32,000 nucleotides of DNA from Candidatus Jordarchaeales archaeon (lineage in GTDB: Archaea; Asgardarchaeota; Jordiarchaeia; Jordiarchaeales; Freyrarchaeaceae): the NCBI GenBank assembly GCA_038858525.1, contig JAWCFL010000019.1:5765-37764 (forward strand), in the 5' to 3' direction. A program made the position numbers and the translations under genes. The notes under the pieces are model-generated. The model was not told the DNA's origin. It saw nothing but the letters and a program-made list of their open reading frames with translations, and ran no database searches. Every line of letters starts with the position of its first letter. Positions within the stretch are counted from its first letter, which is position 1. Of this stretch, positions 1 through 32,000 are shown one piece after another.

Positions 1-1113
1 CACAAGCTCCACGTATCTCCTGAGCTTGGCGGCCCAAATCTCTCCCCTCTGCAGAGATACATAATAATGGAAGAGCTTGGGTGGGGGAGCCTCGGCCTTG
101 CAACAGCTATAGGAGTGGATTCCATACCTTTCTCATCAGCCGCTCTCACAGGGTCAGAGAAACTCATGGAGCTAGTTTTGGCGTGGATGAACGACACGGA
201 GTGTAGGTATCACGGGTGCTGGGGGGTCACGGAGCCTGAGCATGGAAGCGACTATCTCATGATAATTAGGGACGAGGATTACTTGAAGTTTGGCAGGGGT
301 AACGTTACAGCTAGGAGGGAGGGCGGAGAATGGGTTATAAATGGGCAGAAGTCGGCTTGGGTATCAGCTGCCCCTGTGGCAACGCACTGCGGGCTGCACG
401 CCCAACTTGCTGATGGGCGTAGCATAGCGGATGGAATATTCTGCATCGTCCCATTAAGCGCTGAGGGCGTCGAAAAGGGTAAGCCAGTAGACATGCTGGG
501 TATGAGGGACTGCCCTCAAGGTGAGCTCTTCTTTAACGAGGTGAGGATCCCGGAGGACTACGTGGCTGTTCCGCCGGGGCCGTTCTATGGCATATTCGCC
601 GACCAGCTTCTCTGCCTTACGAGTTGCGCTGTTGGTGCCTTCTCAGTTGGTCTTGCTAGGGCTGCATTCGAGGAAGCTTTGAGGTATGCGAGGCAGAGGG
701 TGCAGGGGGGTGTCCCCCTCGTTAAGCACAAGAACATCAAGCTTGCTCTTTACAGGATGTTCGAGAAGGTTGAATCAGCGCGCTACTACGTAAGGAAAGC
801 TATGATGTACACGCACCGCAGAATTTTCGAGAAGAGGTCATTTGACGCGTCGCCGAGACATGCGAGGATGGCGCAGGTTTACGCTAAAAGAATCGCCTAT
901 GAAGTTGCCGATGAAGCGTTGCAGGTTTTCGGGGCCTACGGGCTAAGTAAGGAGATGATGATTGAGAAGCTCTTCAGGGATGCAAGGTCTCTCCAGATAG
1001 AGGACGGAACGATTGAAGTTCTAAGTCTCGAAGCGGCAGAGGACGTGATAAACAACTATGAGAAGACATACTATGACGCAGACCTCATAGCCAAAAGATA
1101 CCAGGAAGCGTAA
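1..1113 (+). CDS. Acyl-CoA dehydrogenase family protein, 5'-truncated by the window edge
   Basis: Frame 1 is open from position 1 (HKLHVSPELGGPNLSPLQRYIIMEEL...), so the gene starts upstream of the window. ACAD motifs: VTEPEHGSD, INGQKSAWVS, LGMRDCPQGELFF, ALRYARQRVQGG, QVFGAYG, EKLFRDAR..QIEDGT. Confidence 0.93.
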   Translation, partial: HKLHVSPELGGPNLSPLQRYIIMEELGWGSLGLATAIGVDSIPFSSAALTGSEKLMELVLAWMNDTECRYHGCWGVTEPEHGSDYLMIIRDEDYLKFGRGNVTARREGGEWVINGQKSAWVSAAPVATHCGLHAQLADGRSIADGIFCIVPLSAEGVEKGKPVDMLGMRDCPQGELFFNEVRIPEDYVAVPPGPFYGIFADQLLCLTSCAVGAFSVGLARAAFEEALRYARQRVQGGVPLVKHKNIKLALYRMFEKVESARYYVRKAMMYTHRRIFEKRSFDASPRHARMAQVYAKRIAYEVADEALQVFGAYGLSKEMMIEKLFRDARSLQIEDGTIEVLSLEAAEDVINNYEKTYYDADLIAKRYQEA

Positions 1114-1140
1114 CACCTTACTGTTCGTGGCGGTGTTCTC

Positions 1141-2331
1141 ATGCTAGCTGACCTTGTCTTAAGCGAGGAGCAAAAGTCTATCCGGGAAGCTGCCCGAGAA
1201 TTTGCTGAGAGAGAATTTCCTAAATATGCTAATGAATGCGACAGAGAAGAAAAGTTCCCCCTTGATCTACTAAAGAAAGCCGCCGAATTGGGATTCGTCG
1301 GTCTCCACATCCCGGAGGAATATGGCGGTCAGGGGATGGGAATCCTTGCTTACTGCTTGGCTGTTGAGGAGTTCTGGCGCGTTGACGGCGGCCTCGGAAT
1401 GATACTTTCAACGACTTTCGGCTCTGAAATGCTTCTCATGTTCGGAAGCGAGGAGCAAAAGAAAAAGTACCTGCCTCCCTTAGCAAGGGGGGAAAAGATT
1501 TGCTGTGCCTGCTTTACTGAACCGCAGGCGGGCAGCGACATTGCAGGCATCAGGACGAGAGCCGAAAAAGACGGGGACTACTATGTCCTTAATGGACTGA
1601 AAACATTCATAACGAATGGATCAATAGCGGACTACTACGTCGTGCTAGCCAGAACAGACCCTAACCCTCCTAAAAGAAATCAGGGGATGAGCGTTTTCAT
1701 TGTGGAGCGTGGAACACCGGGGCTTGAGGCGAGAAAGCTGACCGACAAGCTGGGGATAAGAGCAAGTGACACCGCTGAAGTTTCCTTTAAGGACGTAATG
1801 GTTCCACGGGGCAACATAGTTGGCGTGGAGGGTGATGGTTTCCGTCAAGCCATGGAGTTCTTTAACCTTACCCGCATACACACAGCATTCCAGGCTGTTG
1901 GCATAGCGCAGGGAGCGTTCGAACTGGCTTTCGAGTACTCCAAGAGCAGGGAGGCCTTCGAGAAGCGCCTCGTCGATTTCCAGGCAATCAGGGAGAAACT
2001 AGCCGTTATGAGGACAAAGATTGAAGCCGCGAGGTTGCTTGCGCTTCAGGCAGGCGTTGCAGCTGACAGGGGGAAGCCTGATCCCGGGTTGACTGCGATG
2101 GCGAAGTACTTTGCCGCGCGAGTTGCACAGAGCGTGGTGAGCGAAGCACTGCAGATCCATGGAGGCTACGGCTTCATGGGGGAACAGGCGGTCTCAAGGA
2201 TGTATCGGGATGTGCGTGTGCTCGAGATCTATGAGGGAACAAGAGAAGTCGAGGTTGAGTTGGTCGCCAGGGCGCTACTTGGAGGATTGCCATCCGTGCT
2301 CGGCGTGGTTAGGAAGCACCCGTTAAGGTAG
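1141..2331 (+). CDS. Acyl-CoA dehydrogenase (short/medium-chain, butyryl-CoA dehydrogenase-like)
   Basis: FTEPQAGSD, LNGLKTFITNG, DKLGIRASDT, QIHGGYG and RDVRVLEIYEGT, with the canonical MCAD-type catalytic Glu. Confidence 0.96.
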   Translation: MLADLVLSEEQKSIREAAREFAEREFPKYANECDREEKFPLDLLKKAAELGFVGLHIPEEYGGQGMGILAYCLAVEEFWRVDGGLGMILSTTFGSEMLLMFGSEEQKKKYLPPLARGEKICCACFTEPQAGSDIAGIRTRAEKDGDYYVLNGLKTFITNGSIADYYVVLARTDPNPPKRNQGMSVFIVERGTPGLEARKLTDKLGIRASDTAEVSFKDVMVPRGNIVGVEGDGFRQAMEFFNLTRIHTAFQAVGIAQGAFELAFEYSKSREAFEKRLVDFQAIREKLAVMRTKIEAARLLALQAGVAADRGKPDPGLTAMAKYFAARVAQSVVSEALQIHGGYGFMGEQAVSRMYRDVRVLEIYEGTREVEVELVARALLGGLPSVLGVVRKHPLR

Positions 2332-2343
2332 GGAGGTGTCAAA

Positions 2344-3087
2344 GTGAGGGTTTTTGTTCTGGTGAAGCATGCTCCATCACCAGAGTCGACCCTCCGTGTT
2401 GGTGCTGATGGAAAGAGCGTTGATCCGGTTTGTCTCACCTACGACATAAATGATTGGGATAAGTATGCCGTGGAGGAGGCTGTCCGGCTGAAGGAGAAGT
2501 ATGGTGGGGAAGTTGTCGCTGTGAGTGTGGGCGTCAATTGTGATGCTACGCTAAAGAAGTGCCTTGCTATGGGTGTTGATAGGGCAGTTAAGGTGCCAGT
2601 CGAGGCGGGATTTGACCCTTACCAGACGGCTGAAGCTATAGTTGACGTGCTGAGAGGTGAGCGCTTCGACATTGTGATCTCGGGCTTCATGAGTCAAGAT
2701 ACGAATAACGCATTGGTTGGAGTTCTTGCGGCGGCAATGCTCGACCTCCCCTTCGCCACAGCTGTTGTTGAGCTCAGCGTCGAGGGTGATGAAGTTCGTG
2801 CTGTAAGAGAGATCGAAGGCGGCTACCGCGAGGAGGTATTCCTCCAGCTCCCCTGCTTGGTTACTGTTCAGAGTGGAATAAATGAGCCAAGGTATGTCTC
2901 AATAATGGGGATCAAGGCTGCCAGGTCGAAGGAATTAAGGGAGCATGTCGTGAAGCTGAGGGGCCCTTCAGTGTTCGTCGAGCGCATTTACGTTCCCCCT
3001 ACTAGGAGAGCAGAGATCCTAAAGGGGTCTATGCCCGAGGTCGCTGAGAAGCTTGTCGAGCTCATAGGCAGTAAGGGGGTGATTTAA
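2344..3087 (+). CDS. etfB: Electron transfer flavoprotein subunit beta
   Basis: VLVKHAP, INDWDKYAVEEAVRLKE, LAMGVDRA, LPCLVTV...INEPRY. GGAGGTG RBS upstream; overlaps etfA. Confidence 0.95.
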   Translation: MRVFVLVKHAPSPESTLRVGADGKSVDPVCLTYDINDWDKYAVEEAVRLKEKYGGEVVAVSVGVNCDATLKKCLAMGVDRAVKVPVEAGFDPYQTAEAIVDVLRGERFDIVISGFMSQDTNNALVGVLAAAMLDLPFATAVVELSVEGDEVRAVREIEGGYREEVFLQLPCLVTVQSGINEPRYVSIMGIKAARSKELREHVVKLRGPSVFVERIYVPPTRRAEILKGSMPEVAEKLVELIGSKGVI

Positions 3088-4034
3088 TGAGGGTCTTTGC
3101 TGTCGCGGAGCACAGGCTCGGAGAAATTAATCCTGTAAGCCTTGAACTCTTAAACTTCGCCAACAAGATTAAGGGTGACGGGACAAGCGAAGCAGTTATT
3201 GTTGGCGATGATGTACGGGCGCTATCGAGCGTCCTTGCCGGTTGCGCAGATAAAGTCTGGGCTTTAAGCGGAAGCCAGCTCGAACATTATAATCCTGAAT
3301 CCCACGCCGACGTCCTGTTACAGCTTTTCGAGAAAGAGCCGCCTGACCTAGTGCTTCTAGGTAACACTTCTCAAGGGTGTGAGCTTGCTCCCCTTCTAGC
3401 TGTAAGGCTTCGGTGCCCAATCGTGACGGACGTCGTTGGCGCGTCAGTTGAAGGCGGGCTTATTGTTTCACGCTACATATACCAAGGAAAACTCATGGTG
3501 GACTTAAAATTGAACAGAACTCCGTGCGTTCTAACGGTGAGGCAGGGCGTTTTCAAGGAAGGAATAGAACTCCGCGGCGAAGTCACTGAGCTAAGGCTGA
3601 CCCCATCCAAGCCTTTGAGGAGGCGCTTTTCGAGGATTATCGAGCCGGAGGAGGGGGAGATTGACGTTTCTAAGGCTGAGGTCATAGTGGCTGTTGGAAG
3701 GGGTGCTGCGCCAAGCCTTAAGCTGGCCGAGAAGCTGGCTAGCCTCCTTAATGGGGCTGTCGCCGGCAGTAGGCCAGTAATCGATAGTGGTCTACTAGCT
3801 AAGGATAGGCAGGTTGGAATATCCGGAAAGACCGTGAAGCCTAAGGTTTACCTGGCGCTGGGGATAAGTGGCGCCTTCCAGCACGTTATGGGGATGAAAG
3901 ACAGCGAGCTAATAATAGCAGTGAACAAGGACCCTCAAGCGCCGATATTCAACGTTGCCCATTATGGAGTGATAGCCGACGTGCAGGAGCTCCTCCCTAA
4001 GTTGCTAAGCAAAGTGGAAGAACGCAGAAAGTAA
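3087..4034 (+). CDS. etfA: Electron transfer flavoprotein subunit alpha
   Basis: AEVIVAVGRG, VAGSRPVID, RQVGISGKTVKP, GISGAFQH, IAVNKDPQAPIF FAD-binding motifs. Confidence 0.96.
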   Translation: MRVFAVAEHRLGEINPVSLELLNFANKIKGDGTSEAVIVGDDVRALSSVLAGCADKVWALSGSQLEHYNPESHADVLLQLFEKEPPDLVLLGNTSQGCELAPLLAVRLRCPIVTDVVGASVEGGLIVSRYIYQGKLMVDLKLNRTPCVLTVRQGVFKEGIELRGEVTELRLTPSKPLRRRFSRIIEPEEGEIDVSKAEVIVAVGRGAAPSLKLAEKLASLLNGAVAGSRPVIDSGLLAKDRQVGISGKTVKPKVYLALGISGAFQHVMGMKDSELIIAVNKDPQAPIFNVAHYGVIADVQELLPKLLSKVEERRK

Positions 4035-4098
4035 TCTTTCAAACAGAAAAATACCCTCCTTTCCTCCGCCATCCATTATAAAAAAGGGGGCTTTTCAG

Positions 4099-5541
4099 TT
4101 GCTGAAGCATAGCGGCGCTCAACATTTACACATAAACCCTCCCGATGCCTTCTTCCCCTCACTAGTGGGAATTCTCACGTTTCTCTTGCTCGCCGTGAAT
4201 CCCCCCCTCCTCGTGGATGACTTCTACCACTTGAGTGTTTCTCGTCAGATATACTTTTTCGGCTTTATTCCGACCTGGGACTTCTGGGAGTTTGCTCCCC
4301 TTGGCAGACCCCACCTTTACCCTCCACTCCTTCACCTGATTATGGCTTTACTCATGAGGGCTTCGGGGGGAGACGTGTTTTTAGCCGCTAGAATCGTGAA
4401 GACCTTCACTTACCCCCTACTCCTACTTCTTTTCTGGCTCTCGGTGAGGGGGCTTGCAGGCAGGAAAGCGGCGTTCTACTCCTCTCTAACCCTGGCGTCC
4501 GCATCGCCCCTGCTTTTCCTCTCTGTTATGACGATGCCCGCAACAATAGTCCTAGCCCTCACACCGCCACTCATCACTTCCTTCATAAAAAAGAAAACTT
4601 TGCCATCACTCCTCCTACTATCAGTAGCATTATGGCTTCACTTCTCAATGCCCGTAACAGCGGTGGCAACCCTCCTAGCTCTCAGCTTAGTGAGGCGGGA
4701 AGAATACCTGAAGTTTTTCGTGAAAATAGCATCAGCGGCACTCCTCACATATCTTCCATGGCTCATCCACATAGCAAACCACGCAGAATGGATTTCTACT
4801 GTTCAAGCGGGAGGCACCCCCTTCATCCCCTTCATAGCATGGGCCTTAGCATTGCCCTCCATCATGTCGACACTAAAGTACAAGGATAACGCCTGTCTCG
4901 CCTACCTTTTTTACGCCATCTCCCTCCTCGTCTTCATAAGTTACATGACGCGCCTCTGCCTTTACCTTCTCATCCCCCTCTCCTTCTTTGCCGGCATAAC
5001 TCTCTCAAAAATAAAGTGGAGCAAGAGAAGGCTGAAAGCAGCACTCATGGTGATGTTGACGTTGTCCTTTCTGGTCGCCACACCCGCAGTTGGAGGAACC
5101 CCTCAGACCATGGACCCGTTCCAACCATTCCAGCCCCCACCATTAGAACTGGCATTTATAAAGAGCAACACATTCCTGTCCTTCTCATCCCTTCTCACGC
5201 TGGTCCTCTGGCCTCCTCACCTTAAGGGCCAGCTAATGCCGACCATGTTCCCCATATATGTATCATCTATTTGGGTGGCTTTTAACGCTCCTCAGCCTGT
5301 ATGCTACATTGGACTGGACTCAAGCCACGCTGTAGCGGTGACGGCGTTAACCGGGCTCCCTACCTCCAGCGGAATGTGGCGCGAAGTGGTGAGCCTATGG
5401 ACGTTGGCGGCTTCATGGTGGTTTGCTCTGAACCAAGCCGTGGTCTACATTGTAGAAGCTCCCTTTACCGCTCCTCCCCAAGATGTCCCGTGCAGGTTGG
5501 TCTTAGACCTTGGAACGGTCAAGGTCTTCGTTAGGACCTAA
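4099..5541 (+). CDS. Polytopic membrane protein, probable GT-C fold glycosyltransferase (PMT/ArnT-like)
   Basis: About a dozen hydrophobic segments. An acidic DDFYH motif follows the first TM and HLYPPLLH follows it, as in GT-C enzymes; small C-terminal soluble region. Start codon uncertain (TTG). Confidence 0.55.
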   Translation: MLKHSGAQHLHINPPDAFFPSLVGILTFLLLAVNPPLLVDDFYHLSVSRQIYFFGFIPTWDFWEFAPLGRPHLYPPLLHLIMALLMRASGGDVFLAARIVKTFTYPLLLLLFWLSVRGLAGRKAAFYSSLTLASASPLLFLSVMTMPATIVLALTPPLITSFIKKKTLPSLLLLSVALWLHFSMPVTAVATLLALSLVRREEYLKFFVKIASAALLTYLPWLIHIANHAEWISTVQAGGTPFIPFIAWALALPSIMSTLKYKDNACLAYLFYAISLLVFISYMTRLCLYLLIPLSFFAGITLSKIKWSKRRLKAALMVMLTLSFLVATPAVGGTPQTMDPFQPFQPPPLELAFIKSNTFLSFSSLLTLVLWPPHLKGQLMPTMFPIYVSSIWVAFNAPQPVCYIGLDSSHAVAVTALTGLPTSSGMWREVVSLWTLAASWWFALNQAVVYIVEAPFTAPPQDVPCRLVLDLGTVKVFVRT

Positions 5542-5590
5542 AGAAACTTTTTTAGGAAGCCGGCCCCCATTATTTGGGGGGTGATCTGGG

Positions 5591-6427
5591 TTGGTGGGGG
5601 TAGACCTCAACGCTGTTGGTAAAGTCTCACAACCTCTAGAGTACTCTTACACTTGGAAGGATGTTGTCCTATACGCTATAGGGATAGGGGCAGGGAACGA
5701 TGACCTAGACTTCGTCTACGAGAAAAAACTAAAGGTTTACCCGACGTTCGCAACAATAATAGCTCAGCCTGCCCTTGCTTGGAGCCTGTTTGAGGGGAAA
5801 GTGGACTTCACTCGGCTACTCCACGCTGAACACAAAATCGTCCTTCACAGAGAAATACCAAGGGAGGGGAGGCTTTTCACCACAGCGAGGATAGCGAAGA
5901 TATACGACAAAGTGAAGCATGCCTTGATGGTTGTGGAAGCTGAAACCAGAACGGAGAGCGGGGAGCGCCTCTTCGACAACATAGCTGGCTTCCTGATCAG
6001 GGGGGCTGGTGGGTTCGGAGGGGAACGTGGGCCCAAGGCAGGCAACGAGCCTCCGCAGAGGGAGCCTGACTTCGCGGACCAGCTTACAACGTGGAGGGAC
6101 CAAAACGTCATATATCGCCTCTCGGGGGACCTGAACCCGCTTCACATTGACCCTGACTTCGCTAAGCTGGCTGGCTTCGACAAGCCGATACTTCACGGCT
6201 TATGTACCTTCGGCTTCGCTTGCAGGTCTATTCTGCGAAAGCTTTGCGGCAACGACCCGAGCAAGATAAAGTCGTTTGAAGTCAGATTCTCAGGAGTAGT
6301 CTTCCCTGGGGACACCATAGTGACTGAGGGATGGAGGGCTGATGATGAAGGTAAAAAATACGTCATACAGTCGAAGAACCAGCACGGAAACGTTGTTCTC
6401 TCAAACGGCATGGTTGAGCTTAGGTAG
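5591..6427 (+). CDS. MaoC/hydratase-2 type (R)-specific enoyl-CoA hydratase, double hot-dog fold
   Basis: Hydratase-2 signature YRLSGDLNPLHIDP, plus LYAIGIGAG, LLHAEH, GAGGFGG and PILHGLCTFG. Confidence 0.92.
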   Translation: MVGVDLNAVGKVSQPLEYSYTWKDVVLYAIGIGAGNDDLDFVYEKKLKVYPTFATIIAQPALAWSLFEGKVDFTRLLHAEHKIVLHREIPREGRLFTTARIAKIYDKVKHALMVVEAETRTESGERLFDNIAGFLIRGAGGFGGERGPKAGNEPPQREPDFADQLTTWRDQNVIYRLSGDLNPLHIDPDFAKLAGFDKPILHGLCTFGFACRSILRKLCGNDPSKIKSFEVRFSGVVFPGDTIVTEGWRADDEGKKYVIQSKNQHGNVVLSNGMVELR

Positions 6428-6523
6428 TCGAGGCTTAAATGGCTGCAATATAAATTTTACGTGTTAGCTTTTTAAGTGTCCTTATTATAGTAGAAAGTAG
6501 AAGCGAAAAGGTGGCTTTTTTAC

Positions 6524-6955
6524 ATGGCGCCAGACGCTCTTCTCAACGAGTTGCGTAACCTCTTCTGGGTCTTCTTCTCCAGCTACGAGGAACTTCTCGA
6601 GGAGCTTGAAAATGCGAACCTCGACCTTGAAATAGACGAGTTCGACATAGCATTCCTCGCCCTCCTTGAATCCATACAGACGGTAAGCGCTGAAGGCAAG
6701 TTCGACGACCTCATAAACAAGTACCTGCTCAACCTGATAAAGGACGCGAAAGCTGTCCAACTATTCAGAGAAGCAGTAACAGAAAAGCTGAGGGAGAAGG
6801 AGGAGGAAGAAATCAAAAGAAACATTCAGGAAGCCATAGCGAACGGAGCAGAAGAAATATGCGACATAATAGAGGAAACAGCAAGCTTCTTCAAGAAGTG
6901 GCAGAACGCCTGGAGCAAGAGAAACCACTCCGACTGCAACAGCCTCTACATATAG
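6524..6955 (+). CDS. Hypothetical acidic alpha-helical protein
   Basis: 143-aa ATG ORF filling an otherwise empty gap; Glu/Leu-rich; no recognisable motif. Confidence 0.7.
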   Translation: MAPDALLNELRNLFWVFFSSYEELLEELENANLDLEIDEFDIAFLALLESIQTVSAEGKFDDLINKYLLNLIKDAKAVQLFREAVTEKLREKEEEEIKRNIQEAIANGAEEICDIIEETASFFKKWQNAWSKRNHSDCNSLYI

Positions 6956-6988
6956 CCACCTTCCCCTATTTTTCAACAGTCAATTCAG

Positions 6989-7618
6989 CTATCTTAGGTT
7001 TAAGTCCTCAGTCTCGGCTCGCTCTATGAGTCTTGCTGCAACGTTCAGCCCAGCCCTCAGAGCTGAGGGGCAGTCCTCCGCCGACACGACCAGAACTACA
7101 TCCCCCTCCTCCAACTCGAAGAACCCTCTAAGAAACGCCTCCTCGCCTCCGTCAAGCTCCTTAACGGAGGGCACAACAAGCCTTCCACCCTTAACTATGA
7201 CCGTGGTGGCGCCTCTCCCCCCACCGCTAATAGCCAGATCCCTCTCCTCAATTCCCCCAGAAATAAGGTGAGACAACCCTCTAAGCCTGAAACCGTAGTC
7301 GCACCTCCCAACGCTCAGGAAGCTCTCAGGCAGCCTCCTAAACTCAGCAATGTAACCCATAAGTTTCTCAACCACTAAGCGCCCCCTATCCGTCAACACA
7401 TGCCCCTTCCTTCCAGCCGGCCTAACAAGCCCAAGACGCTGAAGCCTGCGGAGCAACGTCCTAGCGGCAGCATCACCCAGCCCCAAAACATCCCTAACAA
7501 AGTAACGCCCCACAGGCTCCTCAGCGAGCAATAAAAGCACGCCCAGAATATCTCCCTCACGGAAACTGGGACGCACAGTTCTAGAAGCCAAAACCTCCCC
7601 AAAAAGCTCCCTAAACAA
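6989..7618 (-). CDS. Winged-helix protein with DUF4443/PH0730-like C-terminal domain (putative regulator)
   Basis: N-terminal wHTH (VGRYFVRDVLGLGDAAARTLLRRL...GHVLTDRG) and C-terminal GIEERDLAISGGGRGATT, typical of this archaeal family as I recall it. Confidence 0.7.
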   Translation of the reverse strand: MFRELFGEVLASRTVRPSFREGDILGVLLLLAEEPVGRYFVRDVLGLGDAAARTLLRRLQRLGLVRPAGRKGHVLTDRGRLVVEKLMGYIAEFRRLPESFLSVGRCDYGFRLRGLSHLISGGIEERDLAISGGGRGATTVIVKGGRLVVPSVKELDGGEEAFLRGFFELEEGDVVLVVSAEDCPSALRAGLNVAARLIERAETEDLNLR

Positions 7619-7840
7619 GTCAAACCCTCACCAAGAATCACTACGTCATATATTCTTGAGCAAGAAAAATAAAAGTTAATCGAAAAATTTTTCATTAGCA
7701 AAGAAAAACAAGACGGCGCTCAAAGTGGCGCTTCTAGGCAGTGGATCTAGACGCTAAAGGACCTCCGAAACGCTGAAGGAAATAAAAAATAAATAAGAGC
7801 AGGTGGTTGAAAGGGCGGGAAAAGTTGAGAGGCCTAAATA

Positions 7841-8842
7841 ATGGAGCCGCTATTGCTGGTTTCCCCGGTATTATCCTTCGTCGTCGCATTTATCCTTACG
7901 AGGAGGTGGATTCCAGTCGCCCACCGCGTGGGTATCGTTGGAAAAGACATGAACAAGCCGGGCAGACCCGAGGTTGCAGAGATGGGAGGCGTTCCCGTCT
8001 TTGCAGGCGTAGCGTCAGGCCTAATGTTCTACATAGCCATTAACTCCTTTGTTCTAAATCAGAGGTCGTTAAACCTTCCGCTCTTCGCCGCTCTATCCAC
8101 CATATTTATGATAACGATAGTCGGCATCATTGACGACTCGCTCGGCTGGAAGATCGGCCTCAAACAATGGCATAAACCCCTGCTAACCATACCGGCCGCC
8201 GTCCCAATGATGGCCGCCGGAGTCGGCATATCAATAATTTCGCTGCCGCTCGTAGGCACCATAGACCTAGGCTTGCTCTACCCCCTGCTGATCATCCCAA
8301 TAGGGATAGTTGGTGCGTCTAACGGCTTCAACATGCTCGCCGGATACAACGGCTTGGAGGCAGGCATGGGCGTAATAATACTGTCAGCCATGAGCCTATA
8401 CGCCTACGCCATGGGAGACAGCTGGGTGGCCATGATAGGCATTTCCACAATCGCCGCTCTCCTAGCATTTCTCTACTTCAACTGGTACCCTGCAAAGGTG
8501 TTCCCCGGCAACACCCTCACTTACATGGTTGGAGCCATAATGGCGTGCATGGCCATACTCGGCAACATGGAAAAACTAGCCCTCATACTTTTCATCCCCT
8601 ACTACATGGACTTCATACTGCCTCTTAGAGCAAAAATGAAGACTGAGGCTTTCGGAAAAGTAAACGAGGACGGGACACTAGACCAGCCATACAACAAGAT
8701 ATACGACGTAACTCACCTCTTCATACTCATAATAAAAAAAATTAAGAGAAGAGTGTACGAGAAAGACGTTACAGTAGGAGTTATACTCCTCGAGGCTTGC
8801 ATCGCCTCGGTGGCAACCATAACCTTCCTGTTACTATATTAA
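7841..8842 (+). CDS. aglH: UDP-GlcNAc:dolichol-phosphate GlcNAc-1-phosphate transferase (GT4/MraY-like, AglH/DPAGT1 type)
   Basis: GKDMNK, VAEMGG, GIIDD, NGFNMLAGYNGLEAG and KVFPGN motifs; multi-pass membrane protein. Confidence 0.88.
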   Translation: MEPLLLVSPVLSFVVAFILTRRWIPVAHRVGIVGKDMNKPGRPEVAEMGGVPVFAGVASGLMFYIAINSFVLNQRSLNLPLFAALSTIFMITIVGIIDDSLGWKIGLKQWHKPLLTIPAAVPMMAAGVGISIISLPLVGTIDLGLLYPLLIIPIGIVGASNGFNMLAGYNGLEAGMGVIILSAMSLYAYAMGDSWVAMIGISTIAALLAFLYFNWYPAKVFPGNTLTYMVGAIMACMAILGNMEKLALILFIPYYMDFILPLRAKMKTEAFGKVNEDGTLDQPYNKIYDVTHLFILIIKKIKRRVYEKDVTVGVILLEACIASVATITFLLLY

Positions 8843-8866
8843 TAAAATGCTACTATATTAATAAAA
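8832..8866 (+). repeat. 16-bp direct repeat TACTATATTAATAAAA x2
   Basis: Copies at 8832-8847 and 8851-8866 separated by TGC; the first copy contains the aglH stop codon. Confidence 0.9.
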
Positions 8867-8886
8867 CTTAATTATATTTTAATATC

Positions 8887-9897
8887 GTGGTGGACAAAAT
8901 GAGGGTGCTGGTGACTGGGGGCGCCGGGTTCATAGGCAGTCACATAGCTGAGCAACTTGCTAGCGAGGGGCATGAAGTCATAATATATGACGACTTCTCA
9001 ACAGGCAGCATGGATAACGTGAAACACATAGCCTCAATGGGCAATGTGAAAGTTGTTAAGGGCGACATCCTAGACTTAGCAACGTTGATGCACGCAATGG
9101 AGGGGTGTGACGCTGTTTCCCATCAAGCTGCTCAGCTCGAAATAGGTTCCGCGATAAAGGATCCAGTTACGGACGCCAGAATCAACATTGAAGGAACAAT
9201 AAATGTTCTGGAAGCCGCCGTGAAGAGAAACGTAAAAAAAGTGGTTTACGCCTCCTCAGCCGGCGTCTATGGAGAAGCTGTGAGGCTTCCCCAGGATGAG
9301 GAGCACCCGAAGAAGCCCTCTTGGCCCTATGGTGTGAGCAAGTATGCAGGTGAGCTTTACTGCCTCCAGTACTCGCAGTTCTACGGCATCAAGACATGCG
9401 CTCTAAGGTATGGAATCGTTTACGGGGAAAGGGAATGGTTTGGCAGAGTGCTGACCATGTTCATTAAGCGTGTTGTCCTCGAGAAAAAGCCCCCCGTCAT
9501 ATTCGGGGACGGAAATCAGACAAGGGATTTCATCTACGTGAAGGACGTCGTCGAACTCCACAACATCCTCTTGGAAGGGGACTATGGCCGGGATTTCGAG
9601 GCTTACAATGTTGGAAGCGGCGTGGCTACACCCATAAAGGACCTTGCGGAGCTAGTCATAGAGTTGTCAGGCAACGCTCTAGAACCGTTATATGAGAACC
9701 CTCCAGAAGGGGGCTATTCTTCCATTACGGGGAGGTGGAGGATCCCCAAGGAGCTGAGGAACCTTCAGCTAGACGTTTCGAAGGCTTCGAGGGAGACGGG
9801 ATGGAAGCCTAGAACAGGGCTCAGGGAGGGCGTAGAACGAGAGATAGAGTGGGTGAAAGCTAACAGGGAGAGGTGGAACGTTAAGGAGCGGGTCTGA
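8887..9897 (+). CDS. NAD-dependent nucleotide-sugar epimerase/dehydratase (extended SDR, GalE-like)
   Basis: GGAGFIG Rossmann motif, YASSAGVYG, catalytic YGVSK (YxxxK), GDGNQTRDFIYV. Confidence 0.95.
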   Translation: MVDKMRVLVTGGAGFIGSHIAEQLASEGHEVIIYDDFSTGSMDNVKHIASMGNVKVVKGDILDLATLMHAMEGCDAVSHQAAQLEIGSAIKDPVTDARINIEGTINVLEAAVKRNVKKVVYASSAGVYGEAVRLPQDEEHPKKPSWPYGVSKYAGELYCLQYSQFYGIKTCALRYGIVYGEREWFGRVLTMFIKRVVLEKKPPVIFGDGNQTRDFIYVKDVVELHNILLEGDYGRDFEAYNVGSGVATPIKDLAELVIELSGNALEPLYENPPEGGYSSITGRWRIPKELRNLQLDVSKASRETGWKPRTGLREGVEREIEWVKANRERWNVKERV

Positions 9898-10944
9898 ATG
9901 AAGCGAATACTCGTGACCGGAGCAGGAGGCCCAGCCGGGGTAAACTTCATCAAGAGTCTTAGGCTCGCCCCGGAGAAGTTTTTCATAGTGGGGTCGGACG
10001 TGAACAAGTACCATTTGGAGTTGCCTGACTGCGACGCCAGATACCTTGTTCCCCCCTACAGCCACCCTGAATACATAGACAAGCTGAACAAGATAATAAA
10101 AGCGGAAGATATAGAGTTCATTCATCCCCAGCCGGACGTCGAAGTGAGGGTCATATCGGAGAGCAGGGAGAAACTGAAAGCGAAGACCTTTCTGCCCAGG
10201 AAGGAGACCGTGAGGATATGTCAGGATAAGAAGGCGACAGCCGAGATCTGGGAGAGAGAAGGAATACCCGTAGCGAAGACCTTCCCGGTTGAGGATGAAG
10301 AATCTCTGAAAAAGGCAGCAAAGGTCTTAGGATTCCCCTTCTGGCTTAGGGCTACGTCGGGGGCAGGCGGGAGAGGCTCAACACCATGCCACAACCTTGA
10401 AACTGCAGCAGCATGGATCAAGTACTGGCGAAGTAGGGGAGCGAACTGGGAATTCATCGCTCAAGAATACCTGCCCGGGAGGAACATAGCCTTCCACAGC
10501 ATATGGAAGAACGGCGAACTCATAGTGTCACAGGCGAGGGAAAGGCTAGAGTACATTTATCCCTCCCTTGCCCCCTCAGGAGTCACCGGGACGCCCAGCG
10601 TCGCCGTCACCATAGAGCGTGACGACGTAAATAGGATAGCGACAGAGTGCATACTGGCCGTCGACGACAAGCCAAACGGCGTCTTCTGCGTCGACCTCAA
10701 GGAGAACAGAGAAGGAGTACCATGCCCAACCGAGATAAACGCCGGAAGGTTCTTCACCACAAGCCTCTTCTTCCCGCAAGCCGGCCTCAACATGCCGTAC
10801 ATATACGTCAAGCTTGCCTACGATGAGGAGATGCCTAAACTGAAAAAGTACAACGCGCTACCTTCAGGGCTATACTGGATAAGACACATGGACTCAGGCC
10901 CCATCCTTGTGAGGGAGGGAGAATGGAGGTCAAAGACCGTGTGA
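9898..10944 (+). CDS. ATP-grasp ligase (short carbamoyl-phosphate-synthase/PylC-like family found in glycan clusters)
   Basis: N-terminal ILVTGAGGPAG, then SGAGGRGS loop, QEYLPG, VDLKE and TEINAGRF (EIN motif). Confidence 0.85.
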   Translation: MKRILVTGAGGPAGVNFIKSLRLAPEKFFIVGSDVNKYHLELPDCDARYLVPPYSHPEYIDKLNKIIKAEDIEFIHPQPDVEVRVISESREKLKAKTFLPRKETVRICQDKKATAEIWEREGIPVAKTFPVEDEESLKKAAKVLGFPFWLRATSGAGGRGSTPCHNLETAAAWIKYWRSRGANWEFIAQEYLPGRNIAFHSIWKNGELIVSQARERLEYIYPSLAPSGVTGTPSVAVTIERDDVNRIATECILAVDDKPNGVFCVDLKENREGVPCPTEINAGRFFTTSLFFPQAGLNMPYIYVKLAYDEEMPKLKKYNALPSGLYWIRHMDSGPILVREGEWRSKTV

Positions 10945-11540
10945 AAGCGGTCCTCTTTGACCTAGATGAAACCCTGCTTAAGCTCCCGGTAAACTATGAG
11001 GAGCTGAGAGAGAAGCTGAGACACTGCGCTTCCCGCCTAAACTTGAAGTTTGAGTTCCGCCGCATTCTCGAAGACATAGATGCAGCTTCACGCATTGCTG
11101 GGGACGACTTCAGAAGGGAGTGTTACGAGATAGTGGAGTCATATGAGCTTGAAGCAGCCATGAAGCCGATACCAGAACAGGACGCCGCCTACGTACTGGA
11201 GAAGCTGAAGGAGGGGGGCTTAAGGATCGGGGTTGTCTCCCGAAACTCTAGAAGGTGCATATTGGCATCCCTAGAAAAGCTCGGCCTAACAAAACACGTC
11301 GATGTTATCATAGGAAGAGAGGACACGCAGAGAACTAAGCCAAACCCTGAACCGATAATTTACGCCCTAAAGCTTCTAGGAGTTGAGGCTGACGAAGCCG
11401 TCTACGTGGGGGATCATCCATACGACCTCGCCGCGGCCTCGGCTGCAGGCGTCACGTTCATCGCTGTAGGCGACAAGATAAGGGGGTACGGGAGCCGAGT
11501 CAGGAGTCTTAGGGAAATCATCAGCCTAATCTCCATATAG
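10941..11540 (+). CDS. HAD-superfamily phosphatase
   Basis: DLDETL (DxDxT), VSRNS, KPNPEP and VGDHPYD motifs. Start placed at GTG 10941 (GTGA overlap with the upstream stop, GGAGGT RBS at 10925) rather than ATG 10923. Confidence 0.9.
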   Translation: MKAVLFDLDETLLKLPVNYEELREKLRHCASRLNLKFEFRRILEDIDAASRIAGDDFRRECYEIVESYELEAAMKPIPEQDAAYVLEKLKEGGLRIGVVSRNSRRCILASLEKLGLTKHVDVIIGREDTQRTKPNPEPIIYALKLLGVEADEAVYVGDHPYDLAAASAAGVTFIAVGDKIRGYGSRVRSLREIISLISI

Positions 11541-12533
11541 TCTCCTACACGTGGACATTATGACCTCCGCGGTATCCCTCCACGTGTTTAACTTAACCTC
11601 AACCCTTCCCCCATTTTCCAGTAGCCTGATGATGCTTCCTGCGATCTCCCCCCTCGTCCACTTGCAGCTCGTAACACCCGGAAACTTAACTTCTTGCGGC
11701 GCAATGACCGGTAGACCCATAGCAAGCCACTCCCTGAGCTTCAAGCTCTCAGTATTATAAGCGTTTACACCGACATCAGCCATCACGACAAACTCAGGCA
11801 CACGCTCGTAAGGCACATACCCCAACACACGAACCCCACTAACGCCTTTAGCAGCCTCCATCAAAACCTCCCTAGCAGCACCATCCCCAATAATCCAAAA
11901 CTCCGCGTTGGGAAAACGCTCACGAACGATATTCATGGCTTCAATCACGGGGACAAGATACCTCACATACATGTTAGTAAGCTTGCCAATATAAACCACC
12001 AAAGGAAAATTAACACCATACTTCTCCCTAACCAAACGCCTATCATACTTTTCAGGGTTAAAGAGCTCATTATTATACCCGTTCTCGGCAAAAACCACCT
12101 TCCACCTCAAACCACGCAGAAAAGGGTGAACAAAACCCTTACCCGCGTTAAAAACAACCCTAGCACACCTTATAATCATTTTATCAACAATCTCAACCAA
12201 GGGAACAAGCAGCCTCTTTATTCCCCTCCAATTATCCCTACATAAGTCAGCCTTCCACTCCACAACGTCATAAAAATACTCCCCTACAAGAGGCCTCAAT
12301 AAAAGTGCAAGGACACCTGCCCTAAACCCGCAGAAAATCTTACACTTAACCCTCCTAAACCTCAACACTCCAAGAACACCAAACACGGGATTATAAGCAC
12401 TAACCACCCTAACCTTACATCCCAACATTCTAAGCTCCCGACAAACATGGTAATCCCTCTGCGGAAACTTCTCATCTACCGAAGAACAAACAAACAAGAC
12501 CTCCAAAGCAAACACCCCCAGACACAAAAACAA
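11526..12533 (-). CDS. Glycosyltransferase, GT-B fold (family 4-like)
   Basis: VVYIGKL, FWIIGDG, VLGYVPYERVPEFVVMADVGV and KLREWLAMGLPVIA (K-x2-E motif of GT4). Confidence 0.88.
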   Translation of the reverse strand: MFLCLGVFALEVLFVCSSVDEKFPQRDYHVCRELRMLGCKVRVVSAYNPVFGVLGVLRFRRVKCKIFCGFRAGVLALLLRPLVGEYFYDVVEWKADLCRDNWRGIKRLLVPLVEIVDKMIIRCARVVFNAGKGFVHPFLRGLRWKVVFAENGYNNELFNPEKYDRRLVREKYGVNFPLVVYIGKLTNMYVRYLVPVIEAMNIVRERFPNAEFWIIGDGAAREVLMEAAKGVSGVRVLGYVPYERVPEFVVMADVGVNAYNTESLKLREWLAMGLPVIAPQEVKFPGVTSCKWTRGEIAGSIIRLLENGGRVEVKLNTWRDTAEVIMSTCRRLYGD

Positions 12534-12897
12534 AGAAAGTGAATAAAAAAGTAATCAATCCAAAACAAACAATACGCCAGAAAAACAGGAAAACAAAGTG
12601 AGACAAAAGCTAAACGAAAACCGACAGCGTTTTTAAAAAGCCGAAACCTCTATTACGGGAAAATTCGGAGCTGAAAGGCGAAACGCCGTTTTCGAGTGAT
12701 GCTTTCTGCGAATTTGATGTTTCAAAGCAAAATCTTCTTTTACAAATGTTGAAAAATTCCCAATTTTTAAGTGTCTTTTTTGCGAAAAAATTTAAAAACC
12801 CTCAAGGACGAGTTCCCAAGGGAAACTAAACTCCCCTCTCGCGGAGAAACGAAGAATCGAACCACAATTCTAGGAGCCCTCTCCGAGGTGAGGCAGT

Positions 12898-13149
12898 ATG
12901 AATTTGAAGGACCTAATAAGAGAAGTGATCGAGCGCGGAATATACTATGAAGGCGCCATCATTCTGAAAAGCCTAGCCGAGAAATTACACGACATCGAGA
13001 AGGGTGAAGGAGACTGTGGAATTATCGAAGCCTTCGAAATAGGACTCCTCCTAGGCTCTCTGAGAAACCACCTCTTCTACGACGAGTATATTAAACTCGA
13101 AAACCTAGTTTTGGATTCTATCGAAAAATGCTTGCTGAGAAAGAAATAA
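12898..13149 (+). CDS. Small hypothetical protein (83 aa)
   Basis: Strong GAGGTGAGG RBS before the ATG; natural-looking helical composition; no family recognised. Confidence 0.7.
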   Translation: MNLKDLIREVIERGIYYEGAIILKSLAEKLHDIEKGEGDCGIIEAFEIGLLLGSLRNHLFYDEYIKLENLVLDSIEKCLLRKK

Positions 13150-13177
13150 AAATTAAGCATCAAGCAACAAAGTAACG

Positions 13178-13289
13178 AACCCCAAAAGAAATGACCGCAT
13201 AACCAGTTTGGCACGCTTTGAGGTTTGCTAGGGCTGCTGTGCTTAACAAGGCAACCCCAAAAGAAATGACCGCATAACCAGTTTGGCAC
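13178..13289. repeat. Two identical 37-bp direct repeats with a 38-bp unique spacer (mini-array geometry; CRISPR status unproven)
   Basis: AACCCCAAAAGAAATGACCGCATAACCAGTTTGGCAC at 13178-13214 and 13253-13289; spacer GCTTTGAGGTTTGCTAGGGCTGCTGTGCTTAACAAGGC. Confidence 0.9.
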
Positions 13290-13623
13290 CCGCTCGCACC
13301 CCAAACTAGCTTATCTTTCACCTCATCTTTCTCCTACCTCCTCATCAATCTCTCCGTCCATTTTTCGCCTCCGGCTTCATAGAGAATTAATGGTTAATTA
13401 TTAATGCCGTGCCAGCTTGTATAATGCTGAAAACCTACTGAAGGATCACATTAATTGATGACGTGGCTTGCTTACAGTCTCTAACGGCCCAGTCTTTCCT
13501 TCAAAGACACTGCTGGCTCTCGTGTTTTATCATTTATCTATAAATCTATCTTTTCCATTTATCAACACTTTTTTATTTAAGCACTATTAAGGGGGAGTCT
13601 AGAGGCGCTGGGGTTGACTGGTT

Positions 13624-14400
13624 GTGATGAAAATCGAGAGCATAACGATAATTGGAGGGTATGGGAAGTCTGGTTTACCTGAGCCAGTGAGGGAAGTGGA
13701 GCTTAGAAGAGGAGAAATTGTCAGCATTGTTGGCCCAACGGGCTCTGGGAAGACTACGTTGATAAACGACATAGAGATGTTTGCGTCTGGAGACACGCCG
13801 ACGAAGCGAAAAATACTTGTAAACGGTGGGGGGGTGCCGGAAGAGATTAGAAGTAGCCCTCATATTAACCCGATTGCCAGGATAACCCAGCACACGACCT
13901 TTCTGTCCGATCTTCCAGTTTACGATTTCCTGTCTATTCATGCAATGATCAGGCAGGATGGGGATGAGCGCTTAGTGAAAAGGACGCTGGACCTGGCAAA
14001 TCAATTGTCGGGTGAGAACATAGTGCCGAACATCCGTATGACTGAGCTGTCGGGCGGTCAGACGAGGGCCCTGCTCATTGCTGACGCTGTGGTCATCGGG
14101 AATACGCCGGTCGTTCTGATCGATGAGGTCGAGAACACGGGAATATATAAAGATAGAGCGCTGAAGATACTGAGAGAGTGCCAGAAGATGTTGATATTTG
14201 TGACGCATGACCCGCTGATTGCCTTATCCTCAGACCTCCGGATCGTTATGCGGAATGGTGCAATGGTGAAGGTTGTGAGGACGACTGAGGACGAGAAGGC
14301 TGTCCTGCAGGAAGTTAAAAGGCTGGACGACATCCTGAGCGAGTTGAGGGAGAACATAAGGCTTGGAAACCCGATTGGGCTCAAAAAGGTGGTAACGTGA
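13624..14400 (+). CDS. ABC-type ATPase with no adjacent permease
   Basis: Walker A GPTGSGKTT, Q-loop ITQH, signature LSGGQ, Walker B VVLIDE, atypical D-loop (VENTG), H-switch VTHD. Confidence 0.9.
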   Translation: MMKIESITIIGGYGKSGLPEPVREVELRRGEIVSIVGPTGSGKTTLINDIEMFASGDTPTKRKILVNGGGVPEEIRSSPHINPIARITQHTTFLSDLPVYDFLSIHAMIRQDGDERLVKRTLDLANQLSGENIVPNIRMTELSGGQTRALLIADAVVIGNTPVVLIDEVENTGIYKDRALKILRECQKMLIFVTHDPLIALSSDLRIVMRNGAMVKVVRTTEDEKAVLQEVKRLDDILSELRENIRLGNPIGLKKVVT

Positions 14401-15098
14401 AACTGGTTATTTGCGCAGGACCCCCATCCTCCGGAAAAACAGCAGTTTTAAAGTTTACATGTGAGAAACTTATCCGGAAGGGTTACAAAGTCGCGTATCT
14501 CAAAATAGATACCCAGTATGCGACGGAGGATGAAGTGTTTAGAGAAGCGCTCGGGATACCGACAAAGAAAGTGTATACTGGAGACCTGTGTCCCGACCAT
14601 GTGAACGTACTGGTTCTCGGAGACGGATTAGACTGGGCTAGGAGCATGGGCGCCGATATCTTCTTAGTTGAGTCTGCCGGGTTATGCTTGAGGTGTGCCC
14701 CCTACGTGGAAGGCGGGCTTGGCGTCGTCGTTCTAGAAGCTACAAGTGGCATCCAGCTGCCACTAAAACTCGGACCTCTACTCTCACTTGCAGACGTCGC
14801 TGTCATGACAAAGATAGACCTTGTTTCGCAAGCGGAGAGGGAGGTGTTCAGGGCTAGAATCAACGAGGTTGCTCCAGATGTGCACGTCATAGAGGCAGAC
14901 GCCCTACACGGAATAGGCATTGACCCCCTCGTGAGAAAGATAGAGAGATACCCCGAGCTCTCAGGGGAGCCCGTGCTAAGAGGCGTGCCCCCCCTCGGCG
15001 TTTGCACTATATGCGTTGGGAAGAAGGAAGTAGGATGGAATAAGCATTTCGGAATACTGAGAACTCTGGAAAGCGACCTGTTCTATCGGGGTGAATAA
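14397..15098 (+). CDS. G3E-family (HypB/UreG-like) metal-binding GTPase
   Basis: GPPSSGKT, CPDH (like UreG CPH), VESAG (ESxG Walker B), LCLRC, TKID (NKxD variant), C-terminal CTIC. GTGA overlap with the ATPase gene. Confidence 0.85.
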   Translation: MKLVICAGPPSSGKTAVLKFTCEKLIRKGYKVAYLKIDTQYATEDEVFREALGIPTKKVYTGDLCPDHVNVLVLGDGLDWARSMGADIFLVESAGLCLRCAPYVEGGLGVVVLEATSGIQLPLKLGPLLSLADVAVMTKIDLVSQAEREVFRARINEVAPDVHVIEADALHGIGIDPLVRKIERYPELSGEPVLRGVPPLGVCTICVGKKEVGWNKHFGILRTLESDLFYRGE

Positions 15099-15731
15099 AT
15101 GAGAAAAGAGGAGATCCTTAAGAGGCTGCAGAACAGAAATTGCGGAATGTGCGGCTTCGGCTCGTGCATCCGATTCGCAGAGGAAGCGGAAAAAAACGCT
15201 GGCCTACTAGAAAGGTGCATGTACCTGAAAGAGGACAGCGAGACGGAGGAAACTAGACACGCAGAGTACGCTGAAGAAGACATCATAGGCGGAAAGTACG
15301 ACTTCATCCTAATGCCGCTTCCAAACGAGAAATCATGCAGAGAGTTTATCTTACCATTCAACCCCATCCTCACACGGGAACTGGACATCAAGAAGGGCGA
15401 CATCATCGTCGGGAGACCAATGGGCCAAGGATGCCCAGTCCAACACGTGCTGGAAGTAATAGACATCGACAGGTTCTGCGTTATAACAGCCTGGGTCGTC
15501 GGCCCACAACACTCACGAAGCAGAGACTTCAAAGAGATCGGACCCTACAGCCTAGTCGCCTTCGAAGGCCTAGCAAAAGTAATGAGCCGAGAACCAATGT
15601 TCGGCCACCGACAACGATTCCTACCAGGATACTGCATGATGAACCTCACGCACACAGGACTAGTGAACTTCGTAAACAAAACAAAAAGAGGAATACACGT
15701 CAGACTAGAAGACATAATAATCGGAGTCTAA
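15099..15731 (+). CDS. Fe-S cluster-binding protein (N-terminal CxxCxxxxC...C domain)
   Basis: NCGMCGFGSC...C resembles the small Fe-S domain of RnfB/AcsC; further Cys in GCPVQH and GYCM; abuts the GTPase stop codon. Confidence 0.75.
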   Translation: MRKEEILKRLQNRNCGMCGFGSCIRFAEEAEKNAGLLERCMYLKEDSETEETRHAEYAEEDIIGGKYDFILMPLPNEKSCREFILPFNPILTRELDIKKGDIIVGRPMGQGCPVQHVLEVIDIDRFCVITAWVVGPQHSRSRDFKEIGPYSLVAFEGLAKVMSREPMFGHRQRFLPGYCMMNLTHTGLVNFVNKTKRGIHVRLEDIIIGV

Positions 15732-15810
15732 CCAACCAGCAACAACCCCCACACCATAAAACCACCACCAAGACAAGTTAACCTCACCTCTCGCCGAGAC
15801 CAGTGTGCCA

Positions 15811-15888
15811 AGAAAGAAATGAAAAATAAACATCAAACAACGAAATCATGAACCCCCAACCAAGACGAGACGCATAACTAGTTTGGCA
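15811..15888 (+). repeat. Degenerate ~80-bp copy of 13138-13214
   Basis: By-eye alignment: 38 of the first 46 nt identical without gaps (AGAAAGAAAT...GAACCCC); the 3' core CGCATAACTAGTTTGGCA matches the 37-bp repeat at 17/18. Confidence 0.8.
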
Positions 15889-16214
15889 TATGTCTACGCT
15901 CTAGTATTACTCATTCATCACCTCACTCATCCTCTCTGAAGCGCCCTCAGCAATTTCCCGCTCCCCCCTCCCCCACTCCCGGCTTCTCAGCCACGTAACC
16001 ACAATGCAAAGCCGCCACCCCACCTCTCTCTTCATTTCTTCCACCCACAAAAAGGCAAAAACAAAATTCCCCTCCAAAAATCATAAAAAAGCCACACATT
16101 TCAAGTGAGGCTACCAAACTCACAAAAATGAAGGATCTTCTCCGCAGAAAAACCACATCGAAAAAAATAAAAGAAACTTTTTCCACACATAATAAACCGA
16201 AAATAAATTACGGG

Positions 16215-17123
16215 ATGGGGGGAGCGGTGAAAAGACCTATAGCGGTTTTTCTCCTAGCACTCTCATTTACATTGCTGCTCCTAGCAGCCCCAGCCACACC
16301 ACCCATAGCAACACCACCCACACTAACAACAGCAACACCGCAACAAACACCACAACCAAAAGAAACACAAACAGAAGCAATTTCTGTTGGTATACTACTT
16401 AGTCCCAGCGGTTTCCCGTTCTCGATGGTCAGTTTCAGATTCCATGTTGGGCCGATTCTGAGCATTAATCCTCCTCCAGAGAAATTTGAAAACCTCACAC
16501 ATGCCTCGATCTCAATTAACGCTTTTGACAGTAGCCTTTACGCGTTCATCGGTGTGGATTTTGTGAATGTGGACGAGAACTATTGTATGACTGCGTTGGT
16601 TGAGCTCGCCGAACAAATGCTAGACAAACTCTCAACAATAGGAATAACACAACAGTCAAACTTAACTCACGTGTACACGGAGAACTCTACTGTTCGTGGA
16701 TCTTGCCAGGTTTTCCTTTCTGGTGACGCTTCTAGTTTGGCTTCTCTGATTCCGGATGGGACGCTTGCACGTAAATTCATGGAAACCTACACGAACAAAA
16801 GCATAAGTTGCAGCATAATTTCCTCCTCCGGGAGCCTAAAAGTTGTCGACAGTGCTGGCGTGTCAACCTTTTCCGTATGGAATATTCTAACAAACAGCAC
16901 TTTCGGCGACATCATGGCTGTAAACTTCTCGTTGAAAAAAGCCCTAAACACCACAGGAGAAATCAAACTAAACAGAACAACGACCATACTAATTTCAGGA
17001 AGCTACTATGCTGCCCCTCACTCGATGTCTCTTGTAGCGATTGGCTTTGACCCTCGTCCATCATTCCTTTTGAGTAGCAACTTTTTCTTCTACAATTTCT
17101 CCGCTGGATCGGTAATAAGGTGA
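16215..17123 (+). CDS. N-terminal part of a secreted, S-layer-like glycoprotein (frameshifted at ~17117)
   Basis: Signal peptide KRPIAVFLLALSFTLLLLAAPA, Pro/Thr/Gln-rich linker, many NxS/T sequons. Start at ATG 16215 or GTG 16227 (purine-rich RBS), not 16128. Confidence 0.7.
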   Translation: MGGAVKRPIAVFLLALSFTLLLLAAPATPPIATPPTLTTATPQQTPQPKETQTEAISVGILLSPSGFPFSMVSFRFHVGPILSINPPPEKFENLTHASISINAFDSSLYAFIGVDFVNVDENYCMTALVELAEQMLDKLSTIGITQQSNLTHVYTENSTVRGSCQVFLSGDASSLASLIPDGTLARKFMETYTNKSISCSIISSSGSLKVVDSAGVSTFSVWNILTNSTFGDIMAVNFSLKKALNTTGEIKLNRTTTILISGSYYAAPHSMSLVAIGFDPRPSFLLSSNFFFYNFSAGSVIR

Positions 17124-18630
17124 TGTTAGTGTTCTCTTCGCCGCATCGCCCCCTACAGACTGTGAAGTGTCCCTCGTGTTCCCAGACCCAATAACGAACT
17201 CACTGATGATCAGCTCACAAGTGGCCACCTTTAACAAAACTCTGCCATTCGTAGACTTCTCCAATTCAAGCACTTTTCAGAACCTCACAGGTTACAGCAT
17301 CAGCGTGAATTATCTCTCCCGATTGTACTATCCCATGTTCACTGAACTCTCGGACTTCTACAGAACAATCTTCCCAGAAATCTTCCCAGAAATTGAAGAA
17401 ATAGAAATCGCTCAATCGTTGTTATCCCTGCTATCTCAAAGGTCGATAGTGACTGTGAACATAGTTGTAGCGTTCTCGAATGTGAATGAAACGTATTGCG
17501 ATAACGCATTGAACGACTTGGCTAACCAGATAAAAAGCAAGTTTTCGGCAACCCCAATATACGAAACAAAGAATATCTCTGCAGATTTCAATTGGGTGAA
17601 TGGAATGTATATTTTTATTTTCGGTGAGGAGGCTGCTTCAGAGCTGTTTAAACTCGTCCCGGAGGGGACCATTATACAGTTGTCTCTTAACTCCGGAGTT
17701 CCAATGATGTTCTCAGTCTTCTCTATAGGTAATATTATTGGAAATGATATTTTTAATATGACTATGTTTACTGGTGATGCTCTTTTTGAAGGTGGGCTTT
17801 CTGGTAGTCTTGGCGGTGAGTTTAGCTTTTCATTGCGGGGTGTCTTGAACGCTTCAAGTGGCTTCACGTTAAGCTTACCGACGGTCGTCGTCACCCACTC
17901 GCCCGGCAACCTCACAGATTACACCCAAAATGTCCCTGTTATTGCTACGTCTACGCCAAACTTCTTCTCTGTGGCGTGGTACCTCGCCTCCGGGTCGGGG
18001 CTGGACCTATATGTGCGCTTCTCCTGCGATCTACGTTATACCTCTGGGTTCAGGTCGTGGGAACTTCCAGACCCTGGAGCCTATGAGCTTAGCTTCGAGC
18101 AAGCCCTCACCAGCATGACGGTTAACGTGAGCGCGCCTGTCAGGCTTAACGCTTCCCTCACGACGGAGAACCCGGTCGGGGCTAGCGTGGATGCGTTGGC
18201 TGACGGGGCGTCTAAGGATGCCGGCTTCCTAGGGTGGTTTGCCTGCATTGAGGTCAACAATTCGGCAGCTCTACAAGAGATAACGCTGACGGTATACTAC
18301 TACGACGAGGAGGTTGAGGCTGCGGGACTAAAAGAAGAAACACTCTCACTATACTACTGGAATGGATCAGCATGGGTCAAAATAGAATCAACAGTCGACA
18401 CCCAGAGGAACACCATAACAGCCAGAGTAAACCACACAACATATTTCGCAATAATAGGTGAGAAGGCGGTAGCAGCACCACCAATTAATTTGCAGCTCTT
18501 CTTGCTCCTCCAGCTGCTCCAGTTGATGTCGGGTAGGTCGACGCTTCTGCTCGTGGTGACGTCTGGAGGCGTAGTCATAGCGGCTGTGGCGTTGGCACTG
18601 CTAATCATGAGAAGGCGTAGATTCACCTAA
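17119..18630 (+). CDS. C-terminal part of the same surface glycoprotein, with membrane anchor
   Basis: Frame open from 17119 with no signal peptide. Contains a second copy of the N-terminal domain, a beta-rich LSLYYWNGSAWV...ITARVNHTTYFAI module seen in archaeal surface proteins, and a hydrophobic anchor with an RRRR tail. Confidence 0.75.
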   Translation, partial: GDVSVLFAASPPTDCEVSLVFPDPITNSLMISSQVATFNKTLPFVDFSNSSTFQNLTGYSISVNYLSRLYYPMFTELSDFYRTIFPEIFPEIEEIEIAQSLLSLLSQRSIVTVNIVVAFSNVNETYCDNALNDLANQIKSKFSATPIYETKNISADFNWVNGMYIFIFGEEAASELFKLVPEGTIIQLSLNSGVPMMFSVFSIGNIIGNDIFNMTMFTGDALFEGGLSGSLGGEFSFSLRGVLNASSGFTLSLPTVVVTHSPGNLTDYTQNVPVIATSTPNFFSVAWYLASGSGLDLYVRFSCDLRYTSGFRSWELPDPGAYELSFEQALTSMTVNVSAPVRLNASLTTENPVGASVDALADGASKDAGFLGWFACIEVNNSAALQEITLTVYYYDEEVEAAGLKEETLSLYYWNGSAWVKIESTVDTQRNTITARVNHTTYFAIIGEKAVAAPPINLQLFLLLQLLQLMSGRSTLLLVVTSGGVVIAAVALALLIMRRRRFT

Positions 18631-18684
18631 CCCTTCTTCTTTCTTTTTTTTTTATCTATCAGCGGAAGGGTTACCGCTCTTTTT
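18631..18684 (+). terminator. Probable terminator after the surface-protein gene
   Basis: Pyrimidine/T tract (CTTCTTCTTTCTTTTTTTTTT) directly after the stop, then hairpin AGCGG-N8-CCGCT followed by CTTTTT. Confidence 0.6.
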
Positions 18685-19023
18685 AGCAACTTAGTCGTTT
18701 CTTCATCTTACCGTCAAATTGTTGCCTCTAGAAGTTTTGCTGGAAAGGTAACGCCTCTCGTCTCTTTCGGGCTGCTAAGGGTGCTGAGAAGCCAAAAACT
18801 CTCTAAACTGGGGTTCATCAAAAGGCCTGTGGTTCACAGAGCGAGGGGTGCAAAAATAATAAAGAAGGATGGTGGTTGGTTTCTCGTATCGCGGGAAAAG
18901 TGATAGCCAAGCTAAGCCCGGAAGAGGCGGCCACCAGCATTTCTGCCCTCATCAAGAAATATTCTTGTGCTGGAAACCCGGTAAACTCGGGATTCCATCA
19001 GCTAGTGCGCCCCTCATAGCTTT

Positions 19024-20160
19024 CTAACTCGAGGCGATTTTTTCCGCTAGAACGCGCCCCCTGTATGCCACCCAGTACTCTTCATCCCTTTCACCCTGGC
19101 GTATCTTCGAAGCCTCAACTCTTGATGCTCTAAGCAACAGCTCAGCTCTCTGCAGCTCTCCTCCCTGAAGAGCGATGAAGAGGAGCTTAACCAGCTCAAC
19201 AGCCCTGTCGTGAACCCTGTCCCCGACCGCCGGCGTGAGAGCTCCTTGAAGCAGCCACCTCAAAAATTTAGACGCGTTCTCATCTTCTCTAATTTTCCTC
19301 AGCGCCCTACCCGACCTAGCAATGAATGAACCCAAAGGAAGATAGTATGACACGCCGATCTCCGCCGCCTTCTGTCCTCCCGGGTCCTTCATGCTTACGA
19401 GTATGATGTCTGGAGCGTCGTCGGGCACGAGCATGGCAAGCCACAATATAACGGCCTCCTCAGGTCTTAACCCTGGAGGTAGCCCCCAGCCCTCCTCTTG
19501 AGAGAGGCACTCAACCAGCCGTCTGAAGACCAGGGGGTTTGCTCCAATGTCGTAAGGAAAGACGTGCAGCGTGTGCCATGCCTGTTGTCCTCCTCCTGCC
19601 TCATACTTCACTCTTCCACACCTTGAAAGCACGTACCCCGCCAGCAGAATCATGAAGTAATCCAGGTTCACCTTTGCGTCGTACTTTTCTTTACCTTTCA
19701 TGAAGGGCGCTCGTGAAAGAGCATATTGCTCCGGCTTGAATATGCTGGGAAGCGAAAACTCCCCCTTCCCGAAACGGGAGAAGGCGGCGGCAGTGTCCTG
19801 CGGCTTATAGCTTCTAAGCTCATTGGAGTAGGCGGTTAGCGCGTCAAGGAACGAGCTCCCCTCCGGCAAAGAGAGTCTCTTCATAAGTGATGCGAATATT
19901 TTCTTGTCGTTGCCTGATGCTGGAATTTCGACTCCCTTCCAGCGTTCGTGGTACCTTTTTAGTGTGAGGGTGGCTTGACTAATTCCGCCTGCGAGGAGTT
20001 CAGCCACGCTTCCCGCGGTCGTGCGAATCTCTAAACGGTCACCATAGACAGCCGTGCTCTCAATTTTTCCCCTCTCAAGGAAGGAGATGAATGTTAGCAT
20101 GTAGTACCTTGCTACTCCCGGAGGCAAAACAATACTGCCTCTTTTCTCATCCAGCATCAC
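19024..20160 (-). CDS. cas8a: Type I-A Cascade large subunit, Cas8a2/Csa4-like (or CsaX-like)
   Basis: Last gene of a csa5-cas7-cas5-cas3'-cas3'' operon, matching the type I-A order in crenarchaea; 378 aa. Call rests mainly on position; the sequence is divergent. Confidence 0.6.
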   Translation of the reverse strand: MMLDEKRGSIVLPPGVARYYMLTFISFLERGKIESTAVYGDRLEIRTTAGSVAELLAGGISQATLTLKRYHERWKGVEIPASGNDKKIFASLMKRLSLPEGSSFLDALTAYSNELRSYKPQDTAAAFSRFGKGEFSLPSIFKPEQYALSRAPFMKGKEKYDAKVNLDYFMILLAGYVLSRCGRVKYEAGGGQQAWHTLHVFPYDIGANPLVFRRLVECLSQEEGWGLPPGLRPEEAVILWLAMLVPDDAPDIILVSMKDPGGQKAAEIGVSYYLPLGSFIARSGRALRKIREDENASKFLRWLLQGALTPAVGDRVHDRAVELVKLLFIALQGGELQRAELLLRASRVEASKIRQGERDEEYWVAYRGRVLAEKIASS

Positions 20161-20873
20161 ACCACCTCCTCGATCTCCTCTATAAACGCTCTTCTCACCT
20201 CATTCACCTCCCCTCTTCGTCTAGCATCCAAGTTATCGGCTATTATCAAGGGGTTCATGACGAGCACGTAGAGCTTCAACCACTTCTCAACCCTATTCAT
20301 CTTCCTCACCCCATTAATCCACGAGTAGAAACTACTAACATCCTCGCCTCTCAAAACGGCTCCCCTCAAGTTAACGTTGAACTTTTCGAACGTAGACGGG
20401 AGATCCCCTTCACAGAACCCTTCCTTCACTATGCCGAGCACCTTGCCTCTGTCGTCGCCCTCCGAAATCATCTTGAATGGGTTTCTCATCGCGTGATGGT
20501 GGTTTAAAACGCTTAGAACAACCAGAACCTTTTCCACACTCGCCCACTTGGGCTGGGTGCTGAGAAACTTGTAGCACATAGCGGCGGACGCAACTTCGTG
20601 ATATTGAAACCCAACTCTGTTAGAGGAACAATTATCGTCAAACCTTTTCTGAAAGTAGTTGTATGCTTTTCCGACGTCGTGGAACAGGACGGCCAGTCTA
20701 GCCATCTCCTCAACCTTCTCCGGCTCAACGGTTCTCTCTCCGAGGGCTGCCCTAATCCTCCTAGAGGCAACCTCGAAGTAGCCCTGATTCTTTCTCGTGA
20801 AGGCTTCCAGCATGCTGAGGCAGCCTTCAATATGGCTTGTCAGGGGTTGCCCGACGAAGGCGCACGGCTTCAA
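20157..20873 (-). CDS. cas3'': CRISPR-associated HD nuclease Cas3''
   Basis: SHIEGC, LFHDVGKA (HD), HEVASA, NHHH and IIADNLDA motifs; coupled to cas3'. Confidence 0.93.
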   Translation of the reverse strand: MKPCAFVGQPLTSHIEGCLSMLEAFTRKNQGYFEVASRRIRAALGERTVEPEKVEEMARLAVLFHDVGKAYNYFQKRFDDNCSSNRVGFQYHEVASAAMCYKFLSTQPKWASVEKVLVVLSVLNHHHAMRNPFKMISEGDDRGKVLGIVKEGFCEGDLPSTFEKFNVNLRGAVLRGEDVSSFYSWINGVRKMNRVEKWLKLYVLVMNPLIIADNLDARRRGEVNEVRRAFIEEIEEVV

Positions 20874-22549
20874 TCGCTAACCCCCACATACCCTACTTCG
20901 CGGTCTATCTCGTCCAGAACTATGCCCTCATAGTTGTTCCTAAGAAGCTCTAGCGACAAGTTGTTTGCCCTCAAAAGCGCCCTCCTACTCCTCTCGTCTA
21001 GAGCCTCTATCCTTCCGTCCTTGACGACGTTTGCCCCATGCATTATCGCCTTTCTCGCCATGTTCTCCGATAATCCCACGGCGTTCTGCAGGTAGCTTCC
21101 GTTATTAACGTCCTCAGCGGCGAAAGCAGACACGATGCCGAAGGAAGCCGTCAATCCACCGACAGCCTCGATGAGCCTCCTTGCATCTTGCGCCGTAAGG
21201 AAGGGGTAAGCGTCCAAGTCTCCGAGCAGCCGTCCAAAGACCTCAAACTGCTGGTCGAGCTTCCCTACGCGCTCCTCACAGTAAACCTCACTCATCACCG
21301 CCCTGACTTCGTCCTCAACCTTACTCCTCGGACGGAAGTCATCATGCCCCTCAATAAGTCTCCAGGTCGCATCTATCACGTTTTTATCGTAGACCCCACT
21401 CGAGACCTGCTTGACGACCACGACTTCCCCCTCATAGTGCTCTTCCTTCCTAGCGACGCGCCCCATTCTCTGCAGGAGCCTGTCAGGCGGACAAACCTCG
21501 GTCACGAGCACATCAAAGCTCTCATCTATCCCGGCCTCGACAACCTGTGTGGCGACCAGTGTTTTAGCCCTCCCAAGCTCCTTAGCCCTCTCCCTCTTAA
21601 CTGACTCCGGTAGTCTCCCGTGAAGAAGAACGGAGTTGACGCCCCTACTCCTCAGTTCCCTATAAACCTCAACGGCAGCCTTCACGGTGTTCAGCACTAT
21701 GAGCACCCTTTTACCTTGCCCGCAGTAGCCTACGGCCGCATCCAAGACGCCGCCCTCCCACACGGTTAACTTAATCCTCTTCCTTCTCCTCTCCTCCTCG
21801 AACTGCGGGTCTTTCTCTGGGGAGTAAGCTTCCTCCTCAAACTTCAAGCCGAAGCTTTCCACCTGCCTCTTCAGGAAGTCCTTGAGTGCTCTAGGCATTG
21901 TCGCAGTCATGACTACTGTGGGAACGCCGACGCTGGCCATTTGGATTATAGCCCTCGTAGCCGCATAGAGCGCTTTGGCTTCATCGTCGAAGGAGGGGAA
22001 ATCGCCAGTAGAAGACGGCTGGAGAAGGTGGAATTCGTCGAAGACAACGAGTGAAGAGTAAATGTTCCCTCTTGGAAACTCGTAGTGCGACACGTCATAC
22101 TTGAAGAGCTTCGCCAGCTCGCAAGCTGGAGCCTTGTAGAAGTTGAGCATAAACGTGTCGAGCGTGACGACAACGCATTTCTTCGCGAAGAATGGTGAGC
22201 CCGGGGACCCCATATGCTGTATACCGACCACGCCGGGGTAATATCCGAGCTTCTCCATCCATTTGCGCAGTCTTCCACCTAAGTCGTCAGCTATCGTCCT
22301 CATGGGGAGAACGTGTATCACCCTTGAGAAGAAGGGGTTCCCGTCAACCGCCACCTTGGCTAGCGCGAGCGTCATAGCGGACTTACCATACCCCGCCGGG
22401 TACTCCATGAAAACTACGCCGTTTTCGCCGTTGCTAAAAAGACAGTCGAGCCTTTCAAGTACCCTTGAAACTCCAAGCCTCACTCTCCACTTCGCTCCCT
22501 CCAATGCCCTGCACACTTTTTCATACTCGTCTCGGAGCGACTCAGCCAT
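20870..22549 (-). CDS. cas3': CRISPR-associated SF2 helicase Cas3'
   Basis: PAGYGKS, HVLPMR, TLDTF, DEFH, MTAT, LLHGR, QVVEAGID and QRMGRVAR motifs. Start placed at ATG 22549 (MAESLR), overlapping the cas5 stop; the ORF track starts at 22594. Confidence 0.95.
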   Translation of the reverse strand: MAESLRDEYEKVCRALEGAKWRVRLGVSRVLERLDCLFSNGENGVVFMEYPAGYGKSAMTLALAKVAVDGNPFFSRVIHVLPMRTIADDLGGRLRKWMEKLGYYPGVVGIQHMGSPGSPFFAKKCVVVTLDTFMLNFYKAPACELAKLFKYDVSHYEFPRGNIYSSLVVFDEFHLLQPSSTGDFPSFDDEAKALYAATRAIIQMASVGVPTVVMTATMPRALKDFLKRQVESFGLKFEEEAYSPEKDPQFEEERRRKRIKLTVWEGGVLDAAVGYCGQGKRVLIVLNTVKAAVEVYRELRSRGVNSVLLHGRLPESVKRERAKELGRAKTLVATQVVEAGIDESFDVLVTEVCPPDRLLQRMGRVARKEEHYEGEVVVVKQVSSGVYDKNVIDATWRLIEGHDDFRPRSKVEDEVRAVMSEVYCEERVGKLDQQFEVFGRLLGDLDAYPFLTAQDARRLIEAVGGLTASFGIVSAFAAEDVNNGSYLQNAVGLSENMARKAIMHGANVVKDGRIEALDERSRRALLRANNLSLELLRNNYEGIVLDEIDREVGYVGVSD

Positions 22550-23378
22550 AACCAACCACGACCTCGCCGTTAACCTCGAATGCCTGTCCCTCATTTAGAA
22601 GGGAAACCTTAACCTCTCCACTCATCAATGGGACCCTTGACCCCGGAACAATATATTCTTCATACTTCAAAGCCACATTTCTACCCCATCCTCCGCTCCA
22701 GAAAGCTTCTCTGTAGTAATTTCCCTCCTCAACGTTTCCAAGCCTTGCTGGGAAGTAGTATCGCGTCACTACAACCCTGTCCTTGATGGGTTTTGCCTTA
22801 GAAACGAGGACTTCATCGACGGATACTATGGACTCCCTGCTTCCAACCCTCGTCATCTGCCAAGCAGCCTTTCTCAGCTCGTCCTCGAGATTTCCAGCCA
22901 CAACCTCTTTCGCCTCCTCTTTAACCAGCAAGACCATAGAAACCCTCCCGGAAGGATAGTAGACCTTCCCGACGGGCAAAGCCCCCATCCTATACTTCAT
23001 CAGGTACCTCCGCCCCCCAACCGCCTCCTCTTCATTAGTATCCTTCACGGTCTCCTGAAATAGAAGAGTCACACACTTGCTTAAGTCATCCCACATGTAG
23101 CCGAAGGAGTGTGCGGAGTCAAAGCGTGCAGCAGCGTAAATATATTCCTCCAGTAGCCCAGCTGGGCTCATGAGTCCCCTTTCTGAGTCGAAGACCACAT
23201 CCCCCTCCTGCCTCATGCCGCGGAAAGACAGAACCCCCTTTCTGGCCAGGGGGTAAGCTAGAGCCCCAACGATAGTTGTCGGGGGCGGTATGGGGAGAGT
23301 GCCCTGAAACTTGCTCGTGCCCGGCTCCCTCACCCAGAAGCCCCAATGGTAACACGCCCTAACAGTCAAAGCCAGCAT
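22542..23378 (-). CDS. cas5: Type I-A Cas5
   Basis: N-terminal HWGFWVREP...TLPIPPPTTIVGALA and C-terminal MTRVGSRESIVSV Gly-loop, typical of Cas5a. Confidence 0.9.
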   Translation of the reverse strand: MLALTVRACYHWGFWVREPGTSKFQGTLPIPPPTTIVGALAYPLARKGVLSFRGMRQEGDVVFDSERGLMSPAGLLEEYIYAAARFDSAHSFGYMWDDLSKCVTLLFQETVKDTNEEEAVGGRRYLMKYRMGALPVGKVYYPSGRVSMVLLVKEEAKEVVAGNLEDELRKAAWQMTRVGSRESIVSVDEVLVSKAKPIKDRVVVTRYYFPARLGNVEEGNYYREAFWSGGWGRNVALKYEEYIVPGSRVPLMSGEVKVSLLNEGQAFEVNGEVVVGYG

Positions 23379-23422
23379 GAAACCCCTCCAACATTCACCC
23401 TGACGACAAAAAAGGGGTGGTG

Positions 23423-24457
23423 CTACGAGGCCTTCCCTTTCACCGCCGCGACGACACGCTTTAGGAACTCTTCCAGATTCCCCGAGACGTCGACGCCCTC
23501 AACTTTCTCAATGGCTTTCTCCTTATCCATGGCGAACAGCAAGACCCCGGCTCCATCCTCCTTCTCTCCTTTTCGCAACTCCCTCATGAGAGCCTCGAAG
23601 CTGCTCTTCCTGCTAACCGTCTCCTCTATGAATTTCTTCGAGTTCCCCGGAGAGACCACGAAGAAGGTGTTCCTCGATACTGCTGCGATAGCTGAGAGTG
23701 GCTCCATGTTTGGCAAAAACCTGCTCCTCTTCGCCCCAAACCTCAACTGAGTTAGGAAAATGCTCAGCGCTGAAAGAGCAGCCGTCACACGCTTCTCCTT
23801 CTCATTCTCAAGCTGCTTCTCCAGCTTCTCATCCCTTTCGCCGAAGCTCGTCGACGGCTTAGCTATTTGCGAGATGTCCATGTTCAACGTGAAAGTGTAA
23901 ACTGCAGATCCAACCTCGACATTGTAGGGCTGCTGCAAACTCATGAGTGACGGTGTAAACCTGACATGGAATTGCGCCTCGAGGGCGGCGGCCTCAACCT
24001 CGAACACTGCGGGAACCATGTAGCCTACTTGGAACGTGGAAGTCCTCTTAACCGGGTACCTGCCAGCGTAGAGGAAGCCTCCAACATCACACACGTAGTC
24101 CCTCAGCATTATTTCGACTTCAGCCCTGCGTATCTCACGCTCGCTCCCCGGAACCTTCACCCCATACTTCTCCAAGAAGCTCTCGTCCGCGAACTTTATG
24201 AACTCCCCCCTCTCGGACTCCTCGCTCAGCGGCAGCCCAACCCTCTTAGCCTCCTCGACGAGGTGAACCTGGTAGGCGTGCGCGAGAGACTCGCCGGAAA
24301 CCGTGGGCACAAACCTTATAGAGTAACCTCCATCCCCGCTTGGAACAACTATGGGCGCCGTCCTGTGCCTGACGAGGTTGCCAACGGTCTCAACGCTGTT
24401 AAGGCTCTCCAGGTTAACCAAAACCCTGAAAGCTATACTCAGAAACGCGTCAGCCAC
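23423..24457 (-). CDS. cas7: Type I-A Cas7 (Csa2/DevR family)
   Basis: ESLNSVETVGNLVRHR, VSGESLAHAYQ, CDVGGFL, VKRTSTFQVGY, EAQFHVR and FGAKRSRFLP. Start placed at GTG 24457 with a GGAGGTGG RBS. Confidence 0.95.
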   Translation of the reverse strand: MADAFLSIAFRVLVNLESLNSVETVGNLVRHRTAPIVVPSGDGGYSIRFVPTVSGESLAHAYQVHLVEEAKRVGLPLSEESERGEFIKFADESFLEKYGVKVPGSEREIRRAEVEIMLRDYVCDVGGFLYAGRYPVKRTSTFQVGYMVPAVFEVEAAALEAQFHVRFTPSLMSLQQPYNVEVGSAVYTFTLNMDISQIAKPSTSFGERDEKLEKQLENEKEKRVTAALSALSIFLTQLRFGAKRSRFLPNMEPLSAIAAVSRNTFFVVSPGNSKKFIEETVSRKSSFEALMRELRKGEKEDGAGVLLFAMDKEKAIEKVEGVDVSGNLEEFLKRVVAAVKGKAS

Positions 24458-24471
24458 ACAACCACCTCCAA

Positions 24472-24897
24472 TCACGCAGACCTCCTAGAAGCGGCAGACA
24501 AACAAGATGCAACCATCGACATAGCGTAGCTAGCCACGCTCCTAGCCAACCTCACATCCTTCGAAGCAGCCTCCAGAAACATCCTCACCTGCTCGTTGTC
24601 CGCAAGGTAGCCATCCACCACGTACTCCTCCTCATCAATTATCACGCGTACCCTGGTGAGCTCCCTTCCACCGCCCTCAAACTTCTCCTCACAAACACCC
24701 TGCCGCCCTCCACTATCGCGGTACCTTCTCAAAAGGTTCTCGAGAATCCTGGCATTCTCGTAGATAGCCCTGCTAACACTGTCAATGGAGAGAGCGTTAG
24801 CAACCCTATCGATCACGGAGTAGCTTTTCGATGCAACGCAAACGACAGCCAGAGAAGTCGCAACCCCCCTATACTTCGAAAGCTCAATAGCTTGCAT
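24472..24897 (-). CDS. csa5: Type I-A small subunit Csa5 (Cas11)
   Basis: First gene of the operon; SYSVIDRVANALSIDSVSRAIYE resembles Csa5; 141 aa. Confidence 0.82.
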   Translation of the reverse strand: MQAIELSKYRGVATSLAVVCVASKSYSVIDRVANALSIDSVSRAIYENARILENLLRRYRDSGGRQGVCEEKFEGGGRELTRVRVIIDEEEYVVDGYLADNEQVRMFLEAASKDVRLARSVASYAMSMVASCLSAASRRSA

Positions 24898-25026
24898 AAA
24901 CGATCCCTCGAATTCGATCTAACGGCTGTCTCCACTTATATATTTTTCTATGAAGCGGAAAAATTTTAATTTAGTGAAACAAAAGTAAAATATGAAGTCG
25001 GAGTTTCATTATGACGAAACAAGCTG
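24898..25026. promoter_or_regulatory. Divergent csa5/csa3 promoter region with palindromes
   Basis: TATA-like TTATATAT at 24936-24943, perfect palindrome TCGAATTCGA at 24908-24917, and GTTTCA-N6-CGAAAC at 25003-25020. Confidence 0.55.
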
Positions 25027-25671
25027 GTGGGGTTATTGGCGAGAACGGGTAAAGGCACAGCGATAGTTGCGTCTTTGGGTTTCGAGGAGAGGTTCCTCTT
25101 AAGGGCAGTCATAAGAAGAGGAGTCAAGGAAAACGACAAGATAGTAGTTATAATGCCCGAGAAGGGGGACCCGCGAGGAGAGAAAGCCTTCCAAACGCTG
25201 AAAGAACTGTTAGACAAAGCCTTCCCCCAAATAGAGCTAATCAAGCACGAGGTGAACGTCCAAGACTTCTACGGTGCCATCAGCAACCTCAGAAACCTTC
25301 TAAACAAGCTAAACCTAGAAAACAACATAGTACTCAACCTAAGCGGCGGCCAAAGACTTCTAATACTCGAAATACTGGCGGCCGCACTAAGCCTGGGAAT
25401 CAACGCGGAGCTGGAAATCGAGACAGAGGACTCCTCCGTTTACCTAACAATCCCAATAAAAACCATGCACCAGTTAAAGCTAGACCGGATAGACCAAGAA
25501 ATACTGAGAAAGGTCGCCGAAAGAGGCGAAATAAGACTCAAAGACTTGGAGGAGCTAAAAATACCGAAAGCTACCTTGTGGAGGAAGCTAAACAGGCTAA
25601 CAGAAGACGGCCTCCTCGAAAAGGACAGGGACAGGTACAAGCTAAGCGACATAGGGCGAGCATGGATGTAA
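25027..25671 (+). CDS. csa3: CRISPR locus transcription regulator Csa3 (CARF + wHTH)
   Basis: IVASLGFEERFLLR, VLNLSGGQRLLIL (CARF motif), C-terminal HTH IPKATLWRKLNRLTEDGLL...YKLSDIG; divergent from csa5. Confidence 0.92.
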   Translation: MGLLARTGKGTAIVASLGFEERFLLRAVIRRGVKENDKIVVIMPEKGDPRGEKAFQTLKELLDKAFPQIELIKHEVNVQDFYGAISNLRNLLNKLNLENNIVLNLSGGQRLLILEILAAALSLGINAELEIETEDSSVYLTIPIKTMHQLKLDRIDQEILRKVAERGEIRLKDLEELKIPKATLWRKLNRLTEDGLLEKDRDRYKLSDIGRAWM

Positions 25672-25795
25672 CGCAGTAGTACTCCAACTTAAATTAACCA
25701 ACTATAAATGAATATTTTAAGTGAGAAATTTAAGGATCTGGAAGAGCGCGAGGTCGGTAAGTGTCATGGAGCAGAAGCCTTAACCGCTAGATCCA

Positions 25796-26104
25796 TTAGG
25801 TGATTTTTACTGCATGCTCGAGCATGTCCTGCAGTATCACGCTATTCTCCTTCCTCCTCCGGAATTCCTGCGGAGTTAGTGGTGTTAAGTCTAGGGAGTA
25901 GCCGGGCCTCGCATGCCTCTTGACCACCTTGTAGCGCTCCCCTAAGTCGAGGTTCTCGAACATCCTTGAGACAACTATGAGGTCCCACGTCGCTGTCGTC
26001 AGGCCAGTCCCCTCTAGCATAGCTACCAGTAAGGTAACTTCAACGTCCGGTTCTACCTCTCTAAGCGAGCGGACAAGCTCCCTCAGCCACTCCTCAACCT
26101 CCAT
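25796..26104 (-). pseudogene. Minimal nucleotidyltransferase (MNT) antitoxin with its catalytic motif shifted out of frame
   Basis: The open frame reads ...VTLLVAMLEGTGLTTATWDLIVVS, but the alternative frame at 26027-25986 reads GSYARGDWPDDSDV, which rejoins DLIVVS: compensating -1/+1 indels. Start ATG 26104 overlaps the HEPN stop. Confidence 0.85.
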
Positions 26105-26506
26105 CGGCAGCCGTCTCCCCTCCAAGGGAGGCAAGTCTTCCAACCTCCCTAACGATGATCTTAGCCTTCCTGATAATCCTCTCCGCAAGGCTGACAGGTA
26201 TACTCTCCCAAGGTCGCTCCATGCCCGCGTTAGGATACCTCGAAACCGTATAGTAGGGGGTGGGCTCCGCTAGGGCTTCAACAAGCTTCTCGCTCAGCCC
26301 CTCCGAGCTCATTGTAGAGCTCTGTGAGGTCGCTTGTTTTGGGCGGCCTCCTGTTTTTCGTCATTATCGCTGCCTTTAAAGCTTTCTCTACTGCTTGGTG
26401 TGTGGCGAAGAGCGCCCAGTTTGCTCTACCCGCCCTGAGCGCCCCCCTCCGCCTCAGCTAGGTCAACGAGTGCCCCCTCATACCAGTTCAGCGCCTCCCT
26501 CCTCAA
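26094..26506 (-). pseudogene. HEPN-domain toxin partner, doubly frameshifted
   Basis: Removing one G from each of two G-runs (26442-26447 and 26298-26301) gives a 136-aa HEPN protein: LRREALNWYEGALVDLAEAEGALRAGRANWALFATHQAVEKALKAA...KTSDL...YYTVSRYPNAG. Confidence 0.88.
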
Positions 26507-26584
26507 TTAAACCGCTTTTCCCGGCGCCTCACCACCAACACTAATTCCAGCACTAAATAGGTTTGCCGTTATTTAATAGGGCTC

Positions 26585-26730
26585 ATTTTAACTTAAAATT
26601 ATACTGTAATATTTCATGAGTTACAAAAGGAATAATTTTGGCGTTCATGTACTCGCAGATTTTTAGCAGTAACCCCTTCACCGACTTAAAAAGAAAAAGT
26701 TTAAAGAATACTTTCTCTCTTAAAGAATAA
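26585..26730 (+). promoter_or_regulatory. katG upstream region with palindromes and a TATA-like box
   Basis: Perfect 7-1-7 palindrome ATTTTAA-C-TTAAAAT (26585-26599), TGTAA-N11-TTACA (26605-26625), and TTAAAGAATA at both 26701 and 26720. Confidence 0.45.
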
Positions 26731-26753
26731 GTTAAGCAAGGGAGGGGAGTGTC

Positions 26754-28943
26754 GTGGAAGACAAGAGATTCAAACCAAGAAAAAGATGGATTACAGATTG
26801 GTGGCCAAACAGGTTAAACCTGAAAGTCCTACGGCAGAACAACCCAAATTCGAATCCCTACGGACCTGATTACGATTACATCAAGGAAGTTCAGACTCTT
26901 GACGTGAACGCAGTCATAAGCGATTTGAAGAAGTTGATGAGGTCTTCTCAGGATTGGTGGCCGGCAGACTTCGGACATTATGGCCCGCTATTTATCAGGT
27001 TAGCATGGCATAGTGCTGGAAGTTACAGGATCCACGACGGCAGAGGCGGTGCGAGAAATGGTAGCATCCGCTTCCCACCAAGGATAAATTGGCCCGACAA
27101 CATTGGGCTTGATAAGGCTATAAGGCTACTGTGGCCGATAAAGAAAAAATATGGCAGAAAACTTTCATGGGCAGACTTGATCATCTTGTCAGGAACTGTA
27201 GCGCTTGAAGATATGGGTGTGAAGATAATCGGTTTTTCTCTAGGTAGAGAGGATATCTATGAGCCGGATGAGAGTCCAGATTGGGGACCCGAGGAGGAGA
27301 TGCTTACAGGTAAGGAACGCTTTAAAGAGAGAGAGCTTAGAAAACCCTTTGCTGCCACCGAGATGGGTCTTATTTACGTGAATCCAGAAGGTCCGGGAGG
27401 AAATCCGGATCCCGTTGAATCCGCTAAAGAAATTAGGCTTGCCTTCTCCAGAATGGGGATGAGCGATGAGGAGACTGTAGCTTTAATTGCTGGCGGGCAC
27501 GCCTTCGGAAAGTGCCATGGAGCGGGACCCAGTAACTATCTTGGCCAAGACCCAAGCTCCTCACCAATAGAGCAACAAGGCTTAGGATGGAAATACGGCT
27601 ACAAGAGTGGAAAGGGACCAGATACGTATACTTCAGGATTCGAAGTCATATGGTCACCTACACCGACAAAGTTCGGGATCCAATATCTTCACACAATGTT
27701 CAAGTACGAGTGGGAACTCGAAAAAAGTCCTGCAGGCAAATATCAATGGGTCGCCAAAAATGCCCCAGAGATAATCCCCGATGCGCACGACCCCAATAAA
27801 AAGCATAAACCCAGGATGCTTACGGCTGACCTAGCTTTAAGGTTTGACCCTGTCTATTCGAAAATAGCAAGAAGGTTCCTTGAAAATCCCAAGGAGTTTG
27901 AAAAGGCTTTTGCCACCGCATGGTTCAAGCTCACTCATAGGGACATGGGGCCGAAAGCCTGCTATGTTGGTCCTTACGTTCCAAAGGAAGAGTTTATCTG
28001 GCAGGATCCATTGCCTGAGCGGGACTACGAACTAATCGAGGGTGACGATATCGAGGAGTTGAAAAGGAGAATTCTGGCATCCGGATTGAGCATTTCACAG
28101 TTAGTATACACAGCCTGGTCTTCAGCATCAACCTATCGCGACTCTGACAGAAGAGGAGGAGCGAACGGAGCGAGGATAAGGCTGTACCCGCTAAACCAGT
28201 GGGAAGTGAATCATCCAGATGACCTCAAGAAAATCATTTCAGTATATGAAAAGATCCAACGTGGCTTCAACGAGGAACACCAAAAGCAGGGTAGTAACAA
28301 GAAGGTTTCAATTGCAGACTTGATCGTCCTTGGAGGATGCGCCGCCATAGAGGCCGCTGCTAAAAAAGCAGGGTTTAACGTAAAGGTGCCCTTCACACCC
28401 GGGAGAGTAGACGCAACACAAGAGCAAGTCGAAGTAGAGTTCTACAAGGAAATAGAACCATTTGCTGATGGCTTCAGAAACTACTTCAAGCATCCAGAAA
28501 TGATCAATGAAGAAGATGTTTATACTACTCCTGAATATTTCCTCGTAGACAAAGCACAACTCTTGAAACTTACAGTTCCAGAGTTAGTAGTCCTCATCGG
28601 TGGATTAAGAGTTCTCGGAGCCACTTACAAATATGAGAAGCATGGAGTTCTCACAGATACCCCAGAAGTTTTGACGAACGACTTCTTCGTAAACCTGCTA
28701 GACATGGAAGTCGAATGGAAGCAAGCAGATGACCACCGATACTTATTCAAAGGATATTACAGAAAGAGTGGAGAAGCAAAGTGGAGTGCAACGAGGGTGG
28801 ACCTCATCTTTGGGCATCACGACGAACTGCGAAGTATCGCAGAGGTTTACGCCTGTGACGACGCAAAGGAGAAGTTTATTCACGACTTCATCGCAGCTTG
28901 GAACAAAGTCATGAACCTGGACCGCTTCAACCTGAAAAAATAA
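26754..28943 (+). CDS. katG: Catalase-peroxidase (class I, KatG)
   Basis: [32 protein letters not shown] (distal R-W-H), [20 protein letters not shown] (proximal His), and C-terminal domain [12 protein letters not shown]...VMNLDRF. Confidence 0.98.
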
Positions 28944-29323
28944 TCAAAGCTTTTACTTCGCCGCTTCTCCAGGAGCCTCTATCTCCCTTCACCCCACCAA
29001 TCGGTCCATGCCTTTAACTGGCAACTTCACTTATTCTTCTGCTCCTTGAAATCTATAAGTACACGTCGCTGATATAGGTTGATGCGAGTTCTACTCATGC
29101 CAATTTGACGTCATTAAGAACACCCTCCCAGTTATCACCATTCCTTTTACATTTGGGCCACCAGCATCTGAAGGCTTATGCAGAAAGAATTTAGAGGTCT
29201 GATAACGTTTCTAACGCAAAGAAAATCCACCGGAATACAGAGACCTTGAAACAAGTTAGGGAAAGGAAGTGTGTTCTTCGTCGTTATTTAAGATTCAGCT
29301 TTTTCCGCGGAGACCCTGTGTAG

Positions 29324-29331
29324 TTTATATA
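29324..29331 (+). promoter_or_regulatory. TATA box of a probably leaderless RNA-ligase transcript
   Basis: TTTATATA about 25 nt upstream of ATG 29356; no RBS in between. Confidence 0.5.
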
Positions 29332-29355
29332 TGCGTTAACTGAATTTATTCTTTG

Positions 29356-30396
29356 ATGAACGCTGAGGATGTTCTGACTAAGGCCTTGAGCTACTTGAAG
29401 AAGTGTAGGTGCGAGGTTGGCTCTTTTAGTGGTGAGGCGGAGCGCGTAGTTGAGCTTTTCAGGAGGAGTTTTGGGGGGAGGCCGAGGATTAAGCCTTACC
29501 ACATAGACCCTCCGAGCCCGGCCCTATACTCCTACCTGGAAGAAGCCAAGCCCGTCGTTTACGCTGAGCAGAAGTTTGACGGCACCCACATACAGGTCTC
29601 GAGTAGCGGTCTGTTCAAGCACGATGGAAACCCGTTGGCAAACGACCAGCTTGGCGGGCTAATATATGTCGCCACAGTGGAGCCGGAGAAGGTTAAAAAG
29701 GTTCTCGACATGGCCGAGGAGGGATACGTAGTGGAGCTGGAGCTCTTCGGGAGCAAGTACACGCCCATGGGCTTCCACAAGGACTACGGCAAGCCGTTCG
29801 ACCTAGTGGTCTTTGAGGTCGGCTTCGGTGACAGATGGACCCCGCCGCCGGAAAAATACGCGGTCATGGAAAGGTTTGGCGTGCCGCACCCACAAGCGCT
29901 CAAGATAGACTACAGGGACGCCTACCAGCTGAAAGAGGAGGCTGAAAAAATAGCCGAGAGACCCGACTGGTTCGAGGGCGCAGTCCTCAAGGCACCATTT
30001 AAGCCGGCAAGAGACATGTACATAAAGGAATACGTGAAGACGGGGAGCCTAATCGTTTTCAAGGTGAAAAAGAAGCTCGAAGAAAAAGTGAAAGAAAAGG
30101 CCGAACCGAAAATGAAGAAAGAAGAAAAGAGGACCCCAATGTCAGAGGTCTACCTTGAACTTAAAAGCGAGGCGCTAAACGAAGCGGCAAAGATCACCAT
30201 GGAACAGGGAGAAGAATACGTCAGAGACATGCGGAATACTGGGCCAATCATTGAAAGGATCGTGAAGGGGATCTGCGAAGCCCACCCTGAGCTGGTTGAA
30301 AGGTTCAAGGCTGAGGGATTCACGGAAAGGGACATACGAAAAGTTGTTGGGGAAGCATTAATGGACGCTAGGAAAAAGCTGGCCAGCCAAACTTAA
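29356..30396 (+). CDS. ATP-dependent RNA ligase-like nucleotidyltransferase (Rnl2-like)
   Basis: Motif I EQKFDGTH (KxDG), III VELELFG, IIIa LVVFEV, IV FEGAVLK, V FKVK. No OB domain; the helical C-domain (MRNTGPIIERIVKGICEA) loosely resembles the Rnl2 C-domain. Confidence 0.78.
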   Translation: MNAEDVLTKALSYLKKCRCEVGSFSGEAERVVELFRRSFGGRPRIKPYHIDPPSPALYSYLEEAKPVVYAEQKFDGTHIQVSSSGLFKHDGNPLANDQLGGLIYVATVEPEKVKKVLDMAEEGYVVELELFGSKYTPMGFHKDYGKPFDLVVFEVGFGDRWTPPPEKYAVMERFGVPHPQALKIDYRDAYQLKEEAEKIAERPDWFEGAVLKAPFKPARDMYIKEYVKTGSLIVFKVKKKLEEKVKEKAEPKMKKEEKRTPMSEVYLELKSEALNEAAKITMEQGEEYVRDMRNTGPIIERIVKGICEAHPELVERFKAEGFTERDIRKVVGEALMDARKKLASQT

Positions 30397-30533
30397 ATCA
30401 CGGGGAGCTTCCCGCCAATCTACGAGCCTTAAAGCATAATACTCACAAATCGGATAGTGGCAGACCTCTCACGGATCCCTAAAGAACTCTGAGGAAGGTT
30501 ACCGTAATCGCGAGGAATCAGCCGAGCCCGGGT

Positions 30534-31781
30534 CTACGCGAAGATTCTTACTTTCTCTATTTCCTGTGCTCTTTCATCTCCTAGCAGCACCCTCATTATT
30601 TCCATGGCTTTCTTGATGGACTTCTCCGCGTTCTCCTCATCTACGCCCGCGTAGCCGTGCTCGAGCTTAGAATTGTTTCTGAGGTTAGATATGAACTGAA
30701 GATTATCCTTAACTTCTTCCAGCTGACGTATCGGGCTGATCAGGCTGAGGAGCTGGAGCCCATTCCACAGCGTTAGATGTTCAGGAGGGCTCTCACTATA
30801 CCCTAACTGTTTAAGAATTTCTTGGTGGTCTGGGATTTGCTGCCAGTTTACGCTCCAAGGGTTCACGTTGTTTTCGAGCAGCCTAAGCTGCACGGCGGCC
30901 TCAACAGCCCTGTAAGCCCTGAGAACCGCCTCGGCGTACTCCCCCATCTTGAGCCTCCTCTCGGCGTTCGCGAGGAACTCGAGTGGGACAAGGTGCCCAT
31001 CCCCCTCTCTGAACTTCGCCCCCTCTCCCTGACATTTCCTCAGCCCCCTCATCGCTCTAACTAGCCGGTTACCTATGCGTCTGAGCCTAACCACGTTTTC
31101 CGGAACCTTCCCGAAAACTTGCTGGGAGACGAACGCCTCCGCTCCATCACCAATCTCGTTTATTACTTTCATGGCTTCCTCATACTCGAAAGAGTCCCAT
31201 AACCAGAAAGCCTTAGACGCGCTCTTGAGAAACCTGTAATTGTAAGTGTCTGGGAGCCCCTCCGAGATTTTAAACGCAAGGAAAAACTCATATCCCTCCA
31301 AGTGCTTTACAACTTCATCCGCAAGCTCCTCCACTGCAGTTCTGTAATCTCTCCTGATGACCATATTTCCCTTTACGCGTCCCGCCTCATCCCTAACCAC
31401 CCCTCCAACGTACTCGAAAACCACCTTCGATGGCGCCTTGCTGGCAAAAACATGGAAGGCCGCGGCTGACATAGTCTTCGTGCCACCAGTAAAGTTGACT
31501 ATTACCTCACTCACATCCTTGCCAGCCAGATCCTTAATTATTTCCTTGAAAACGTCCACACAAGACTTAACATCCTCGGGGTCAGGCACCTCCCGCTCCA
31601 TAGTATTCCTCCTCAATTCCCTAGCCCTATCCCGCACTACCTTCGCAACGTCCAGCGGACTTGGATGCTGACCGGGGAAAGAGCGACCATAAACAAGATA
31701 AATGAGGTCGACGTCATTCTTTTCAATCGACTCAATTATCGGGTCAGACGTTGTCCCAACAGTCGCAACCAACACCTTCAC
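30534..31781 (-). CDS. CARF-HEPN CRISPR ancillary ribonuclease (TIGR02710/Csm6-like)
   Basis: N-terminal LVATVGTT and VNFTGGTKTMSAAA (CARF); AVLRAYRAVE and C-terminal LRNNSKLEHG (HEPN R-x-H type). Start likely GTG 31781 (GGAGGT RBS) or ATG 31796; the ORF track gives 31871. Confidence 0.85.
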   Translation of the reverse strand: MKVLVATVGTTSDPIIESIEKNDVDLIYLVYGRSFPGQHPSPLDVAKVVRDRARELRRNTMEREVPDPEDVKSCVDVFKEIIKDLAGKDVSEVIVNFTGGTKTMSAAAFHVFASKAPSKVVFEYVGGVVRDEAGRVKGNMVIRRDYRTAVEELADEVVKHLEGYEFFLAFKISEGLPDTYNYRFLKSASKAFWLWDSFEYEEAMKVINEIGDGAEAFVSQQVFGKVPENVVRLRRIGNRLVRAMRGLRKCQGEGAKFREGDGHLVPLEFLANAERRLKMGEYAEAVLRAYRAVEAAVQLRLLENNVNPWSVNWQQIPDHQEILKQLGYSESPPEHLTLWNGLQLLSLISPIRQLEEVKDNLQFISNLRNNSKLEHGYAGVDEENAEKSIKKAMEIMRVLLGDERAQEIEKVRIFA

Positions 31782-32000
31782 GAAACCAACCTCCATCCTC
31801 CACACTCTATGTGGAAGTGATACTAAAAACTTACTAAACGCGTAGCCTAGGTCAGCTTTTACCTTTTTCATTGAAGGAGCTCTTTTTTGAGATCGCTCGA
31901 CGAAATTATCCAGATGAGCTTCCTCTGCCTCTCATAAACATATATTAGCGTAACTTTATGTTTGACCGCCATTCTGTAGAAAGCTATGGTGGCTGGCTTT

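Follow-up and report, generated by a model that had tools for sequence, protein, structure and literature searches.

The repeat–spacer–repeat unit at positions 13178–13289 is probably a scar left by Cas1-Cas2 after it had integrated a spacer off target (non-canonically), i.e., a "neo-CRISPR" locus. The window (the whole 32,000-nt stretch that was analysed; G000:C19:5765–37764) lies on contig C19 (37.8 kb) of a 2.09-Mb draft genome in 63 contigs, and positions given with no contig name refer to the window. The features of an integration scar were found together here, i.e., a duplication of repeat length, an insert of spacer length, ordinary target DNA, a traceable protospacer, and an adaptation module with the matching ruler. 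Chance would not produce an exact 37-nt duplicate at a distance of 75 nt together with a 38/38 match of the insert elsewhere in a 2.1-Mb genome. In the proposed course of events, a 38-nt prespacer would have been cut from the region of the integrase's own gene (cas1 on contig C50). Instead of entering the array, it would have been integrated between genes, in ordinary DNA that follows a small ORF. Two staggered attacks 37 bp apart would correspond to the ruler of the native 37-nt repeat, and gap repair would then have duplicated these 37 bp to yield pseudo-repeat, spacer, and pseudo-repeat. The site may have been chosen as a mimic of a leader–repeat junction, with a very A-rich upstream stretch and a 3′ end (TTGnnAC) like that of real repeats.

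Anatomy of the unit and nature of the duplicated DNA

The first copy of the pseudo-repeat (R1, 13178–13214, + strand), i.e., the duplicated target DNA on the pseudo-leader side, and the second copy (R2, 13253–13289, + strand) were identical at 37/37 positions and enclosed a spacer of 38 nt (13215–13252, + strand), as described in the original prediction. The bases bordering the two copies were unlike each other (G and C preceding, G and C following), and hence the duplication measures exactly 37 nt. The prediction had also pointed out that sizes of 37/38/37 match those of CRISPR arrays; they equal the native 37-nt repeat and its 37–39-nt spacers, most likely because a CRISPR integrase made the unit. 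A truncated ACCCCAAA, which had been noticed just beyond the unit, was seen again past R2 at 13298–13305 and is the inverted partner of AGTTTGG, the 3′ end of the 37-mer. The native downstream flank (13290–13310, + strand) contains ACCCCAAACT at 13298–13307, also an inverted partner of the AGTTTGG end, and the hairpin ACCCCAAACT/AGTTTGG was present in folds of 13178–13310.

Alignment of the 37-mer to the 30-, 36-, and 37-nt repeats of the genome in both orientations gave no significant similarity, with scores at or below the shuffle means, and the 37-mer was not found elsewhere in the genome. Its exact 22-nt core had 0 matches in the collections genome_contigs, metagenome_contigs, and viral_contigs, and a 35-nt pattern allowing up to 3 mismatches was found in 0/399 other genomes of the phylum. 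The doubt originally voiced about the repeat was thus justified, and the comparison with the genome's arrays and the sequence collections, which had been suggested as a check, returned no similarity to any CRISPR repeat. On both strands, the folding of the 37-mer, its paralog (see below), and the whole unit did not exceed that of shuffled sequences (z from −0.70 to +1.77; 0.16 and 0.46 for the 37-mer), in agreement with the predicted weakness of the CCAAA/TTTGG stem. No Cas6 or Cascade handle was recognisable in the 37-mer; across the whole window, Rfam returned no family, and no tRNA or tmRNA genes were detected. A canonical CRISPR array was rejected, as the 37-mer is not a shared repeat family, occurs only here, and is unlike the four real repeat types. 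Since the 37-mer is unlike the real repeats of the genome, is found in no collection searched, has no significant fold, and is present as a diverged single copy in the paralog, it is best regarded as ordinary DNA that was duplicated.

R1 forms the right part of an element (A, 13132–13214, + strand) consisting of an A-rich pseudo-leader (13132–13177, + strand) followed by the 37-mer. A second element (B, 15805–15889, + strand) carries a single unexpanded pseudo-leader and pseudo-repeat and was used as a stand-in for the empty site. The repeat part of B (15851–15889) corresponds to the degenerate third copy that had been predicted at 15851–15888, and its alignment to the 37-mer reached a score of 39 compared to 13.9 ± 2.9 for dinucleotide shuffles (0/500). 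The pseudo-leader of A is 80% identical to 15805–15850, and the 45-nt A-rich parts of both elements aligned with a score of 50 (shuffles 21.8 ± 3.6; 0/500). The flanks of A and B showed no significant similarity, either downstream (30 compared to 25.1 ± 4.3; 70/500 shuffles) or upstream (21 compared to 17.2 ± 3.1; 62/500 shuffles), and an nhmmer search over the whole genome with a profile of A and B recovered A, B, and R2 and no further copy.

The gene preceding the unit is a conserved small ORF of 83 aa with no assigned family (12898–13149, + strand), whose stop codon lies 28 nt ahead of R1 and whose DNA is 78–82% identical in the same-genus genomes G002 and G003. The first 15–18 nt of A are the last codons of this ORF (LLRKK-stop), and this tail is conserved in G003 and G002, in both of which the homology stops just past the stop codon and no repeat unit follows. 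Because the left end of A is a conserved ORF tail, A is chromosomal and B a partial duplicate of A. Judged from the sequence, the position of the small ORF shows the site to be native chromosome, and B shows how A would have looked with a single 37-mer. Synteny with G003 extends to the small ORF and to the ABC-ATPase operon that follows it, but the intergenic stretch separating the two is unrelated there; G002 has the operon at another location. An orthologous empty site was found in neither G002 nor G003, where the DNA after the small ORF differs, and the pre-insertion state therefore rests on the paralog B, which is only ~80% identical.

The right edge of the homology between A and B falls within 1–2 nt of the right edge of the 37-mer, a coincidence estimated at ~4% under random placement, which hints that the element may be a discrete unit with a property of its own. 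One possible explanation is that TTGGCAC is the edge of an old duplication or recombination and, at the same time, a good mimic of a repeat end; the other is that elements of the A/B type attract the integrase by some property.

A and B are direct 83–85-bp paralogs (~80% identical) that bracket a block at 13624–15731 encoding an ABC-ATPase, a HypB-CobW-like GTPase, and an Fe-S protein; this block follows the same small ORF in G003 and lies elsewhere in G002. B ends in GTGCCAA...TTGGCAT, and A is devoid of these ends, its left end being the tail of the native small ORF. A reading of the elements as MITEs was rejected for A, as this element begins with the conserved C-terminal codons of a native ORF, and neither the direct repeats A and B nor the ends of B explain a 37/38/37 unit with a cas1 insert when considered as a MITE or att site. 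The recombination-site or ncRNA repeat family offered in the original prediction was retained in part: the duplicated DNA does belong to a two-copy element of 83–85 bp, but this paralogy does not explain the 37/38/37 unit.

Origin of the spacer and the native adaptation module

When the region was compared with the entire genome by short-word BLAST, the only outside match was that of the spacer to G000:C50:9869–9832 (38/38, E 7.8e-16), and the identity with C50 ends exactly at both borders of the spacer. The source comprises codons 121–133, sense strand, of an intact cas1 gene (340-aa Cas1 ORF, C50:9207–10229; Pfam Cas_Cas1 1.2e-53). The guess that the spacer might be self-derived was thereby borne out, and the search of the spacer against the host genome, also part of the original prediction, led to the organism's own cas1. 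No further genomic target with an E-value below 0.65 was found, and the 28-nt core of the spacer, with which a foreign donor was sought, had 0 matches in metagenome_contigs and genome_contigs. Self-matches were absent among the other spacers of the genome, with those of the native arrays matching nothing in it, and three spacers of the native 37-nt-repeat array had no protospacer in viral_contigs. On the sense strand, the protospacer is flanked by TTG at the 5′ side and TGA at the 3′ side. For other type I-A systems, the reported PAM is CCN or TCN, and the 5′ flank TTG is neither. It also differs from CCN as reported for Pyrococcus furiosus (PMC5737086).

The donor gene belongs to a block of cas2, a Cas1-like gene (pseudo-cas1), cas1, and cas4 on C50, with a Cmr (type III-B) operon as its neighbour; the genes of this block are the adaptation genes with a matching ruler in the genome. 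The two cas1 genes form a tandem pair next to cas2 (C50:8345–9322 and C50:9207–10229); the spacer was copied from the strong member (Pfam 1.2e-53), and the partner is a weak Cas1-like gene (Pfam 1.3e-13; NCBIfam cas1 62 bits, below its cut-off). Past cas4, C50 terminates in an A/C-rich leader-like sequence, which recurs at contig ends of G002 and upstream of arrays of G004. The homologous leader on G004:C48 passes directly into a 37-nt repeat homologous to the repeat of contig C49, and the related leader on G002:C2 passes into 37-nt repeats with a ATTGAAAG end. As the leader enters 37-nt-repeat arrays in these relatives, the C50 module is positioned at an array leader of the 37-nt-repeat type. 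The conserved A/C-rich leader spans G000:C50 11125–11246, G004:C48 300–420, and G002:C2 40–150, and in the relatives a CTTAAAAA box lies 33–36 nt ahead of the first repeat.

The real arrays of the genome carry the repeats R30 (30 nt; C33 and C34), R36 (36 nt; C33), and R37b (37 nt; C49, with spacers of 37–39 nt). On C33 (1026–1900), a 27-nt junction separates the 30-nt array from the adjacent 36-nt array, and an A/C-rich leader-like stretch lies on the side of the 36-nt array when read on the minus strand, in which direction both repeats end in TTGAAAS. C49 opens in the middle of an array, and thus C50 (Cmr operon and adaptation genes) probably adjoins it and continues into the C49 array (pAgo and a second type III operon). 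The cas1 protospacer precedes the leader on C50, which is of the 37-nt-repeat type, by ~1.4 kb. In P. furiosus, most new spacers are derived from the host chromosome, and their hotspots flank active arrays as a result of the nicks that integration leaves in the DNA at these places (PMC5737086). A self-spacer from a cas1 gene in such a position would accordingly be an expected product of naive acquisition near an array.

Probable sister scars and the proposed choice of the integration site

The whole genome was scanned for exact direct repeats of 28–42 nt separated by 30–45 nt. Once the real arrays and a single tandem repeat of low complexity on C6 were set aside, exactly four two-copy units remained, namely C15:37573 (duplication 39 nt, insert 35 nt), C19:18942 (the unit at 13178–13289; 37 nt and 38 nt), C29:11732 (37 nt and 38 nt), and C34:1919 (37 nt and 39 nt). 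The duplicated sequences of the four scars are unrelated to each other, every duplication is perfect, and the geometry equals that of the native 37-nt repeat and its spacers; no scar had a length of 30 nt, the size of the repeat of the other active array. The inserts of the scars on C15, C29, and C34 had no source in the genome. As the four scars lie on different contigs, an integrase with a 37-nt ruler must be present in the same cell, which argues against C50 being a binning contaminant. Decayed scars of 36 or 37 nt with up to 4 mismatches were not found, and none was clearly of the 30-nt ruler. An imperfect 30-nt direct pair (27/30; period 72 nt) at C34:8279–8380 corresponds neither to a known repeat nor to the geometry of a 37-nt scar. 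The perfection of all four scars and the lack of decayed ones suggest a recent origin of the scars or their rapid loss through recombination between the two copies.

The 40 nt upstream of R1 consist of 60% A, which places them in the top 0.1% of genome windows; the real leaders of the genome contain 65–78% A. The stretch upstream of the C34 scar reaches 55% A, and those of the scars on C15 and C29 are not similarly A-rich. No significant similarity between the site at 13178–13289 and the real leaders was detected once composition was kept, i.e., the likeness is compositional only. For the comparison of repeat ends, sequences were oriented with the leader first, so that real repeats end in TTGAAAS or GGCAAC. 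The last 8 nt of the four scars matched a real repeat end at 6, 5, 5, and 7 of 8 positions; the sum of 23 compares to a mean of 3.42 per site for random genomic 37-mers (P = 7e-5), a statistic based on four sites and on a motif taken from the genome's own repeats. The scar at 13178–13289 taken individually (5/8, P about 0.15) is not significant. Its score was higher on the + strand (5) than on the − strand (2), which makes the + strand the likely "array" orientation. An A/T-rich box lies 25–32 nt upstream of R1 and is conserved in the paralog B. A scan for bacterial-type promoters and terminators in 12800–16200, which is unsuited to archaea, returned nothing above shuffles. Off-target integration at sites sharing features with the repeat has been described for the P. 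furiosus Cas1-Cas2 in vitro (PMC6698737).

Neither the repeats nor the spacer of the unit at 13178–13289 contain a mismatch, and this scar would therefore be recent or short-lived. The pseudo-repeat would lack the sequence needed by Cas6 and effectors, and hence the unit is probably inert. This would account for the tolerance of a perfect self-match and for the intact state of cas1. It is unlikely that an array was caught at birth instead, in which the pseudo-leader drives transcription, Cas6 or an effector tolerates the pseudo-repeat, and the first guide is directed against the integrase gene, or that A and B are preferred landing pads for new arrays. If such a nascent array did exist, it would provide a self-limiting feedback on a promiscuous adaptation module.

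Alternative readings and known systems

The unit lies near a type I-A operon, whose genes were assigned via Pfam/NCBIfam on the − strand as csa5 (24472–24897), cas7/csa2 (23423–24475), cas5a (22542–23378), cas3′ (20870–22594), cas3″ HD (20157–20873), and a CsaX-like gene (19024–20160), with csa3 (25027–25671) on the + strand. The operon ends 5.7 kb from the unit, with five unrelated genes in between, and no CRISPR array was found on the 37.8-kb contig, in line with the array-less operon about 6 kb away that had been predicted. Two ORFs of 331 and 487 aa with no Pfam/NCBIfam family occupy 16128–18630 between element B and the operon, and the 331-aa ORF contains A/C-rich low-complexity repeats at about 16280–16380. 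Nothing supports a link between the unit and the array-less operon.

The original prediction had considered a mini-array feeding the nearby Cascade; this was not supported, as no Cas6 or Cascade handle was recognisable, the match is full and in a coding region, and the unit is absent from genomes of the same genus. More broadly, it is quite unlikely that the unit is a working non-canonical mini-array, transcribed from the A-rich box, processed, and yielding a guide by which the I-A Cascade, or else a type III complex, would target cas1, e.g., for restraining an over-active adaptation module. The perfect match of the spacer to a cas gene, the A/T-rich box ahead of R1 that is conserved in B, and the proximity of an array-less I-A operon with csa3 at 5.7 kb would fit such a role, and regulatory mini-arrays controlling cas genes are known (10.1101/2023.03.03.530964). 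However, the pseudo-repeat shows no significant likeness to the repeats of the genome and no fold, and a 38/38 pairing in a coding region would mean cleavage for a type I effector, yet cas1 is intact. A guide in the + orientation has the sense of the cas1 mRNA, and a type III complex could consequently not pair with the transcript. Furthermore, the unit is absent from three genomes of the same genus and from 399 genomes of the phylum, and its three sister units lie at unrelated places with spacers that have no genomic target.

Regulatory mini-arrays such as CreA of CreTA and those acting at the cas8 promoter resemble the unit in consisting of two repeat units and one spacer matching the organism's own CRISPR-Cas genes (10.1101/2023.03.03.530964). 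In these systems, the repeat-like units are derived from the repeat of the locus, the spacer matches partially at a promoter next to a PAM, and the arrangement is conserved among related loci and placed inside the cas locus (10.1101/2023.03.03.530964). An assignment of the unit to this class was rejected: its repeat is not derived from the locus (alignment scores at or below shuffle means), its match is full (38/38) and lies inside cas1 at codons 121–133 instead of being partial and at a promoter, and it is absent from G001–G004 and the 399 genomes of the phylum and located 5.7 kb outside the I-A operon.

It is very unlikely that the unit is the remnant or seed of a genuine but undescribed CRISPR type, in which A and B would each represent a true leader and repeat and the insertion would have been on target in a one-repeat array. 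A and B do form a discrete two-copy module (A-rich 45 nt followed by 37–39 nt), the homology stops at the end of the repeat, and the upstream part is as A-rich as real leaders. Against this, the left 15–18 nt of A are conserved codons of a native ORF and not an imported leader, the 37-mer was found nowhere else, no significant likeness to real leaders or repeats was detected beyond composition, and B is unexpanded. Least probable of all is an origin independent of Cas1-Cas2, i.e., filler DNA from break repair, a recombination footprint at A/B, or an assembly chimera, for which the direct repeats A and B flanking a three-gene block of variable position among relatives and the draft state of the genome (63 contigs) could be adduced, but break repair and site-specific recombination give no exact 37-bp target duplication around a 38-bp insert, assemblers do not surround a piece of a distant gene with short exact duplications, and the geometry of 37–39/35–39 nt at four independent loci equals the native repeat and spacer lengths.

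Off-target integration by Cas1-Cas2, the preferred reading, has its closest counterpart in the type I-E system of Escherichia coli, where it creates new repeat–spacer–repeat loci (Nivala, Shipman & Church 2018, Nat Microbiol 3:310, as cited in PMC6698737, PMC7054753, and 10.1101/148544). The E. coli loci reportedly likewise consist of a spacer-length insert in a duplication of non-CRISPR DNA of exactly the native repeat length, occur at several independent sites per genome, and lie at sites that loosely resemble a leader–repeat junction. The differences are that the present case is a natural archaeal event with a 37-bp ruler, whereas the E. coli loci reportedly arose from over-expressed proteins and a 28-bp repeat; that the donor of the spacer was traced here to the gene of the integrase itself; that the target still exists here in an unexpanded paralogous copy; and that the likely enzyme would be an unusual tandem module of Cas1 and a Cas1-like protein with Cas4. 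The donor, the paralogous unexpanded target, and the leader mimicry are what the unit adds to known neo-CRISPR cases. The in vitro integration by P. furiosus proteins is similar in that an archaeal integrase uses non-CRISPR sites resembling repeats, with a spacing equal to the repeat length (PMC6698737); plasmid substrates were used there, whereas a fixed chromosomal product was found here, for which the motif evidence is statistical and drawn from four sites. Self-spacers of P. furiosus also come from host DNA near a leader or array, where integration nicks create free ends (PMC5737086). In contrast to the present spacer, which lies outside any array, they entered real arrays and the cells were expected to die (PMC5737086). 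Landing outside any array may explain the persistence of the spacer.

Very short arrays or single repeats outside a normal locus are also a property of virus-borne mini-arrays, solitary repeat units, and RNA anti-CRISPRs. These elements mimic the host repeat and reside on mobile elements (PMC10651486), as reportedly also described by Faure et al. and Medvedeva et al. (both 2019). The repeat of the unit, in contrast, mimics nothing, and its neighbours are ordinary chromosomal genes.

The unit at 13178–13289 seems to document, as a rare natural case, an error that is otherwise known mostly from E. coli in the laboratory. It bears on the question of how new CRISPR arrays and repeat families originate, for which, according to 10.1101/148544, the sole direct evidence is an over-expression experiment in E. 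coli and the natural neo-CRISPR cases are circumstantial and come from two species. The unit would provide a clean natural example from an archaeon in which a known donor, a paralog showing the unexpanded target, and three sister events are combined, as is seldom the case. The sister events would offer a first look at what passes for a leader–repeat junction with the enzyme, i.e., a 37-bp ruler, an upstream stretch rich in A, and an end resembling TTGnAAS. The unit also points to a route by which a perfect self-targeting spacer may survive, namely insertion at a place from which no guide is expressed. In annotation, a "mini-array" of two repeats in the vicinity of cas genes should accordingly not be taken as functional by default.

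Follow-up and report, generated by a model that had tools for sequence, protein, structure and literature searches.

Three adjacent genes of an Asgard archaeon, encoding a soluble ABC-type ATPase, a G3E-family GTPase and a COG2000 Fe-S protein, form a real and widely conserved module of a known but uncharacterised kind. They lie in the window, by which we mean the whole stretch of 32,000 nucleotides analysed here, from the assembly of a Candidatus Jordarchaeales archaeon. The explanation that we tentatively prefer is that the trio is an Asgard copy of a conserved three-gene module that may be accessory to sulfonate biosynthesis, and we hold with the same reserve that such an accessory role could cover coenzyme M (CoM) for archaea and, for Bacillota, the sulfolactate branch of ComA/ComB. 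The trio probably serves the sulfur chemistry of the sulfonate pathway rather than nickel enzymes.

Gene arrangement in the window

The features are listed with positions counted from the first letter of the window.

13133..13214, no strand given: left copy of a degenerate direct repeat of ~85 nt that brackets the cassette (repeat families D1 and D2; 62-80% identity)
13570..13581, + strand: A/T-rich TATA-like box (TTTTTATTTAAG), predicted from the sequence to be a likely archaeal promoter
13624..14400, + strand: soluble ABC-type ATPase gene, 258 aa (GTG start; next ATG at 13627)
14397..15098, + strand: G3E-family GTPase gene, 233 aa (PF02492)
15099..15731, + strand: COG2000 Fe-S protein gene, 210 aa (PF04060)
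15806..15889, no strand given: right copy of the same bracketing direct repeat (repeat families D1 and D2; 62-80% identity)

The original prediction described three translationally coupled genes, and a reading of the sequence confirms this: the stop codon of the ATPase gene and the start codon of the GTPase gene share a GTGA overlap at 14397-14400, and the TAA of the GTPase gene abuts the ATG of the Fe-S protein gene at 15096-15101. The TATA-like box lies ~45-55 nt 5' of the ATPase start codon, and homology to a copy of the cassette in a genome of the same genus begins at 13562, which implies that the TATA-like stretch travels with the trio genes. A scan for sigma-70 promoters and intrinsic terminators gave nothing above shuffles, and these models are not applicable to an archaeon. 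The left copy of the direct repeat begins within the 3' end of an upstream ORF of 83 aa. In the window the trio is flanked by genes for glycosyltransferases and surface proteins and by a type I CRISPR-Cas operon; no sulfonate or CoM gene adjoins it there, and no membrane-protein gene is adjacent.

Families, motifs and predicted folds of the three proteins

The ATPase scores 55.7 bits against PF00005 (cut-off 25) and is built of a single nucleotide-binding domain (NBD) with a C-terminal tail of ~40 aa and no transmembrane domain. It carries a Walker A motif (GPTGSGKT), Q89, LSGGQ, a Walker B motif (VVLIDE) and an H-loop (THD), and across 41 homologues the Walker A, Q-loop, LSGGQ, Walker B with its catalytic Glu and H-loop are kept. 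The D-loop is a variant, VENTG standing where SALD is expected, so the full ABC motif set with an altered D-loop that had been predicted is indeed present. Its top matches in NCBIfam and the PDB are importer NBDs, at ~50 bits and far under every equivalog cut-off, and SufC models are absent from the best 25 of its 151 NCBIfam matches.

The second protein is a G3E GTPase and is not HypB or UreG proper: it scores 39.1 bits against PF02492 (cut-off 20.7), 53 against the 121.2 required by the HypB equivalog TIGR00073, and 29.6 against the 204.2 required by the UreG equivalog TIGR00101. It contains CPDH, GLCLRC and, at its C-terminal end, CTIC, and no Cys or His of these motifs varies among 20 homologues. 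The invariant positions comprise GxxxxGKT (G8-K14-T15), E92-x-A-G95, in which E92 is the G3E Glu, and T138-K-x-D141, together with C65, H68, C97, C100, C203, C206 and H217. The AlphaFold model (pLDDT 83.5) finds its best folds in UreG (4hi0_E) and HypB (2hf8), with TM 0.74-0.77 and E about 1e-11, in line with the UreG/HypB-like GTPase that had been proposed from these motifs.

The third protein, modelled with a pLDDT of 88.8, has at its N-terminus (residues 1-45) a [4Fe-4S] domain of CoFeSP/RnfB type and, C-terminal to it (residues 65-210), a conserved domain rich in beta structure. Its match to PF04060 is marginal (23.3 bits, cut-off 23), and the four Cys of the motif C15-x2-C18-x4-C23...C40 (Cx2Cx4Cx16C) are invariant in 19 homologues, which upholds the Fe-S domain read from the sequence earlier. 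This N-terminal domain aligns with residues 7-48 of the large subunit of CoFeSP (4djd_C), and its match to the Rnf protein 9eri_B has 23% identity. Within the C-terminal domain, 44 columns are invariant in the same 19 homologues, among them 2 Cys, 2 His and 5 Arg (C112, H116, C179, H185, R81, R106, R140, R171 and R202), and judged by these columns the domain looks like an enzyme. This domain had no match in the PDB (best Foldseek E 0.085; best VIA-align Z 3.6 over 48,161 chains), and we claim neither a relative for the fold nor that the fold is new. An ESM Atlas search with the COG2000 protein returned its own family only, and fused forms of the C-terminal domain were not found among proteins of 369-2000 aa, which is weak evidence.

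Conservation of the trio as a unit

Among species genomes, 308 of 490 pattern matches were relatives of the Fe-S protein, and these came from 308 species genomes. All three genes are present, near full length and within 4 kb in 73 of the 80 best loci, and the order ABC-GTPase-FeS is kept in 72 of those 73; the shortfalls at the other seven are mostly at contig ends. Gene context was established by related-locus search, ORF clustering and retrieved genome sequence, and the 73 loci together with 9 further loci and the window give the 83 complete loci used below. Over these 83 loci the pairwise distance matrices of the three proteins correlate with one another (r = 0.89-0.94). These results support the trio as one co-conserved, co-evolving unit, as the original prediction needed it to be. 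Across the 83 loci the genes next to the trio include no conserved permease or other membrane-protein family and no conserved binding-protein gene; this agrees with an ATPase that lacks a membrane partner, as far as neighbouring genes go, and leaves room for a distant permease.

The window trio belongs to the COG2000-type trio, since all three homologues are adjacent and in the same order. It is 74-78% identical to the trio of ANME-1 and 45-57% identical to those at the other 79 loci, and in a concatenated tree it clusters with ANME-1; the closest named relative of its Fe-S protein is from a Jordarchaeales MAG, in keeping with an Asgard host. The trio is unstable within the window's own genus, in which one genome has only a frameshifted remnant and another carries the trio at a different locus. 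Three apparent irregularities were set aside. A split GTPase gene in a genome of the same genus (G360) contains a run of N with duplicated flanks and is a scaffolding artefact rather than a disruption; in the long 'fused' ABC-GTPase ORFs of GC-rich methanogens the two genes occupy different frames; and stop codons within some COG2000 matches, which we do not take for recoding, most likely reflect alignments that overran upstream by a few residues into the stop of the preceding gene.

Association with sulfonate and coenzyme M genes

The trio is found with sulfonate genes in several arrangements that are independent of one another. In Methanomicrobiales and Methanomassiliicoccales the order is trio-MMP16-cysteate synthase-ComDE; a more distant group of Halobacteriota has cysteate synthase-trio-ComD-ComE and carries MMP16 on the other strand; one Methanosarcinales MAG has trio-MMP16-ComA-ComB-...-ComDE; and in Peptococcia (Bacillota) the order is ComA-ComB-trio. 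The gene most often found directly next to the trio is MMP16, which encodes the CoM synthase (35 of 80 loci), and in ANME-1 it is the sole CoM gene that adjoins the trio. It occurs in 37 of 44 Halobacteriota carriers of the trio versus 57 of 157 non-carriers, and ComA occurs in 13 of 14 Bacillota_B carriers (93%) versus 48 of 137 non-carriers (35%), although in both comparisons the genomes are related and are not independent samples. That the trio is absent from 57 of the 94 MMP16-positive Halobacteriota indicates that many methanogens make CoM without it.

ComDE and a true MMP16 are both missing from five bacterial carriers, which implies that the partner common to archaeal and bacterial carriers is the sulfite-using enzyme and not the CoM synthase. 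All seven Halobacteriota carriers without MMP16 have cysteate synthase, and ComA or cysteate synthase is present in 24 of 26 carriers tested, many of which lack MMP16. The sulfonate role is weakened by the two bacterial MAG carriers that have neither ComA nor cysteate synthase, and also by the window itself, in which the trio is unlinked to sulfonate genes and unstable within its genus.

The genome of the window encodes ComA, ComB, ComD, ComE and MMP16 on other contigs (C35, C13 and C7), all scoring above the NCBIfam cut-offs except ComB, and McrA was not found in this genome, which is 92.7% complete. The same genome encodes a true actin, as would an Asgard archaeon.

The occurrence of the trio beside CoM genes has already been noted in print and is not new as an observation: the legend to Fig 2 of PMC12068725 (PLoS Genet 2025) places an ATPase, a Ni2+-binding GTPase and a COG2000 Fe-S protein beside methanogen CoM genes and states that the 'putative role remains unknown'. 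A literature search for 'COG2000' returned the MMP16 paper only, and one for a sulfite source with coenzyme M and methanogens returned nothing; the earlier statement that no function had been assigned still holds for the published record.

Proposed role

By guilt by association we infer a client, a metal and a reaction for the trio: it would act as a metal-sulfur module, driven by NTP, and would feed the sulfite-dependent step. The GTPase dimer would bind a metal or Fe-S centre at an interface formed by C65, H68, C97 and C100, with the help of the CxxC...H tail. With the ATPase as clamp or motor, the GTPase would then load or remodel a centre ligated by Cys2His2 in the C-terminal domain of COG2000, which is rich in arginine; the N-terminal [4Fe-4S] domain of the same protein may wire this centre to carriers at the level of ferredoxin. 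Once loaded, the COG2000 protein would supply ComA or cysteate synthase with sulfur in inorganic form, which it would either make or pass on; sulfite formed from sulfide or persulfide is the most likely species.

A more specific version of this proposal seems doubtful to us, namely that the trio fills the gap in anaerobic sulfonate biosynthesis where a source of sulfite, or a system to hand it over, is missing, with COG2000 as a new small metal or Fe-S enzyme that oxidises sulfide, or persulfide from cysteine, to sulfite. The hydrolysis of ATP and GTP would in that case pay for assembly of the centre or for uphill electron transfer to low-potential carriers. Against the sulfonate role in general, we know of no ABC or G3E NTPase that drives sulfide oxidation, 210 aa make a very small catalyst for a reaction of 4 to 6 electrons, and carriers that reduce sulfate or sulfite, such as Desulfotomaculaceae, should need no extra sulfite.

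To our knowledge, neither the source of sulfite for ComA and cysteate synthase nor the sulfur route to the thiol-forming step has a settled biochemical basis in organisms that make CoM while living on sulfide. No other unassigned candidate for either step is as concrete as the trio, which lies within CoM operons in several methanogen orders, after ComA in non-methanogenic bacteria and with a desulfurase in one lineage. If the sulfonate role is true, it would give G3E GTPases and permease-less ABC ATPases a new type of client, and it would give a function to a domain without a solved structural relative, the C-terminal domain of COG2000. The window adds a copy of the trio in an Asgard genome that encodes the whole CoM pathway and in which McrA was not found, and this fits published predictions of CoM use without methane formation in Jordarchaeia (PMC9723677).

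Alternative explanations

A less likely explanation than a sulfonate accessory, but one with evidence of its own, is that the trio is a general sulfur and Fe-S trafficking machine, which takes persulfide sulfur from cysteine desulfurase, or sulfide, into Fe-S clusters or sulfane sulfur for several clients, the sulfonate neighbours being one group of users. One lineage, probably of Methanocellales, has a gene for cysteine desulfurase inserted between the GTPase and COG2000 genes, with IscU, SufCB and ThiF alongside, and the 5 invariant Cys and 2 invariant His of the GTPase, the CxxC tail among them, would suit such a machine. However, general trafficking leaves unexplained both the repeated embedding within CoM operons and the enrichment of ComA among Bacillota carriers; the ATPase shows no specific affinity to SufC among its best NCBIfam matches, and the many invariant charged residues in the C-terminal domain of COG2000 suggest a small-molecule site and not a mere carrier.

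It appears unlikely that the trio is instead dedicated to MMP16 (the COG1900-type CoM synthase) as its maturase, sulfur donor or reductase, either installing a cluster or supplying sulfur and electrons for the conversion of sulfoacetaldehyde to CoM. The frequency of MMP16 as the immediate neighbour, its position in ANME-1 and its presence in most Halobacteriota carriers are what one would expect of such a dedicated partner, but the five bacterial carriers lack both a true MMP16 and ComDE, the trio occurs without MMP16 in seven carriers from Halobacteriota and in the Asgard genome G364, and the 57 MMP16-positive genomes without the trio show the converse.

The original prediction favoured insertion of nickel (or cobalt or zinc) into enzymes such as hydrogenase, CODH/ACS or a Mcr-like reductase, which we now consider very improbable. 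The G3E fold and the UreG-like CP(D)H motif agree with it, as does the 'Ni2+ binding GTPase' of the PMC12068725 legend, which is an annotation label only. The GTPase falls far under the HypB and UreG equivalog cut-offs, however, and hyp, ure, cdh/acs and mcr genes are not among the conserved neighbours of the trio at the 83 loci; the genome of the window, in spite of its completeness, yielded no McrA, and the bacterial carriers, heliobacteria and Pelotomaculum among them, are not methanogens. The co-conserved unit, the G3E GTPase and the ATPase without a conserved permease neighbour are supported parts of that interpretation, the nickel clients are not, and the coenzyme M and sulfonate gene context had been missed.

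Equally remote is an ABC transporter, perhaps for sulfonates, of which the trio would be the cytoplasmic part and whose permease would be encoded elsewhere: the importer NBD matches, the kept Q-loop and an SsuA-like NMT1_2 binding-protein gene near one locus speak for it, and the lack of a permease or binding protein among the conserved neighbours at the 83 loci, the translational coupling of the ATPase gene to genes for two soluble metal proteins and the variant D-loop speak against it.

Comparison with known systems

As a possible sulfonate accessory, the trio resembles several known systems in part. Like SufC of SufBC2D, its ATPase is a permease-less ABC ATPase with a single NBD that is encoded with metal and sulfur proteins, and in one archaeal lineage the trio adjoins sufCB, iscU and a cysteine desulfurase gene; the trio operon differs in having no SufB/D-like partner, and the desulfurase-carrying lineage has a separate, canonical sufC-like gene 5' of sufB. 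The A2 component (AtwA) of methyl-CoM reductase activation is a soluble ABC-type ATPase that aids a low-potential redox step in methanogen cofactor chemistry, which is a likeness to the trio's soluble ATPase. A2 has two NBDs and its partners are McrC and Mmp proteins, whereas no gene for these partners is linked to the trio, and the window's genome is one in which McrA was not found.

The GTPase shares with UreG and HypB its fold (TM 0.74-0.77 to 5xkt as well as to 4hi0_E and 2hf8), the Walker A motif, the ExxG glutamate and (N/T)KxD, and its Cys-Pro-x-His sits where UreG has CPH. It differs from them in being only 22-24% identical, under both equivalog cut-offs, in a further CxxC that lies about where HypB has its interface Cys, in its additional C-terminal CxxC...H tail and in a gene context without urease or hydrogenase. 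The tail is similar to the CxxC of the Mrp/Nbp35 cluster carriers. For the COG2000 protein, the Cx2Cx4Cx16C motif of the N-terminus is common to the large subunit of CoFeSP (AcsC/CdhE) and to RnfB, but the domain is joined to a beta-rich domain of 145 residues without a solved relative, and not to a TIM-barrel, corrinoid or ferredoxin module.

Among the closest systems is the trio of PMC12068725 itself. The window trio differs in standing alone, in an Asgard genome with its CoM genes on other contigs and no McrA found, and the bacterial ComA link and the cysteine desulfurase variant are absent from that paper. Nevertheless, the three families and their order match those of its Fig 2 legend, and the neighbourhood of MMP16, cysteate synthase and ComDE is reproduced in the loci presented here.

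Organization and conservation of the trio

The trio in the window consists of three co-directional ORFs:

13624-14400, plus strand, gene 1, ABC ATPase
14397-15098, plus strand, gene 2, G3E GTPase
15099-15731, plus strand, gene 3, Fe-S protein (COG2000)

Reading the sequence, we find that the TGA of gene 1 (14398-14400) overlaps the GTG start of gene 2 (14397-14399) and that the ATG of gene 3 abuts the TAA of gene 2 (15096-15098), bearing out the original prediction of a coupled three-gene operon; a TATA-like element, TTTTTATTTAAG, precedes gene 1 by about 50 nt. The ATPase with complete ABC motifs and a variant D-loop, and the third protein with an Fe-S domain, were also described correctly. 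By its PF00005 match (55.7 bits), gene 1 encodes an ABC nucleotide-binding domain, with all catalytic motifs and a non-canonical D-loop; its top matches, importer nucleotide-binding domains, reach no more than about 50 bits. The product of gene 2 belongs to the G3E GTPases by PF02492 and scores far under the cut-offs of the HypB and UreG equivalog models; UreG and HypB are the top fold matches (TM 0.74-0.77) of its structural model (pLDDT 83.5). Gene 3 (model pLDDT 88.8) begins with a PF04060 Cx2Cx4Cx16C domain, as found in RnfB and in the large subunit of CoFeSP. Its C-terminal domain, conserved and rich in beta structure, gave no convincing match to solved structures, and a search among proteins of 369-2000 aa for fused forms of this domain yielded none.

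When one genome per species was scanned with a sequence pattern, 308 genomes proved to encode relatives of gene 3. All three genes are present near full length within 4 kb in 73 of the 80 best loci, the other seven lacking parts mostly at contig ends, and the order ATPase-GTPase-FeS is kept in 72 of these 73, with one deltaproteobacterial MAG as the sole exception. The three proteins have pairwise-correlated distance matrices (r = 0.89-0.94) over 83 complete loci, namely the 73, the window and nine more retrieved afterwards; the genes form a conserved, self-contained unit. Residues C65, H68, C97, C100, C203, C206 and H217 are invariant in the GTPase family, as are the four N-terminal Cys, C112, H116, C179, H185 and five Arg in the Fe-S protein family. 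No membrane-protein family is conserved beside the trio in the flanks of the loci examined, in agreement with the prediction of an ATPase lacking a membrane partner.

The trio in the lineage of the window

A true, eukaryote-like actin (466 bits, C32:12338-13447) is present in the source genome (2.09 Mb, 92.7% complete), and among named relatives the one nearest to gene 3 belongs to a Jordarchaeales MAG (84% identity). Genes of the coenzyme M (CoM) pathway lie on other contigs:

C35:240-1717, ComA and ComB
C13:26666-27728, ComD and ComE (sulfopyruvate decarboxylase)
C7:24800-26047, methanogenesis marker 16 (MMP16, CoM synthase)

ComA, ComD, ComE and MMP16 score above NCBIfam cut-offs, and ComB is matched by family-level models only, below cut-off. 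A search of this 92.7% complete genome gave no match to the methyl-CoM reductase subunit McrA. With the CoM genes and actin present and no McrA match, its gene content looks like that of an Asgard archaeon making CoM without methyl-CoM reductase, in keeping with the published prediction of Mcr-independent use of CoM as a methyl carrier in Jordarchaeia (PMC9723677). Immediately upstream of the MMP16 gene, in the same orientation, is a gene for ACR3 arsenite efflux (L083, a locus on C7, 6529-9048), an unexpected pairing.

The trio has the character of a movable cassette in this lineage. The window copy is sister to that of ANME-1 (74-78% protein identity), and a degenerate direct repeat of about 85 nt brackets the three genes:

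13133-13214, left copy
15806-15889, right copy

A perfect duplication of 37 nt (13178-13214 = 13253-13289, 38 nt apart) is part of the left copy. In the same-genus genome G360 the whole trio is found 142 kb away from the syntenic flank (locus L099, G360:C2, 6217-8557), and homology of this locus to the window is confined to 13562-15733; the apparent split of its GTPase gene is a scaffold gap. In a second same-genus genome, G361, only a frameshifted ATPase remnant of about 107 codons is found at the syntenic site (L097, G361:C40, 2081-2393). The trio occurs in 3 of 41 genomes of the phylum sample, versus 7 of 41 for MMP16.

At 16128-18630 two adjacent ORFs encode an Asn/Ser/Thr-rich protein with a signal peptide and a second protein anchored in the membrane at its C-terminus; a frameshift may have divided what is a single surface protein. 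The minus strand carries a type I CRISPR-Cas interference operon at 19024-25671 (Cas3 HD, Cas3 helicase, Cas5 and others), which lies some 3 kb beyond gene 3 and appears unrelated to the trio.

Genomic context and co-occurrence

When flanking ORFs of the 80 loci are clustered, the commonest neighbour, present at 35 of them, is a COG1900 plus ferredoxin protein scoring as MMP16 (TIGR03287, 492 bits versus 364). A 428-aa PLP enzyme is found in 31-32 of the 80 and a fused sulfopyruvate decarboxylase in 26; in two genomes fetched later, homologues of the PLP enzyme that adjoin the trio score as cysteate synthase. ComA and ComB adjoin the trio in Peptococcia, and later-fetched loci are arranged as cysteate synthase-trio-ComD-ComE with MMP16 on the opposite strand, as cysteate synthase-trio, or as HTH regulator-trio-cysteate synthase-ComDE. 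This context points to sulfonate biosynthesis. In an archaeal lineage that is probably Methanocellales, with McrA in three of five genomes, the trio adjoins sufCB, iscU and thiF, with a zf-AN1 protein gene nearby. Two of these genomes carry an insert of about 1.2 kb between the GTPase and Fe-S genes (L090, 8965-10128; L096, about 7504-8713); the one in L090 encodes a cysteine desulfurase.

Among 201 Halobacteriota genomes sampled, the Fe-S protein is present in 44 and MMP16 in 94. MMP16 occurs in 37 of the 44 carriers (odds ratio 9.3), cysteate synthase in all seven carriers without it, and 57 MMP16-positive genomes have no trio. Among 151 Bacillota_B genomes, ComA is found in 13/14 carriers versus 48/137 non-carriers (p = 3e-5, not phylogeny-corrected); ComDE and true MMP16 are absent from five bacterial carriers. 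All three Asgard carriers have ComA, one of them without MMP16. ComA or cysteate synthase is present in 24 of the 26 carriers explicitly tested for both, and neither was found in two bacterial MAG carriers. What carriers have in common is therefore the enzyme adding sulfite to a C3 acceptor, rather than CoM synthase or any nickel enzyme.

The trio is a real feature and a further member of a module known in the literature, there without function: its position beside CoM genes is already in print, in a 2025 PLoS Genetics figure legend (PMC12068725) that assigns it no function; that paper is the only one to mention 'COG2000' in the biological literature searched.

Proposed function

The GTPase retains the interface ligands of UreG and HypB and, beyond these, adds a CxxC and a C-terminal CxxC...H; a metal or Fe-S centre is therefore probably bound at its dimer interface. 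The Fe-S protein combines an electron-transfer domain with a domain of enzyme-like conservation (the Cys2His2 set and five Arg), and these Arg would suit an oxyanion. In the simplest reading it would be the client, or working end, of the two NTPases and would supply ComA or cysteate synthase with a sulfur species, most likely sulfite formed from sulfide or persulfide. With low-potential acceptors, the oxidation of sulfide to sulfite should be uphill thermodynamically, which would account for the use of NTPs, and the cysteine desulfurase variant supports sulfur input to the trio.

The trio may instead serve general Fe-S or persulfide trafficking, or the maturation of MMP16. A nickel-enzyme client, considered in the original prediction, is unlikely, since no hyp, ure, cdh/acs or mcr gene is conserved next to the trio in the 83 loci and the source genome yielded no McrA; a transporter role is likewise unlikely.
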